This document shows positions 1 through 54,442 of a DNA stretch of 54,442 nt, piece after piece. Source of the stretch: Patescibacteria group bacterium. GTDB taxonomy: Bacteria > Patescibacteriota > Minisyncoccia > Phycocordibacterales > UBA5272. The stretch's first letter is position 1. Every line of letters starts with the position of its first letter. The notes under the pieces are model-generated. The model did not search any database and had not been told where the DNA came from. It saw only the letters and a list, made by a program, of their open reading frames with translations. The position numbers and the translations under genes were made by a program. The stretch spans positions 1 to 54,442 of the forward strand of contig JAUPVR010000003.1 of assembly GCA_030916895.1 (NCBI GenBank), read 5' to 3'.

Positions 1-1
1 T

Positions 2-1396
2 TTAAACATCTTAGAGCAAGTTGATATTTCAAAGCGACACCTTGTCGCAAACGGTCTCATGGCAGCGTTTAAAAAGATTTTTGGAGAAGAAAGGTTTTCT
101 GATCGTATTCAGTACATTTTAAATAATATCATTCTCGCACTTTTGGAAAACGAAGACCAGTCACTTCTCGGCGTTAATCGTATGCTCTCAGATAAGGAGT
201 ATCGTAAATTTATTGTGAGTAATGTTAAGGACCCATCCGTGAAATCATTTTGGGAGGAGGAGTTTGTTAAGGCTGGAGAGAAATATCAACAAGAAGCTGC
301 CCCTGGAATCCAGAATAAGATTGGTCAATTTATTTCTAATCCGCTCATTAGAAATATTATCGGTCAACACAAGACTTCATTTGATGTTCGTGAAGTGATG
401 GATAAAAAGAAGGTTCTCATTGTAAATCTTTCAAAAGGAAAAGTAGGTGAGGGGAATGCCGATCTCCTTGGTTCACTCATTATTACTAAGATTTACCTTG
501 CTGCCATGTCACGTGCCGATAAGGGAGCACATGAACTCGATACCTTGCCACCTTTTTATTTTTATGTAGATGAATTTCAAAATTTTGCTAATGAGTCATT
601 TGCAAGTATTTTGTCGGAATCACGTAAGTACAAACTCGCGCTTACCGTTGCTCATCAGTACATTGAACAAATGGAAGATGAGGTGAAGGCGGCGGTTTTT
701 GGTAACGTGGGAACCATGATTACCTTTCGCGTTGGCGCAACAGATGCAGAGGCATTTGAAAAAGAATTTGCCCCATACTTTACGATGGACGACATTGTCA
801 ACCTCTCTGCTTTTCAAGTATACCTTCGTCTTATGATTGACGGAGTTGGTTCAAAGCCGTTTTCTGCACACACACTTCCTCCAACCACCCCGCCAACACA
901 CTCGTTTGCACAGGCTGTCATAAACCATTCTCGAAATACATATAGTCGACCACTCAAAGAAGTTGAAGTAGAGGTTGCCTCCTTTTACTCACTCTTTGGA
1001 AAGGCTACGCAAGTAAGGCAAGACGTAAAACCTGAAACGACAGGGAATGTTAGACAGGAGCCAAAAAAAGAAATCCATGTTTCTACAGCCCCAAAAGAGT
1101 TCCCTCGAGGTAGAAGGGATGAGAGAAAAGAACGACATCAAGAAGAAAAAACAAAACAGTACACACAAAGTGGTCAACATGGTGGAAGAAGGGAAGAAAA
1201 GAAAACCACGTTTGATGACAAGCCATCTCTTTCACTTAAAGATGCACTTGCTCGAGCTCTTCAAGAAAAGAAGATTGACGAGAAAGAACACATAAAAAAA
1301 GTAGATAAAAAAGAGGAGGAAGATTTATCAGTGCTTTCAAAGAAAAAGAAAAGCGAAATCCCTGAAGAGGTCTTGCGCAGTCTTATTGGGGAATAG
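2..1396 (+). CDS. VirD4/TraD-like coupling ATPase (type IV secretion DNA-transfer family), 5' truncated by the window edge
   Basis: The frame is open from nt 2 (LNILEQVDISKRHLVANGLM...). It has the Walker B-like FYVDEFQNF, the SESRKYKLALTVAHQY and VFGNVGTMITFRVG motifs, and a charged low-complexity C-terminal tail. Confidence 0.85.
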   Translation, partial: LNILEQVDISKRHLVANGLMAAFKKIFGEERFSDRIQYILNNIILALLENEDQSLLGVNRMLSDKEYRKFIVSNVKDPSVKSFWEEEFVKAGEKYQQEAAPGIQNKIGQFISNPLIRNIIGQHKTSFDVREVMDKKKVLIVNLSKGKVGEGNADLLGSLIITKIYLAAMSRADKGAHELDTLPPFYFYVDEFQNFANESFASILSESRKYKLALTVAHQYIEQMEDEVKAAVFGNVGTMITFRVGATDAEAFEKEFAPYFTMDDIVNLSAFQVYLRLMIDGVGSKPFSAHTLPPTTPPTHSFAQAVINHSRNTYSRPLKEVEVEVASFYSLFGKATQVRQDVKPETTGNVRQEPKKEIHVSTAPKEFPRGRRDERKERHQEEKTKQYTQSGQHGGRREEKKTTFDDKPSLSLKDALARALQEKKIDEKEHIKKVDKKEEEDLSVLSKKKKSEIPEEVLRSLIGE

Positions 1397-1404
1397 TTTT
1401 TTGT

Positions 1405-2712
1405 ATGAGATATTTTACGTGTATAGTGGTTGGGATATTTCTCGGGGCAGGAAATCTACAAGCTCTTTCTATAAGTGAAATTATGTCAAACCCTGTAGGA
1501 GATGATGCGGGACGAGAGTGGGTTGAGGTGTATAACGACAGTGAGGTAGTGGTTGATATTACGACACTTGCTCTTTCGATAAAAGGAGGAAGTTTTGTTT
1601 CTGTTGTTCCTGTGCAAGGAGGAACAAGTATTCCCCCAAAAGGGTATGTGATTATAAGTTCGATTGTCTCGGCATCATCTCCCACTTCTCGCTTTTTAGA
1701 TTCTGGTACAGGATACCCAAGTTTTACAGGTGTTCTCATGCGAGTTGCTTCAAGTGTCTCTTTTGTAAATACAGGAACCACATCAATTGATCTTCGTCTT
1801 AATGGGTCTGTTGTTGACAGGCTTTCGTATACTCCCGCAGGAGAGGGGAAAACGCTCTCGCGTGTACATGATGTCTTTGTTTTAGGTACACCAACACCTG
1901 GGGTAGAGAATCAAGTAAGTGCCTCCCAAACACCGTTAAATGAGACGGGTGGTAATCAAACTGTACTTACGCAGGTCTCTCCTCCTTCACCAGATATTGT
2001 TCTTTATCTTCCTTCTGAAAAATTGGTAGTTGCTGGTGCTGAAACAGAGTTTTCTGTGCATGGTATGACACGAGCTGGGCAGATAATTGATGGTTTATCA
2101 GCAACATGGTCATTTGGGGATGGTGGCCACGCGATGGGTACTACAACTGGGTATGCATACGCTTACCCAGGTCGTTACCTTGCTCGTGTCGATGCCGGAA
2201 ACGCATACGTACGAGGTATTGGCACGGTACAGGTGTCCGTCGTTTCTCCAGAGGTTGTTATAAAAAGGTATGGGTCTGGAAAGTATGGTGCCTACGTGGA
2301 CATTGAGAATCCTAACAGCTACGATCTCGACTTATCGCAATGGCGATTATGGATTGGTTTTGGAAACTACGTTTTTCCTAAAAATACGGTTATTGCCGGG
2401 CATTCAGTTACTCGTATTTCTGGTCGCGCGATGGGGTTTGAGAAAACTGTTTTTAGAGAAGGGGACATCATTAAAATCACCTTTCCAAACCTTGAAGAAA
2501 TAACGAGGGTATCCATTGGAAAAAATGAAATACAAGAAGCCACCTCTACGGGGGTTGCTGTGGAGCAGAAAAAAACAAATACACCAATAGTGCCAGTTAT
2601 AAAAAGGGTGACATCGGTACAACCGGTTGCAACCACCTCATTTGCTGTTGTTCAAAAACCAACCCGTGATACTAGGATTATCTCTTGGTTTAAGTCAATG
2701 TTTGCGAGATGA
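1405..2712 (+). CDS. Secreted lamin-tail-domain + PKD-domain protein
   Basis: Signal-peptide-like N-terminus. LTD start ISEIMSNPVGDDAGREWVEVYN, PKD motif WSFGDG...YAYPGRY, and a second LTD-like segment VDIENPNSYDLDLSQWRL. Confidence 0.75.
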   Translation: MRYFTCIVVGIFLGAGNLQALSISEIMSNPVGDDAGREWVEVYNDSEVVVDITTLALSIKGGSFVSVVPVQGGTSIPPKGYVIISSIVSASSPTSRFLDSGTGYPSFTGVLMRVASSVSFVNTGTTSIDLRLNGSVVDRLSYTPAGEGKTLSRVHDVFVLGTPTPGVENQVSASQTPLNETGGNQTVLTQVSPPSPDIVLYLPSEKLVVAGAETEFSVHGMTRAGQIIDGLSATWSFGDGGHAMGTTTGYAYAYPGRYLARVDAGNAYVRGIGTVQVSVVSPEVVIKRYGSGKYGAYVDIENPNSYDLDLSQWRLWIGFGNYVFPKNTVIAGHSVTRISGRAMGFEKTVFREGDIIKITFPNLEEITRVSIGKNEIQEATSTGVAVEQKKTNTPIVPVIKRVTSVQPVATTSFAVVQKPTRDTRIISWFKSMFAR

Positions 2713-2745
2713 TTTTCTCATCAATTACTGATAGAATGAAGTTCT

Positions 2746-3549
2746 ATGATTACGGTTGTTGTACAGGGGGGGTTGGGTAACCAACTCTTTCAGTATGCTT
2801 ACGGGAGAGCGCTTATGGCGTCTGGTAAAGATGTCGTTTTTGATACGAGTTTTTTCGGGGTCAATCACAAGTATACAAAACGCCCATTTTTGCTAGAACA
2901 ATTTTTTCTTATTGATCACATACGAACCGCTACAACTTACCCAAAACAGAAATTTCTTACTCGTCTTATCAATAAAATAGATGTTGATAGAAGAGTGCGG
3001 TACATTCCCGCTAAGATGGGTGCTGATAACTATCTTGCGGATGGGTACTATACATCTGAGAAATATTTTTCACACATCAGAAATATAATTCTTGAAGAAG
3101 TTAAACTTAAAGAAGAGAGCTCTCTTTACAAGGAATGGCAAAGTCGAATTACAAGCGCTCGTAAACCTCTCATTGTTCACGCTCGGAGAACTGACTTTGT
3201 TGGTTCTGGGTTTGTTAATTTAGATGCTACATACTATGAAAAAGCACTTTCATATTTTGATGATGATTGCGAGATTTTTGCGTTCTCTGATGATATTACG
3301 TGGTTATCGGGCGCTATTAAACGACCATTCACTGCGGTAAGTGGAAATAATCTAAAAGATTACGAGGAGCTTATACTTATGTCTTTGGGGCAGAATTTTA
3401 TCATTGCCAACAGTACGTTTTCTTGGTGGGGAGCGTGGCTTTCACAAAGAGAGGGGAAAAAAGTAGTAGCGCCAAAAAAATGGTTCAAATCACCTTTTTG
3501 GTGGCGAGCAGAAAAAACAATCATTCCAAATTCTTGGACTGTAATTTAA
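2746..3549 (+). CDS. Alpha-1,2-fucosyltransferase (GT11)
   Basis: GT11 motifs [20 protein letters not shown] and [14 protein letters not shown]. Lies next to gmd and fcl. Confidence 0.92.
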
Positions 3550-4496
3550 ATTTCTCGAAGGGTACCCTCTTTCAACTCCTTTAAGAAGGCTTGGTATGTT
3601 CTATCAAGGCCTTGTTCTAGTTCAATGGTGTGTTGCCACCCAAGAGCGTGTAATTTATCACAATTTAGTAGTTTTCTTGGTGGACCATCCGGTTTTGTTG
3701 TATCAAGAATAATGTCCCCGGTGAAACCAACAACATTTTTAACAAGTTCAGCTAAATCTTTAATTGCAATATCTGTTCCTGTGCCAATGTTAACCCATCC
3801 TTTTTCATCATAGTTTTCCATAAGAAAGACACACGCATCAGCTAAATCATCAACGTGGAGGAACTCTCTCTTTGGGGTTCCTGTTCCCCATATGGTTACG
3901 GTAGGGAGGTTGTCTTCTTTTGCTTGGTGGAATTTCCTAATGAGAGCAGGAAGAACATGGGAATTTTGGAGATGGTAATTATCTCCTGATCCGTAGAGAT
4001 TGGTGGGCATTACGGAAATAAAGTTATCGCCATACTGGTCTCGGTACGCATCACACATTTTTAATCCGGCAATTTTTGCAATCGCGTACGGCTCATTTGT
4101 TGGCTCAAGAGGACTTGTAAGGAGCACATCTTCCGTCATTGGTTGCGGTGCCATTTTTGGATAAATACATGATGACCCCAAGAAGAGAAGTTTTTTTGCT
4201 TTAAAGACATGAGATGCGTGAATGATATTGGTTTCTATGGTTAGGTTTTCATAGATGAAATCTGCACGTTTGGTGTTATTTCCAACAATGCCACCAACTT
4301 TTGCTGCGGCAAGGAAAACATATTCCGGTTTATTTTTTTCAAAAAACTCCATGACACTTGCTTGGTTAAGGAGGTCAAGATTTTTACGTGGCGCGGTGAG
4401 GATATTACTGAATCCTTTTGATTTTAGGTTTCTTACAATTGCACCTCCAACCATTCCATTGTGTCCAGCAACAAAAATGAGAGAATCTTTTTTCAT
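3546..4496 (-). CDS. fcl: GDP-L-fucose synthase
   Basis: [38 protein letters not shown] and [15 protein letters not shown] motifs. Confidence 0.96.
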
Positions 4497-4505
4497 ATTG
4501 TTTAA

Positions 4506-5573
4506 TTATACTTTAAATCCACCCTCTAGAATATGTTTTTCTCGATTTGCTTGTTCTAAGTCATATTCCATCATGTCGTGGAGCATTTGCTGTACGGTTA
4601 TTTTTGGTTTCCAACCAAGAACTTTTTTTGCTTTATTTGGATTACCAAGAAGAGTTTCAACTTCTGCGGGGCGGTAATATTTTTCATCAACACGCACAAG
4701 CACTTTTCCGGTTTTTTTATCAACACCAGTTTCTTTTGATCCTTTTCCTTTCCAGACAATAGTGACGCCGACATGTTTAAAAGCCCATGTAACAAATTGA
4801 CGCACACTGTATTGCTTACCAGTTGCAATGACGAAATCGTCAGCCTTTTTATGTTGTAAGATAAGCCACATTGCCTCAACATAGTCACGCGCATCACCCC
4901 AGTCTCGTTTTGCGTCAAGGTTACCAAGGTAGAGCGTTTCTTCAAGTCCAACACTCATTCGCGCTACACCACGGGTTATTTTTCTTGTGACAAAGGTTTC
5001 CCCACGAAGTGGTCCCTCATGGTTAAACAAAATACCATTTGAAGCAAACATTCCATAACTTTCTCTATAGTTTTTTGTAATCCAGTAGCCGAATACTTTT
5101 GCAACACCATACGGGCTTCTTGGGTAAAACGGAGTTGTTTCTTTTTGTGGAGTTTCGACGACTTTACCAAACATTTCAGATGATGAAGCTTGGTAAAATC
5201 TTGTTTTCTTTTCAAGTCCGCAAATACGTATTGCTTCGAGTACACGAAGAACACCAAGAGCATCAACATCAGCTGTGTACTCTGGGTTTTCAAAAGAAAC
5301 TTTTACATGTGATTGTGCACCAAGGTTGTAGATCTCGTCTGGTTTAATGTTTTGAATTATTGTACACAAACTAGAGGTATCGGATAAGTCGCCAAAGTGG
5401 AGTTTGAAACGAGGGGAATTGTGGAGGTCTTCGTAGATGTCGTCGATGCGTGCCGTATTGAAAAGTGATGTACGTCTTTTGATGCCGTGAACCTCATACC
5501 CTTTCTTGAGTAAGAATTTTGCCAAATAGGCGCCATCTTGTCCGGTAACTCCTGTAATTAAAGCTTTTTTCAT
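4506..5573 (-). CDS. gmd: GDP-mannose 4,6-dehydratase
   Basis: [33 protein letters not shown] and [10 protein letters not shown]. Start moved to the ATG at 5573 (MKKALITG). Confidence 0.97.
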
Positions 5574-5623
5574 AGAATATGCAGTGTAGTATAGCATATG
5601 TATGCCTCACTTAGTGGTTTGGA

Positions 5624-6541
5624 TTATGCTAACAAATTCTGTATTCTCGCTGTCTTGTTTGTATGTATAAAGAATAAGTTGTCGTATAAGTAGCTCTCTT
5701 TTGGTGTGTGTTTTTTTAACAAACCTTCTAGTGTAATTTCATAAACTTCGTAGTCTTTGTTAAGTAAAAGGTTAATTGATTGTGTACAATTTTCTTTCCA
5801 CTCTTCTCCTCCACCAACTTCAATTGTCACACACGGCTGTACTTCTGTTAGGATGGTATCCATTGCCTTAAGGATGAGATGTTCAGCTCCTTCTGCGTCA
5901 ATTTTTATAAGGTCAGGTAGTAGGTTTTTATTTTTACAAAAATCATCAAGTGCGATTGTTTTTACCACAATTCGCTCGGCATCATCCCTGAAGGAAATGT
6001 CTTTATCTGTTCTTTTTTTGAAAGAATTGAAGGCGCTGTATTTTGGGCCGTAGTCAAAAAATTCAATATCAATCTCTTTATCTAAAACAGCATTGTTATA
6101 AATTTGTACATTTTTTTTGTGGGCAGTGTTTTCTTTGAGACTTTGAAATGTTCTTGGTGTTGGTTCAAAGCTCACAACTTTCCCGGTGTCGCCAACAAGT
6201 GAGCTTGCAAGCATGGAGTAGTAGCCAACATGAGCACCAATATCAAAAAAAGTATCGCCTTCTTGTAAAAAGTTTATAAAAAAATTACTAAGATTTGCTT
6301 CAAAGAAGCCGTAGTAGTAAAGCATCCCGCCTTCAGGAAGGTAGTACGACATGTTTTCTCCCCAGAGAGTTTTTCTTGTCACTTTGTATGGTTTGATATA
6401 GGCAAGATACTGTCGTATGAAGTAGGGGATTGTATGAAAAGGTGACCTTAAAACCCTTTTTACTCTACTTCCTTGTAGTTTGTAAAGTTCGTACCGAGCA
6501 AGTATTTTGTTTTTTAATTCTTCCTTGTTTTGGTTTTTCAT
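5624..6541 (-). CDS. FkbM family methyltransferase
   Basis: FFDIGAHVGYYS, VVSFEP and LIKIDAEGAE motifs. Confidence 0.9.
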   Translation of the reverse strand: MKNQNKEELKNKILARYELYKLQGSRVKRVLRSPFHTIPYFIRQYLAYIKPYKVTRKTLWGENMSYYLPEGGMLYYYGFFEANLSNFFINFLQEGDTFFDIGAHVGYYSMLASSLVGDTGKVVSFEPTPRTFQSLKENTAHKKNVQIYNNAVLDKEIDIEFFDYGPKYSAFNSFKKRTDKDISFRDDAERIVVKTIALDDFCKNKNLLPDLIKIDAEGAEHLILKAMDTILTEVQPCVTIEVGGGEEWKENCTQSINLLLNKDYEVYEITLEGLLKKHTPKESYLYDNLFFIHTNKTARIQNLLA

Positions 6542-6646
6542 ACGAAGGCAATAATGTGATTTTGATTATACCATAGCTTAATTTTAGTTTTCACCTTTAA
6601 AATTAAAGATTTTCTTGTTTCCAACGGAGATGGTATTATTCAAAGT

Positions 6647-7645
6647 ATGACATCTAAGAAGAGAACAATTTTGGTAACTGGCGGTGCTGGCTATATTGGT
6701 TCCCATATTGTTTCCGCTTTGCGTAGTAGTGGCGGATATAGAATAGAAATCGTTGATAATTTTCGCGAATCTCGTAGTAATGTTATTCAAGACGAAAGTA
6801 TCGTGTATCACGAAGTGGATATTAGAAACAAGGAAAAGCTCATGGAGGTCTTTGAGTTGACGAAACCCGATTTAGTTTTTCATTTTGCCGCACTTGCTAG
6901 TGTCCCAGATTCCATGGAAAATCCTGCTGAGTACTATGAGAACAATGTTGTTGGAGGATTAAATCTCCTTGAGTGTATGCGTGTTTGTGGAGTGAAAAAA
7001 ATAGTTTTCTCTTCATCGGCATCGACATACGGCGAACCCCTAACTGAGGAGATAACCGAAGAACATCCGCAAGTTCCCACAAACACCTACGGGTATACAA
7101 AACTCATTTTTGAAAATATGCTGAAAGATTATAATCGATCATATGGTTTTTCGTCTATCTCGCTTCGATACTTTTGCGCATCTGGTTGTGATGTTTCTGC
7201 GGGTATTGGTGAGTACCACACACCAGAAACACACGCCATACCATCAATTGTGGAAACTCTTCTTGGTCGACGAAAGGAATTTTCTGTGTACGGTAATGAT
7301 TTTCCAACACCTGACGGTACCGGTGTTAGGGACTACATCCATGTGATGGATTTGGCAGAAGCACATACGCTTGCTATGAATAAACTCTTTGAAGAAAATC
7401 TAATGTGTAAGCAATATAATCTTGGTATTAATAAAGGGTTTTCAGTTATGGAGCTCATCAAGTCAGCAGAAGAGATTTCTGGTAAAAAACTTTCTTATAG
7501 CATTAAGGATAGAAGATTAGGTGATCCATCAAGATTAATCGCCAATTCAGATAAAGCACAAAAAGAACTTGGGTGGACACCAAAACATCTTGATGTTAAA
7601 GATATGATAGCCTCTACATATGAGTTCTTCTCTTCAAAGAAATGA
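6647..7645 (+). CDS. galE: UDP-glucose 4-epimerase
   Basis: ILVTGGAGYIGSH, HFAALASV, FSSSASTYG, YGYTK and DGTGVRDYIHVMDLA. Confidence 0.92.
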   Translation: MTSKKRTILVTGGAGYIGSHIVSALRSSGGYRIEIVDNFRESRSNVIQDESIVYHEVDIRNKEKLMEVFELTKPDLVFHFAALASVPDSMENPAEYYENNVVGGLNLLECMRVCGVKKIVFSSSASTYGEPLTEEITEEHPQVPTNTYGYTKLIFENMLKDYNRSYGFSSISLRYFCASGCDVSAGIGEYHTPETHAIPSIVETLLGRRKEFSVYGNDFPTPDGTGVRDYIHVMDLAEAHTLAMNKLFEENLMCKQYNLGINKGFSVMELIKSAEEISGKKLSYSIKDRRLGDPSRLIANSDKAQKELGWTPKHLDVKDMIASTYEFFSSKK

Positions 7646-8376
7646 AAGCTCTAATTCTTGCCGCAGGTCTTGGCACAAGACTTCGTCCGTTGACGGAAAA
7701 AACACCAAAACAACTTTTACCTGTAAACGGTAAACCACCACTCCTTTACCACCTTGAAAGCCTTTCCTTGTTTGGTGTAGATGGTGTTTTGATAAATACC
7801 CACCACCTCTCTGAAAAGATAGACTCCTTTGTTAAAGGTGAACAAACAGTTTTTCCATCGATGACAATTACGACCACTTTCGAGCCCGAACTTCTAGGAA
7901 GCGCTGGGACAATGTTTGCAAATAAGACTTTCTTTGATGATTCTGAAGATTTTCTGGTTGTTTACGGTGATAATCTGACAGATATCAATTACAAGGAATT
8001 TTTTGATGAGCACAAGAAAAAAGGGGGGCTTGTTACCATTGCTTGCTATTACGAGCATCATCCAGAAAGCAAGGGAATCATTAATTTCAATGATTCTGGA
8101 AAAATAACGAGTTTTTTGGAGAAACCAAAAAAAGAACAGGTTACAAGTAACTGGGCAAATGCGGGGATGTATTTTATAAACAAGAAAATATTTGAATATA
8201 TCAATAATTTTGAGCAAACTCCTCTTGATTTTGGATACCACTTATTTCCTTTTTTGTTAGAGAAAGGTGAAGATATGTATATATATCAAATGTCTGAAAC
8301 AGTTCTCGACATTGGCACCTTAGAAAGTTATAATGAGGCTCAAAGTCTCGCAAAAAAACTATTTAAAAATGATTAA
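7642..8376 (+). CDS. hddC: Nucleotidyltransferase, probably D-glycero-D-manno-heptose 1-phosphate guanylyltransferase
   Basis: ALILAAGLGTRLRPLT, LGSAG and VYGD motifs. The specific function is inferred from the neighbouring hddA/gmhA/gmhB genes. Confidence 0.75.
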   Translation: MKALILAAGLGTRLRPLTEKTPKQLLPVNGKPPLLYHLESLSLFGVDGVLINTHHLSEKIDSFVKGEQTVFPSMTITTTFEPELLGSAGTMFANKTFFDDSEDFLVVYGDNLTDINYKEFFDEHKKKGGLVTIACYYEHHPESKGIINFNDSGKITSFLEKPKKEQVTSNWANAGMYFINKKIFEYINNFEQTPLDFGYHLFPFLLEKGEDMYIYQMSETVLDIGTLESYNEAQSLAKKLFKND

Positions 8377-9130
8377 AGAAAACAAATTTGGCGGTGAACG
8401 ACTAGAGAGCAAGAGTGTATTGTCCAGGAACAATCTACTAGAACACCTTGTGCGATATGAAATGCTTCCAGGGAACAAAGACCACACTGTTTTAGATGTT
8501 GGTTGTGGTGCAGGACATGGTAGTAACCTGCTTTCGAAAAAATATAAAAAAGTCTATGGAGTGGATATTTCTCCGGAGGCAATAGGGTACGCAAAAAATA
8601 ACTGGGGTTCTGATAATATAGAGTTTGTGGTTGGCAGTGCAATGGACATACCTTTTCCAGACAGCACCTTTGACGCGATTTCTGCGTTTGAAGTTTTCGA
8701 ACATCTAACCGATTGGAGAAAGTTTCTTTCTGAGTTACGGAGAGTTTTAAAACCAGAAGGGGTTGTCTATATTTCAACACCAAATAAGACACTCTATTCT
8801 CCGGGGACTGAAAAGCCGATTAATCCTCATCATATTTTTGAAATGACCATCCCTGAATTTGAGAGTGCGGTCAAAGAATTTTTCTTGCTTAAGAATATGT
8901 ATGGGCAGAGAACCCCAGTTTATAATGATCACATTATTTGGAGCGTTGTTAACCCTGTCTTGTTTACATTTAAAAAAATTATTCCTTACAAATGGAACAA
9001 TACACTCAAGCTGAAAATTATTAATTGGATAAAACCAGAGCTTTCCATCGAGGATATTGTTATTAAGAGTGATAAAGAGTGGGTTAAGCGGTCGCGTTTC
9101 GTTATTGCAGAGTGTCAAAATAACAAGTAA
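8369..9130 (+). CDS. Class I SAM-dependent methyltransferase
   Basis: VLDVGCGAGHG, FDAISAFEVFEH and RRVLKPEG motifs. Likely start is the ATG at 8369, overlapping the upstream stop. Confidence 0.9.
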   Translation: MIKENKFGGERLESKSVLSRNNLLEHLVRYEMLPGNKDHTVLDVGCGAGHGSNLLSKKYKKVYGVDISPEAIGYAKNNWGSDNIEFVVGSAMDIPFPDSTFDAISAFEVFEHLTDWRKFLSELRRVLKPEGVVYISTPNKTLYSPGTEKPINPHHIFEMTIPEFESAVKEFFLLKNMYGQRTPVYNDHIIWSVVNPVLFTFKKIIPYKWNNTLKLKIINWIKPELSIEDIVIKSDKEWVKRSRFVIAECQNNK

Positions 9131-9139
9131 GATAGGGAT

Positions 9140-10138
9140 ATGATTATTACGAGAGCACCATTACGCATAAGTTTTGTTGGAGGGGGGACAGATATTAAGG
9201 AATTTTACTCTCGATATCCAGGTAGGGTTATTTCAACAACAATTGATAAGTTTGTCTATATTGTTAGCAATCAGAATACATTCTCTGGTAAATACATTCT
9301 TAAGTACTTTCAAACTGAAATTGCTAATCATCCGAGTGAGTTTAAACATGACAGATTTAAAGAAGCTCTTCTCCACATAGGAATAGATAATGGTATTGAA
9401 ATAGCTTCTTTTGCAGACCTTCCTTCCAAAACTGGACTAGGTTCGTCATCTTCATTTTCTGTTGCCCTTATGAAAGCTCTTTATGCAAATCAGGGAAAAA
9501 AGATTAGTAAAGAACAAGCTGCTCAATCCGCGTGTGAATTGGAAATAGATATTTTGAAAGAACCAATTGGAAAGCAGGACCAGTATGCTTCTGCGTATGG
9601 GGGATTAAATGTGATTACATTTAATACCGACGGAACAGTCGATGTCGAGCCAATCTTTATGGATTTTAAATTTAAATCAAAATTTGAAAACCATATGATG
9701 CTTTTTTTCACCGGCATGACGAGATCGGCAGGTTCTGTTTTGGGTGAACAGAAGAAGAAAATTGATAACAATTTTGAAACCTACAAAAAAATGTCAGATT
9801 CAGTTCTTGAATTTAAGGACAAACTTCTTAATGAAGACATTAAGGGGATGGCAGAGATGCTCCATGAAGGGTGGCAAAGAAAGAAAACTCTCGCGTCTTC
9901 AATAACTAACAGTGAAACTGATGTGCTCTATGAAAAGGCAATAAAAAATGGAGCGTGGGGTGGAAAAATTTTAGGTGCGGGTGGAGGCGGTTGTTTGCTG
10001 TTTATTGCTCCACCTGAAAAACAACAAAAAATACAGGAAGCTCTTGATGCTGAGGCAAAAAAAGTAGGACTTGTTGATTTTAAGAGAATTCATTTTGGGC
10101 TCACATCTTCTGGGGTTGATATATTATTTAATTCATAA
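9140..10138 (+). CDS. hddA: GHMP kinase, D-glycero-alpha-D-manno-heptose 7-phosphate kinase
   Basis: RAPLRISFVGGGTD, GLGSSSSF, GKQDQYASAYGG and GKILGAGGGG. Confidence 0.88.
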   Translation: MIITRAPLRISFVGGGTDIKEFYSRYPGRVISTTIDKFVYIVSNQNTFSGKYILKYFQTEIANHPSEFKHDRFKEALLHIGIDNGIEIASFADLPSKTGLGSSSSFSVALMKALYANQGKKISKEQAAQSACELEIDILKEPIGKQDQYASAYGGLNVITFNTDGTVDVEPIFMDFKFKSKFENHMMLFFTGMTRSAGSVLGEQKKKIDNNFETYKKMSDSVLEFKDKLLNEDIKGMAEMLHEGWQRKKTLASSITNSETDVLYEKAIKNGAWGGKILGAGGGGCLLFIAPPEKQQKIQEALDAEAKKVGLVDFKRIHFGLTSSGVDILFNS

Positions 10139-10147
10139 TCAAAAACG

Positions 10148-10759
10148 ATGAAAACATACATTGAAAAATTCGCAGATGATATATCGTTTCAAATGAAGAA
10201 TCTTCCAGCAGAGGAAATTGCTAAAGCGACACACATCATTCAGTCTGTTTATGAAAGGGATGGCAGAATTTATGTTTTTGGTAATGGTGGGTCACTTGCG
10301 CTTGCGACACACTGGGTGAGTGATTTCAATAAGACTGTGTTTAGTCATAACCTTGATGCAAATATTAAGCGTTTTCAGGCAATACGCCTTCCATCAACTG
10401 AGTCTGAAATTACAGCATGGGCAAATGATGTGGGTTTCGATATGATATTTGCGGGGCCCCTTAAGAATTACCTCCAAGAAACCGATTGTTTAATTGCGAT
10501 AAGTAGTTCCGGTAATTCGCCGAACATTATTAAAGCGGTTGAACTTGCAAAATCACACCATGTACCCGTGATAGGTATTTCTGGTTTTGATGGAGGAAAG
10601 TTAAACGAACTTGCTGATGCAAAAATTGTTATTAAAACCGAGAAAGGGGCGTATGCCATCGTAGAGAGTGTACATGGGGCAATTCTTCACCTTTTTACAA
10701 GTTATTTTCAAGATTACTTCGACCACATTGTAAAGCGTGATGAAAAGCACAAAAAGTAA
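10148..10759 (+). CDS. gmhA: Sedoheptulose 7-phosphate isomerase (SIS domain)
   Basis: FGNGGS, ITAWAND and AISSSGNSPNI motifs. Confidence 0.9.
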   Translation: MKTYIEKFADDISFQMKNLPAEEIAKATHIIQSVYERDGRIYVFGNGGSLALATHWVSDFNKTVFSHNLDANIKRFQAIRLPSTESEITAWANDVGFDMIFAGPLKNYLQETDCLIAISSSGNSPNIIKAVELAKSHHVPVIGISGFDGGKLNELADAKIVIKTEKGAYAIVESVHGAILHLFTSYFQDYFDHIVKRDEKHKK

Positions 10760-11234
10760 AAAGGTTGTTTTTTTAGATAGAGATGGAGTTATTAACAAGA
10801 AGGCGGACAAACATTGCTATATAACCAAAGAGAAGGATTTTGTTTTTAATGATGGAATTTTTAATGTTTGCTTACATTTGCAAAATAATGGTTTTGAATT
10901 TATCGTGATAACTAATCAGCGAGGTATTGCCAGGGGATTCTACACTGAAACAGATCTTGAAAAAATACACAACATAATGAAAAGGGGGTTTTTAGAAAAA
11001 GGGATTAATCTTCTTGATATCTTTTATTGTCCGCATGAAGAGGGGGTTTGCAATTGTAGAAAGCCAAAACCTGGGATGCTCGAGATGTCGTTTGAGAAGT
11101 ACTGCTTTGATAAAGGTGGAGCAATACTTATTAGCGATACAATGGAAGATGTTAGTATGGGGGAGAGTTTTGGGATAGGTAAAAATATTTATGTTACTTC
11201 AGACAAGCCAGAAGAGGCTCTGTCTTTCGTATGA
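10737..11234 (+). CDS. gmhB: D-glycero-D-manno-heptose 1,7-bisphosphate phosphatase (HAD)
   Basis: FLDRDGVIN, ITNQRGIARG and YCPH...CNCRKPKPGM. Confidence 0.92.
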   Translation: MMKSTKSKKVVFLDRDGVINKKADKHCYITKEKDFVFNDGIFNVCLHLQNNGFEFIVITNQRGIARGFYTETDLEKIHNIMKRGFLEKGINLLDIFYCPHEEGVCNCRKPKPGMLEMSFEKYCFDKGGAILISDTMEDVSMGESFGIGKNIYVTSDKPEEALSFV

Positions 11235-12454
11235 AAAAAATAAAGATAGCTTTTATTAAGTATGGCGGACTTACTTCTGGTGGCAGTGAGAAACTTCTTC
11301 AGATTATAGCGGCAAATTTACCAAAAGATTTATTTGATGTTGATTATTTTTATTGTGATCCGACAGAGTATGTTGGAGCGCAAGCGCCAGACATAAAAAC
11401 AGATTCTCACCGTATAGAATACATGAAAAAGCATGGAGTTAATCTTGTTAGGTTTATTGTTTCTGCAAAAGATGTTACAACACCATACCATACCTGGTTG
11501 GGCACAAATTTTTGGGAAGTGTTTGATCAAAAAAAATATGATGTTATACAAACTTGTAGGGCAGGTCACAAAGAGTACCCATTTTGTAACATAAAAAACA
11601 TACCAATAGTTGATATTATTGCTCTTTCTTCAGGAGCTGATAACCAGTACAACATCGCAAGAGTTGTTCATCTTTCAAAGTGGAGTGCAGATGGATGGGT
11701 CAAAAGAGGGGGAGACGAATATCGTATCACTTTCGGTTCTTTACCGATCGCTATTGGTAAAGAGAGAGAAGAGGTGAAAGACATTAGAGGTGAATATAAA
11801 CTCGAGGGAAAGTTTATTTTTGGTATGCATCAACGCTCAAACAATGATATTTTTTCTGACATACCTCTCGCTGCTTATAAGCAAATTGAAAATGAGAATA
11901 CTATGTTTATTCTTTTGGGGGGAGGGAATTTGTACAAAGACCAAGCAAAAAAACTTAGCATAAAAAATATCCTATTTTTAGAATCAACAGGGGACTCAGA
12001 AAAAGTATTTTCTTTCTTAAAAACACTTAATGTATATTCTCACGGGAGAGCTGATGGGGAGATAAATTCTCAAGCAATTGCTGAAGCCCTTTTTTTTGGC
12101 TTACCAGTAGTGAGTCACTACTCAAAGCAGAACAACGGACATGTTGAAGGTATTGGAGATGCAGGGAGAGTTGTTTCTGGGATTGAGGAATACGCAAAAG
12201 AACTTTCTCGTCTTATGCGTAATGCAGAGTACTACAAATTGAAATCAAATAACGCAATTCGGAATTTTAATGAGAACTACGAACTCTCAAGACAGATAGA
12301 AAAATATACACAGATGTATAGAGATGTGGTTGCAAATCCTTACCCAAATAAAATACCAAGATTACTAAGTTCTTTGCACTATACGCAGAACTTGCGGGTG
12401 CTCGCTGTTTTTGTTTACCTTAAATTTAAATATTATTTTTTGAATAAAAGATAA
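11231..12454 (+). CDS. GT-B fold glycosyltransferase (GT4-like)
   Basis: N-terminal GGSEK motif and a C-terminal GEINSQAIAEALFFGLPVV nucleotide-sugar-binding-like motif. Confidence 0.75.
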   Translation: MKKIKIAFIKYGGLTSGGSEKLLQIIAANLPKDLFDVDYFYCDPTEYVGAQAPDIKTDSHRIEYMKKHGVNLVRFIVSAKDVTTPYHTWLGTNFWEVFDQKKYDVIQTCRAGHKEYPFCNIKNIPIVDIIALSSGADNQYNIARVVHLSKWSADGWVKRGGDEYRITFGSLPIAIGKEREEVKDIRGEYKLEGKFIFGMHQRSNNDIFSDIPLAAYKQIENENTMFILLGGGNLYKDQAKKLSIKNILFLESTGDSEKVFSFLKTLNVYSHGRADGEINSQAIAEALFFGLPVVSHYSKQNNGHVEGIGDAGRVVSGIEEYAKELSRLMRNAEYYKLKSNNAIRNFNENYELSRQIEKYTQMYRDVVANPYPNKIPRLLSSLHYTQNLRVLAVFVYLKFKYYFLNKR

Positions 12455-13176
12455 TTTTTAATCTTTTTTGCAAATCTTACAAAAAGATTAATAAAGAAAT
12501 TTAGTTTCCAAGAAGTTTTTTCAAGCAGGGTATATTGTTTCGTTTTTATTAGATCTTCTGGATGTAAGCGTAGTCCAAAAATTCCGCTCGCGTATCCTGA
12601 GTTTTCCAGATCAAGAAATATAAGTTGCCAGTTTGGTAAATTTTTTCTCCACCAGTCTTTATTTCTGATGTGCCAGAATTTCCAGTGCATGTTCTTATCG
12701 TAATTCTCGCTAAAAAATAGGTTTGACCCGATAGGCATGTCATTGATTCTTTTTAAGAATTCCTCTACGTAGTAGTCTTCTATGTGGCTTAAAACAGCTC
12801 CAGTTGTTACAAAAACTGGCTCTGAAAGATTAAGAGAAACAAGGCCGTCCACCATGTCTTTATTGACGAAGGAAACATTTGTACAGTCATCATTAACCTT
12901 CTTCGCCGCGCTTACCGCCGCGGTTGAAGGTTCTATACCAATAACATGCTTAAAGAGGGGTGCTGTTTTCCTTGTTAGCCACCCAACACCAGAACCGATA
13001 TCGATATGGGTTTCAGGGAGTTTTTTTGAAAGAGTAAATGCTAGTTCGAAACCTGAAGATTTGAACATATTAGAATCCTCTGTTCTTTTGATAACAGCTT
13101 CTTTACTGTAGTACGTATCTTGGTCAAGAACGTAGTCCTTATTGTGCCTTTCGTAACTTTTTAAATCCTTTTTCAT
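12433..13176 (-). CDS. Class I SAM-dependent methyltransferase
   Basis: HIDIGSGVGWLT and VIGIEPS motifs. Its 3' end overlaps the convergent GT by 22 nt. Confidence 0.78.
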   Translation of the reverse strand: MKKDLKSYERHNKDYVLDQDTYYSKEAVIKRTEDSNMFKSSGFELAFTLSKKLPETHIDIGSGVGWLTRKTAPLFKHVIGIEPSTAAVSAAKKVNDDCTNVSFVNKDMVDGLVSLNLSEPVFVTTGAVLSHIEDYYVEEFLKRINDMPIGSNLFFSENYDKNMHWKFWHIRNKDWWRKNLPNWQLIFLDLENSGYASGIFGLRLHPEDLIKTKQYTLLEKTSWKLNFFINLFVRFAKKIKNYLLFKK

Positions 13177-14149
13177 GAATGACTAAATTCACTGTAGTAT
13201 ACCATTTAAAGATGCTATTTTTTACCTTGTTTTTTATATTATTGAGGAAAATGAGCCATGAAGGAAAAGTTTTTATCTTTGTTGGCTTGGTACCAGTTTC
13301 TTGTACGAAGTAGTCACTCAGTTCCTCTATGTGCCAAATGTTGAGTGGCTCAAAAAACGCAGCTCCCCGGAGTTCAAAGAGAGAAAAAATATCTTTGAGT
13401 TTCGTTTCATCATAGGTGGTATATGTTTTCTGGTCTGGCAGGTCTACCCCCTTTTTCCATTCGGGCACCAATTTCTTTGTCTTGGCAGTTTTTGAAAACT
13501 GGGAAACGGAGTACCGATTATTTGTTTTTCGTGGGTCCCATCCTTCATTTAGTTCATTGCACATATAGAGCGCCTGTTTTAGTTCGCATCTTTTTACTGC
13601 CAAAGACTGAAGGTGAAGAATCGGCAAAGAAAGTTCTCTTACATTTTTGATATTGGGTATTCTGTTGATGTGTTCGTTCGTTATTCGGTTCCTGTTGTAG
13701 TCAACAATCCTGTCATCGAAAAAAGCAAAGTGTTTATAATTGTTTTTCCAAACACCATCAATGCGATACGAATTATCATCGTAGTATAATTGCAACCATT
13801 CGGTTGAAAACGCGATAGCAGACGAGGGTTTTTCTTTTTCAATAATTGATTTTATTTCCAAAACAAAATCTGGATTGATAAATTCATCAGCATCGAGTTG
13901 TACAATGAGATTATTTCCGGGAATTTTTCTTGCTTCATCAAGAAGTAAGAAGCGAACTTCATTGGTGTAGCCATTGTATGGGTTGTCAATGACAGTTACT
14001 TTTTCGAACTTCGAACAGATTTCTTTTGTGTTGTCTACTGATTTTTGGTCGGCTACGATAACGTGGTCTGCAAAATCAGAAAAATTCTTGAGCGTGTATG
14101 GCAATATCCAGGCTTCATTTTTTATGGGTGCGATAACAATGGTTTTCAT
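13139..14149 (-). CDS. Glycosyltransferase family 2-like protein
   Basis: APIKNEAWIL, VADQKSVDNT and the DxD motif QLDADE. Confidence 0.8.
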   Translation of the reverse strand: MKTIVIAPIKNEAWILPYTLKNFSDFADHVIVADQKSVDNTKEICSKFEKVTVIDNPYNGYTNEVRFLLLDEARKIPGNNLIVQLDADEFINPDFVLEIKSIIEKEKPSSAIAFSTEWLQLYYDDNSYRIDGVWKNNYKHFAFFDDRIVDYNRNRITNEHINRIPNIKNVRELSLPILHLQSLAVKRCELKQALYMCNELNEGWDPRKTNNRYSVSQFSKTAKTKKLVPEWKKGVDLPDQKTYTTYDETKLKDIFSLFELRGAAFFEPLNIWHIEELSDYFVQETGTKPTKIKTFPSWLIFLNNIKNKVKNSIFKWYTTVNLVIHEKGFKKLRKAQ

Positions 14150-15444
14150 AATTTGTGTACTTTAAATTTCATTACCATTACAAAAAGAAGGGGAATAATA
14201 TTATAGCTGATTACCGTTGCAAGCGCAGCCCCGAGAGCTCCTTTTAGTGGGATGAGATACATATTTAATACAACATTTAATAGTGCTGTTGAAAGGGGAA
14301 TAAACAATAGTGCCCACTTCTTATTTTTTAAAATTAGATCTTGAGAAATTAGTAATGATATGAAAAATCCAATAATTGAAAATATATATACTCCAAGAAG
14401 CGGAGAAGTTGCTAAGAATTCAGTTCCATAGACTACGCGTATGAGAAAATCCCTTGTAAAGAAAACAGTTATTGAGATTGTTACAGCAAGGAGGGATAGG
14501 ACTATGAGTAAAGAATTAAATCGTTTTTTATATTCTTGTACGTCATGTTTTGCGTTCGCTAGTGCCGGGAAAAGTGCCCCAAGAATGATATTTGGTACCA
14601 TATACCATATTTCGGTTAGCCTTACCCCAGCAGCGTAGAGACCAACCGCTTTTATATCGAGGTAGTGTTTAAGCATAATCTGGTCGATTCGTGCATAAAT
14701 TTCTGAGAATACACTAAATAAAGCAAGTGGAAGACCAAAAGAGAAAAGCAAAAAAACTTCTTCTTTTTTAATTTTTAGACGAATACTTCTTTTTTTAATG
14801 TTCACTATTTGGTAGATATAAAGAGCTCCAGCGATTATGTTTTCTAAGATGAGAACAATAATAAAGTACGCGATCGATGCAAAATAATACATAAGAACAA
14901 TCTTAAACACACTTGAAATGAAAGAAGTAATTATTTGTGTAATAGTTACATACTTACCGTCACTGTCTTTTAGGAAGTCAAACGAGAGGTGTGTAAGGGG
15001 TTGTGTAAGAAATGAAAGTGACATTAATATAATTAATATCTCTATTTCTCTACTTTCCTGTATATATAAAAGACTTACAAAAACCGTAGCCATTGCAACA
15101 AGTCCGGCTACAATATTTAAAAAAATAGCACTTCCAAGAATTTCTTCTCTATTTTCCTTTCTTAAAACAAGCTCTTTGTAGATAATGCTTCCAAGGCCGA
15201 GATTTGCAATGACGGAAAAAATCCCAACGATACTGATTATGTAGTTAAGTGTTCCGAAAATTTCTGGACCAAGGATGCGAGCAATAACTACTGTTGTAAG
15301 GAGGGAAAGTGCAAGACTAAAGAATTTTGCAATAGTAAACCACTGGATATTATTTACATACGTAATGAAACCGCTCTCATTAAAATATCCTCCAAATATT
15401 TTTTTAAAGATTGTATGACTAAATTTTGAAAAAATTTCTAACAT
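14146..15444 (-). CDS. wzx: Oligosaccharide flippase (Wzx, MOP superfamily)
   Basis: Many hydrophobic helices, with IARILGPEIFG, IYARIDQIML and VGLYAAGVRL motifs. Confidence 0.9.
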   Translation of the reverse strand: MLEIFSKFSHTIFKKIFGGYFNESGFITYVNNIQWFTIAKFFSLALSLLTTVVIARILGPEIFGTLNYIISIVGIFSVIANLGLGSIIYKELVLRKENREEILGSAIFLNIVAGLVAMATVFVSLLYIQESREIEILIILMSLSFLTQPLTHLSFDFLKDSDGKYVTITQIITSFISSVFKIVLMYYFASIAYFIIVLILENIIAGALYIYQIVNIKKRSIRLKIKKEEVFLLFSFGLPLALFSVFSEIYARIDQIMLKHYLDIKAVGLYAAGVRLTEIWYMVPNIILGALFPALANAKHDVQEYKKRFNSLLIVLSLLAVTISITVFFTRDFLIRVVYGTEFLATSPLLGVYIFSIIGFFISLLISQDLILKNKKWALLFIPLSTALLNVVLNMYLIPLKGALGAALATVISYNIIPLLFVMVMKFKVHKL

Positions 15445-15448
15445 ACGA

Positions 15449-16381
15449 TTATTTTTTCAAAAGTATCTTTTTAAGATTATTTTTTAAAAAAAGTTTTACT
15501 TCTTGATATTTGAAAAATCTTGATAGCGCAGATGCATACAATGATTTTTTAAAATGCTTGGTATTTGTAGTTAGTATTTCTGCGTAATTTGGAACAAATG
15601 ATGAAACAGGATATTTCCCCCCAAAACTTATAATTGTCGGGATGGAGTAGGTAACTATCTTTGGGATGAAAGATAGATTTACAATATCAAAAATACCATA
15701 ACGAAGGAGGATGATATTTTTATCGAGGGCTTGTTTGGAATCTGGTCGCGTACTGGCACCCTTGCCTTCATTCAAGTAATAACCAAGTAAATCATCTGCC
15801 ATGACAACTTTTCCATTATAGGCAAGACGAATTGATAGATCGAAATCAGCGCCTGATGTTAATTGTTCATCGAAGTATCCAGCCTTTTCACAGAGATCTT
15901 TCTTAAACATTATAAAAGGACCTGTCCACATGGACCGCACATGCTCGCTTTCTTTTACCTGGCTGTGGTCTATAATTTTACCTTTTTCTTTTTCACCAAA
16001 ACTGCGTACAACCTTGTAGTTACCCATAACAATATCCCCATTTTTTTCTTGAATGGCTCGTACTTGAGATTCTATAGAATTTGGTGTGCGAAGATCATCT
16101 ACATTCCAAATGGTAAGGAGTTCTCCAGAAGATTCTTTTATGCACCTATTCATAGATGCGCCAATTACCTCTACGGGGTTTACAATGACATGTTTTATTT
16201 TCCCAGGGTGTTTTTCTTGAAATGCTTTTACCCAGGCAATCTCCTCGTCATCTGGTTCGTTGTGGTCGAGCACCACTTCTAAATTTTCAAAGTAGGTCTG
16301 ATTGGGCAACTCTTCCAAAAATTTTGGAAGGTACTTCTTCATTCTGAAACAGGGGGTAATAGTGCTAACTTTTGGATTCAT
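15449..16381 (-). CDS. Glycosyltransferase family 2
   Basis: VSTITPCF, WNVDD and SGADFDLSIRL motifs. Confidence 0.85.
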   Translation of the reverse strand: MNPKVSTITPCFRMKKYLPKFLEELPNQTYFENLEVVLDHNEPDDEEIAWVKAFQEKHPGKIKHVIVNPVEVIGASMNRCIKESSGELLTIWNVDDLRTPNSIESQVRAIQEKNGDIVMGNYKVVRSFGEKEKGKIIDHSQVKESEHVRSMWTGPFIMFKKDLCEKAGYFDEQLTSGADFDLSIRLAYNGKVVMADDLLGYYLNEGKGASTRPDSKQALDKNIILLRYGIFDIVNLSFIPKIVTYSIPTIISFGGKYPVSSFVPNYAEILTTNTKHFKKSLYASALSRFFKYQEVKLFLKNNLKKILLKK

Positions 16382-16383
16382 TG

Positions 16384-17229
16384 TTATTTGATTAATTTAT
16401 CTTCGCGCATTTTTTCTACAATTTTTGCAATGCCATCAGGCAATTCAGTTTTTGGTTTCCAGTACGATAAGATGAAATCATCTGGTTCATTTCGCTTGTT
16501 CTTTTGAACTTCATCTTTTGAGTTTGTCTTTGGTATGACGACCGAACCTGGAAAATGTGAAGCGATGATATCTGCAACTTCAAGAACAGTGTTCCATGTG
16601 AAGTTAGTGATATGAAGTTCTTTATCTCGTGGAACATCTTCATATTTTTCCGCAAGCGCAACGAGTGCTTCACAACAGTCATCCGCGTATAAGAATTGTC
16701 TCTCTTCGGTACCATCGGTTAATAAATCTATTGTTCCGGTTTTATCGGCTTTTATAATAAGATCGGTGATGACATGTGATTTTTCCATGTCATGTTCAAC
16801 ACCGTAAACATTCCAAAATTTTACAACAAGACCTCCTAAGATTTGTGTATATGATTCGCCAACAGACTTCATTCTCCCGTAACTTGAATAAGACATGTTT
16901 GCCATTTGACTTGATGCAAAAATAAACGGTTTGTTGTATTTATGGATTAGGTCAAAGGTGGTATTAATAATTTTTGTATTATTTGATATGAAATCAAATG
17001 TTTGTTGGTACATTTGTAGGTATCGTGATCCACCAACATCAAAGGCCAAGAAGAAGACGAGATCAGATTGGGAGATGAGTGTTTCTAGGAGCGGATTATT
17101 GTAAACACGGAGATCTTGTTCGTAACTGTTTACAATATCAAATTCTAAAACATCGTCTCCTCGTTTTTTGAGGTATTCCGTAAGAGCTGAACCAATTTGA
17201 CCTTCTGACCCCAAAACGAGATATTTCAT
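16384..17229 (-). CDS. NAD-dependent epimerase/dehydratase (extended SDR)
   Basis: LVLGSEGQIG Rossmann motif, YxxxK (YGRMK) and RQFLYADD. Confidence 0.85.
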   Translation of the reverse strand: MKYLVLGSEGQIGSALTEYLKKRGDDVLEFDIVNSYEQDLRVYNNPLLETLISQSDLVFFLAFDVGGSRYLQMYQQTFDFISNNTKIINTTFDLIHKYNKPFIFASSQMANMSYSSYGRMKSVGESYTQILGGLVVKFWNVYGVEHDMEKSHVITDLIIKADKTGTIDLLTDGTEERQFLYADDCCEALVALAEKYEDVPRDKELHITNFTWNTVLEVADIIASHFPGSVVIPKTNSKDEVQKNKRNEPDDFILSYWKPKTELPDGIAKIVEKMREDKLIK

Positions 17230-17317
17230 AAGTGTTTGACTAATTAAATGACTGTTATAGTATAGATTTTAGCATAGCGCACAGTTTTTTCTAAGCACTA
17301 TTTTTAATCAAAAAAAC

Positions 17318-18067
17318 TTAATTTTTGATGAACCAAAAGCAACCACAGCCATAGTTTTGTTTATTTGCCATTTCTTCGGTTGCGTTGTACTGCATGCCTT
17401 TAGAGAGAGCGTCATCAGGGATAAGAGAAAATTCTTTTATTGAAAAATCAGGGAACATTTCTTTGACCATGTTGTAGGAGTAAATTCTGTGTGCATTGAA
17501 TTCTATTTTTGGTTTTCCAATTGGGACAACAAAAAGTAAGTTACCACCTTTTTTGGTTACTCTAGAAAGTTCTGCAACTGCTTTTAGATCTCCATTTGGG
17601 TCTAGTGGATCGCCATACCTACCAAGACCAACATGCTCAACGGTGTGCATACAAGAAAGGGAGTCGATAGAGTTTGATGGGAATTGTAATTTGAGAAGAT
17701 CTGCGTGTTCAGACACAAGATTTGAAAGATTTAATTTTGCTGGTCGGTAATCATAGAATTTTACTGGAACAAACGCAGAAACGATAGAAGAAAAATATAA
17801 ACTCGATGAAATATCAATATGTAGTTGTGCGTTAATCTCTTTTACTTTTCGAGCGGCCCAGGCGGTATGGTAAACGTAATGGGTGTCGAACCTTGTATAG
17901 GGAATGTTTTCAAACAGGCATGGCATGATGTCTAGGGGTGAGACTTTGAACCGTTTGGATTTATTTTTTAAAAAAAAGACAAAAAAAGATCTAGCAATAA
18001 AAGGAAACAATAAATACCCCTTTATTTTGTAGATAGTTCTTTTTATTGTTCTTAAAAATTCAAACAT
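17318..18067 (-). CDS. DUF268-type methyltransferase-like protein
   Basis: FYDYRP and DSLSCMHTVEHVGLGRYGDPLDP motifs. An alternative start exists at 18097. Confidence 0.75.
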   Translation of the reverse strand: MFEFLRTIKRTIYKIKGYLLFPFIARSFFVFFLKNKSKRFKVSPLDIMPCLFENIPYTRFDTHYVYHTAWAARKVKEINAQLHIDISSSLYFSSIVSAFVPVKFYDYRPAKLNLSNLVSEHADLLKLQFPSNSIDSLSCMHTVEHVGLGRYGDPLDPNGDLKAVAELSRVTKKGGNLLFVVPIGKPKIEFNAHRIYSYNMVKEMFPDFSIKEFSLIPDDALSKGMQYNATEEMANKQNYGCGCFWFIKN

Positions 18068-18243
18068 ACAGATGTGTACAAAAAGTCTACCATACAAAAT
18101 AAAAGTTTCTCTTCAGATTTTTTTTGAGAAATATTTACTCTTTTCATAATTTGTGGTAGTGTCCAAAGTAGAGCTGAATCAACCTTGATTTTTTAGGTTT
18201 TCGGCATCATTGCCAGCATTATTCACTCAAAGGAGAAACAAAC

Positions 18244-19257
18244 ATGCAACAAAAAACTGCGCTCGTTCTCGGTGCCGGCGGATTCATTGGGAGCCACATG
18301 GTTTCCCGCCTGAAGAAGGAGGGGTACTGGGTTCGTGGCATCGACCTCAAGTATCCCGAGTTTTCGCCGACAACGGCGGATAACTTTCAGGTCTTTGACC
18401 TGCGGAACCATAACGGACTGAACCAGATGATGTCGATCGGCGGTCGCGAGACCTTCGACGAGATCTACCAGTTCGCGGCCGACATGGGTGGTGCCGGTTT
18501 CGTTTTTTCCGGCGAGAATGATGCGGACATCATGCACAATTCCGCACTCATCAACCTAAACGTCCTCGAGGTCCAGCTTCGGCTGAACAAGACCCTCGGG
18601 GTGAACAAGACCAAGATCTTCTACAGCAGTTCGGCGTGCATGTACCCGGAGTACAACCAGACCGATCCGGACAATCCGAACTGCCGGGAAGATTCCGCTT
18701 ATCCGGCAAATCCTGACAGCGAGTACGGCTGGGAGAAGCTCTTCTCGGAGCACCTGTACCTGGCGTACAACCGCAACTACGGCATTCCGGTTGCGATTGC
18801 GCGCTACCACAACATCTTCGGCCCCGAAGGGACCTGGATGGGGGGTCGCGAGAAGGCACCTGCCGCGATGTGCCGCAAGGTGGCGGAAGCGTCTTCGGGG
18901 GACACGATCGAGGTTTGGGGGGACGGCAAGCAGACGCGATCCTTCCTGTACATCGACGAGTGTCTCGAGGCGACGCGTCGCTTGGTGATGTCGCAAGACT
19001 TTTTCGGTCCGGTGAACATCGGGTCGGAAGAGATGGTGACCATCAATGGCCTGGTTGACATGGTGGCGGACATCGCCGGCAAGGAGATCAAGGTCAAGCA
19101 CATCGACGGCCCGCTTGGCGTTCGCGGTCGCAACTCGGACAACTCCCTTTACCGGGAGAACATCGGGTGGGCGGTTTCCGCTCCGCTTCGGGATGGCATC
19201 GAAAAGACCTACTCCTGGGTGAGCGAGCAGGTTCGCTTGGCCAAGGACAGCAATTAA
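18244..19257 (+). CDS. GDP-mannose 3,5-epimerase-like extended SDR, GC-rich
   Basis: LGAGGFIGSH, QFAADMGGAGF, YSSSACMYP, YGWEK and TWMGGREKAPAAMCRK match the GME signature. SD AAGGAG at 18230-18235. Confidence 0.88.
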   Translation: MQQKTALVLGAGGFIGSHMVSRLKKEGYWVRGIDLKYPEFSPTTADNFQVFDLRNHNGLNQMMSIGGRETFDEIYQFAADMGGAGFVFSGENDADIMHNSALINLNVLEVQLRLNKTLGVNKTKIFYSSSACMYPEYNQTDPDNPNCREDSAYPANPDSEYGWEKLFSEHLYLAYNRNYGIPVAIARYHNIFGPEGTWMGGREKAPAAMCRKVAEASSGDTIEVWGDGKQTRSFLYIDECLEATRRLVMSQDFFGPVNIGSEEMVTINGLVDMVADIAGKEIKVKHIDGPLGVRGRNSDNSLYRENIGWAVSAPLRDGIEKTYSWVSEQVRLAKDSN

Positions 19258-19284
19258 TTTTGGGCAGAGAGATCTGCCCTGTGC

Positions 19285-19332
19285 GGGGCATCCTCGAACT
19301 TCTACAGTTCTTGGGTGCTCTTTCTTTTTTAT
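19285..19332 (+). terminator. Probable intrinsic terminator after the GC-rich epimerase
   Basis: An interrupted stem GGGCATCC..GAAC/GTTC..GGGTGCTC followed by a T-rich tract. A second hairpin, GGGCAGA-GAGA-TCTGCCC, lies just upstream. Confidence 0.5.
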
Positions 19333-20099
19333 TTCACAAACGCGCGGATAAGTCGAAGTATTATGTAGGCGAGAAATGTTGGGTGAACATATAGTCCACG
19401 AGAAGTACCCTCTTTAAAGAGTGACCATAAAGTTTTTAATTGTTCGACAGTATTTCTTTTTCGGTAGTTTAGTCCGTTATCTGTATAACCATCAGTGAGC
19501 GTTGCGTTCCAATTTGTGTAAAAGAATCCTGTGGTTGTACTTAATTCATAAAAGAAGAGCCACTCGTCACCTTGGGGGACTGTTTTTGGGAAATAAGTGT
19601 TTTTAATATTATTTTTTCGTATACAGTGAGTTGCGTCGCCTTTGTATTTTTTTGTTAATAAAAAATGAAGAGCATAGTTTTTGTTACTGCCCTCTTTATT
19701 AATTTTTGTAAGTGATTGTCCGTCTTTCGTTGCACGGTTTGCAACAAACCAAGTTTCTTGTTTGTGGGCATTAATAAGTGATGCAAACATACTAAGTGCG
19801 CCAGGAGCAAGATAATCATCGTCGTCAAGAAAAATAATCCAAGAGTTTTCTTTTGCATGGTCAAGTGCACGGTTGCGAGAAAAGTTTACACCTTGGTTTT
19901 TTTCGTTGGTAAGGTAAACGATATGAGGGTTGTTGGTGTACTTTTCTTCAAATGATGTGTATGAGTCATCAGATGGTGAATCATGTACGATAATACATGT
20001 GGCATGTTCGTAGCTTTGTGAAAGCACAGAATCAACTGCACGCTGTACCTTGCCGGCTCGTTTATAGGTTGGGATGATAATAAAGAAATGTGGTTCCAT
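19329..20099 (-). CDS. Glycosyltransferase family 2
   Basis: IIIPTYKR and the DxD-like motif IFLDDDD. Confidence 0.88.
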   Translation of the reverse strand: MEPHFFIIIPTYKRAGKVQRAVDSVLSQSYEHATCIIVHDSPSDDSYTSFEEKYTNNPHIVYLTNEKNQGVNFSRNRALDHAKENSWIIFLDDDDYLAPGALSMFASLINAHKQETWFVANRATKDGQSLTKINKEGSNKNYALHFLLTKKYKGDATHCIRKNNIKNTYFPKTVPQGDEWLFFYELSTTTGFFYTNWNATLTDGYTDNGLNYRKRNTVEQLKTLWSLFKEGTSRGLYVHPTFLAYIILRLIRAFVK

Positions 20100-20103
20100 G
20101 GTT

Positions 20104-20820
20104 TTATGAAAGGCGAAGGATTTTTTTGATCACCTTTTTTATTCCAAGGTGGGTGAGAACTTTTTTTAGTGCGTGGTAAAGAGGGAATTTATTTGCAAGG
20201 CGTAAGAGTGGATTGCCCCATGAATAATTCCACAAATGAACTCCGTATGTTTCTGGTGAGAGTGTTTCCTTGCTGTAGGTTCCAATAGTTTCTTGTGTGT
20301 ATGGATAGAAAGCTACAGGTGGGCAAACTTTTACATTCTGCAAATCTTTTTTCATTGTTTCGTAGACGCCCGTGATAAGGAGAGGGATTGTTGGTGGTGT
20401 ACCATCCATGGTGTCGTAGCGTCGTCTACATTCTTCAATGTAAGGATGATTTGGAGTTGCACCAACCATACCCGCACTTATGATACCTTTCTTTTCTTCA
20501 CCCAAGAGAAGGTTTGTTTCAAGGAGAGGAGAAATATCTTTCAAGATTTCCATGTCGGTATCGAGATAGATGCCTCCGTATTTAGAAAGAATTTCTAAAC
20601 GAGCATAGTCTGAAACGAAAGCCCATTTTTTTTCTTTGTACATACGCGCCGTAAACGGATGGGCATGCACATCGTAGTTCGACTCATTCCATTCTTTGAT
20701 GGAAAAATCTGGCAGGTGTTTTGCCCAACTTGTAATGCAAGATTCGATGAGGGGTGGTTTTGGTTTCCCTCCGAACCAGCAAAAGTGAATGATTTTCGGT
20801 ATCGTCGCTTCAGGTTCCAT
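20104..20820 (-). CDS. Glycosyltransferase family 32 (DxD sugar-binding)
   Basis: IPKIIHFCWFGG and AFVSDYARL...GGIYLDTD. Confidence 0.9.
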   Translation of the reverse strand: MEPEATIPKIIHFCWFGGKPKPPLIESCITSWAKHLPDFSIKEWNESNYDVHAHPFTARMYKEKKWAFVSDYARLEILSKYGGIYLDTDMEILKDISPLLETNLLLGEEKKGIISAGMVGATPNHPYIEECRRRYDTMDGTPPTIPLLITGVYETMKKDLQNVKVCPPVAFYPYTQETIGTYSKETLSPETYGVHLWNYSWGNPLLRLANKFPLYHALKKVLTHLGIKKVIKKILRLS

Positions 20821-20915
20821 AGGGTTAGATAGTGTGTATCTGAAAGTATACCATTTTGGTTTGATTTGCCTGGTGTCGTGATATACTTTTACGAATTAGT
20901 TAAAGAACAACATTT

Positions 20916-29152: not shown

Positions 29153-29560
29153 CTAACTCCCTTCCACTTTTGCCGTATTCGCTTGTTTATTGTATTTTGC
29201 TTCCTCCAAAAGATACTGAACTTTGTCTACCAATTGTTTTCCAGAATAATTTACCTTAAGAATAATGCCAATTGCCCCTAGGTCCATAATCTTAGTTGTT
29301 ACTTCGTTGTCGGATATGTTAGAGCAAACGATAACAGGGACATCCAATTGATTTTTTTTGAGTTCTTTCAAAAATTCAAAACCATCCATTTTAGGGAGCA
29401 TAAGATCAAGCAGAATAACATCAGGCATTGTTTCTCCAACATGAGCAAGGCCGTCTAACCCATTATCTTCAAGAATCACTTCATACCCATTTTTTTCAAA
29501 ACTGTGTTTGTAGATTTCTTGTATATCTTTGTTGTCCTCAACAATCATTATTTTTGCCAT
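29153..29560 (-). CDS. Single-domain response regulator (receiver only)
   Basis: IMIVEDN, phospho-acceptor DVILLDLMLPKMDG, and a conserved Lys in ILKVN. Confidence 0.92.
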   Translation of the reverse strand: MAKIMIVEDNKDIQEIYKHSFEKNGYEVILEDNGLDGLAHVGETMPDVILLDLMLPKMDGFEFLKELKKNQLDVPVIVCSNISDNEVTTKIMDLGAIGIILKVNYSGKQLVDKVQYLLEEAKYNKQANTAKVEGS

Positions 29561-29571
29561 ACGATTAGATG

Positions 29572-31149
29572 TTATGCTTCTGCTAATTCAATGTAAAACT
29601 GTGAGCCTTTACCCTTACCTTCAGATTCTACCCAGATTCGGCCCTTGTGAGCGTCAATAAATATTTTAGCAAGGTAGAGGCCAAGACCGGTTCCTAGAAT
29701 GTTTACTTTTTGTACATCAGCTCGAGAAAATTCCTTAAACAAGATTTTTTTCGTATCGTCTTCTATACCTACCCCGGTGTCGGTAACACGAATGAGCACC
29801 TTTCCATGTTCATGGGTAACAGAAACATCAACAGACCCTTGAGGACTATACTTAATAGCGTTATCGATAAGATTAGTGATAACCTCTCGTAACTTACCTT
29901 GGTCTGCGTTAACAAATATCTTTTCTTTTGTAGGCAATACTTTCGTTAGCGACAAACCTTTTTGTTCTGCGTGAACCCTAAATGATGTGAGCAGTTCGTT
30001 AATGAGGGGAACAACATCGACTCTTGCAAAAACGTATTGGAGTTGTCCTAGTTCAATTTTTGATTTATTCAAATACTGTGAAAGAAGTGAAATAACTTCG
30101 TTGCCAGAAATCAGAATCTTCTGAAGCAAATCAATAACTGGCGGGTTAATTTGACCCTTGTCGCCATCAAGTAAAATGGAGGCGTACCCACGCATAATAG
30201 TAATTGGTGTACGAATCTCATGGGTTGCAAATGTCATCAGTTCTGACTTTTGTTCATTGGCCAGTTCTATTTCAAACGTATTTCGTACAAGCTGAATACC
30301 AAGGACAAGGGTAAGTATGAAGATTACAATACGAAGTAAGAGTTGCTCAATATTATCAGAAATGGTGAGCTCAACGAGTGAAAACACGCACAAGAAGAAT
30401 ATAAAAATACCAGCGAAAAGATTCTTTACGTGGAATAATTCAACGATGTAAATTGCATACACAGTAAAGACGATGACAGGGAAAATGAAGAGCGCACCAA
30501 AAGGTACGAAATTATAGTTATTAAACCCAATAGGGAGAATGAAGCTAAACAAAAGAAGAAGGCCCGCGGTAAGTGACATACCCGTAAACATGAGCATGAT
30601 TTGTCTTCGCTGGTCTCCTTTCGCCGCCTCTATTTTGTTGTAGAGGGAAGTGATTCCAGAAACCAAGAAACTAAAGGTTACAATACCTCCTAAAATAATT
30701 CCATCACTTCGTTCTGGGTTCGTAAGTTGTGGCAATGAGACGAAGTCATTTATTTTTGTAAAAACAAAAGGGATGAGGAGTAATGCGGAAGAGAAAAACG
30801 CAAACGGTAGGAGCCCGTAGGTGTGCCATAGGGGTAACTCTTTTTTCTCACTAGGAAAAACATAGGCAAGTTGGAAAAACGCATACGAATGCCATATGGT
30901 AAGGAAGATGTGGATACGAAGCGCAAGAATGGCAAGTTCCGGATCTGTAAATTTATATAAAAAATAATTGGATAGCCCCCAAAGAATAGTAAGAAAAGAA
31001 AAGAAGAAGAATGTTCTACTCGTGATACTGTTTTTGCTACGGAAAAATACAATAAACGCTAACACCGCAATTCCTGTAACGGCGACAACAACACCGATAA
31101 GATCGAATCGTATCTTATCAAAAAAATCTAGTATCTCCATAGCTTCCAT
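29572..31149 (-). CDS. Sensor histidine kinase with an N-terminal multi-TM (7TM-type) sensor
   Basis: H-box THEIRTP, NLIDNAIKY, DTGVGI and GTGLGL, with 7-8 TM helices. Start set at 31149 because TATACT lies 7 nt upstream. Confidence 0.92.
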   Translation of the reverse strand: MEAMEILDFFDKIRFDLIGVVVAVTGIAVLAFIVFFRSKNSITSRTFFFFSFLTILWGLSNYFLYKFTDPELAILALRIHIFLTIWHSYAFFQLAYVFPSEKKELPLWHTYGLLPFAFFSSALLLIPFVFTKINDFVSLPQLTNPERSDGIILGGIVTFSFLVSGITSLYNKIEAAKGDQRRQIMLMFTGMSLTAGLLLLFSFILPIGFNNYNFVPFGALFIFPVIVFTVYAIYIVELFHVKNLFAGIFIFFLCVFSLVELTISDNIEQLLLRIVIFILTLVLGIQLVRNTFEIELANEQKSELMTFATHEIRTPITIMRGYASILLDGDKGQINPPVIDLLQKILISGNEVISLLSQYLNKSKIELGQLQYVFARVDVVPLINELLTSFRVHAEQKGLSLTKVLPTKEKIFVNADQGKLREVITNLIDNAIKYSPQGSVDVSVTHEHGKVLIRVTDTGVGIEDDTKKILFKEFSRADVQKVNILGTGLGLYLAKIFIDAHKGRIWVESEGKGKGSQFYIELAEA

Positions 31150-31306
31150 AGCGTGTAGTATACAGTGTGTCGTAATAAATACAGCATACGCTATACACAA
31201 AAATAGCGAGGAAGAGCAGGGTGTAAACTCGCGTTTTACCCCACACAAGCGGTAGTTTTTTGAGACAAAATAGTGTACACTGAAGCCACTGCAACGTTGT
31301 ATTTAT

Positions 31307-31678
31307 ATGAAAGAAGGGACAAAAAAGAAAATATTGATACTTGAAGACGAAAAGCCACTTGCTCACGCTCTTCTACTTAAACTAACACATGAAGGATTTG
31401 AAGTTACCACGGCTGATAATGGTGAAGTCGGTATTTCTCTCTTGGAAAAAGAAAAGTTTGACCTTGTGATAACTGATTTAATTATTCCAGGAATTGATGG
31501 TTTTGGAATACTAGAAACAATACAAACAAAAAAATTACATGTCCCAGTTATTGTAATGACCAATCTTAATCAAGAGGAAGATAAGAAACGAGCTCACGAC
31601 TTGGGTGCGATAGATTTTTTCGTAAAGTCTAACAGTACACTTTCGGAAATCGTAGAAGGGGTGAAGAAAAAAATCTAG
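31307..31678 (+). CDS. Single-domain response regulator (receiver only)
   Basis: ILILEDE, DLVITDLIIPGIDG and FVKSN. Confidence 0.92.
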   Translation: MKEGTKKKILILEDEKPLAHALLLKLTHEGFEVTTADNGEVGISLLEKEKFDLVITDLIIPGIDGFGILETIQTKKLHVPVIVMTNLNQEEDKKRAHDLGAIDFFVKSNSTLSEIVEGVKKKI

Positions 31679-31733
31679 TAACCAAGCGTAGGCTTTATAT
31701 AGCGTCAAAGAAAACGTACCTTTTTTGTATTAA

Positions 31734-32765
31734 CTATGGTTGAGTTCCCGTTGCAGAGAGCAAGTTTCTGCACGCCTCTTCTTCTTGTTCGGCATTGTTT
31801 GATAGTGAAAGGGGGATTACATATTTTCTCATCCCTTCTGTTTGTAGTTTTGTTACATCAATATAAAATGTTTTTTCTGGTTCACTCCAGGCACTATCAC
31901 AAAGAGTATTTGTTCCTATGGTGTGATATTTGAGAACAAGTTTTTCTTTATCTGTTGCTAAGAGAAATATTTCACTATTACATGCTCGAGGGTCATCTTT
32001 TGTAAGGGTTGAGCTATTTTCTTCATAGATAAGCGTGGTTGTGTTGGCTATGGTATCTAAGATAAAAATTTTATTTGAGAATTGGCATTGCTCCATATCT
32101 CCAAAAGAGTTTGTTGAAAGATAAAATTTTCCGGGGAGATTCTCAACAGGAATGGCTCCCACAACAGGAGGCACGACTCCTACTGCCGTTACACTTACTA
32201 CAGTATTGGTCCAATCACTACCTCCTGAAGCACTGCCGTATACCTCAGGAGGAATATTGTAAATTACTTTATTATCAGCAGTGACGATGTTACCATCAAC
32301 AACGATATATTTTTGTCCTGCAAAATCCTGAGGGGGAAGTTGTGTGTAAGGGGTTTCCGTGTTTACTGCGTTTGGTACGTATGATGTTGGGGTGATGGTG
32401 CTTTCATTTGTGTCGCCACGTTCTTGTACGAAGAGAGAAGAAATGGTGTATGTCATAGTACTGATAACATCAGCTATTTTTTGTGTAACAGAGGCTTGTG
32501 TTTGGGGTGGTTTTGATGTGACAGGCAATTCTTTTTTCGGTGTCGGTTCTGTTGTTGTCCCTATTACTAAAACAGGTTCTACTTCTCCAGAGGTTGTTCC
32601 TGTTACCATTATTGTTTCTTGAGGGGTGATTATTTGTTCTTCTTGAGCAATGGATGGTGATATGTTTTTTGTTGTAGAAAGAGACCGCTTTATGTATAGT
32701 GCGGAAAAAGTGATTGCAGATACAACAATCGCAATGAGGAAATAAAGGACAAAACGTTTATTCAT
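31734..32765 (-). CDS. Hypothetical membrane-anchored extracellular protein with a Thr/Pro-rich linker
   Basis: Long ORF with an N-terminal TM helix, a T/P-rich stalk and a Cys-containing C-terminal domain. Start at 32765 is supported by TGATACACT 7 nt upstream. Confidence 0.7.
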   Translation of the reverse strand: MNKRFVLYFLIAIVVSAITFSALYIKRSLSTTKNISPSIAQEEQIITPQETIMVTGTTSGEVEPVLVIGTTTEPTPKKELPVTSKPPQTQASVTQKIADVISTMTYTISSLFVQERGDTNESTITPTSYVPNAVNTETPYTQLPPQDFAGQKYIVVDGNIVTADNKVIYNIPPEVYGSASGGSDWTNTVVSVTAVGVVPPVVGAIPVENLPGKFYLSTNSFGDMEQCQFSNKIFILDTIANTTTLIYEENSSTLTKDDPRACNSEIFLLATDKEKLVLKYHTIGTNTLCDSAWSEPEKTFYIDVTKLQTEGMRKYVIPLSLSNNAEQEEEACRNLLSATGTQP

Positions 32766-32918
32766 AGAGTATAGTGTATCAGGTTTTGATATGTTGTCTG
32801 TGGGGTAGGATGTGAGGTGTGTACAGAAAAAACACATACGTTCATGTATTCTTTCTTGTACACCTTATTCACATATACAACAACAAAATATAACAAGAGT
32901 CGATGGTATACTTTCTCT

Positions 32919-34646
32919 ATGAAGATCCCTGAGAATATTAAAGATATTCTTGTTGCTGGTAGTTATATTAGCGATGAAGATGTAAAGAGGGCAGATGCAC
33001 TTGTGAAGGCTGGTGGTGTCTCTTTTGTGGATGCGCTTTTACGTGACGGCGTGGTGAGTAATGACATTATAGGGCAAGCACTTGCTGAATCATACAAGGT
33101 ACCGTACGCTGACTTAAACTCTGCAGCAATTACCGCAGAGCAGGTACGGAAAATTCCTGAGGAGCAAGCAAAAAACTTGCGAGTGGTTCTTTTTATGGAC
33201 GGAGAAAAAGAGGTCACGGTAACAACTGATGACCCAACCAAGAAAGACATTGAAAGCGAGCTTAAGAAAATCTTTTCAGGTAAAAAGATAAAAATTACAT
33301 ACTCTCTTACGGAAGACATAGATAGTATGTTTGTGCATTACGAGAAACCTCTCGACACCCGTTTTCAGAAAATTATTGAAGAAGGCGGTGGTCGGGTTGC
33401 TCCTGAAATTTTGGAGGAAATTTTTGACGACGCGATTACGTACAAGGCATCAGATATACATTTTGAACCACAAGCAACAATAGTAATTATTCGCTTCCGT
33501 GTTGACGGCGTACTTCACGAAGCGGGACGCTTGCTTAAAGAGTATTACGAAAATGTATTAAATCGAATTAAGGTAAAGAGCGCACTTCGTATCGATGAGC
33601 ACTATGCTGCACAAGATGGATCACTTCACTATGAACACAACGGCATAGCTGTTGATATGCGTACCTCCATTATTCCTATTGTGGAAGGGGAGAAAGTCGT
33701 ACTTCGTGTTTTGGGTTCCTATGTACAAGGACTCACCTTTAATGATCTTGGTCTTAATCAAAAGAATCAGGAACTTCTTCGTGAGGCGGCAGATAAGCCT
33801 TTCGGAATGATACTTGTGGTTGGACCAACAGGTTCTGGTAAGACAACAACACTCTATTCGTTGCTTAAAATGTTGAATACTCCAGATACAAACATCACTA
33901 CCATTGAAGATCCGGTTGAGTACAAGGTTCAAGGACTTAATCAAATACAAGTAACCCAAGCAACAGGGCTTACCTTTGCTCGAGGTCTTCGTGCAATTGT
34001 ACGCCAAGATCCAGATATTATCCTCGTGGGAGAAATTCGCGACCTAGAAACTGCCGAGATTTCGGTAAACGCCGCTCTTACTGGGCACATGCTTCTCTCT
34101 ACATTCCACGCAAACGACGCAGCAACAGCGGTACCACGTCTTCTTGATATGGGTATCGAGCCGTTCCTTCTTTCTTCGACAATGAACCTTATCATCGCGC
34201 AGCGTCTTGTGCGTAAGATTTGTGAGCATTGTAAACACAGTATTATTAAAACTCCTGCAGATTTTAACACCCCACAACTACAAGACGTCGCCAAGTATTT
34301 TAAAGATAACATGACTCTCTATGAGGGTAAAAAGTGTGAGGCGTGTGGTTTCACCGGATATAAAGGGCGAACATCAATTTATGAACTTATAAAAATTACA
34401 CCAAACTTACAAGAGCTTCTTGTAAAAAGACCATCAGCTCAACAGATATGGACGCTTGCTCGCAAGGAGGGTGGACGATCAGTTTTTGAAGATGGGGTTG
34501 ATAAAGTGAAGAATGGTCTTACTACTATCGAAGAACTTATTCGTGTGGCACCACCACCAGATTTGTTGTTACAAGAAAACGAGCCTATTGTATCTGAAAA
34601 GAAAGTGATAAAGAGTAAAGAGTCTTCTAAACAAAAAAAGACTTAA
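32919..34646 (+). CDS. pilB: Type IV pilus assembly ATPase (PilB/GspE)
   Basis: ASDIHFEP, Walker A GPTGSGKTTTLY, TIEDPVEY, RQDPDIILVGEIRD, TGHMLLSTFHAN and Zn motifs C..C...C..C. Confidence 0.95.
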   Translation: MKIPENIKDILVAGSYISDEDVKRADALVKAGGVSFVDALLRDGVVSNDIIGQALAESYKVPYADLNSAAITAEQVRKIPEEQAKNLRVVLFMDGEKEVTVTTDDPTKKDIESELKKIFSGKKIKITYSLTEDIDSMFVHYEKPLDTRFQKIIEEGGGRVAPEILEEIFDDAITYKASDIHFEPQATIVIIRFRVDGVLHEAGRLLKEYYENVLNRIKVKSALRIDEHYAAQDGSLHYEHNGIAVDMRTSIIPIVEGEKVVLRVLGSYVQGLTFNDLGLNQKNQELLREAADKPFGMILVVGPTGSGKTTTLYSLLKMLNTPDTNITTIEDPVEYKVQGLNQIQVTQATGLTFARGLRAIVRQDPDIILVGEIRDLETAEISVNAALTGHMLLSTFHANDAATAVPRLLDMGIEPFLLSSTMNLIIAQRLVRKICEHCKHSIIKTPADFNTPQLQDVAKYFKDNMTLYEGKKCEACGFTGYKGRTSIYELIKITPNLQELLVKRPSAQQIWTLARKEGGRSVFEDGVDKVKNGLTTIEELIRVAPPPDLLLQENEPIVSEKKVIKSKESSKQKKT

Positions 34647-34649
34647 TGT

Positions 34650-35936
34650 ATGGCAGTAAAAAAAACAGCAAAGAAGCCTGCATCCAAAAGTGAAGAGGTT
34701 AAAGATAAGAGCATTCAACCAACACTGAAGAAACCTAGCACCGATGATAAGAAAGTAAATGATCAGAAAGGGACGGCTGTCACAAAAACAAGACAGGTTG
34801 AGTCTGACGCTCCTTCCGCACCAGTAACGGCAACTCCTCGCGTTGTTAAAGTGAGTGAGAAAAAACTTGGTTTTTTCGATACCTTCGGCCTCACAAAAGA
34901 ACGCGACCAGTTTATTGAAAATTTAAGCATGTTGGTTCTTTCGGGTATGCCTATTGTGAGTGCACTTTCGGCTATCACACGAGACACAAAAAATGCTCAG
35001 ATGAAGAAAATTCTGGAAGGAATTTTGCTTGAACTAGAAGGTGGTTCGCCTCTGTGGAGATCATTTGATAGAACGGGGCTTTTCAAGGGGTACACTATTT
35101 CGCTTCTTCGTATTGGAGAAGAGTCGGGTAAATTTGCCGAGAATTTAAAGGTGGTTTCTCTTGAGCAGGAAAAAGAAAGGAACCTTCATTCAAAAGTTAA
35201 GTCAGCCCTCATGTACCCAGTCTTCGTGCTCGTGCTTGTTATTGTTATCGGGCTTGGTATTTCATGGTTTATTTTGCCTAAACTCGCAAAGATTTTTGAT
35301 GATTTAAAGCTCGATCTTCCTTTTGTTACCAAAGTACTTATTGGTTTTGGTCTCTTTTTACAAAAAAATGGACTCTGGTTTGTACCGTTAGGACTTTTTC
35401 TAGGTTTTTTAATTATATACGTTATATTTATTAACCAAAAAACAAAATTTTTAGGAGAAGCGTTCCTATATTCTATCCCTGGAATAAAAACATTATTAAT
35501 GGAAGTTGAAGTGGCGCGTTTTGGGTATTTGCTGGGGACTCTCCTTGAAGCTGGTCTTCCTATTATAAAAGCAATAGATTCTCTGATTGGGGCATCTGAT
35601 TCTTTTCGATACAAAAAATTCTATACACATCTAAAAGATTCAATAGAAATGGGTAATTCTTTTCAGAAATCATTTGCGTCATATTCAAAAACAGAGAAAA
35701 TTGTCCCGCAACCTATACAACAACTTATTTTTTCTGGTGAACAATCTGGTAATTTGACAAAGACGCTTATAAAAATAGGGCAAGTACTTGAGGAAAAATC
35801 GGACACCACAACAAAAAATCTTACCATTATTATGGAACCAATCCTTCTTGTTATTGTATGGGCGGGTGTGGTTGCGGTTGCGTTTGCTGTCATTTTGCCA
35901 ATTTACAGTCTTGTTGGTGGTATGAACGCAATATAG
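34650..35936 (+). CDS. pilC: Type IV pilus platform protein (PilC/GspF)
   Basis: Two GspF repeats (GEESGK and GEQSGNL), KVKSALMYP and MEPILL. Confidence 0.92.
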   Translation: MAVKKTAKKPASKSEEVKDKSIQPTLKKPSTDDKKVNDQKGTAVTKTRQVESDAPSAPVTATPRVVKVSEKKLGFFDTFGLTKERDQFIENLSMLVLSGMPIVSALSAITRDTKNAQMKKILEGILLELEGGSPLWRSFDRTGLFKGYTISLLRIGEESGKFAENLKVVSLEQEKERNLHSKVKSALMYPVFVLVLVIVIGLGISWFILPKLAKIFDDLKLDLPFVTKVLIGFGLFLQKNGLWFVPLGLFLGFLIIYVIFINQKTKFLGEAFLYSIPGIKTLLMEVEVARFGYLLGTLLEAGLPIIKAIDSLIGASDSFRYKKFYTHLKDSIEMGNSFQKSFASYSKTEKIVPQPIQQLIFSGEQSGNLTKTLIKIGQVLEEKSDTTTKNLTIIMEPILLVIVWAGVVAVAFAVILPIYSLVGGMNAI

Positions 35937-35937
35937 T

Positions 35938-36387
35938 ATGAATATATCTTCATATTTTTGTAAGGGGTTTGCAATGGTGGAAATAGCTTTATCAATATCA
36001 ATTCTTACTATTATTTTTGCTATGACCATCCCGAACTATCTTTCTTTTATGACTCGTAATGATTTAGACATTGCAACAATATCCTTTGTTCAGTCTACAC
36101 GAAGGGCTTCTGTGTTATCTCAAACAGGAAGTGTGGACAGTGTATGGGGGGTATATGTGGCAACAGGAAGTATAATTATCTATAAAGGTAATGATTTTGC
36201 AAACAGAGACTCATCGTTTGATGAGGTAACAGACATCTCCCCAACTATTGCTGTTACCGGGCTTACTAATATTATTTTTAGCAAACAAACAGGCTTACCC
36301 CAATCAACAGGAACAACAACACTTGTTTCTGTAGATAACGAATCACGTCATGTCAAAATCAATCAAAAAGGAATGGTTGACTATTAA
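35938..36387 (+). CDS. Minor pilin (FimT/GspH-like)
   Basis: Class III signal KG-FAMVEIA followed by a hydrophobic helix. Confidence 0.8.
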   Translation: MNISSYFCKGFAMVEIALSISILTIIFAMTIPNYLSFMTRNDLDIATISFVQSTRRASVLSQTGSVDSVWGVYVATGSIIIYKGNDFANRDSSFDEVTDISPTIAVTGLTNIIFSKQTGLPQSTGTTTLVSVDNESRHVKINQKGMVDY

Positions 36388-38683
36388 AAAATCAAGAGAG
36401 GGGTTTCTTCTTGTTGAGATACTATTGTCAACATCTCTTTTTGTGTTGTTTTTGACCGCATTTGCTGGAGTATTTTATTACGGGTTACAGGCCTCAGTGC
36501 TTGCTGGTAAACGATCTCAGGCAACCATGGTAGCAGAAGAGGGGCAAGAAGCTGTGCGTAGCATGAAGAATAGTAATTTTTCTTCTCTTATACCAGGGAC
36601 TCACGGGCTTACCTATTCTGGTGATGCTTGGAGTTTTTTGGGATCATCAGATACAGATAATGGTTTCACAAGACAAGTTACGGTGACAGACGTAGATAGC
36701 AATAGAAAAGATGTTACCGTTACGGTGACATGGCCTCAAACTGAGACTAGGACAGGTTCCATTTCTTTTTCTGGTCGTGTAACTAATTGGAAAACAGTGC
36801 TTAATCTTGGAGAGGGGTTAATGGTGAATGCTGTTGTTACTAATCACGGACTATCAAAAACGGTTTCTGATTTTGCTCCATATAAAGTAGGAACAACAAC
36901 AGTACAACTTGGCACATCAACAAAGTTTAGTGCAGGTACATACACGGTTACAGGCGGGTTAGATAGTAACTATACATTAACATTTAGTAATGATTGTAAT
37001 AGCGCTGGTCAGGTAACGCTTACATCGTCGTCTTCAAAATTATGCACATTGAACTATGAAGAAAAGTTGGCGTATGTAAAACTAGATGGTGTCGTTATTA
37101 ATCATGGGGGCGATAAGGTGATAGAAGATTTTGCCCCATTTATGGTTGGTGGAGCAACTGTTATTATGGGGGCGACAACGAGCGTTCCGTCAGGCACTCA
37201 TTTTATAACGGAAGCATCAAGTACGGAGTACATGCTTAGTTTTAGCGGGCAGTGTTTTACTGATGGCAGGGTGGTTGTCGGATCAGGTGAAAGTAAAACA
37301 TGCACATTAACAAATGAAGAGGTTATTACAGAGGGGGGTGGTGGAGGAAGCCCTTCTCTTTCAGGGCTTATGATTTATGGTGATGGAACAAACATTCCTA
37401 AATACAGAACATACAATGTAACGACGGATGCTTTTAGTGCGGAAACAAATACGTTCGTTGCAACCGTTGGCCCAACATGGATTATTAAAACTGCACCAAA
37501 CGCACACTACGCTCTTGCTGGTTACTATGATTCTACCGGTTCACTTACTGTTATGTGTTTTGATGGAACAACATGGACACAAGAATTTGTTGCACAGTCA
37601 GGTGGTGTGGGTAATCGTCACCGTAACGACATTATTTTTGAGAAAACTTCCGGTGATGCTCTTGTTGTTTACAGTAAAGGAGGAACATCGGGCGATAGTA
37701 CACGATGGGGGAAAATGGGGTACCGCACAAAGCCGGGGAACGTTGGGTGTGGGGCATCTAATTGGTCAAGCGAATCAACACTTACACCACTTAGGACGAC
37801 AAGCGATATTATGTATGTGAAAATGGTAAATGATAGACGCGTAGGTTCTGATCTTATTGCTCTTACATGGGTTGATACAAACGATGACATCTCTGCAAAA
37901 ATATGGAATGGAAGTAGTTGGGTAAATGAGCCATCGGCTGTTAGCGATACGAACGTTGAAAGAATTTCTTCGTCTCATGATATAGAAAATATGGATCTTG
38001 CGTATGAGTCACTTTCTGGTGATCTTATGCTCGTGTGGTCAAATGGCACGGGGAACAATGGCACCAACGGTGTGAGATATAGAACCTGTACTGGAGGCAT
38101 TGCGTCATGTACATGGGGAGCCGTCACTACCCCACCAACATTTTTAGATGATGCAACAACGCTTGATATTACTCCAAACTTAGAAACGGATGAAATAGTT
38201 TTTGCTTCTATTGGAAATGCCGGAGGAGATCTTCAGCTTGGATACTGGAATGGATCTTCGTGGACAAATACTGCAAATGCAGACACGTCGTCCGGTGTTC
38301 CTTATACAGGATCAAAACTTGTAACGACTGGATGGCTCACCAATGGTTCAACAACACGATCTATTGTTGTGTATGCTGATCTTAATTCTCCAAACATTAA
38401 CTGGTATACGGGAAATGGAGGAGTCTTTACTCGTCAAACCGACTTTGCTCCAACACCATCTATTGGGATTACTCGTGGTTATATGGACATACACATGGAT
38501 CCTATCGATAAAAGTCAGCTTATGTTTTTGACGTCAGATAATGCAAAAGATTTATTTGCGAAACGTCTTACTATGACAAGTTCTTCAACATTTGTTTGGA
38601 CAAATTCTGATGGAGGAGCTCTTGAAATAGAGTTGCCTCAAGTAATATCTTCTCCGTTTTCATTTTCATTCTGGCAACAATAA
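36350..38683 (+). CDS. Large minor pilin with two Ig/prealbumin-like repeats and a C-terminal adhesin-like domain
   Basis: Class III signal EG-FLLVEIL, an ~86-aa tandem repeat and a Trp/Gly/Ser/Thr-rich C-terminal region. An alternative TTG start lies at 36377. Confidence 0.8.
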   Translation: MSKSIKKEWLTIKKSREGFLLVEILLSTSLFVLFLTAFAGVFYYGLQASVLAGKRSQATMVAEEGQEAVRSMKNSNFSSLIPGTHGLTYSGDAWSFLGSSDTDNGFTRQVTVTDVDSNRKDVTVTVTWPQTETRTGSISFSGRVTNWKTVLNLGEGLMVNAVVTNHGLSKTVSDFAPYKVGTTTVQLGTSTKFSAGTYTVTGGLDSNYTLTFSNDCNSAGQVTLTSSSSKLCTLNYEEKLAYVKLDGVVINHGGDKVIEDFAPFMVGGATVIMGATTSVPSGTHFITEASSTEYMLSFSGQCFTDGRVVVGSGESKTCTLTNEEVITEGGGGGSPSLSGLMIYGDGTNIPKYRTYNVTTDAFSAETNTFVATVGPTWIIKTAPNAHYALAGYYDSTGSLTVMCFDGTTWTQEFVAQSGGVGNRHRNDIIFEKTSGDALVVYSKGGTSGDSTRWGKMGYRTKPGNVGCGASNWSSESTLTPLRTTSDIMYVKMVNDRRVGSDLIALTWVDTNDDISAKIWNGSSWVNEPSAVSDTNVERISSSHDIENMDLAYESLSGDLMLVWSNGTGNNGTNGVRYRTCTGGIASCTWGAVTTPPTFLDDATTLDITPNLETDEIVFASIGNAGGDLQLGYWNGSSWTNTANADTSSGVPYTGSKLVTTGWLTNGSTTRSIVVYADLNSPNINWYTGNGGVFTRQTDFAPTPSIGITRGYMDIHMDPIDKSQLMFLTSDNAKDLFAKRLTMTSSSTFVWTNSDGGALEIELPQVISSPFSFSFWQQ

Positions 38684-38684
38684 C

Positions 38685-39203
38685 ATGACTACCTTTTTTA
38701 CAAAAAATAAAGGGTTCTCACTCGTCGAAACGTTACTTTACGTAACTTTGGTGTCCATTGTTTTATTTTCTGTTGTTTTGTTACTCTCTTTTTTGACAAG
38801 TACACGAGTAAAAAACGCAACAATTTATGATGTGAACTCACAAGGGACATATGTTATGCATGTTATTGTAAATACCGTACGAAATGCAGAATCTATAGAT
38901 TTTCCTACAGCGTCTGCTACAAGTTCGATACTTTCCCTTACTGTTTCTGATGGAATGCTTAGCCCAACCGTATTTGATGTATCGAGTGGTACACTAAGAA
39001 TTAAAGAGGGTGCGTCAAACCCAATCCCCATAACGAACTCACACGTAACGGTGTCCTCACTTGTATTTCAAACAATTGCGCCGACAAGCTCTATTGATAA
39101 AACGGTAAAAGTATCATTCACTATTTCTTATAATAATCCAAACAACAGAAATGAGATGGAATTTAGTCAATCATTTAGCGGTAGTGCAACATTAAGAAAA
39201 TAA
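38685..39203 (+). CDS. Minor pilin (PilW/GspJ-like)
   Basis: Class III signal KG-FSLVETLLYV. Confidence 0.82.
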   Translation: MTTFFTKNKGFSLVETLLYVTLVSIVLFSVVLLLSFLTSTRVKNATIYDVNSQGTYVMHVIVNTVRNAESIDFPTASATSSILSLTVSDGMLSPTVFDVSSGTLRIKEGASNPIPITNSHVTVSSLVFQTIAPTSSIDKTVKVSFTISYNNPNNRNEMEFSQSFSGSATLRK

Positions 39204-39206
39204 CAA

Positions 39207-39623
39207 ATGATAGCACCTTTTGATAAAAAAAATAGTATTCGAAGGGGGTACATAGCACTCCTGTCAGTTATTGTTATTGGAACAATCGGTGTTGCCGTGA
39301 TGATGTCTGTACTTTTATTTGGCATATCATCATCAAAAACAGATTATGCATTACAACAGGGAGGAAGCGCAAAAATAGTCGCGAACTCTTGCGGAGAAGA
39401 GGCCCTTCAGAGGTTGTTAGAAACAGGAAGCACCTCAATGTCAGGGGGGTTGTCAATAGCCTCAGGAACATGTTCCTATGTAGTTTCTTCTCCAAGTGGT
39501 CAAGATGTAGTACTAGAAATAGTGGGGCAATATGGAGAAACAGTAAGTAAAATAAGGGTAATTGTAGCAACAACAACACCATTTATTATCTTATCCTCAT
39601 GGCAAGACGTTGGAGACTTTTAA
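39207..39623 (+). CDS. PilX/GspK-like minor pilin
   Basis: RG-YIALLSVIVI lacks Glu5, as is typical of PilX-like subunits. Confidence 0.72.
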   Translation: MIAPFDKKNSIRRGYIALLSVIVIGTIGVAVMMSVLLFGISSSKTDYALQQGGSAKIVANSCGEEALQRLLETGSTSMSGGLSIASGTCSYVVSSPSGQDVVLEIVGQYGETVSKIRVIVATTTPFIILSSWQDVGDF

Positions 39624-39733
39624 GGGGTTGTTTATTTGGTATACTAATAAGGCAGGATATTTTACCTATCCTCTAGGTAGAATTTCATTTATAAAGTTAC
39701 TTAGTTAAATATATAACATCGAATTACAATTGT

Positions 39734-40183
39734 ATGAAAAAACTATTTCGTAGCCAGAAAGGATTCACCCTTATTGAAATCCTCCTCGTGGTTGCAGCTA
39801 TCGCTATTTTGGCCGGCATCGTGATTGTGGCTATTAACCCAGGTAAACAGCTTGGTGATACTCGTAATGCACAACGCCGATCAGACGTTACAACGATTCT
39901 TAATGCAGCATACCAATACTCAATTGATAACAACGGAGTATTACCTGCAGGGGTGACTGCGTCATCAACAGAAATCTGTGCGCAGGGTGCCGCAGACTGT
40001 ACAGGAGTTATCGACCTATCAGTACTTGCTCTTAACGGTAAGTACCTTGTTGGTATTCCACAAGATCCACAAAAGGTTACTGTGAATGGTACCGGATACT
40101 TTATCTTTAGAGATGCTAATGGACGTCTCACGGTTACAGCTCCACTTGCTGAACAAGCTGCTGTAATTTCTGTAACAAGATAG
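39734..40183 (+). CDS. Type IV pilin, probably the major subunit
   Basis: Canonical QKG-FTLIEILLVVAAIAILAGIV signal and RNAQRRSDV. It has its own upstream TGGTATACT and a longer 5' UTR. Confidence 0.9.
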   Translation: MKKLFRSQKGFTLIEILLVVAAIAILAGIVIVAINPGKQLGDTRNAQRRSDVTTILNAAYQYSIDNNGVLPAGVTASSTEICAQGAADCTGVIDLSVLALNGKYLVGIPQDPQKVTVNGTGYFIFRDANGRLTVTAPLAEQAAVISVTR

Positions 40184-40190
40184 TGAGTGT

Positions 40191-41012
40191 GTGGTTATGT
40201 CTTTAGGATTAGTTGGTCATCACAAAGACAGTGGTGTGAAAAATGATGAGAAATCTAGTGATGCATTGTTATCGCTTACCGCTCATGAATTAAGAACATC
40301 TCTCTCTGTTGTTAAGTGGTACACAGAAATGCTATTAGATGGCGACTGTGGGACACTACAAGATGACCAAATCAAATACTTAAAGACCATACAATCAAGT
40401 AATCAGAAAGCAATTGATCTTATACGGTCAATACTAAATGTATCCAGGTTAGACCTGGGTACTTTTAGTGTTACACCAGAAGAAATAGAGCTTTCAGCTG
40501 TTCTCAAAGGCGTACTTTCTGAGATGAAGGACGTCATAGAGGAAAAAGGTTTGTCTATAGAGGAGTCGTATGAACATAACACGTCAGAACCGATTTCGCT
40601 TGATAAGCAGATGTGTCTTGTTATCTTTAGAAACCTCATTTCTAATGCGCTCCTTTTTTCTAAAGAAAAAGGAACAGTGCGCATCTCTGTTAAAGAGGTG
40701 AAGCAAGGTGAAGAATGTGGTACCAAGGTATTACATAACGATAGTCTCGTTGTTGTGATTGCCGATGATGGTATCGGTATTCCAGAAGCTGATAAACAGC
40801 ATGTATTTTCCAAGTCTTTCTATCGGGGTTCTAATGTTACCGATGAAAATAGCAAAGGTGCTGGTCTTGGGTTATATATAACTAAACTAATCTTAGAAAA
40901 AACAGAAGGAGATATTTGGTTTACGTCAACAAAAGACGTAGGTTCCACTTTTTACGTAGCATTTCCAAAATCTGGTATGCAAACAAAAGAAGGAAAAACT
41001 AAGCTTGATTAG
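40191..41012 (+). CDS. Histidine kinase without a sensor domain (HisKA + HATPase_c)
   Basis: AHELRTS H-box, NLISNA, DDGIGI and GAGLGL. No TM segment. Start uncertain. Confidence 0.85.
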   Translation: MVMSLGLVGHHKDSGVKNDEKSSDALLSLTAHELRTSLSVVKWYTEMLLDGDCGTLQDDQIKYLKTIQSSNQKAIDLIRSILNVSRLDLGTFSVTPEEIELSAVLKGVLSEMKDVIEEKGLSIEESYEHNTSEPISLDKQMCLVIFRNLISNALLFSKEKGTVRISVKEVKQGEECGTKVLHNDSLVVVIADDGIGIPEADKQHVFSKSFYRGSNVTDENSKGAGLGLYITKLILEKTEGDIWFTSTKDVGSTFYVAFPKSGMQTKEGKTKLD

Positions 41013-41016
41013 CAAA

Positions 41017-41057
41017 ATATAAGAAAACAACCCCTCCGAGGGGTTGTTTTCTTATAT
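41017..41057. terminator. Bidirectional intrinsic terminator
   Basis: Perfect 19-bp inverted repeat ATATAAGAAAACAACCCCT-CCG-AGGGGTTGTTTTCTTATAT between convergent genes. Confidence 0.85.
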
Positions 41058-42569
41058 CCCTTTCAGTACTTTTATTTTTGCTCCCAGTTTATTCAACCTC
41101 TCGGCGATGTCTGCATATCCGCGTTTTATGGAGTACACATTGCGTAAAAGTGAGGTGCCTTCAGCGCCTAACATGGCAATCAAAATAATTGCCGTAGGAC
41201 GAAGTGCTGGGGGTGAGACAATTTGAGCCCCACGGAGGCGTTTTACGCCTGTGACGAGGGCTCGGTGTGGGTCTAAGAGTTTTATGTCAGCCCCAAGGCG
41301 ATTTAATTCCGTAAAGTAAATGGCACGGTTTTCCCAGGTCCAGTCATGAATAAGTGTTTGACCCTCTGCGAACGTACAAATTGGTACAAAGAAGGGGAGG
41401 TTGTCATTATTTATCCCTGGAAACGGTTGCGTATGAATTTTGTCGTGAGGGGCAAAAAGTTGTGAAGGGGAGACGGCGATGTCTACAAGTTTTGTTCTTC
41501 CGTTGTGTGAGAAGTATTGTTTAGAGAGTTTAAATACAAGCCCCATACGTTTTAATTTCTCAAGTTCAAGTTCTAAAAATTCAATCGGACATCGTGTGAT
41601 GGTTAACTTACTTTTCGTAACGATCGCGGCGGAAATGAAAAACATACTTTCAATTGGGTCTTCACTATTATGATGCTCAACACGCAGATTAATATCTTTC
41701 TTACCGTGCACGACAAGTGTAGAAGAACCAATACCGTCAATTTTCACCCCCATTTTTTCAAGTAAGAAACAGACATCTTGCACTTGATAGTTAGGGGGGG
41801 CAAATTTGATAGTGGTAATACCAGGAATACGAGAAGCGGCGATGAGCGCGGTAATGGCGCCCGTGTCGGAAGATTCATAAAGCGGAATAGTACCAGCGTG
41901 AAGACCTTTATGAGTTATGTCATAGTAGTTTTCTTTGGTATGTGTGGTGACACCTAAATACTCAAGCGCGTACTTGTGTGCAGCAACAGTTCGTTCGCCC
42001 ATTTTACACCCACCTGAATGTGGAAAGGTGAAGTGTTTGCTTTTATGAATGAATGCGCCAGCAAAGGTAAATGAGCGAATTTTCCCCGCAACATCGCGAT
42101 TAATTTTTCCAAGCGCAAATGTTTTTGGTGGAACGATTTCTAAACTGTTATCGTGTACCCATTTTACTTTTACACCAACGCTCTCAATCATTTCAATGTA
42201 GCGGTATACCTCTTCGATGTGGGGGATGCCATGCAGGATGGTTACGCCATCGTTTACAAGAGAGGCGACAATCATATTAATCGCACCATTTTTTGATGTG
42301 TTTGTCTCAGCGATACCTTTTAACTTATGACCACCTTCAATTTGGAAGTCGAGTGTATCATTAAGGGAAAGAATTGGACGACCTAAGACCTCTGAAAGCT
42401 TGGCAATCTGTTCGATGGTGACATTCTGTTTTCCGCTCTCGATACGTGCAATGACGCTCTGAGTTGTCTTTAATGCTTTGGCAAATGATTCTTGCGTAAG
42501 CGAATGTTCTTCGCGTAATTTTTTAATAAAGTTACCTATCTTCATCGCTTCAGACGCCTTTTTTGTCAT
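41052..42569 (-). CDS. murA: UDP-N-acetylglucosamine 1-carboxyvinyltransferase with an N-terminal XRE helix-turn-helix
   Basis: aa ~8-65 form an XRE HTH (LTQESFAKALKTTQSVIARIESG). The MurA core has SKNGA, GGCKMGER (catalytic Cys), FPGINND and VYSIKRGY. Confidence 0.92.
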   Translation of the reverse strand: MTKKASEAMKIGNFIKKLREEHSLTQESFAKALKTTQSVIARIESGKQNVTIEQIAKLSEVLGRPILSLNDTLDFQIEGGHKLKGIAETNTSKNGAINMIVASLVNDGVTILHGIPHIEEVYRYIEMIESVGVKVKWVHDNSLEIVPPKTFALGKINRDVAGKIRSFTFAGAFIHKSKHFTFPHSGGCKMGERTVAAHKYALEYLGVTTHTKENYYDITHKGLHAGTIPLYESSDTGAITALIAASRIPGITTIKFAPPNYQVQDVCFLLEKMGVKIDGIGSSTLVVHGKKDINLRVEHHNSEDPIESMFFISAAIVTKSKLTITRCPIEFLELELEKLKRMGLVFKLSKQYFSHNGRTKLVDIAVSPSQLFAPHDKIHTQPFPGINNDNLPFFVPICTFAEGQTLIHDWTWENRAIYFTELNRLGADIKLLDPHRALVTGVKRLRGAQIVSPPALRPTAIILIAMLGAEGTSLLRNVYSIKRGYADIAERLNKLGAKIKVLKGI

Positions 42570-42577
42570 GTGGAAAG

Positions 42578-42595
42578 TATAGCATATATGCTATA
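42578..42595. promoter_or_regulatory. Perfect 18-bp palindrome overlapping the murA extended -10 (candidate operator)
   Basis: TATAGCATATATGCTATA is its own reverse complement. It overlaps TGCTATACT (minus strand, 42584-42576), which lies 6 nt from the ATG. Confidence 0.7.
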
Positions 42596-42597
42596 TC

Positions 42598-43866
42598 TTA
42601 AAACAAGAAGACAAAAAAAGTCATAGAAAGCAAGGCCATAATACCAGTAATGGTCCAACCAAGAATATTTGAAAGCAAACTATTTGTTCGTTCACCTAAG
42701 ATTTTTTTGTTATTGCCGATAAGAAGAATGAGTGCCATAAGCGGAGGTGCGAGGATGCCATTTAATGCCGCCGCGTAGTAGAGCATGGTGATTGGATTAA
42801 TTGGCAAGAAATTAATGAGTACGCCAATAAGTGTTGCAACAATGATGACAAGATAAAATGCAGGGGCTTCGTGAAAGGTTCTTCCAAGCCCTGCTTTCCA
42901 CCCAAATGCTTCTGAGAGTGCGTATGCGGCAGAGCCAGCAAGAACGGGAACCGCCAAAAGTCCCGTTCCTAAAATACCGAGTGTAAAAAGTAAGAATGCA
43001 CCATCTCCTGCAAATGGGCGCAAGCTTTCAGCGACTTGGGCAGCGCTTGTAATTTCTGTAATTCCGTTGACGCCAAGCGTGCTTGCTGTGGTGATGATAA
43101 TAAAGAAGGCTACGATATTTGAAAGGAGCATGCCCATCACGGTATCTTTTTGCATTTGCGATACATCTTTGTAGGTTATTTTCGGTACGCCTTTACCCAT
43201 CGCACGCATGTTGCCATTAACAACTTCTTCTTCTACTTCTTCACTTGCTTGCCAGAAGAAAAGGTAAGGGGATATGGTTGTACCAAGTACTGCGGTGATG
43301 TTAAGGATGGTGCTCTCATTCCATGCAATATGTGGAATGAGCACAGACATTATAATCGCATACCAATTTTGTTCGACCGCGAATGCGGCAAAAATGTACG
43401 CAAACACACTGAGTGCTAAATATTTAAGGAATTTTACATAGGTACGATAGGGGACGGTAATTTCCACAAGAACGGTAATGATGGTAAGTACTGCAACAAG
43501 AACACCAAAAGGTACTGGTACGATAAGCTCAACGGCGGATGCCATTGCACCCAAGTCTGCACCAATGTTGATGATATTTGCAAACGCCAAAATAATCACC
43601 GCAATGTAGAGAATGTATTTTGGGTAATGTGTTTTAATGACGCCCGCTAATCCCTTACCAGTAACAATACCAATACGTCCGCACATTTCCTGAATGACAA
43701 TCATGAATGGAAGTGAAAGAACGGTAAGCCACAACTGTGAGAGACCAAACATGGCACCTGTTTGTGCGTAGGTGATGATTCCGGATGGGTCATCATCGGC
43801 AACACCAGTAATCACTCCTGGTCCGATAGATTTTGTTATACGCCTAAAAAAAGGCAGTTTTGTCAT
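42598..43866 (-). CDS. NRAMP-family divalent metal transporter
   Basis: GPGVITGVADDDPSGI, IQEMCGRIG and LGTTISPYLFFWQ. The start is at 43866 and the longer ORF extension is spurious. Confidence 0.9.
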   Translation of the reverse strand: MTKLPFFRRITKSIGPGVITGVADDDPSGIITYAQTGAMFGLSQLWLTVLSLPFMIVIQEMCGRIGIVTGKGLAGVIKTHYPKYILYIAVIILAFANIINIGADLGAMASAVELIVPVPFGVLVAVLTIITVLVEITVPYRTYVKFLKYLALSVFAYIFAAFAVEQNWYAIIMSVLIPHIAWNESTILNITAVLGTTISPYLFFWQASEEVEEEVVNGNMRAMGKGVPKITYKDVSQMQKDTVMGMLLSNIVAFFIIITTASTLGVNGITEITSAAQVAESLRPFAGDGAFLLFTLGILGTGLLAVPVLAGSAAYALSEAFGWKAGLGRTFHEAPAFYLVIIVATLIGVLINFLPINPITMLYYAAALNGILAPPLMALILLIGNNKKILGERTNSLLSNILGWTITGIMALLSMTFFVFLF

Positions 43867-43917
43867 GTTTTGTATAGTATAGACCAAAAAAGATATTTGT
43901 GGCGTATACTTATGTGT

Positions 43918-44277
43918 ATGAAGATGACGCCATTTCTTATGTACGTCCTTTACGATGTGTTCGAGGAGTCGCTTCGCGTTGAGGCGAAAGCAATGATGGG
44001 TGGGTACGTGCTTTATAGTGATGGAAAAGTATTTGCGATTGTTGATGGAGATATTTTGTGGTTGAAAGGTTCTGAAGAATTGAGGGAATGGTACGAATCG
44101 CGTGGTGGACAACAGTTCTCGTATATGAAACTAGCACCTGACGGAGGCGAAAGAAAAGTTCAGAAAATGCACTTCTATTCAGTGCCTGAAGAAGTATTGG
44201 AAGATAGGGAACAGGTAAGAGAATGGATTGATACGGCAATCTCTGTTGCAACACCACCAAAGAAAGTGAAAGAGTAG
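43918..44277 (+). CDS. TfoX/Sxy N-terminal domain protein
   Basis: KAMMGGYVLYSDGKVFAIVDGDILWLK and a FYSVPEEVLED tail. TATACT lies 7 nt upstream of the ATG at 43918. Confidence 0.82.
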   Translation: MKMTPFLMYVLYDVFEESLRVEAKAMMGGYVLYSDGKVFAIVDGDILWLKGSEELREWYESRGGQQFSYMKLAPDGGERKVQKMHFYSVPEEVLEDREQVREWIDTAISVATPPKKVKE

Positions 44278-44298
44278 TTTGTGCTGAGTATTGGTGCG

Positions 44299-46047
44299 TT
44301 AACTAATCACTTGATGCTCAATAAGTGTTTTGTATTGCAAAGAATTTTGCATAAGTTCATCGTGTGTTCCTTCGGCTATCATTTTTCCTTTATCCATCAC
44401 AATAATTTTATCAGCATTAACAATCGTTGAAAGTCGGTGTGCAATAATGATGGTCGTTTTCCCCTTTGATACTTCGTTGATTGCTTCCATAACATATTTT
44501 TCATTTTCAGTATCAAGGGATGATGTGGCTTCATCAAAGATAAGAATGTCCGGGTCTTTGATCATTGCTCGCGCAATACCGATGCGTTGACGTTCACCGC
44601 CGGAGAGCTTGATACCTCGCTCACCAACTACTGTGTCAAATCGTTTTTCACCGAGACGATGATAAAACTCTGTGATGCGTGTTTTCTTTGCTATCTCCTC
44701 TAGTTGTTCCTCTGCTTCCTTTCTTTTGTTTTCGGGGACGCCAATAATAATATTTTCTTTAATGCTGTCATCAAACAAATCAACATGTTGCTCTACGTAT
44801 CCCATCCGTTCACGAATTGCTCCTGCATTAATTGATTTTAGTTCATCATTCCCCACAATGATTGAACCAGATGGGTAGTCATAAGCGCGTAGGAGTAATT
44901 TCACGATAGTACTTTTTCCACTTCCAGAAGAACCCACAAACGCAGTTGTTTTCCCCTCGGGGATGGTAAAGGAAATATCTTCAAAAACAGGGTGGTTTCC
45001 TTTTGGGTATGAAAATGTTACATGAGAAAAAATAATATCACCAGAGAGTTTTTCAACGTGCTTCCCTCCTTCATTGAAGAGGGGTTCCATATCAATGACG
45101 TTTAAATATTTTTCTGCATCGGCATACATTTGGGGAATTTCACGCATCGTATTCGAGAGCTGTCCCATTTGATAATAAACTCTGTTTGACAGGTTCCAAA
45201 TAAGGTAAATCGTACCAAGTTCAAATGCCCCCGCGAAAAAAAGATAGGTTGTCAAACCGAGCGTTGTAAATGAAGAAATATCCTGAAAAGTGAGCAACGC
45301 GACACTGTTTTTGATAGAGCGCATGCGGGTAAGGATATGGTGTGCGACGATAGACCGGCGAGCTTCAAGAAAACTCTTAACAAAGTATTCGCTTCGGTTT
45401 AAAAACTTAACTAAACTTAAATGAGTGAAAGCCTCCGTCCTTCTTTTTTGTTGTTGGTTCCAGTTGTCTCGATTTTTTGTTACATACGGGTAGTGGCCAA
45501 CGTTAAAAATATAATTCCAAGCAAAAATGATAACCATAAAGACAATACTTAAAAGCGCAATCGATGTATCCTGAAAGAAAAGCATGACAATTGTCATGAT
45601 AATGAGAACAATAATCGGGATAACCTCGTTTAGTATTCTTATGAGGATATTATTGGTAGCATTTTCACCTTGCGCGATAACGGTTAGTTTGATGGCTGAG
45701 TGCTCTTCTATGTGTTGTTCAACGGTAAGCGAAAGGAGACGTTTCAGTGAAAATTCTTGAAGGTATTGATATACATTTTGGTCCAGGTGTTTTTCTCTGT
45801 TTGACCTTGAAACATATTCCAAAACAAATGAGTCGAAAATTGAAAGTACAACCCAAATTACAAAAAATAAAGTAACCGCCTGCACATCTTTATGTGAAAG
45901 ACTTGTGATGAGGCTACTGTTTATGTATGCGTGGCCAACAATAACAAGCTGAGCAACAAAAATAAGAAACAACTGAAAATAGAAGCGCCCATGGAATGGC
46001 GACAAGATAGTCCACAATCGATAGATGGTAGAGAAATATTTTTTCAT
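44299..46047 (-). CDS. ABC exporter (fused TMD + NBD)
   Basis: Walker A GSSGSGKST, signature LSGGERQR, Walker B ILIFDEATS and the IAHRLST H-loop. Confidence 0.95.
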   Translation of the reverse strand: MKKYFSTIYRLWTILSPFHGRFYFQLFLIFVAQLVIVGHAYINSSLITSLSHKDVQAVTLFFVIWVVLSIFDSFVLEYVSRSNREKHLDQNVYQYLQEFSLKRLLSLTVEQHIEEHSAIKLTVIAQGENATNNILIRILNEVIPIIVLIIMTIVMLFFQDTSIALLSIVFMVIIFAWNYIFNVGHYPYVTKNRDNWNQQQKRRTEAFTHLSLVKFLNRSEYFVKSFLEARRSIVAHHILTRMRSIKNSVALLTFQDISSFTTLGLTTYLFFAGAFELGTIYLIWNLSNRVYYQMGQLSNTMREIPQMYADAEKYLNVIDMEPLFNEGGKHVEKLSGDIIFSHVTFSYPKGNHPVFEDISFTIPEGKTTAFVGSSGSGKSTIVKLLLRAYDYPSGSIIVGNDELKSINAGAIRERMGYVEQHVDLFDDSIKENIIIGVPENKRKEAEEQLEEIAKKTRITEFYHRLGEKRFDTVVGERGIKLSGGERQRIGIARAMIKDPDILIFDEATSSLDTENEKYVMEAINEVSKGKTTIIIAHRLSTIVNADKIIVMDKGKMIAEGTHDELMQNSLQYKTLIEHQVIS

Positions 46048-46074
46048 TATTGTACGTTTCTTAAGTACGAGCAG

Positions 46075-47001
46075 TTACGCGTGGAGGTGAAGATAAATGT
46101 CTTCTAGTGCGCGAACAGCATCGCCTGCTGCGATATTGTTCTGATGATACAAGACATCAGTACAATCGCCCGCTGACCAAACACCTTTTACCGATGTTTC
46201 TTGGGTGCGAGGGTCAATGACGATATTTCCTATTTCAGTTCTTTTGACGATATCTTTTGCAAAATCCGTTGCAGGAATTTGTCCAATTTCAACAAAAACT
46301 CCAGCGACAGGAAGGGTTACTTCGCTATTTGAAACATTATCAGTGTAGGTAATTGATTCCACAAACTGCGAACCCTGAATGCTTTTTGGAATTGCGCCAA
46401 CAATTAATTTAAAATTTGGCTTTGCGAGAAGTTTGTTGACGGTAATCTCATCTGCGCGGGGCTCGCTTCGAGAAAGTAGTGTGACTGATTTACAATACGC
46501 TGTTAACTGTGCGGCAGATTCAAAACCAGCATTCCCACCACCCACAACAACAACATCCATTCCAGAGAAAAGCGGTCCATCGCACGATGCGCAGTAGGTG
46601 ATACCTTTATGTTCAAATTCTTGAGCACCTGGAATATCAAGTTTGCGTCGCGCAGAACCAGTTGCGATGAGTACCGTCTTTCCGTTTAGTGTTGCTCCGT
46701 CTTCTGTGGTTACTGAAAAGTTTCCGTCTTGGCCAGAAACGTGCGTGACAAGAGAGCCCTCTTTAATTTCCAAGATTTCTCCTTTATATTCAAGGACGTG
46801 TTTCTTGAGCGAGTCCGCTAAGTTCGCACCTGAGATGTGTGGGGTTCCAATCCAGTTTTGAATGTCGTCTGAAACAATAGATTGCCCACCCCACTCTTTC
46901 ACAATGAGAAGTGTTTTTAATTGTTTGCGTGCTGCATATATCGATGCTGCGGTTCCTGCCGGTCCGCCACCGATAATAATTAGATCAAAAGTTTTTTCCA
47001 T
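46075..47001 (-). CDS. Thioredoxin reductase / AhpF-C-terminal-like FAD oxidoreductase
   Basis: IIGGGPAG, redox CxxC (YCASCDG), VVGGGNAG and WSAGDCTD. Start at 47001. Confidence 0.9.
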   Translation of the reverse strand: MEKTFDLIIIGGGPAGTAASIYAARKQLKTLLIVKEWGGQSIVSDDIQNWIGTPHISGANLADSLKKHVLEYKGEILEIKEGSLVTHVSGQDGNFSVTTEDGATLNGKTVLIATGSARRKLDIPGAQEFEHKGITYCASCDGPLFSGMDVVVVGGGNAGFESAAQLTAYCKSVTLLSRSEPRADEITVNKLLAKPNFKLIVGAIPKSIQGSQFVESITYTDNVSNSEVTLPVAGVFVEIGQIPATDFAKDIVKRTEIGNIVIDPRTQETSVKGVWSAGDCTDVLYHQNNIAAGDAVRALEDIYLHLHA

Positions 47002-47015
47002 AAGATTTTCAGTAT

Positions 47016-47060
47016 AGCATAGTAAAAATACCGTGGGCATCACGGTATTTTTACTATGCT
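47016..47060. terminator. Hairpin terminator downstream of ftsZ
   Basis: Perfect 20-bp inverted repeat AGCATAGTAAAAATACCGTG-GGCAT-CACGGTATTTTTACTATGCT. Confidence 0.75.
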
Positions 47061-47061
47061 G

Positions 47062-48303
47062 TTATTTTTTCCTTCTTAAAAATGGTGGCAATGCTTCCCA
47101 GTCTTCATCGTCTTCTTCTTCGTCAAACTTAAAAAGTGGACGCTTTGGCGCACCTTTTTCTTTTTTGTCGTTTGAGGTTTCTTCTGGGGCAGAAATTTCG
47201 TGGTCAATACGCTTTTCAATTGCTTCGGCGACAGTTTCTTTTGATTCTTTCATGGCGCGAGTATTTTCTGCTTTTTCAACTTTTGTTTCCGTGCGTTCAG
47301 CATCACCAAATGTATCACGTGATCCAATACGAATGTTACTTGGGTTCCCACCAGGGAAACCGGTTGCAATCACGGTGACCTTTACCTCATCTTTTTTAAG
47401 TGTTGGGTCAGTTGCGATACCGAAAATAATTTTTGCGTCTTTATCAACTGATTCGGTGATAATTTTCGCAGCTTCTTGTACTTCAAGCATCCCTAAGTCT
47501 TCCGCACCATAAATTGCAAAGAGGACTCCTTTTGCTCCGTGGATTGAGACATCAAGCAAAGGGGAGTTAACTGCGGCAGATGCGGCCTCACGAGCGCGAT
47601 TTTCTCCCATACCACGCCCAACACCCATAAGGGCTGTGCCAGAATCTTTGAGAATTCTTTTGATATCTGCAAAGTCCAAGTTAATGCGCCCTGGGTGACG
47701 GATAATATCTGCAATGCCTTCAACGGCTTGTTTTAAGACCTCATCACACATTTCAAATGCTTGCTTAACGGTTGTATTTTTGTCGATAATAGAAAGGAGG
47801 CGGTCGTTTGGAATGACAATAAGAGCGTCAACTTCTTTTTCTAATTCTTCCAAACCTTGTTCCGCTATTTTCATGCGAGCGGAGCCTTCGAAGAAGAAAG
47901 GTTTTGATACCACGGCTACCGTAAGAATCCCTTCATTTTTTGCAATCGATGCAACAACAGGTGCTGCACCTGTTCCTGTTCCGCCACCCATACCACAGGC
48001 AATGAATGCCATGTCAGCACCTTTGATAACATCCTGTACTTCTTCTTTTGTTTCTTCAGCGGAGCGCTTGCCGATTTCTGGGTCCATGCCAGCACCAAGA
48101 CCTTTAGTCAAATTTTTTCCAATGTGGATTTTCTTTTCAGCGAGTGAATGATGTAAGTCTTGTGTGTCGGTGTTAATCGCGATGAATTCAACGCCTTGTA
48201 GCTTTGAATTAATCATATGGTTGAGCGCTCCTTTTCCTGAACCGCCAATGCCGATTACTTTGATGCGTGCGAAACTTTCAATTTCTGGGTGTACTTTTGC
48301 CAT
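47062..48303 (-). CDS. ftsZ: Cell division protein FtsZ
   Basis: GMGGGTGTGAAP tubulin signature, INLDFAD and the C-terminal peptide LPPFLRRKK. Confidence 0.98.
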   Translation of the reverse strand: MAKVHPEIESFARIKVIGIGGSGKGALNHMINSKLQGVEFIAINTDTQDLHHSLAEKKIHIGKNLTKGLGAGMDPEIGKRSAEETKEEVQDVIKGADMAFIACGMGGGTGTGAAPVVASIAKNEGILTVAVVSKPFFFEGSARMKIAEQGLEELEKEVDALIVIPNDRLLSIIDKNTTVKQAFEMCDEVLKQAVEGIADIIRHPGRINLDFADIKRILKDSGTALMGVGRGMGENRAREAASAAVNSPLLDVSIHGAKGVLFAIYGAEDLGMLEVQEAAKIITESVDKDAKIIFGIATDPTLKKDEVKVTVIATGFPGGNPSNIRIGSRDTFGDAERTETKVEKAENTRAMKESKETVAEAIEKRIDHEISAPEETSNDKKEKGAPKRPLFKFDEEEDDEDWEALPPFLRRKK

Positions 48304-48413
48304 AGCTATAATTTCTAATAATTCTTTCGGTGATTATCAATTAACTATACCAATTATGGATAGCTTTTGCAAAGAGACTTTTTTTGGTGTAAATTTTAAA
48401 AAAGGCTTGTTAA

Positions 48414-49583
48414 TTAAGGTAAAAATTGAGAAAAGAATCTCTTGACGGATCGTATAAATGATGTAAATAAAATGCTAATCACCTCACGTTCATCTTCTTT
48501 TGGTGCAAGGAAAGAAAGGCCGTAGACACGAGCCCATGCGCTGTCACGAAGCGTGTCGCCGGTTACCTTTGAAAGCTCGTTTGTTGTTATGGTGATTGGA
48601 AGTTTTAATTCGCGTCGCAAAACTGATTCCAGCCCAGGTAAGTACATACTGCCACCTGTAACAACAATACCTGCAGGGAGTAATTCTTTGCGGTGTATCT
48701 TATCAAGTTCTTTGTTTATCTTTTCACACAAGTCTTCAAGTCGGGCTTCAATAATTTCATCGAGCTTTCTTCGTGAGGTTACTGCGAGCCTACTACACTT
48801 AATATCTTCTGCATCTTGCAAGCTCACCTTAAGCCCAAGTGCAATATCTTTCGTAATGTCATCTCCACCAATTGGAATGGTTGCAAGGAGGAGGGGGACA
48901 TTGTTTTCGTAAACGAGAATTGACGTTGTGCCAGCTCCAATTGCAAGGAGGACAACACCGGCAGTTTTTTGTTTCTTGGTAAGGAGGGGAATACTCTCAG
49001 CAATAGGCCCGGCGACAATGTCTGTCACTTTAAGACCAGCATTATCGAGGACTTTCTTAAAGGATTCCATCATTGTTGTTGGGTAGGTAACAAACATAGT
49101 CTTTACTTCTAGTTTGTTTCCGTGAGTACCTAAGATTTGTCCTTGCACCTCATTTCCATCGAGTTTAAAACGAAGGGGGATGGTATGAACAATCGTTTTA
49201 TTACGAACATCAGGAATTCCTTTATGTGAATCTTTTATAGCGTTGTCTACATCAAGGTCACTTACTTCGGCGTTACCTTTGGTAACTTGGGTATGACCAC
49301 TTGCTTGGCTTGATGATAGATTTGTTGCTGAGAGCGAAACGAGGGTATGTGCAATACGTCGCCCAGTTTCTTCGGTGAGAGCATTCACCGCGTCTTCAAG
49401 TGCGTTACTCACTTCAATTGGATCGATGATTGTCCCACGCACAACACCTTCAACACGTTTTTTGTAGGTGGTAACAACAGTTGGGGTCCGTTTTCCTTCT
49501 TCTAAGATGCAACCAATAGCACGCAGGTATGCGCTCCCGATGTCGATACCAACAATCATTGGAGTAAGTTTTGACTTAGCCAC
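48414..49583 (-). CDS. ftsA: Cell division protein FtsA
   Basis: IVGIDIGS, IPIGGDDITKDIA and GIVVTGG. Directly upstream of ftsZ. Confidence 0.93.
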   Translation of the reverse strand: MAKSKLTPMIVGIDIGSAYLRAIGCILEEGKRTPTVVTTYKKRVEGVVRGTIIDPIEVSNALEDAVNALTEETGRRIAHTLVSLSATNLSSSQASGHTQVTKGNAEVSDLDVDNAIKDSHKGIPDVRNKTIVHTIPLRFKLDGNEVQGQILGTHGNKLEVKTMFVTYPTTMMESFKKVLDNAGLKVTDIVAGPIAESIPLLTKKQKTAGVVLLAIGAGTTSILVYENNVPLLLATIPIGGDDITKDIALGLKVSLQDAEDIKCSRLAVTSRRKLDEIIEARLEDLCEKINKELDKIHRKELLPAGIVVTGGSMYLPGLESVLRRELKLPITITTNELSKVTGDTLRDSAWARVYGLSFLAPKEDEREVISILFTSFIRSVKRFFSQFLP

Positions 49584-49971
49584 TGTAAAAAGATTCGAGG
49601 TACGTGTCCTCTAACTTCTCCATTGTACTACCATGATCGTATCCTTTCAAATGAAGAACTCCGTGGATGACGAGCAAGTGAAGAAATTTTTCGTACGGCA
49701 TCGAAAATTTTTTCGCATCATGACGCGCCACGGAAAGAGCGATGTAGATTTCTCCATCAGTTTTTGAGAGGGGGAATGAGAGGATATTTGTCGGATAATC
49801 TTTCCCTCGGTACAGCTTGTTTCTTTCTCTCGATTCTTTCGGTGTGCAGAATGTTATGGTGAGCGCGTATCTTTTTCCTAAGATTTTTTCTTTAATGCGC
49901 AAAAAAGGCACGTTGGGTAACGAGCCTTTTTTTCTGAGTACCGTCAAATTCTTCGATTCAAGAATTGACAT
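49576..49971 (-). CDS. ybeY: rRNA maturation endoribonuclease YbeY
   Basis: YRGKDYPTNILSF, GEIYI and IHGVLHLKGYDH. Confidence 0.93.
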   Translation of the reverse strand: MSILESKNLTVLRKKGSLPNVPFLRIKEKILGKRYALTITFCTPKESRERNKLYRGKDYPTNILSFPLSKTDGEIYIALSVARHDAKKFSMPYEKFLHLLVIHGVLHLKGYDHGSTMEKLEDTYLESFYSG

Positions 49972-49978
49972 GAGGGTT

Positions 49979-50224
49979 TTACCTACGCTTCTTTCTCTCG
50001 ATAATTTTGCCGAGTCGCTTTGCAAGATCGTACTTTGCTTTACTTTCTAGTTTGCGGAGCTTTGCACGCTTTACCTTAAGAGGTGAAAGTCCTCGTTCGT
50101 TGTAGCGAATGCTTCTTACGCGTGGGAGAACCCCAGATTCCTGTACACGCTTTTGAAAGCGACGAACAAGCGAAAGTATATTTTCGTTCTGGTGTTTCTT
50201 TACTTCTACGTTTACATTTGACAT
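49979..50224 (-). CDS. rpsU: 30S ribosomal protein S21-like
   Basis: Small basic protein with VEVKKHQNENILSLVRRFQKRVQESGVL. Confidence 0.75.
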   Translation of the reverse strand: MSNVNVEVKKHQNENILSLVRRFQKRVQESGVLPRVRSIRYNERGLSPLKVKRAKLRKLESKAKYDLAKRLGKIIERKKRR

Positions 50225-50289
50225 ATGTAGGGGGAATTTTAACACAATAATAAGCAAATAGCAATATGCAGAAAGCGGTAAGCGTAACG

Positions 50290-50320
50290 AAAAAGGTGGT
50301 GCCTACGGCACCACCTTTTT
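50290..50320. terminator. Intrinsic terminator after hisS
   Basis: 14-bp perfect stem AAAAAGGTGGTGCC-TAC-GGCACCACCTTTTT. Confidence 0.8.
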
Positions 50321-50330
50321 ACCTGTGTTT

Positions 50331-51644
50331 TTATTTTAAGTGTTTAATGTAGTCTGAAAGTGCATCAATTTTTACGGTGTCTTGTGAGCGGGTATTCATG
50401 TTTCGAACAATGACCGTGTTGTCCATCGCTTCCTTTTGTCCAAAGATGACGCAGTATGGCACTTCCATTTTTTCCGCAGACGCAAGCTGTGCAGAGAGTG
50501 AATCTTTTGAAATTGATTGGTGCACTGGAATGCGTGATTTGCGGAGGATTTCCATGATACAAAGACTCTTTAGTTTCGCTTCAAATCCAAGTTGAATGAA
50601 GTACACTTTTGGTGTTTTCATGATGCGCGGAGGAAGTTTTTTGCATTCAGGGAACATCATGATTCGTTCAAGTCCAAGCGCTGTTCCAACAGCGGGGACG
50701 TCTTTTTTATTTCCCATCATCTTTGCAAGGTAGTCATAACGCCCTCCGCCAGTGATGGTGATTTCTTTTTCTTTTCCATTTTCATCAACATCAATTTTAA
50801 TAACTTCAAATACCGTTCTTGAATAGTAATCAAGTCCACGAACGAGAGAATTGTTAACGCGGTACGGGATGCCCATTTCTTCAAGATACTGAAGTACTTC
50901 TTTGAAGTGTGAGCGGGCATCAGAAGAGAGGAAAGAAAGGGAGGACGGGGATCCTTCTTTAAATGGTTGGCATGCTTCTTGTTTACAATCAAGTAATCGA
51001 AGAGGGTTCGTTTTTATACGCTCATGGCAATCTTTGCAGAGATTATTTAAATGTTTTTTGTAGTAAGAAACCAGTTCACGGAAAAAGGTTGGTCTTGTCT
51101 CCTTATCGCCCATGGAATTAATATCAATGATGAGATCCTTAAAACCGTACTCTTCAAGAATGGTCATAAGGGTACGAATGATAAGTGCGTCGGCGACAGA
51201 TTTCGTTGTGCCTAAAATCTCCAAATTAAACTGTCTAAATTGTCGTAATCGTCCCCGTTGTGGGTTCTCATGTCTGAAAACAGGGCCATACGAGTAGAGC
51301 ATGACTGGCTGAGGAAGATTTTGCATGCCGTGTTCAAGGTATGAGCGCATGACAGAAGCGGTAAATTCTGGACGAACGGCAATATGTTCACCACCTTTTG
51401 TTTTAAGGGTATACATTTCCTTGTCGATAACATCAGTTCCTTCGCCGAGCGCACTTATAAATACTTCTTCTCGTTCAAGTGTTGGTGTATCAAGTGGAGA
51501 GAAGCCGTAGTAGATAGCAACCTCTTGCGCTTTCTCAAAAAGACCTTGGTACGCGTAGTACTCTTCACCAAGAAGATCTTTCATTCCTTTGAGTGTGGTT
51601 GGTAATTCTTTCTTTCCGTCTTTTTTTGTATCGTTATCATTCAT
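50331..51644 (-). CDS. hisS: Histidine--tRNA ligase
   Basis: VRPEFTAS, FRHENPQRGRLRQF, LVRGLDYY, GGGRYD and GLERI. Confidence 0.97.
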   Translation of the reverse strand: MNDNDTKKDGKKELPTTLKGMKDLLGEEYYAYQGLFEKAQEVAIYYGFSPLDTPTLEREEVFISALGEGTDVIDKEMYTLKTKGGEHIAVRPEFTASVMRSYLEHGMQNLPQPVMLYSYGPVFRHENPQRGRLRQFRQFNLEILGTTKSVADALIIRTLMTILEEYGFKDLIIDINSMGDKETRPTFFRELVSYYKKHLNNLCKDCHERIKTNPLRLLDCKQEACQPFKEGSPSSLSFLSSDARSHFKEVLQYLEEMGIPYRVNNSLVRGLDYYSRTVFEVIKIDVDENGKEKEITITGGGRYDYLAKMMGNKKDVPAVGTALGLERIMMFPECKKLPPRIMKTPKVYFIQLGFEAKLKSLCIMEILRKSRIPVHQSISKDSLSAQLASAEKMEVPYCVIFGQKEAMDNTVIVRNMNTRSQDTVKIDALSDYIKHLK

Positions 51645-51674
51645 AGGTGGTTCTTGATTTATTGTATAGTGTAA

Positions 51675-52397
51675 TTATTTTGTGTACTCGTGTCGACCCG
51701 GGTTTAGGGAAAGGAGTGAAAGAGGGAGGAGGCGAAGGACTGCTTTGCCTCGAATTGCTGATTCGTGGAGAGCTCCCCAGTCTCGACTATCGTAGCTTTG
51801 TGCGCGGTTATCTCCCATCATAAAGTAGTGGTGTTCGTCTAAGGTTACGTCAACATCTTTGTTTGTTTCTTTGTAACTTACGAATGGTTCATCAAGTTTA
51901 AAACCTTGAGGGTTATCTTTGTTATAAATTGTTGTAAGACCGCTCTTAACAACCACACGTTCACCAGGTAGCCCGATGACCCGCTTGATGAGGTACTTGC
52001 CCAAGAATTTATTGTCACCTTCTTGGAGTTTGAAAATCATGACATCTCCACGAGATGGCTTTCCAACGAGGTACGAGAATTTATCAACAAGGAGGAATTC
52101 TTGATTATGAAATGTTGGGAGCATGGAACCGCCATCGACAATGAATGGCTGGATGATAAATGCTTGGACGAGCTTAACAATAATAATGACAAAGACAATC
52201 CAAAGGAGAAGGGAGGAAGGGCGTTCATCTTCTTCTAAAAATCTGACACGAACGAGGAGGTCTCGCCAGAACGGAAATACCATCGCAAGTACAAGGGAAA
52301 CGATGAGGAGCGAAAGAATCGCAAAGATAATTATCGAGACTGGGTTCTGTACGACATCGGTGAAAGAATCGATAATCGATTGCAGGAAAGAATTAAT
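51675..52397 (-). CDS. lepB: Signal peptidase I
   Basis: VDGGSMLPTF (Ser), YLIKRVIGLPG (Lys) and MGDNRAQSYDSR, with an extra N-terminal TM segment. Confidence 0.93.
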   Translation of the reverse strand: MNSFLQSIIDSFTDVVQNPVSIIIFAILSLLIVSLVLAMVFPFWRDLLVRVRFLEEDERPSSLLLWIVFVIIIVKLVQAFIIQPFIVDGGSMLPTFHNQEFLLVDKFSYLVGKPSRGDVMIFKLQEGDNKFLGKYLIKRVIGLPGERVVVKSGLTTIYNKDNPQGFKLDEPFVSYKETNKDVDVTLDEHHYFMMGDNRAQSYDSRDWGALHESAIRGKAVLRLLPLSLLSLNPGRHEYTK

Positions 52398-52477
52398 CAT
52401 TACACGTGAGTATATAGAGATGTTTGCGTACACGCAACTTTTTTAAGAGATTTTTTATCGTGGTACACTTGGGACAA

Positions 52478-53005
52478 ATGATATACACACTCGTGCCTTT
52501 AGGTAACCCAGGAAAAGCGTATGAAATAACACGACACAACGCTGCGCGTATTGTACTTGAACGTATTAAAGATGAGGTAGAAATGTTTTCATCGTGTGAA
52601 ATTTTTATTCCCGATACGTACATGAATGAAAGTGGCAAAGCGGTTGCAGAGTATTTGCGATATCACGATGACCGTGAACTTATTGTTATGTATGATGATA
52701 AAGATTTACCACTAGGAACAATACGTATTTCACATGACCGAGGGGATGGTGGGCACAATGGTGTTAAAAGTGTAATTGAATCTTTAGGAACACGTGAATT
52801 TGTGCGAGTGCGTCTTGGTATAGCCCCAAAAGACGAAATGGGGAATGTCAAAATACCACAAGGGGAGGATGTACAAAACTTTGTTATGGGAAAATTTTTA
52901 GATAATGAACGTGTACTGCTTGAAGAAACAACACCAGCAGTCACTTCTGCAATTAAAGACATCGTAGCATTGGGGTATCAGAAAGCTATGGAGAAAAATA
53001 ACTAA
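52478..53005 (+). CDS. pth: Peptidyl-tRNA hydrolase
   Basis: LGNPGKAYEITRHNA, TYMNESG, MYDDKDL and GGHNG. Start at 52478. Confidence 0.95.
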   Translation: MIYTLVPLGNPGKAYEITRHNAARIVLERIKDEVEMFSSCEIFIPDTYMNESGKAVAEYLRYHDDRELIVMYDDKDLPLGTIRISHDRGDGGHNGVKSVIESLGTREFVRVRLGIAPKDEMGNVKIPQGEDVQNFVMGKFLDNERVLLEETTPAVTSAIKDIVALGYQKAMEKNN

Positions 53006-53010
53006 TTATC

Positions 53011-53877
53011 ATGCCTCCGTTTCAACAACAACCACAAACACCAGTGAGTAGTTCTCCTTCTCACGAAGAAGATTATGAAAAAGTCGTTGACGATTTAATT
53101 AAGTTTTTACCAAGCGAATTACAAGAACGCTGGAGGAGTAGTTACTACGATGCAGAACATCCAGAACATGTTGTTTCAGAGTTGCGACAATTCATTGAAA
53201 AAAGGAAGAAGGTTGCACTCGATGCTGTTGAACTTTCTCCTGACTTACCTGAAGAGTTAAGAGAAGAAGTGGTAAGAGTTGTTGATAGTATCCGTCAAGG
53301 ATTTGGGAACACGAGTTATTTTTTAGGAAATGGTGCAACAGCTGAAGTTTATATACTTCCGCTTGCCCCACATATATGTACGAAGTACATTACGAGTCAA
53401 GAAAAGTACAATGAAGGCAATCATATACGCAAAGAGTTTGAGATACTTTCTGAGTTACGCCAGATTACCGTTGGAAATGTTCGTGTGCCAAAACCTGTTT
53501 TTGTGCGTGTCCATCCTAGCGAGGGACACTCGTACGGTATGGAAAGAGTAAATGGAGAAAGCCTTTCAGTTATTTTAGAGAAACCTTCAAACCATCAAGA
53601 GCTCATCGCTGTTGCAAAAAGTGTGGACCGGGAAAACGTAATTCAATCAGTTCTTGGTTTTGTGAAAGAGATGCACAAAAAGAAGATTATCCATGGCGAC
53701 CTTTTTCAGAGAAATGTAATGATTGATAGAGAGGGGAATTTTTTTGTTATCGATTTTGGTAAAGCATCACATGAAGAAATAGGGGAAGACAAGGAGGATG
53801 CTATGAGGAGGGATATCTCAACGGTCGAAAATGAATTACGCCTATTTTTTAAGGGTATTGACAATATAAGTATTTAA
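53011..53877 (+). CDS. Protein-kinase-like fold protein (Ser/Thr or RIO/Kdo-like)
   Basis: Gly-rich loop LGNGATAEVY, Lys in ICTKY, catalytic loop HGDLFQRNVMI and IDFG. Confidence 0.85.
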   Translation: MPPFQQQPQTPVSSSPSHEEDYEKVVDDLIKFLPSELQERWRSSYYDAEHPEHVVSELRQFIEKRKKVALDAVELSPDLPEELREEVVRVVDSIRQGFGNTSYFLGNGATAEVYILPLAPHICTKYITSQEKYNEGNHIRKEFEILSELRQITVGNVRVPKPVFVRVHPSEGHSYGMERVNGESLSVILEKPSNHQELIAVAKSVDRENVIQSVLGFVKEMHKKKIIHGDLFQRNVMIDREGNFFVIDFGKASHEEIGEDKEDAMRRDISTVENELRLFFKGIDNISI

Positions 53878-53886
53878 TAGTATAAT
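53858..53886 (+). promoter_or_regulatory. Consensus sigma70 promoter
   Basis: Exact TTGACA (53858-53863), 17-nt spacer and TATAAT (53881-53886). Confidence 0.85.
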
Positions 53887-53933
53887 CAAAGTATAGGCAC
53901 ATTTAACTAATCTTGACCTGAGGTAAAAATACA

Positions 53934-54134
53934 ATGATCTTGGCAAAATACATGATTGACAACGGACGGGAGATGATCGCAAAGCAAGCGGTCATTGCGC
54001 TTCCGGCTCAGATTCCGCAGACGCCGGGATTCTTCATTGCCGAACCTTCGGACAAGACCATTCAAGCCTTCGGTGGTTTTTCCGAGAAAGGCAAGACCTA
54101 CAAGATCGGTACCAAGAAGACCGATACCAAGTGA
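53934..54134 (+). CDS. Small GC-rich hypothetical protein (66 aa)
   Basis: Has its own consensus promoter, SD GAGGT at 53920-53924, C/G-ending codon bias and a downstream terminator. Confidence 0.75.
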   Translation: MILAKYMIDNGREMIAKQAVIALPAQIPQTPGFFIAEPSDKTIQAFGGFSEKGKTYKIGTKKTDTK

Positions 54135-54160
54135 TTCCGAAAGATCAAGATGAACCTTCC

Positions 54161-54192
54161 CCCGCAGTGACCCTGCGGGTTTCCTTTTTTTT
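54161..54192 (+). terminator. Intrinsic terminator of the small ORF
   Basis: CCCGCAG-TGACC-CTGCGGG followed by a T tract. Confidence 0.75.
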
Positions 54193-54194
54193 AA

Positions 54195-54233
54195 ATACGA
54201 GAAAGCGACGCCGTAGGCGTCGCTTTCTCGTAT
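54195..54233. terminator. Long hairpin, probable terminator of the S1-domain gene
   Basis: Perfect 18-bp inverted repeat ATACGAGAAAGCGACGCC-GTA-GGCGTCGCTTTCTCGTAT. Confidence 0.65.
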
Positions 54234-54254
54234 GGTTTTATTTCAAAAACTTTT

Positions 54255-54440
54255 TTACTTAACGTAGCTAAGTGTCATCCTTTCTTCATTTGGGTCAAAG
54301 AGGGTAATAGTAAACTTGTAGCTCTTTCCAAGGGAAAGGGCACTACGAAGTTTTTCCTCATCGCCAAAATCAGAAACATGAACAAGACCCGCAACACCTT
54401 CCTCGATTGAGACAAGTGCGCCATGCTTGTTGAATTTGAT
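54255..54440 (-). CDS. rpsA: C-terminal S1 RNA-binding domain, probably ribosomal protein S1; 5' part is outside the window and it is absent from the ORF track
   Basis: My translation of the reverse strand gives IKFNKHGALVSIEEGVAGLVHVSDFG...ITLFDPNEERMTLSYVK*, an S1-domain pattern. Confidence 0.75.
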   Translation of the reverse strand: MKFNKHGALVSIEEGVAGLVHVSDFGDEEKLRSALSLGKSYKFTITLFDPNEERMTLSYVK

Positions 54441-54442
54441 AA

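Follow-up and report, generated by a model that had tools for sequence, protein, structure and literature searches.

How does a single gene, far richer in G+C than its locus or its genome, come to lie antisense inside a surface-glycan operon of a Patescibacteria bacterium, and from what source could it have come? The gene is found in a stretch of 54,442 nucleotides that we analysed as a whole (the window), which is an entire contig (C20) of a metagenome-assembled genome (MAG) of 660 kb in 37 contigs, with 41.5% GC and a completeness of 93%. The original prediction held that it encodes an enzyme of the GDP-mannose 3,5-epimerase type (GM35E or GME) and that it is a recent, self-contained single-gene acquisition, possibly from a GC-rich host or neighbour.

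Composition and codon usage of the GME gene

The GME open reading frame (18244-19257, + strand) has a GC content of 0.582 and a GC3 of 0.787. When we calculated GC in 300-nt windows, values of 0.56-0.62 were obtained within 18250-19300 vs 0.28-0.40 on either side, and the abrupt jump on which the original prediction was built is therefore real. With about 675 crude ORFs of the genome as the reference (mean GC3 0.369, sd 0.087), the gene ranks third highest in GC3 (z ~4.8), and it falls among the GC-richest 600-nt windows genome-wide (mean 0.414, sd 0.037). The difference in GC between gene and flanks is +0.206 here, vs a mean of +0.042 (sd 0.040) in 255 other GME loci (z 4.1).

The codon usage of the gene is that of a GC-rich genome and deviates from that of its host. 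CTG makes up 35% of the Leu codons vs 4% genome-wide, the corresponding values being 69% vs 17% for CCG and 94% vs 34% for AAG, and CTG, CCG, CGG, GCG, AAG and GAG are all strongly elevated. Since G-ending and C-ending codons are both enriched, a native pattern of codon selection is ruled out. Translational selection was also rejected as the source of the high GC3, the other high-GC3 genes of this genome being ORFans and phage-like genes and not ribosomal proteins. The GC content at codon positions 1 and 2 is below the expectation for the GC3 of the gene (z -2.1), which suggests a Patescibacteria-type protein that went through a period in a GC-rich background. Other GC-rich islets occur in the genome, some of them phage-like, as with a Mu Gam-like and a ParB-like gene; rRNA and tRNA genes were ruled out by Rfam as the cause of these other patches.

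Organization of the glycan locus

The left neighbour is a gene for a DUF268-type methyltransferase (17318-18067, - strand; Pfam DUF268 and Methyltransf_11), while the right neighbour encodes a family-2 glycosyltransferase, GT2c (19329-20099, - strand; Pfam), which is convergent with GME. The strand order is -/+/-, GME being opposite to both neighbours as originally described. Another gene at 16384-17229 (- strand) encodes an extended SDR of 281 aa with unassigned specificity, annotated from Pfam and from synteny with relatives; this gene is often found beside GME, with 68-77% identity in several related loci. The genus-wide backbone consists of TsaD-Wzy/TPR-CapsGT-GT2c, where GT2c is present in 30 of the 36 other genomes of the genus (38-52% identity), and the variable stretch starts past GT2c. 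Gmd and Fcl, both above curated cut-offs, are encoded in the glycan island of the window together with GalE, and hddC-, hddA- and gmhA-like matches of lesser strength stay below theirs. A dedicated ManC (mannose-1-phosphate guanylyltransferase) could not be identified with confidence in the island. We found no transposase or integrase among the ORFs of 1-24.6 kb, in agreement with the first reading of the locus, and no phage genes near GME.

We checked the junctions in independent Logan and ENA assemblies. The identical protein is encoded on contigs assembled separately from SRR24011136, 139, 140, 146 and 147, and these five per-run contigs, which extend across both junctions, match the window at 99.99-100% identity along as much as 12.5 kb. 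Two further sequences share the right-hand (3′) junction, namely L162, a 99.7%-identical strain variant from another (sixth) run of that series, and L161, an activated-sludge contig of an unrelated study with 84% identity.

Anatomy of the cassette

The whole indel, delimited by blastn and by manual comparison of the junctions with L160, a relative lacking the gene, extends over 18068-19328 (1,261 bp, GC 0.541). Its 5′ part (18068-18195), located between the starts of the divergently oriented DUF268 and GME genes, is AT-rich (28% GC) and may contain promoters for both genes; a sigma-70 consensus scan of this part did not find a + strand promoter for GME. When the 5′ leader was compared with the upstream regions of related GME loci, homology was limited to the Shine-Dalgarno (SD) motif and the first codons.

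The SD-like AAGGAG is located at 18230-18235 (+ strand), 8 nt 5′ of the ATG. It had been described as a strong signal that most genes here lack, and we indeed found any SD core upstream of only ~8% of the ORFs of the genome, whose 16S rRNA 3′ end is GGAUUAAUUCAAUG, without the canonical CCUCC anti-SD tail. An SD-like motif precedes GME in all eight loci checked (the window and seven relatives) of the clade to which this GME belongs, clade A (see below), and almost none of the neighbour genes in those eight loci has one.

At the other end, folding of the 71-nt 3′ spacer gives a pair of hairpins and, after them, a T-run (-33.5 kcal/mol, z -4.76), so that the gene does carry the hairpins and terminator of its own that were ascribed to it. 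Hairpin 1 (GGGCAGA-GAGA-TCTGCCC, 19262-19279, + strand) is retained in L161, where G-C has become G-T. Hairpin 2 with its T-run (TTCTTTTTT, 19285-19331, + strand) resembles an intrinsic terminator by folding, directly adjoins the stop codon of GT2c, which converges on GME, and also has a homologue in the 3′ spacer of L161. When the locus was tested for an integron, no integrase was seen, and the 3′ hairpins of GME finish in a T-run like that of a terminator. A repeat search found an imperfect 12-nt direct repeat, with a left copy CTTGATTTTTTA at 18184-18195 (+ strand) and a right copy CTTTCTTTTTTA at 19320-19331, matching at 10 of 12 bases and flanking the GC-rich 1,124 bp. This repeat is the sole candidate for a target-site duplication; with its T-rich motif and two further copies of similar sequence in the vicinity, it may be due to chance.

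Identity and putative function of the protein

Judged by its sequence, the 337-aa product of 18244-19257 is a GME, as originally proposed. The Pfam Epimerase domain (NAD-dependent epimerase/dehydratase) covers residues 6-259 (E 2e-38), and GAGGFIGSH at residues 10-18 is the N-terminal glycine-rich NAD-binding motif of extended SDRs. The best solved structure is PDB 2c59, the Arabidopsis GME (E 1e-89), all PDB GMEs fall between 1e-89 and 4e-87, and the next-best PDB family reaches only E 1e-23; with the NCBIfam models of Fcl, RmlB and GalE the protein scores far under the cut-offs. The fingerprint of GM35E consists of S143, C145, Y174, K178, N203, K217, R243 and R306, in which S143/Y174/K178 form the catalytic triad, C145/K217 are the acid-base pair (Lys, vs His in GMER), R306 acidifies the Cys and R243 contacts the diphosphate (PMC8787198). 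In our alignment all eight residues are identical, S130/Y161/K165 corresponding to the triad, C132/K204 to the acid-base pair, and R296, R232 and N190 to R306, R243 and N203, respectively.

The same triad, Cys/Lys pair, R306, R243 and N203 are conserved relative to the bacterial GM35E of Methylacidiphilum fumariolicum (PMC6678494, PMC8787198). The Arabidopsis thaliana enzyme (PDB 2c59/2c54) is an extended SDR too and aligns over the full length, the N- and C-termini of the window protein being shorter than those of plant GMEs (337 vs 377 aa). Unlike the characterised GMEs, the window gene belongs to a surface-glycan locus of Patescibacteria, where a putative GDP-heptose pathway is encoded next to it.

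The enzyme would be expected to convert GDP-D-mannose into GDP-L-galactose/L-gulose, and since Gmd and Fcl are encoded in the island, GDP-mannose-type substrates are probably at hand. An alternative substrate is possibly GDP-D-glycero-D-manno-heptose made by the same island, a compound that the hddC-, hddA- and gmhA-like matches, although below cut-offs, make a probable constituent of the cell. Across relatives, GME and the DUF268 methyltransferase occur together in 7 genomes, GME only in 2, DUF268 only in 5, and neither in 47 (Fisher p = 5.5e-5). The claim that the acquisition is self-contained thus holds for its composition, since the unit is a compositionally alien single gene, but not for its function, as GME travels with DUF268.

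Empty and occupied sites in related genomes

The original prediction had proposed a comparison of synteny with relatives lacking the gene, and such a relative was found in L160 (Logan, SRR14932673), whose Wzy N-terminus is 99% identical to that of the window with a dS of 0.08. Identity is 95% (aa) for DUF268, 88% for CapsGT and 87% for GT2c. In L160, GT2c is followed by a 29-nt spacer and then by DUF268, and GME is absent; this empty site makes 18068-19328 a clean indel. Between window and L160, the dS is 0.08 in Wzy but 0.47-0.75 in the glycan genes, and the SDR and GT2a genes are 36% and 37% identical, respectively. The jump in dS together with the divergence of SDR and GT2a indicates that the locus is a mosaic with breakpoints at gene boundaries.

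The L161 contig, in contrast to L160, is a diverged occupied site. Its flanks share 82-84% DNA identity with the window (81.5% for GT2c, 83.8% for CapsGT) with dS values of 0.64-0.86, and yet it has a GME at the same junction with a GC3 of 0.82-0.87 and 88% DNA identity to that of the window; this GME contains a 1-nt frameshift, which could be due to an assembly error or to decay. Since a GC-rich GME is common to the window and L161, the cassette predates the split of these lineages, and the acquisition cannot be called recent. Conservation of GC-biased orthologs in the lineage, which the original prediction had itself named as the contrary outcome, is found in part, in the form of this L161 copy. 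Synonymous third-position differences between window and L161 amount to ~18% in GME vs 26-32% in the flanks, over the 148 codons to which the comparison is limited, the L161 copy being partial and frameshifted. We judged dating by dS to be unreliable, given the recombinant flanks, the 148 L161 codons and the 1-nt frameshift.

Distribution, phylogeny and search for a donor

GME is sporadic, occurring in 7 of 37 genomes of the genus and in 7 of the 400 genomes that were sampled from the rest of the phylum. Trees were built with FastTree (159 sequences) and IQ-TREE (LG+C20, 72 sequences), and in both the window GME falls within clade A, a group of ~18-23 sequences with a support of 96-97. The GMEs of the window and L161 are sisters (support 99). 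All clade A members with a name or genomic context are Patescibacteria; they include Paceibacteria, Saccharibacteria, a genome of the same genus (G026) and a synteny-sharing MAG labelled Gracilibacteria. The GC-rich pair is basal within the clade in FastTree vs nested in IQ-TREE. In three clade A loci (L105, L158 and L159) GME is convergent with GT2c, as in the window. The GMEs of Alphaproteobacteria, Actinomycetes and other GC-rich taxa sit elsewhere in the tree, which does not agree with a GC-rich host or neighbour of such a kind as the source. In five further genomes of the genus, an unrelated GME lineage, B, is found at this locus, and the presence of lineages A and B in one locus indicates that GME entry happened more than once.

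The search for a donor, with the full-length protein as query and then with a C-terminal fragment, and with the partial L161 copy set aside, returned nothing above 77% full-length identity in 5.8 billion proteins, GTDB, JGI metagenome contigs, IMG/VR and plasmids. That 77% match, the closest one, comes from AT-rich Patescibacteria, and the sampled clade A members besides the window and L161 are AT-rich or just moderately GC-enriched. Among IMG/VR viral contigs we found 598 stretches with GME relatives, the best at 72% identity, and such contigs are abundant in the group that is sister to clade A.

Origin of the cassette

We think it probable that the cassette is a xenologous single-gene unit of GC-rich origin that recombined into a mosaic Patescibacteria glycan locus before the lineages of the window and L161 split. 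The unit would have consisted of the AT-rich leader, the SD motif, the GME ORF and the two-hairpin terminator, the ORF having long evolved within a GC-rich genome, and illegitimate or gene-boundary recombination would have placed it in reverse orientation at the GT2/DUF268 junction. Its source may have been a carrier of the Patescibacteria-type GME lineage, whether a GC-rich relative as yet unsampled or an element belonging to one, the phylogeny pointing away from the classical GC-rich phyla. Exchange would thus take place within a pool of Patescibacteria-type GMEs without dedicated machinery, and the GME-less version of the locus, represented by L160, would still be circulating among very close relatives. 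Together with the co-occurring DUF268 methyltransferase, GME could put a (methylated) L-sugar on the surface glycan. Against this explanation stand the empty donor search, the AT-rich or just moderately GC-enriched composition of the other clade A members, the absence of a convincing target-site duplication and of a mobility gene, and the lack of a confidently identified ManC. Moreover, the GC3 of L161 is equal or higher despite a flank dS of ~0.7, a poor fit with neutral amelioration.

The placement of clade A GMEs in L105, L158 and L159 raises another possibility, namely that the gene is a positional orthologue and L160 a deletion. A resident AT-rich GME would then have been overwritten by a GC-rich xenologue in the lineage of the window and L161, through gene conversion or homologous recombination, and L160 would have lost the gene later by a clean deletion. 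The arrangement of GME followed by a convergent GT2c in those three loci, as well as the SD motif AAGGAGAAAC common to the window and L158, favour such a history, and since the window flanks are nearer to those of L160 than to those of L161, a loss in L160 would be the simplest account of a gene that the window and L161 have and L160 lacks. However, the GC-rich tract covers both untranslated ends and halts exactly at the gene boundaries of the neighbours, upstream homology does not go beyond the SD motif, and DUF268 is placed differently in L105, L158 and L159, so that the junction itself is not ancestral. We therefore regard this history as unlikely, though worth keeping in mind.

Alternatively, the high GC could be a product of the locus itself and no relic of a donor, kept or created there either because synonymous sites or the mRNA are under selection or because a recombination anchor is subject to GC-biased gene conversion. 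GC3 of GME exceeds that of its neighbours in 9 of 9 clade A loci examined (by +0.03 to +0.45), reaches 0.80-0.87 in two lineages with a flank dS of ~0.7, and the gene has fewer synonymous differences than its flanks and is alone in conserving an SD-like motif in an SD-poor lineage. On the other hand, the choice of codons mirrors a general GC-rich mutational bias, the family-wide excess over the 255 loci is merely +0.04 GC, and every effect of biased gene conversion reported in bacteria is, to our knowledge, far below a GC3 excess of 0.45. The flank dS is moreover a poor clock because the flanks recombine, and there are just 148 comparable codons against a frameshifted L161 copy. An origin of the GC in place thus seems to us quite improbable.

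A related point is the persistence of GC3. Under a two-state model at a flank dS of ~0.7, about half of the GC3 excess would be lost per lineage, and both copies are at 0.80 or more; as the flanks recombine and 148 codons were compared, this departure from the amelioration expectation is suggestive at most. Taken with the conserved SD-like motif, it keeps alive a minority hypothesis in which composition and leader are under selection. That the GC-rich coding sequence and the motif are actively maintained and are not decaying leftovers is, in our opinion, doubtful; it could come about through gene-specific selection on synonymous sites and leader, for example by a special mode of translation initiation or mRNA stability, or through repeated re-seeding out of a hidden GC-rich reservoir.

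Delivery by a phage, with the cassette as a moron-like unit dropped by a Patescibacteria virus, would fit its own terminator and SD motif, the many IMG/VR stretches with viral copies that form a sister clade, and the partly phage-like nature of the other GC-rich islets of the genome. But the 80 viral copies examined are all AT-rich (GC3 0.21-0.50), none falls within clade A and the locus is without nearby phage genes, which makes this route very improbable. Finally, an assembly chimera or binning contamination joining a GC-rich foreign fragment into the contig, a concern in a MAG of 37 contigs, is effectively refuted by the five independent per-run assemblies in which one sequence spans both junctions, by the 3′ junction shared with L162 and with the 84%-identical L161 from a different study, and by cassette boundaries that match gene ends.

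Known parallels and significance

In the O-antigen and capsule loci of Enterobacteriaceae and streptococci, gene-sized modules with atypical GC are shuffled. The glycan locus of the window resembles them: conserved backbone flanks (TsaD-Wzy-CapsGT-GT2c) enclose a variable interior, breakpoints coincide with gene boundaries, close relatives differ in the presence or absence of a gene, the composition is deviant, and mobility genes are lacking. The classical loci are usually AT-poorer than the genome. The present locus is unlike them in that one gene is far GC-richer than both locus and genome and lies antisense inside the operon. There is also a likeness to phage morons and to other single-gene transcription units that are self-contained, with a translation signal and terminator of its own and a distinct composition between two operon genes; unlike with morons, there is no prophage context, a consensus promoter was not detected, and the viral GMEs are AT-rich and outside clade A.

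Sugar-modifying genes of atypical GC are known from mosaic polysaccharide loci, and since this type of event is a textbook one, the general interest is modest. What is new is only the lineage, together with two small oddities, the persistence of GC3 and an SD motif conserved in an SD-poor lineage. The former presents a small puzzle for models of amelioration, as a foreign GC3 of ~0.8 would have lasted in a genome with a GC3 of 0.37. For ultra-small episymbiotic bacteria, the locus suggests that surface glycans are remodelled gene by gene without recognisable mobile-element machinery, a process documented here by a site that is empty in one relative and occupied in another, more diverged one. 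GME and DUF268 would constitute a candidate module for an L-sugar (or L-heptose) and its methylation, and may thereby provide these bacteria with a variable surface trait.

Leader sequences of the epimerase genes and Shine-Dalgarno use

When we examined the region upstream of the GDP-mannose 3,5-epimerase (GME) genes of clade A, the Patescibacteria clade that holds the window's copy, we found a Shine-Dalgarno (SD)-like motif (AGGAG, GGGAG or AAGGA) in all seven related Patescibacteria loci (L103-L106 and L157-L159), while such a motif precedes just 3 of the roughly 60 genes that surround them in the same seven loci. The leader of the clade A epimerases is thus gene-specific and conserved within an SD-poor lineage. 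Genome-wide, an SD core lies upstream of only about 8% of the 668 ORFs. The 16S rRNA gene (contig C30, 7248-8904, locus L163) matched the full Rfam model and its apparent 3′ end reads GGAUUAAUUCAAUG in place of GGAUCACCUCCUUA, so that the canonical anti-SD sequence is predicted to be absent. A CAUCAUCCUUUUU stretch was found 15 nt further downstream of the matched end.

Epimerase genes in other genomes and on viral contigs

Among the 255 other GME loci compared, only one (L051) shows a gene-minus-flank GC excess as large as that of the window. It comes from a metagenome-assembled genome labelled Deltaproteobacteria (Gx485_bin195), whose two GME copies (L040 and L051) have a GC content of 0.47-0.49, with flanks at 0.29-0.32. 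A two-gene islet that is GC-enriched relative to flanks of 32% GC occurs in the same-genus genome G026 (L015/L146) and in locus L106; it consists of a GME (GC 0.52, GC3 0.57) followed by an unannotated gene of 243 amino acids (GC 0.45), and in this other member of the genus it resembles a weaker counterpart of the window's cassette. In the more distant activated-sludge relative (L161), the GC-rich GME carries a 1-nt deletion, and hence a frameshift, at the position matching 18994 of the window, which could be an assembly error or the mark of a pseudogene.

GME homologues are very common on IMG/VR viral contigs (at least 598 confirmed stretches). Those at loci L246-L325 are 68-72% identical, with a GC3 of 0.21-0.50, and the viral genes form the sister clade to the Patescibacteria GME clade. 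This abundance and placement suggest that GME is widespread as an auxiliary gene of phages.

Composition and mosaicism of the glycan locus

At 3546-11234 the island encodes Gmd and Fcl, both above their NCBIfam cut-offs, for the GDP-L-fucose route. An FkbM methyltransferase and GalE are present as well, and the GDP-D-glycero-D-manno-heptose route is represented by a run of hddC-like, methyltransferase, hddA-like, gmhA and probable gmhB genes. Comparison with L160, the close relative without GME at the same junction, revealed a sharp recombination breakpoint between 20916-21607 and 17318-20820: the Wzy N-terminus (20916-21607) is 99% identical (dS 0.08), whereas the CapsGT, GT2c, DUF268 and GT2b genes adjoining Wzy reach a dS of 0.47-0.75. 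The SDR and GT2a genes share only 36-37% identity. From these comparisons, the pattern looks like mosaicism of the serotype-switch kind in a glycan locus of Patescibacteria.

Other GC-rich units in the genome

A second self-contained unit with GC above its surroundings lies on the same contig as the cassette, at 53858-54192 of the window. Inspected by eye only, it comprises a promoter that matches TTGACA-N17-TATAAT exactly, a GAGGT motif, an ORF of 66 aa and a terminator made of a hairpin and a T stretch. Further GC-rich islets (55-64% GC, GC3 up to 0.87, against 41% GC for the genome) occur at C1 6076-7975, C14 2901-4525 and 8126-9600, C10 22726-23550, C35 34226-35350, C4 1-1125, C8 1-1025, C13 35528-36109 and C11 7736-8758. 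None of them holds rRNA or tRNA genes. They encode mostly ORFans (membrane or Ala/Gly/Pro/Thr-rich proteins), together with a Mu Gam-like and a ParB-like gene, and look like a pool of foreign genes that is partly phage-derived.

Follow-up and report, generated by a model that had tools for sequence, protein, structure and literature searches.

BirA of E. coli is composed of an N-terminal HTH-type domain and an enzyme body; its dimer recognises a palindromic operator which overlaps a promoter of its own pathway. The HTH-MurA fusion described here resembles BirA in domain order and in the logic of an operator placed on a promoter. However, BirA has a winged HTH, acts on the bio operon instead of its own gene and dimerises when driven by biotinoyl-AMP, whereas HTH-MurA has a Cro/C1 (XRE) head, a MurA enzyme and its own gene as the main predicted target. 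PutA and NadR are likewise enzymes with a DNA-binding domain that repress genes of their own pathway; PutA contains a ribbon-helix-helix with a redox and membrane-binding switch, NadR contains HTH, NMN adenylyltransferase and kinase domains, and neither concerns peptidoglycan. The concept of the trigger enzyme is reportedly due to Commichau and Stuelke in 2008, and HTH-MurA has, as judged by sequence, the architecture of this class, in which one polypeptide unites a catalytic and a DNA-binding domain and the operator belongs to the pathway of the enzyme. We found no description of the fusion or its operator in the literature searched, and HTH-MurA is, as judged by sequence, a new enzyme family among the enzyme-repressors of the BirA/PutA/NadR type, with a predicted repressor role.

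The 434 and lambda repressors, SinR, C.AhdI-type proteins and HipB share with HTH-MurA the HTH_3 domain and a dyad of 14-18 bp on their own promoter, and the specificity residue lies at the start of helix 3 in these autoregulated Cro/C1 repressors as in HTH-MurA. C.AhdI, C.BclI and HipB are among the closest solved HTH sequences to the fused head. Such repressors are small dedicated regulators with dimerisation domains of their own, whereas the partner of the HTH in HTH-MurA is an essential enzyme of 430 residues.

MurA, the target of fosfomycin, commits precursors to peptidoglycan synthesis; the MurA controls known to us are all post-translational or exerted via separate regulators. In Firmicutes, MurA is subject to ReoM/ClpCP proteolysis, which acts after translation and without DNA binding by MurA itself. 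The dcw cluster is controlled by MraZ (PMC12957436). Unlike HTH-MurA, MraZ is not part of the enzyme, its fold is another one and its sites are direct repeats; both systems resemble HTH-MurA in that they determine how much of the first committed step or of the cell-wall gene cluster is supplied. If MurA reads its own promoter, this would be a new mode of control of cell-wall synthesis.

The fusion is located in the window (the whole stretch of DNA analysed, 54,442 nt) of a Patescibacteria genome of 660 kb with a completeness of 93%. The features of the locus are as follows:

41024 to 41049, no strand: GC-rich hairpin AACAACCCCTC-GGA-GGGGTTGTT, directly after the murA stop codon (sequence)
41052 to 42569, minus strand: XRE-HTH::MurA coding sequence, 505 aa (open reading frame and translation, Pfam, NCBIfam, whole-genome search)
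41094 to 42338, minus strand: MurA (enolpyruvyl transferase) domain, residues 78-492 (Pfam, alignments with solved MurA)
42357 to 42383, minus strand: predicted flexible linker, residues 63-71, from HTH head to MurA body (AlphaFold2 model)
42372 to 42527, minus strand: HTH_3 (Cro/C1, XRE) domain, residues 15-66 (Pfam PF01381, AlphaFold2 secondary structure)
42432 to 42467, minus strand: predicted recognition-helix segment T35-T36-Q37-S38...G46, with the T36 codon at 42462-42464 (helix 37-44 in the model)
42567 to 42569, minus strand: ATG start codon, also the predicted transcription start (sequence, genome-wide spacing)
42576 to 42584, minus strand: extended -10 element TGCTATACT, with its TGC and TATA inside the right half-site (sequence)
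42578 to 42595, no strand: putative operator, perfect 18-bp palindrome TATAGCA-TATA-TGCTATA, i.e. TATAGCATATATGCTATA (sequence, conservation)
42598 to 44112, minus strand: Nramp (MntH-like) transporter gene, upstream and co-directional, context outside the system (Pfam Nramp, E 1.5e-74)

Residues 15-66 matched HTH_3 with an E-value of 8.6e-14 (51.8 bits against a cut-off of 23), and the AlphaFold2 model of the fusion (mean pLDDT 90.6, pTM 0.82) places helices of the head at residues 7-21, 26-32, 37-44 and 52-62; with this profile and a modelled helical bundle containing a recognition helix, the head is assigned to the Cro/C1 (XRE) domain. The linker contains no predicted secondary structure, and its pLDDT drops under 50 at residues 68-71. 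The body matched EPSP_synthase (PF00275) over 415 residues (78-492, E 1.9e-36), its best solved-structure matches were all MurA, and the two-domain fold of the EPSP_synthase family is present in the model. It scored 305.8 bits with the MurA subfamily model PRK09369 (NF006873), above the cut-off of 297, and 286.7 with the equivalog TIGR01072, below the cut-off of 392.7; by these profiles the body is a divergent MurA. Lys93, Cys188 (codon 42006-42008), Arg193 and Arg483, which we take to be Lys22, Cys115, Arg120 and Arg397 of E. coli, fall on conserved positions in alignments with solved MurA chains and are retained in 30/30 fused relatives, being lost only in a pseudo-enzyme branch. The C-terminal 430 residues are probably a catalytically competent MurA. 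Through whole-genome search, this fusion was the only MurA homologue or EPSP_synthase-family gene revealed in the 660-kb genome, in which murB and murC-like genes are also present. This is an indirect sign that the body may carry out enolpyruvyl transfer from PEP to UDP-GlcNAc.

The gap between the Nramp stop codon (TAA, 42598-42600) and the murA start is 28 nt (42570-42597), and the palindrome in it lies 2 nt from the stop codon and spans about -26 to -9 from the A of ATG. Its two half-sites of 7 bp have centres 11 bp apart, which is one helical turn. The palindrome overlaps the TGn and four of the six bases of the -10 hexamer, which is separated from the ATG at 42569 by 6 nt (TTCCAC). The original prediction had described an XRE-headed MurA and a perfect palindrome covering the TGn and most of the -10 at this distance from the ATG, and Pfam, NCBIfam and the sequence bear out each of these points. 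No Shine-Dalgarno sequence was found in the 6-nt gap, and because the -10 ends 6 nt before the ATG, the murA mRNA is probably leaderless. The consensus promoter scan listed no two-hexamer promoter at murA because it demands a -35, and a genome-wide analysis of -10/ATG spacing was used in its place. Through this analysis, -10-like hexamers were found concentrated 6-10 nt ahead of the first ATG in 95 of 376 long ORFs; as judged from such spacing, a leaderless extended -10 promoter is the norm in this genome, and the 6-10 nt spacing recurs in most relatives.

With up to 3 mismatches tolerated, the window still contains a single copy of the 18-mer (0.01 expected), and the whole 660-kb genome likewise contains one, where it scores 28.4 bits with the PWM and the next best site 16.1. 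The genome is rich in perfect palindromes of 16 bp or more (27, against 9-19 in shuffles), and the palindrome as a statistical oddity per se was rejected; what lies beyond chance is that it is placed in a promoter gap of 28 nt and is conserved in relatives with unalignable flanks. The palindrome might also be promoter or RNA architecture read by no protein, either an extended -10 that happens to be symmetric or a hairpin serving as attenuator or stabiliser in read-through transcripts. The abundance of palindromes agrees with this, as does the right half being the extended -10 itself, and in read-through RNA the region can form a hairpin (-10.5 kcal/mol, z -4.0) whose stem would also survive the G:C to T:A double changes described below. 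However, about 95 other leaderless -10 promoters have no left half, the full site is unique in the genome and no U-tract follows the palindrome. The upstream neighbour gene and its orientation differ between relatives, and therefore there is no common read-through transcript. A hairpin would also leave unexplained the absence of the palindrome at plain MurA loci and its link to an amino acid of the HTH. We consider mere architecture highly improbable.

Over more than 100 related genomes, the palindrome follows the HTH head. With a locus counted as operator-bearing at two or fewer mismatches to the 14 specified bases, TATAKCA-N4-TGMTATA was found directly upstream in 115 of 124 distinct fused loci and in one of 16 closely related plain MurA loci; the original prediction had named a conserved palindrome in the fused class only as support for its model. 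In 24 genomes of the same genus and in many other families, the palindrome lies over the fused gene's -10, between flanks that cannot be aligned. Pattern search of 41 genomes gave 1-3 sites per genome with a match, and the site lay directly before murA in all except G002; no site was detected in eight genomes with plain MurA or no MurA, and the reversed-pattern control gave about 0. The same site also lies ahead of a murB or murC-like gene in two relatives. In the MurA-domain tree, plain MurAs are nested in the fused clade. At least five independent pairs on well-supported branches differ in the HTH, and all five differ likewise in the operator (7/7 over all branches); on this tree the HTH head was lost at least five times, and the palindrome was lost along with it each time. 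The sign test of fusion against operator on well-supported branches (5 contrasts) gave p 0.0625, short of 0.05. Where the recognition helix of the fusion is rewritten, in the five loci L024, L159, L162, L167 and L196, the operator palindrome is missing, and no alternative palindromes were found at fused loci with divergent HTH.

The pairing extends to a single residue. Thr36 occurs with G:C at operator bases 5/14 in 18 loci and Ser36 with T:A in 59, with no discordant locus among the 77; the helix T-T-Q-S is thus paired with TATAGC..GCTATA and T-S-Q-S with TATATC..GATATA. Residue 36 caps the recognition helix 37-44 in the AlphaFold2 model. It switches six times on the best tree, three of them on well-supported branches, and the sign test with these 3 contrasts, all in the expected direction, gave p 0.25, short of 0.05. 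The conserved dyad with 11-bp spacing that co-varies with residue 36 is a candidate dimer-read operator, and Thr/Ser36 against G:C/T:A might serve as a ready specificity code, testable with one protein and two oligonucleotides.

These comparisons also bear on whether the palindrome is a real operator read by a separate free-standing regulator, with the fused HTH used, for example, for protein-protein contacts. The XRE-type HTH of RodZ contacts the protein MreB. Two further HTH_3 matches, both weak, are present in the genome and small XRE proteins in relatives; in G002, the operator-like site before the murC-like gene persists even though the helix of the HTH-MurA there is divergent and no site precedes the HTH-MurA gene itself. 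On the other side, the presence or absence of the site follows the fused HTH over at least five independent losses, residue 36 of that HTH predicts the operator bases in 77/77 loci, and tblastn revealed no free HTH in the genome which resembles the fused one. The fusion has no transmembrane segment or RodZ-like architecture; a RodZ-like HTH was rejected, as a soluble MurA fold directly follows the HTH and no other domain was found. A separate regulator is therefore very unlikely in our view. The sequence comparison shows that HTH and operator go together and were lost together, and that residue 36 co-varies with bases 5/14.

Because the palindrome on its own promoter tracks the HTH head across relatives, HTH-MurA is very probably self-repressing: we propose, with good confidence, a bifunctional enzyme-repressor that binds the dyad on its own promoter and exerts negative autoregulation of murA. 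The N-terminal XRE HTH, tethered to the body by about 10 flexible residues, would bind TATAGCA-N4-TGCTATA as a dimer over the -35-less, extended -10, leaderless murA promoter. As the operator overlaps this promoter, the bound protein would exclude RNA polymerase. HTH-MurA might instead activate or remodel the promoter in the manner of MerR-type activators, which bind dyads between -35 and -10. This we regard as unlikely, since the operator overlaps the TGn and part of the -10, no -35 or over-long spacer is available for remodelling, and XRE/Cro-type proteins at such a promoter-overlapping position are classically repressors. Autorepression of murA, if true, would add to a very short list of transcription circuits that can be spelled out for Patescibacteria, which are uncultured and poor in regulators.

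Among distant fused relatives, the alignment revealed proteins which lost the catalytic Cys/Arg loop and kept the HTH. The genes of three of these pseudo-MurA HTH proteins are divergent from a plain murA operon, and the palindrome lies in the common promoter in 3/3 such clusters. The relatives illustrate clearly how an enzyme-regulator can split into regulator and enzyme; we know of no such pseudo-enzyme regulators beside a separate enzyme copy in the PutA and NadR families, unlike the HTH-MurA family. The MurA fold is kept in them as a non-catalytic domain, an indirect hint compatible with a part in sensing or dimerisation. Against binding as a dimer stands the general description of MurA enzymes as monomers. 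Dimerisation or DNA affinity would possibly be modulated by the conformation of the MurA body, open or closed, or by its ligands (UDP-GlcNAc, PEP, UDP-MurNAc). We might speculate, tentatively and with some doubt, that the MurA fold is the ligand-sensing and dimerising module of phylum-wide XRE factors which control entry into peptidoglycan synthesis in Patescibacteria, ranging from enzyme-repressors to pseudo-enzyme regulators, and that the state of the MurA body gates operator binding. Candidates for such gating would be UDP-GlcNAc, PEP, UDP-MurNAc as feedback ligand and the fosfomycin adduct on Cys188. If true, the enzyme itself would sense and set the flux of cell-wall precursors.

The candidate targets are the own gene here, murB or murC-like genes in relatives and the plain murA operon for the pseudo-enzyme relatives. 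No second operator was found in this genome by search with the operator matrix, leaving murA as the sole target found; the murC-like gene has an ordinary promoter (TGCTACACT) and murB lies inside an operon. The original prediction had also pointed to a weaker look-alike at the gmd promoter (5594-5605) as a possible link to sugar-nucleotide use, which was rejected as a related site: the common part is the extended -10 (TGCTATACT) only, the left half-site has 6/7 mismatches in register with the inner repeat offset by 2 bp, and the operator matrix gives the site less than 10 bits. Self-repression by the fused HTH, proposed at the same time, stands strengthened by the conservation of HTH and palindrome and by the co-variation of residue 36; its two additions, the link to gmd and tuning by UDP-GlcNAc or PEP, find no such support.

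The hairpin at 41024 to 41049 is absent from the list of the automatic scan. It is a probable bidirectional terminator, common to murA and the convergent histidine-kinase gene (40191-41012, plus strand).

The original prediction described a MurA carrying an N-terminal XRE helix-turn-helix (HTH), with a perfect palindrome over the -10 element in a 28-bp gap upstream, and this description proved accurate. The features concerned are:

42598-42600, stop codon of the upstream Nramp gene, leaving a 28-nt gap to murA
42578-42595, perfect palindrome TATAGCATATATGCTATA, the putative operator, inside this gap
41052-42569, minus strand, HTH-MurA ORF, 505 residues (from ORF and translation)

Pfam assigned residues 15-66 of the fused protein to HTH_3 (Cro/C1, XRE; E 8.6e-14) and residues 78-492 to the EPSP_synthase fold (E 1.9e-36). 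The score was above the cut-off of the NCBIfam MurA subfamily model (305.8 bits vs 297) and below that of the stricter equivalog model (286.7 vs 392.7). Because a search of the whole genome (G000; 660 kb, 93% complete) revealed the fusion as the sole EPSP_synthase member, murB and murC-like genes are also encoded, and alignment with solved MurA chains showed that the conserved lysine K93, the loop pair C188 and R193 and the C-terminal arginine R483 are kept, the fused protein is probably the cell's working MurA. Residue 36 caps the third HTH helix (37-44) in the AlphaFold2 model, whose mean pLDDT is 90.6, and residues 63-71 form a low-confidence linker between head and MurA body. C.AhdI, C.BclI and HipB are among the nearest solved HTH sequences. 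Two further weak HTH_3 matches exist in G000, and neither resembles the fused head. murA and a histidine-kinase gene converge on a GC-rich hairpin at 41024-41049, which the automatic terminator scan missed and which probably terminates transcription from both sides.

The TGC and TATA of the extended -10 TGCTATACT fall in the right half of the palindrome, and 6 nt separate its end from the murA ATG. Hexamers resembling a -10 cluster 6-10 nt before the first ATG in 95 of the 376 long ORFs of G000, many with TG, and words resembling a Shine-Dalgarno sequence are only slightly enriched, at 6-7 nt upstream of the ATG. Leaderless transcription, driven by extended -10 promoters, is thus predicted to be the norm in this genome. 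The murA promoter fits this pattern, with the A of the ATG as predicted start and the operator at about -26 to -9. The exact 18-mer occurs once in the window (0.01 copies expected with 3 mismatches allowed) and once in G000, where it scores 28.4 bits vs 16.1 for the next best site. Symmetry by itself is not the argument: G000 has 27 perfect palindromes of 16 bp or more (9-19 in shuffled genomes), so that they are no rarity, and the case depends on where the site lies and on its conservation.

The fusion was present in all 24 same-genus genomes and in roughly half of the sister families sampled, where the palindrome was retained between unalignable flanks and overlapped a -10 positioned 6-10 nt before the ATG. 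It is common more widely: more than 120 fused clusters (at least 75% identity), all with HTH and EPSP_synthase, were collected; the few bearing a source name were labelled Paceibacterota or Pacebacteria. The operator pattern matched in 28 of 41 genomes (1-3 sites each), just before murA in all of these except G002, a same-genus relative; the eight genomes with plain (HTH-less) or no MurA gave zero sites, and the reversed-pattern control was near zero. Six more fused loci from other families carried the site with 0-1 mismatch, and among 14 plain MurA loci with 50-61% identity to the query, 13 had at least 5 mismatches to the site. To the pooled set, named MAGs (Nomurabacteria, Paceibacterota, Kaiserbacteria, Yanofskybacteria) contributed 80 loci and a phylum-wide sample 30. 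The comparison of upstream regions proposed by the original prediction found TATAKCA-N4-TGMTATA (up to 2 mismatches, within 150 nt upstream) at 115 of 124 distinct fused loci vs 1 of 16 plain loci. The half-sites are almost invariant, and the 4 bp at the centre, although of strongly biased composition in the pooled set, vary in distant lineages, as expected of a dimeric HTH site. The plain locus L071 (G029:C1) has TATATTTCATATGCTATA upstream, 2 mismatches away from the operator and possibly what is left of one that decays after head loss.

When the MurA domain alone was used for a maximum-likelihood tree, plain MurAs nested inside the fused clade several times. All five independent fused/plain pairs on well-supported branches differ in the palindrome in the same direction (sign test, p 0.0625; the small number of pairs sets this limit), and so do all seven when every branch is counted. 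Among 114 non-identical sequences, a helix start of T-T-Q-S pairs with TATAGC..GCTATA (18 loci) and T-S-Q-S with TATATC..GATATA (59 loci). None is discordant, and the few operators of mixed type are half-changed. The switch occurred about six times on the best tree, three on well-supported branches, and the operator changed each time. Fused loci with a rewritten helix (L024, L196 and the Kaiserbacteria-type L159, L162 and L167) had no operator palindrome upstream, nor did a search there reveal a palindrome of another kind. In read-through transcripts the operator palindrome can fold into an RNA hairpin, which leaves its link to the HTH unexplained. The co-variation of T/S36 with the operator and the absence of the site beside rewritten helices are difficult to account for if the fused HTH is not the reader of the site.

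The best reading is negative autoregulation of murA through promoter occlusion, in which the fused protein would bind the operator as a dimer and repress. As to the self-repression originally proposed, the pairing of head and site is supported by comparison, and we infer that the protein binds, that it forms a dimer and in which direction it regulates. Ligands may in addition gate DNA binding. BirA, PutA and NadR are enzyme-repressors; HTH-MurA shares their logic, with a head of the Cro/C1 type as in classical autorepressors. No description of the fusion or its operator was found in the literature searched, and we rate HTH-MurA, from sequence, as a new enzyme family among enzyme-repressors, the first for cell-wall synthesis.

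In G000, a genome-wide search placed the operator only at murA. Extra copies in two relatives lie 10-12 nt upstream of a murB gene (G001) and of a murC-like Mur ligase gene (G002). The G002 copy is a perfect operator-like site at 12 nt (L034:1501-1518, G002:C36), and the fused MurA of that genome (locus L024) has the rewritten helix DIDKTQVIAIEEG and lacks an operator upstream; this odd case is counted as a weak point of the autoregulation reading, together with the small number of independent contrasts, the two weak HTH_3 matches and the possible RNA hairpin. Three sites in relatives (L040:1501-1518, L042:1501-1518 and L046:1501-1518) overlap start codons of unrelated genes, with the ATG inside TATATGATATA. 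The genes include one for an unannotated 208-aa protein (L042) and an AdoMet-decarboxylase gene; the L040 product resembles the L042 protein at its N-terminus and runs off the contig end. These sites may have arisen by chance from MIY/MIE N-termini. The second-best site in G000, TAAAGCACATATGCTTTA (16 bits), lies outside the window at C13:9509-9526 (L050:1501-1518). Both of its half-sites show the symmetric T-to-A change, and it stands about 90 nt before the likely EF-Tu start, within an inverted repeat that extends further (flanks of the CCCATGGG type); it may be a weak operator or else a hairpin unconnected with the system.

Among representatives, distant fused homologues were found whose enzyme part is only 31-38% identical and lacks the Cys/Arg loop, with Lys and C-terminal Arg missing in part. 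Their HTH is almost unchanged (TSQSAVARIEKGEQN) and more conserved than the MurA-like body. Three such pseudo-MurA genes diverge from an operon that begins with a plain murA and continues to murB or a Mur ligase, with the palindrome in the shared promoter region (25-85 nt):

L202:3481-3498, palindrome; Mur ligase follows the regulator on its own strand; plain MurA with a GGC..R loop
L203:4972-4989, palindrome; Ddl, then Mur ligase follow
L205:4974-4991, palindrome; Mur ligase follows

These loci look like an enzyme-regulator split into regulator and enzyme. HTH, operator and murA thus remain linked with regulator and enzyme encoded apart, and the clusters lend independent support to murA as the circuit's target. 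They also hint at a non-catalytic role of the MurA fold, sensing or dimerisation, in the regulator. In two further pseudo-enzyme relatives, L206 and L208, the palindrome precedes their own gene or operon. The high-GC genome GCA_018603905.1 (877-kb contig) encodes an intact HTH-MurA, 47% identical to that of the window, with the AT-rich palindrome CATCTCATATGTGAGATA (L209:3971-3988) 12 nt before its ATG and a formyltransferase/enoyl-CoA-hydratase-like gene upstream; if culturable, this organism is a possible experimental model.
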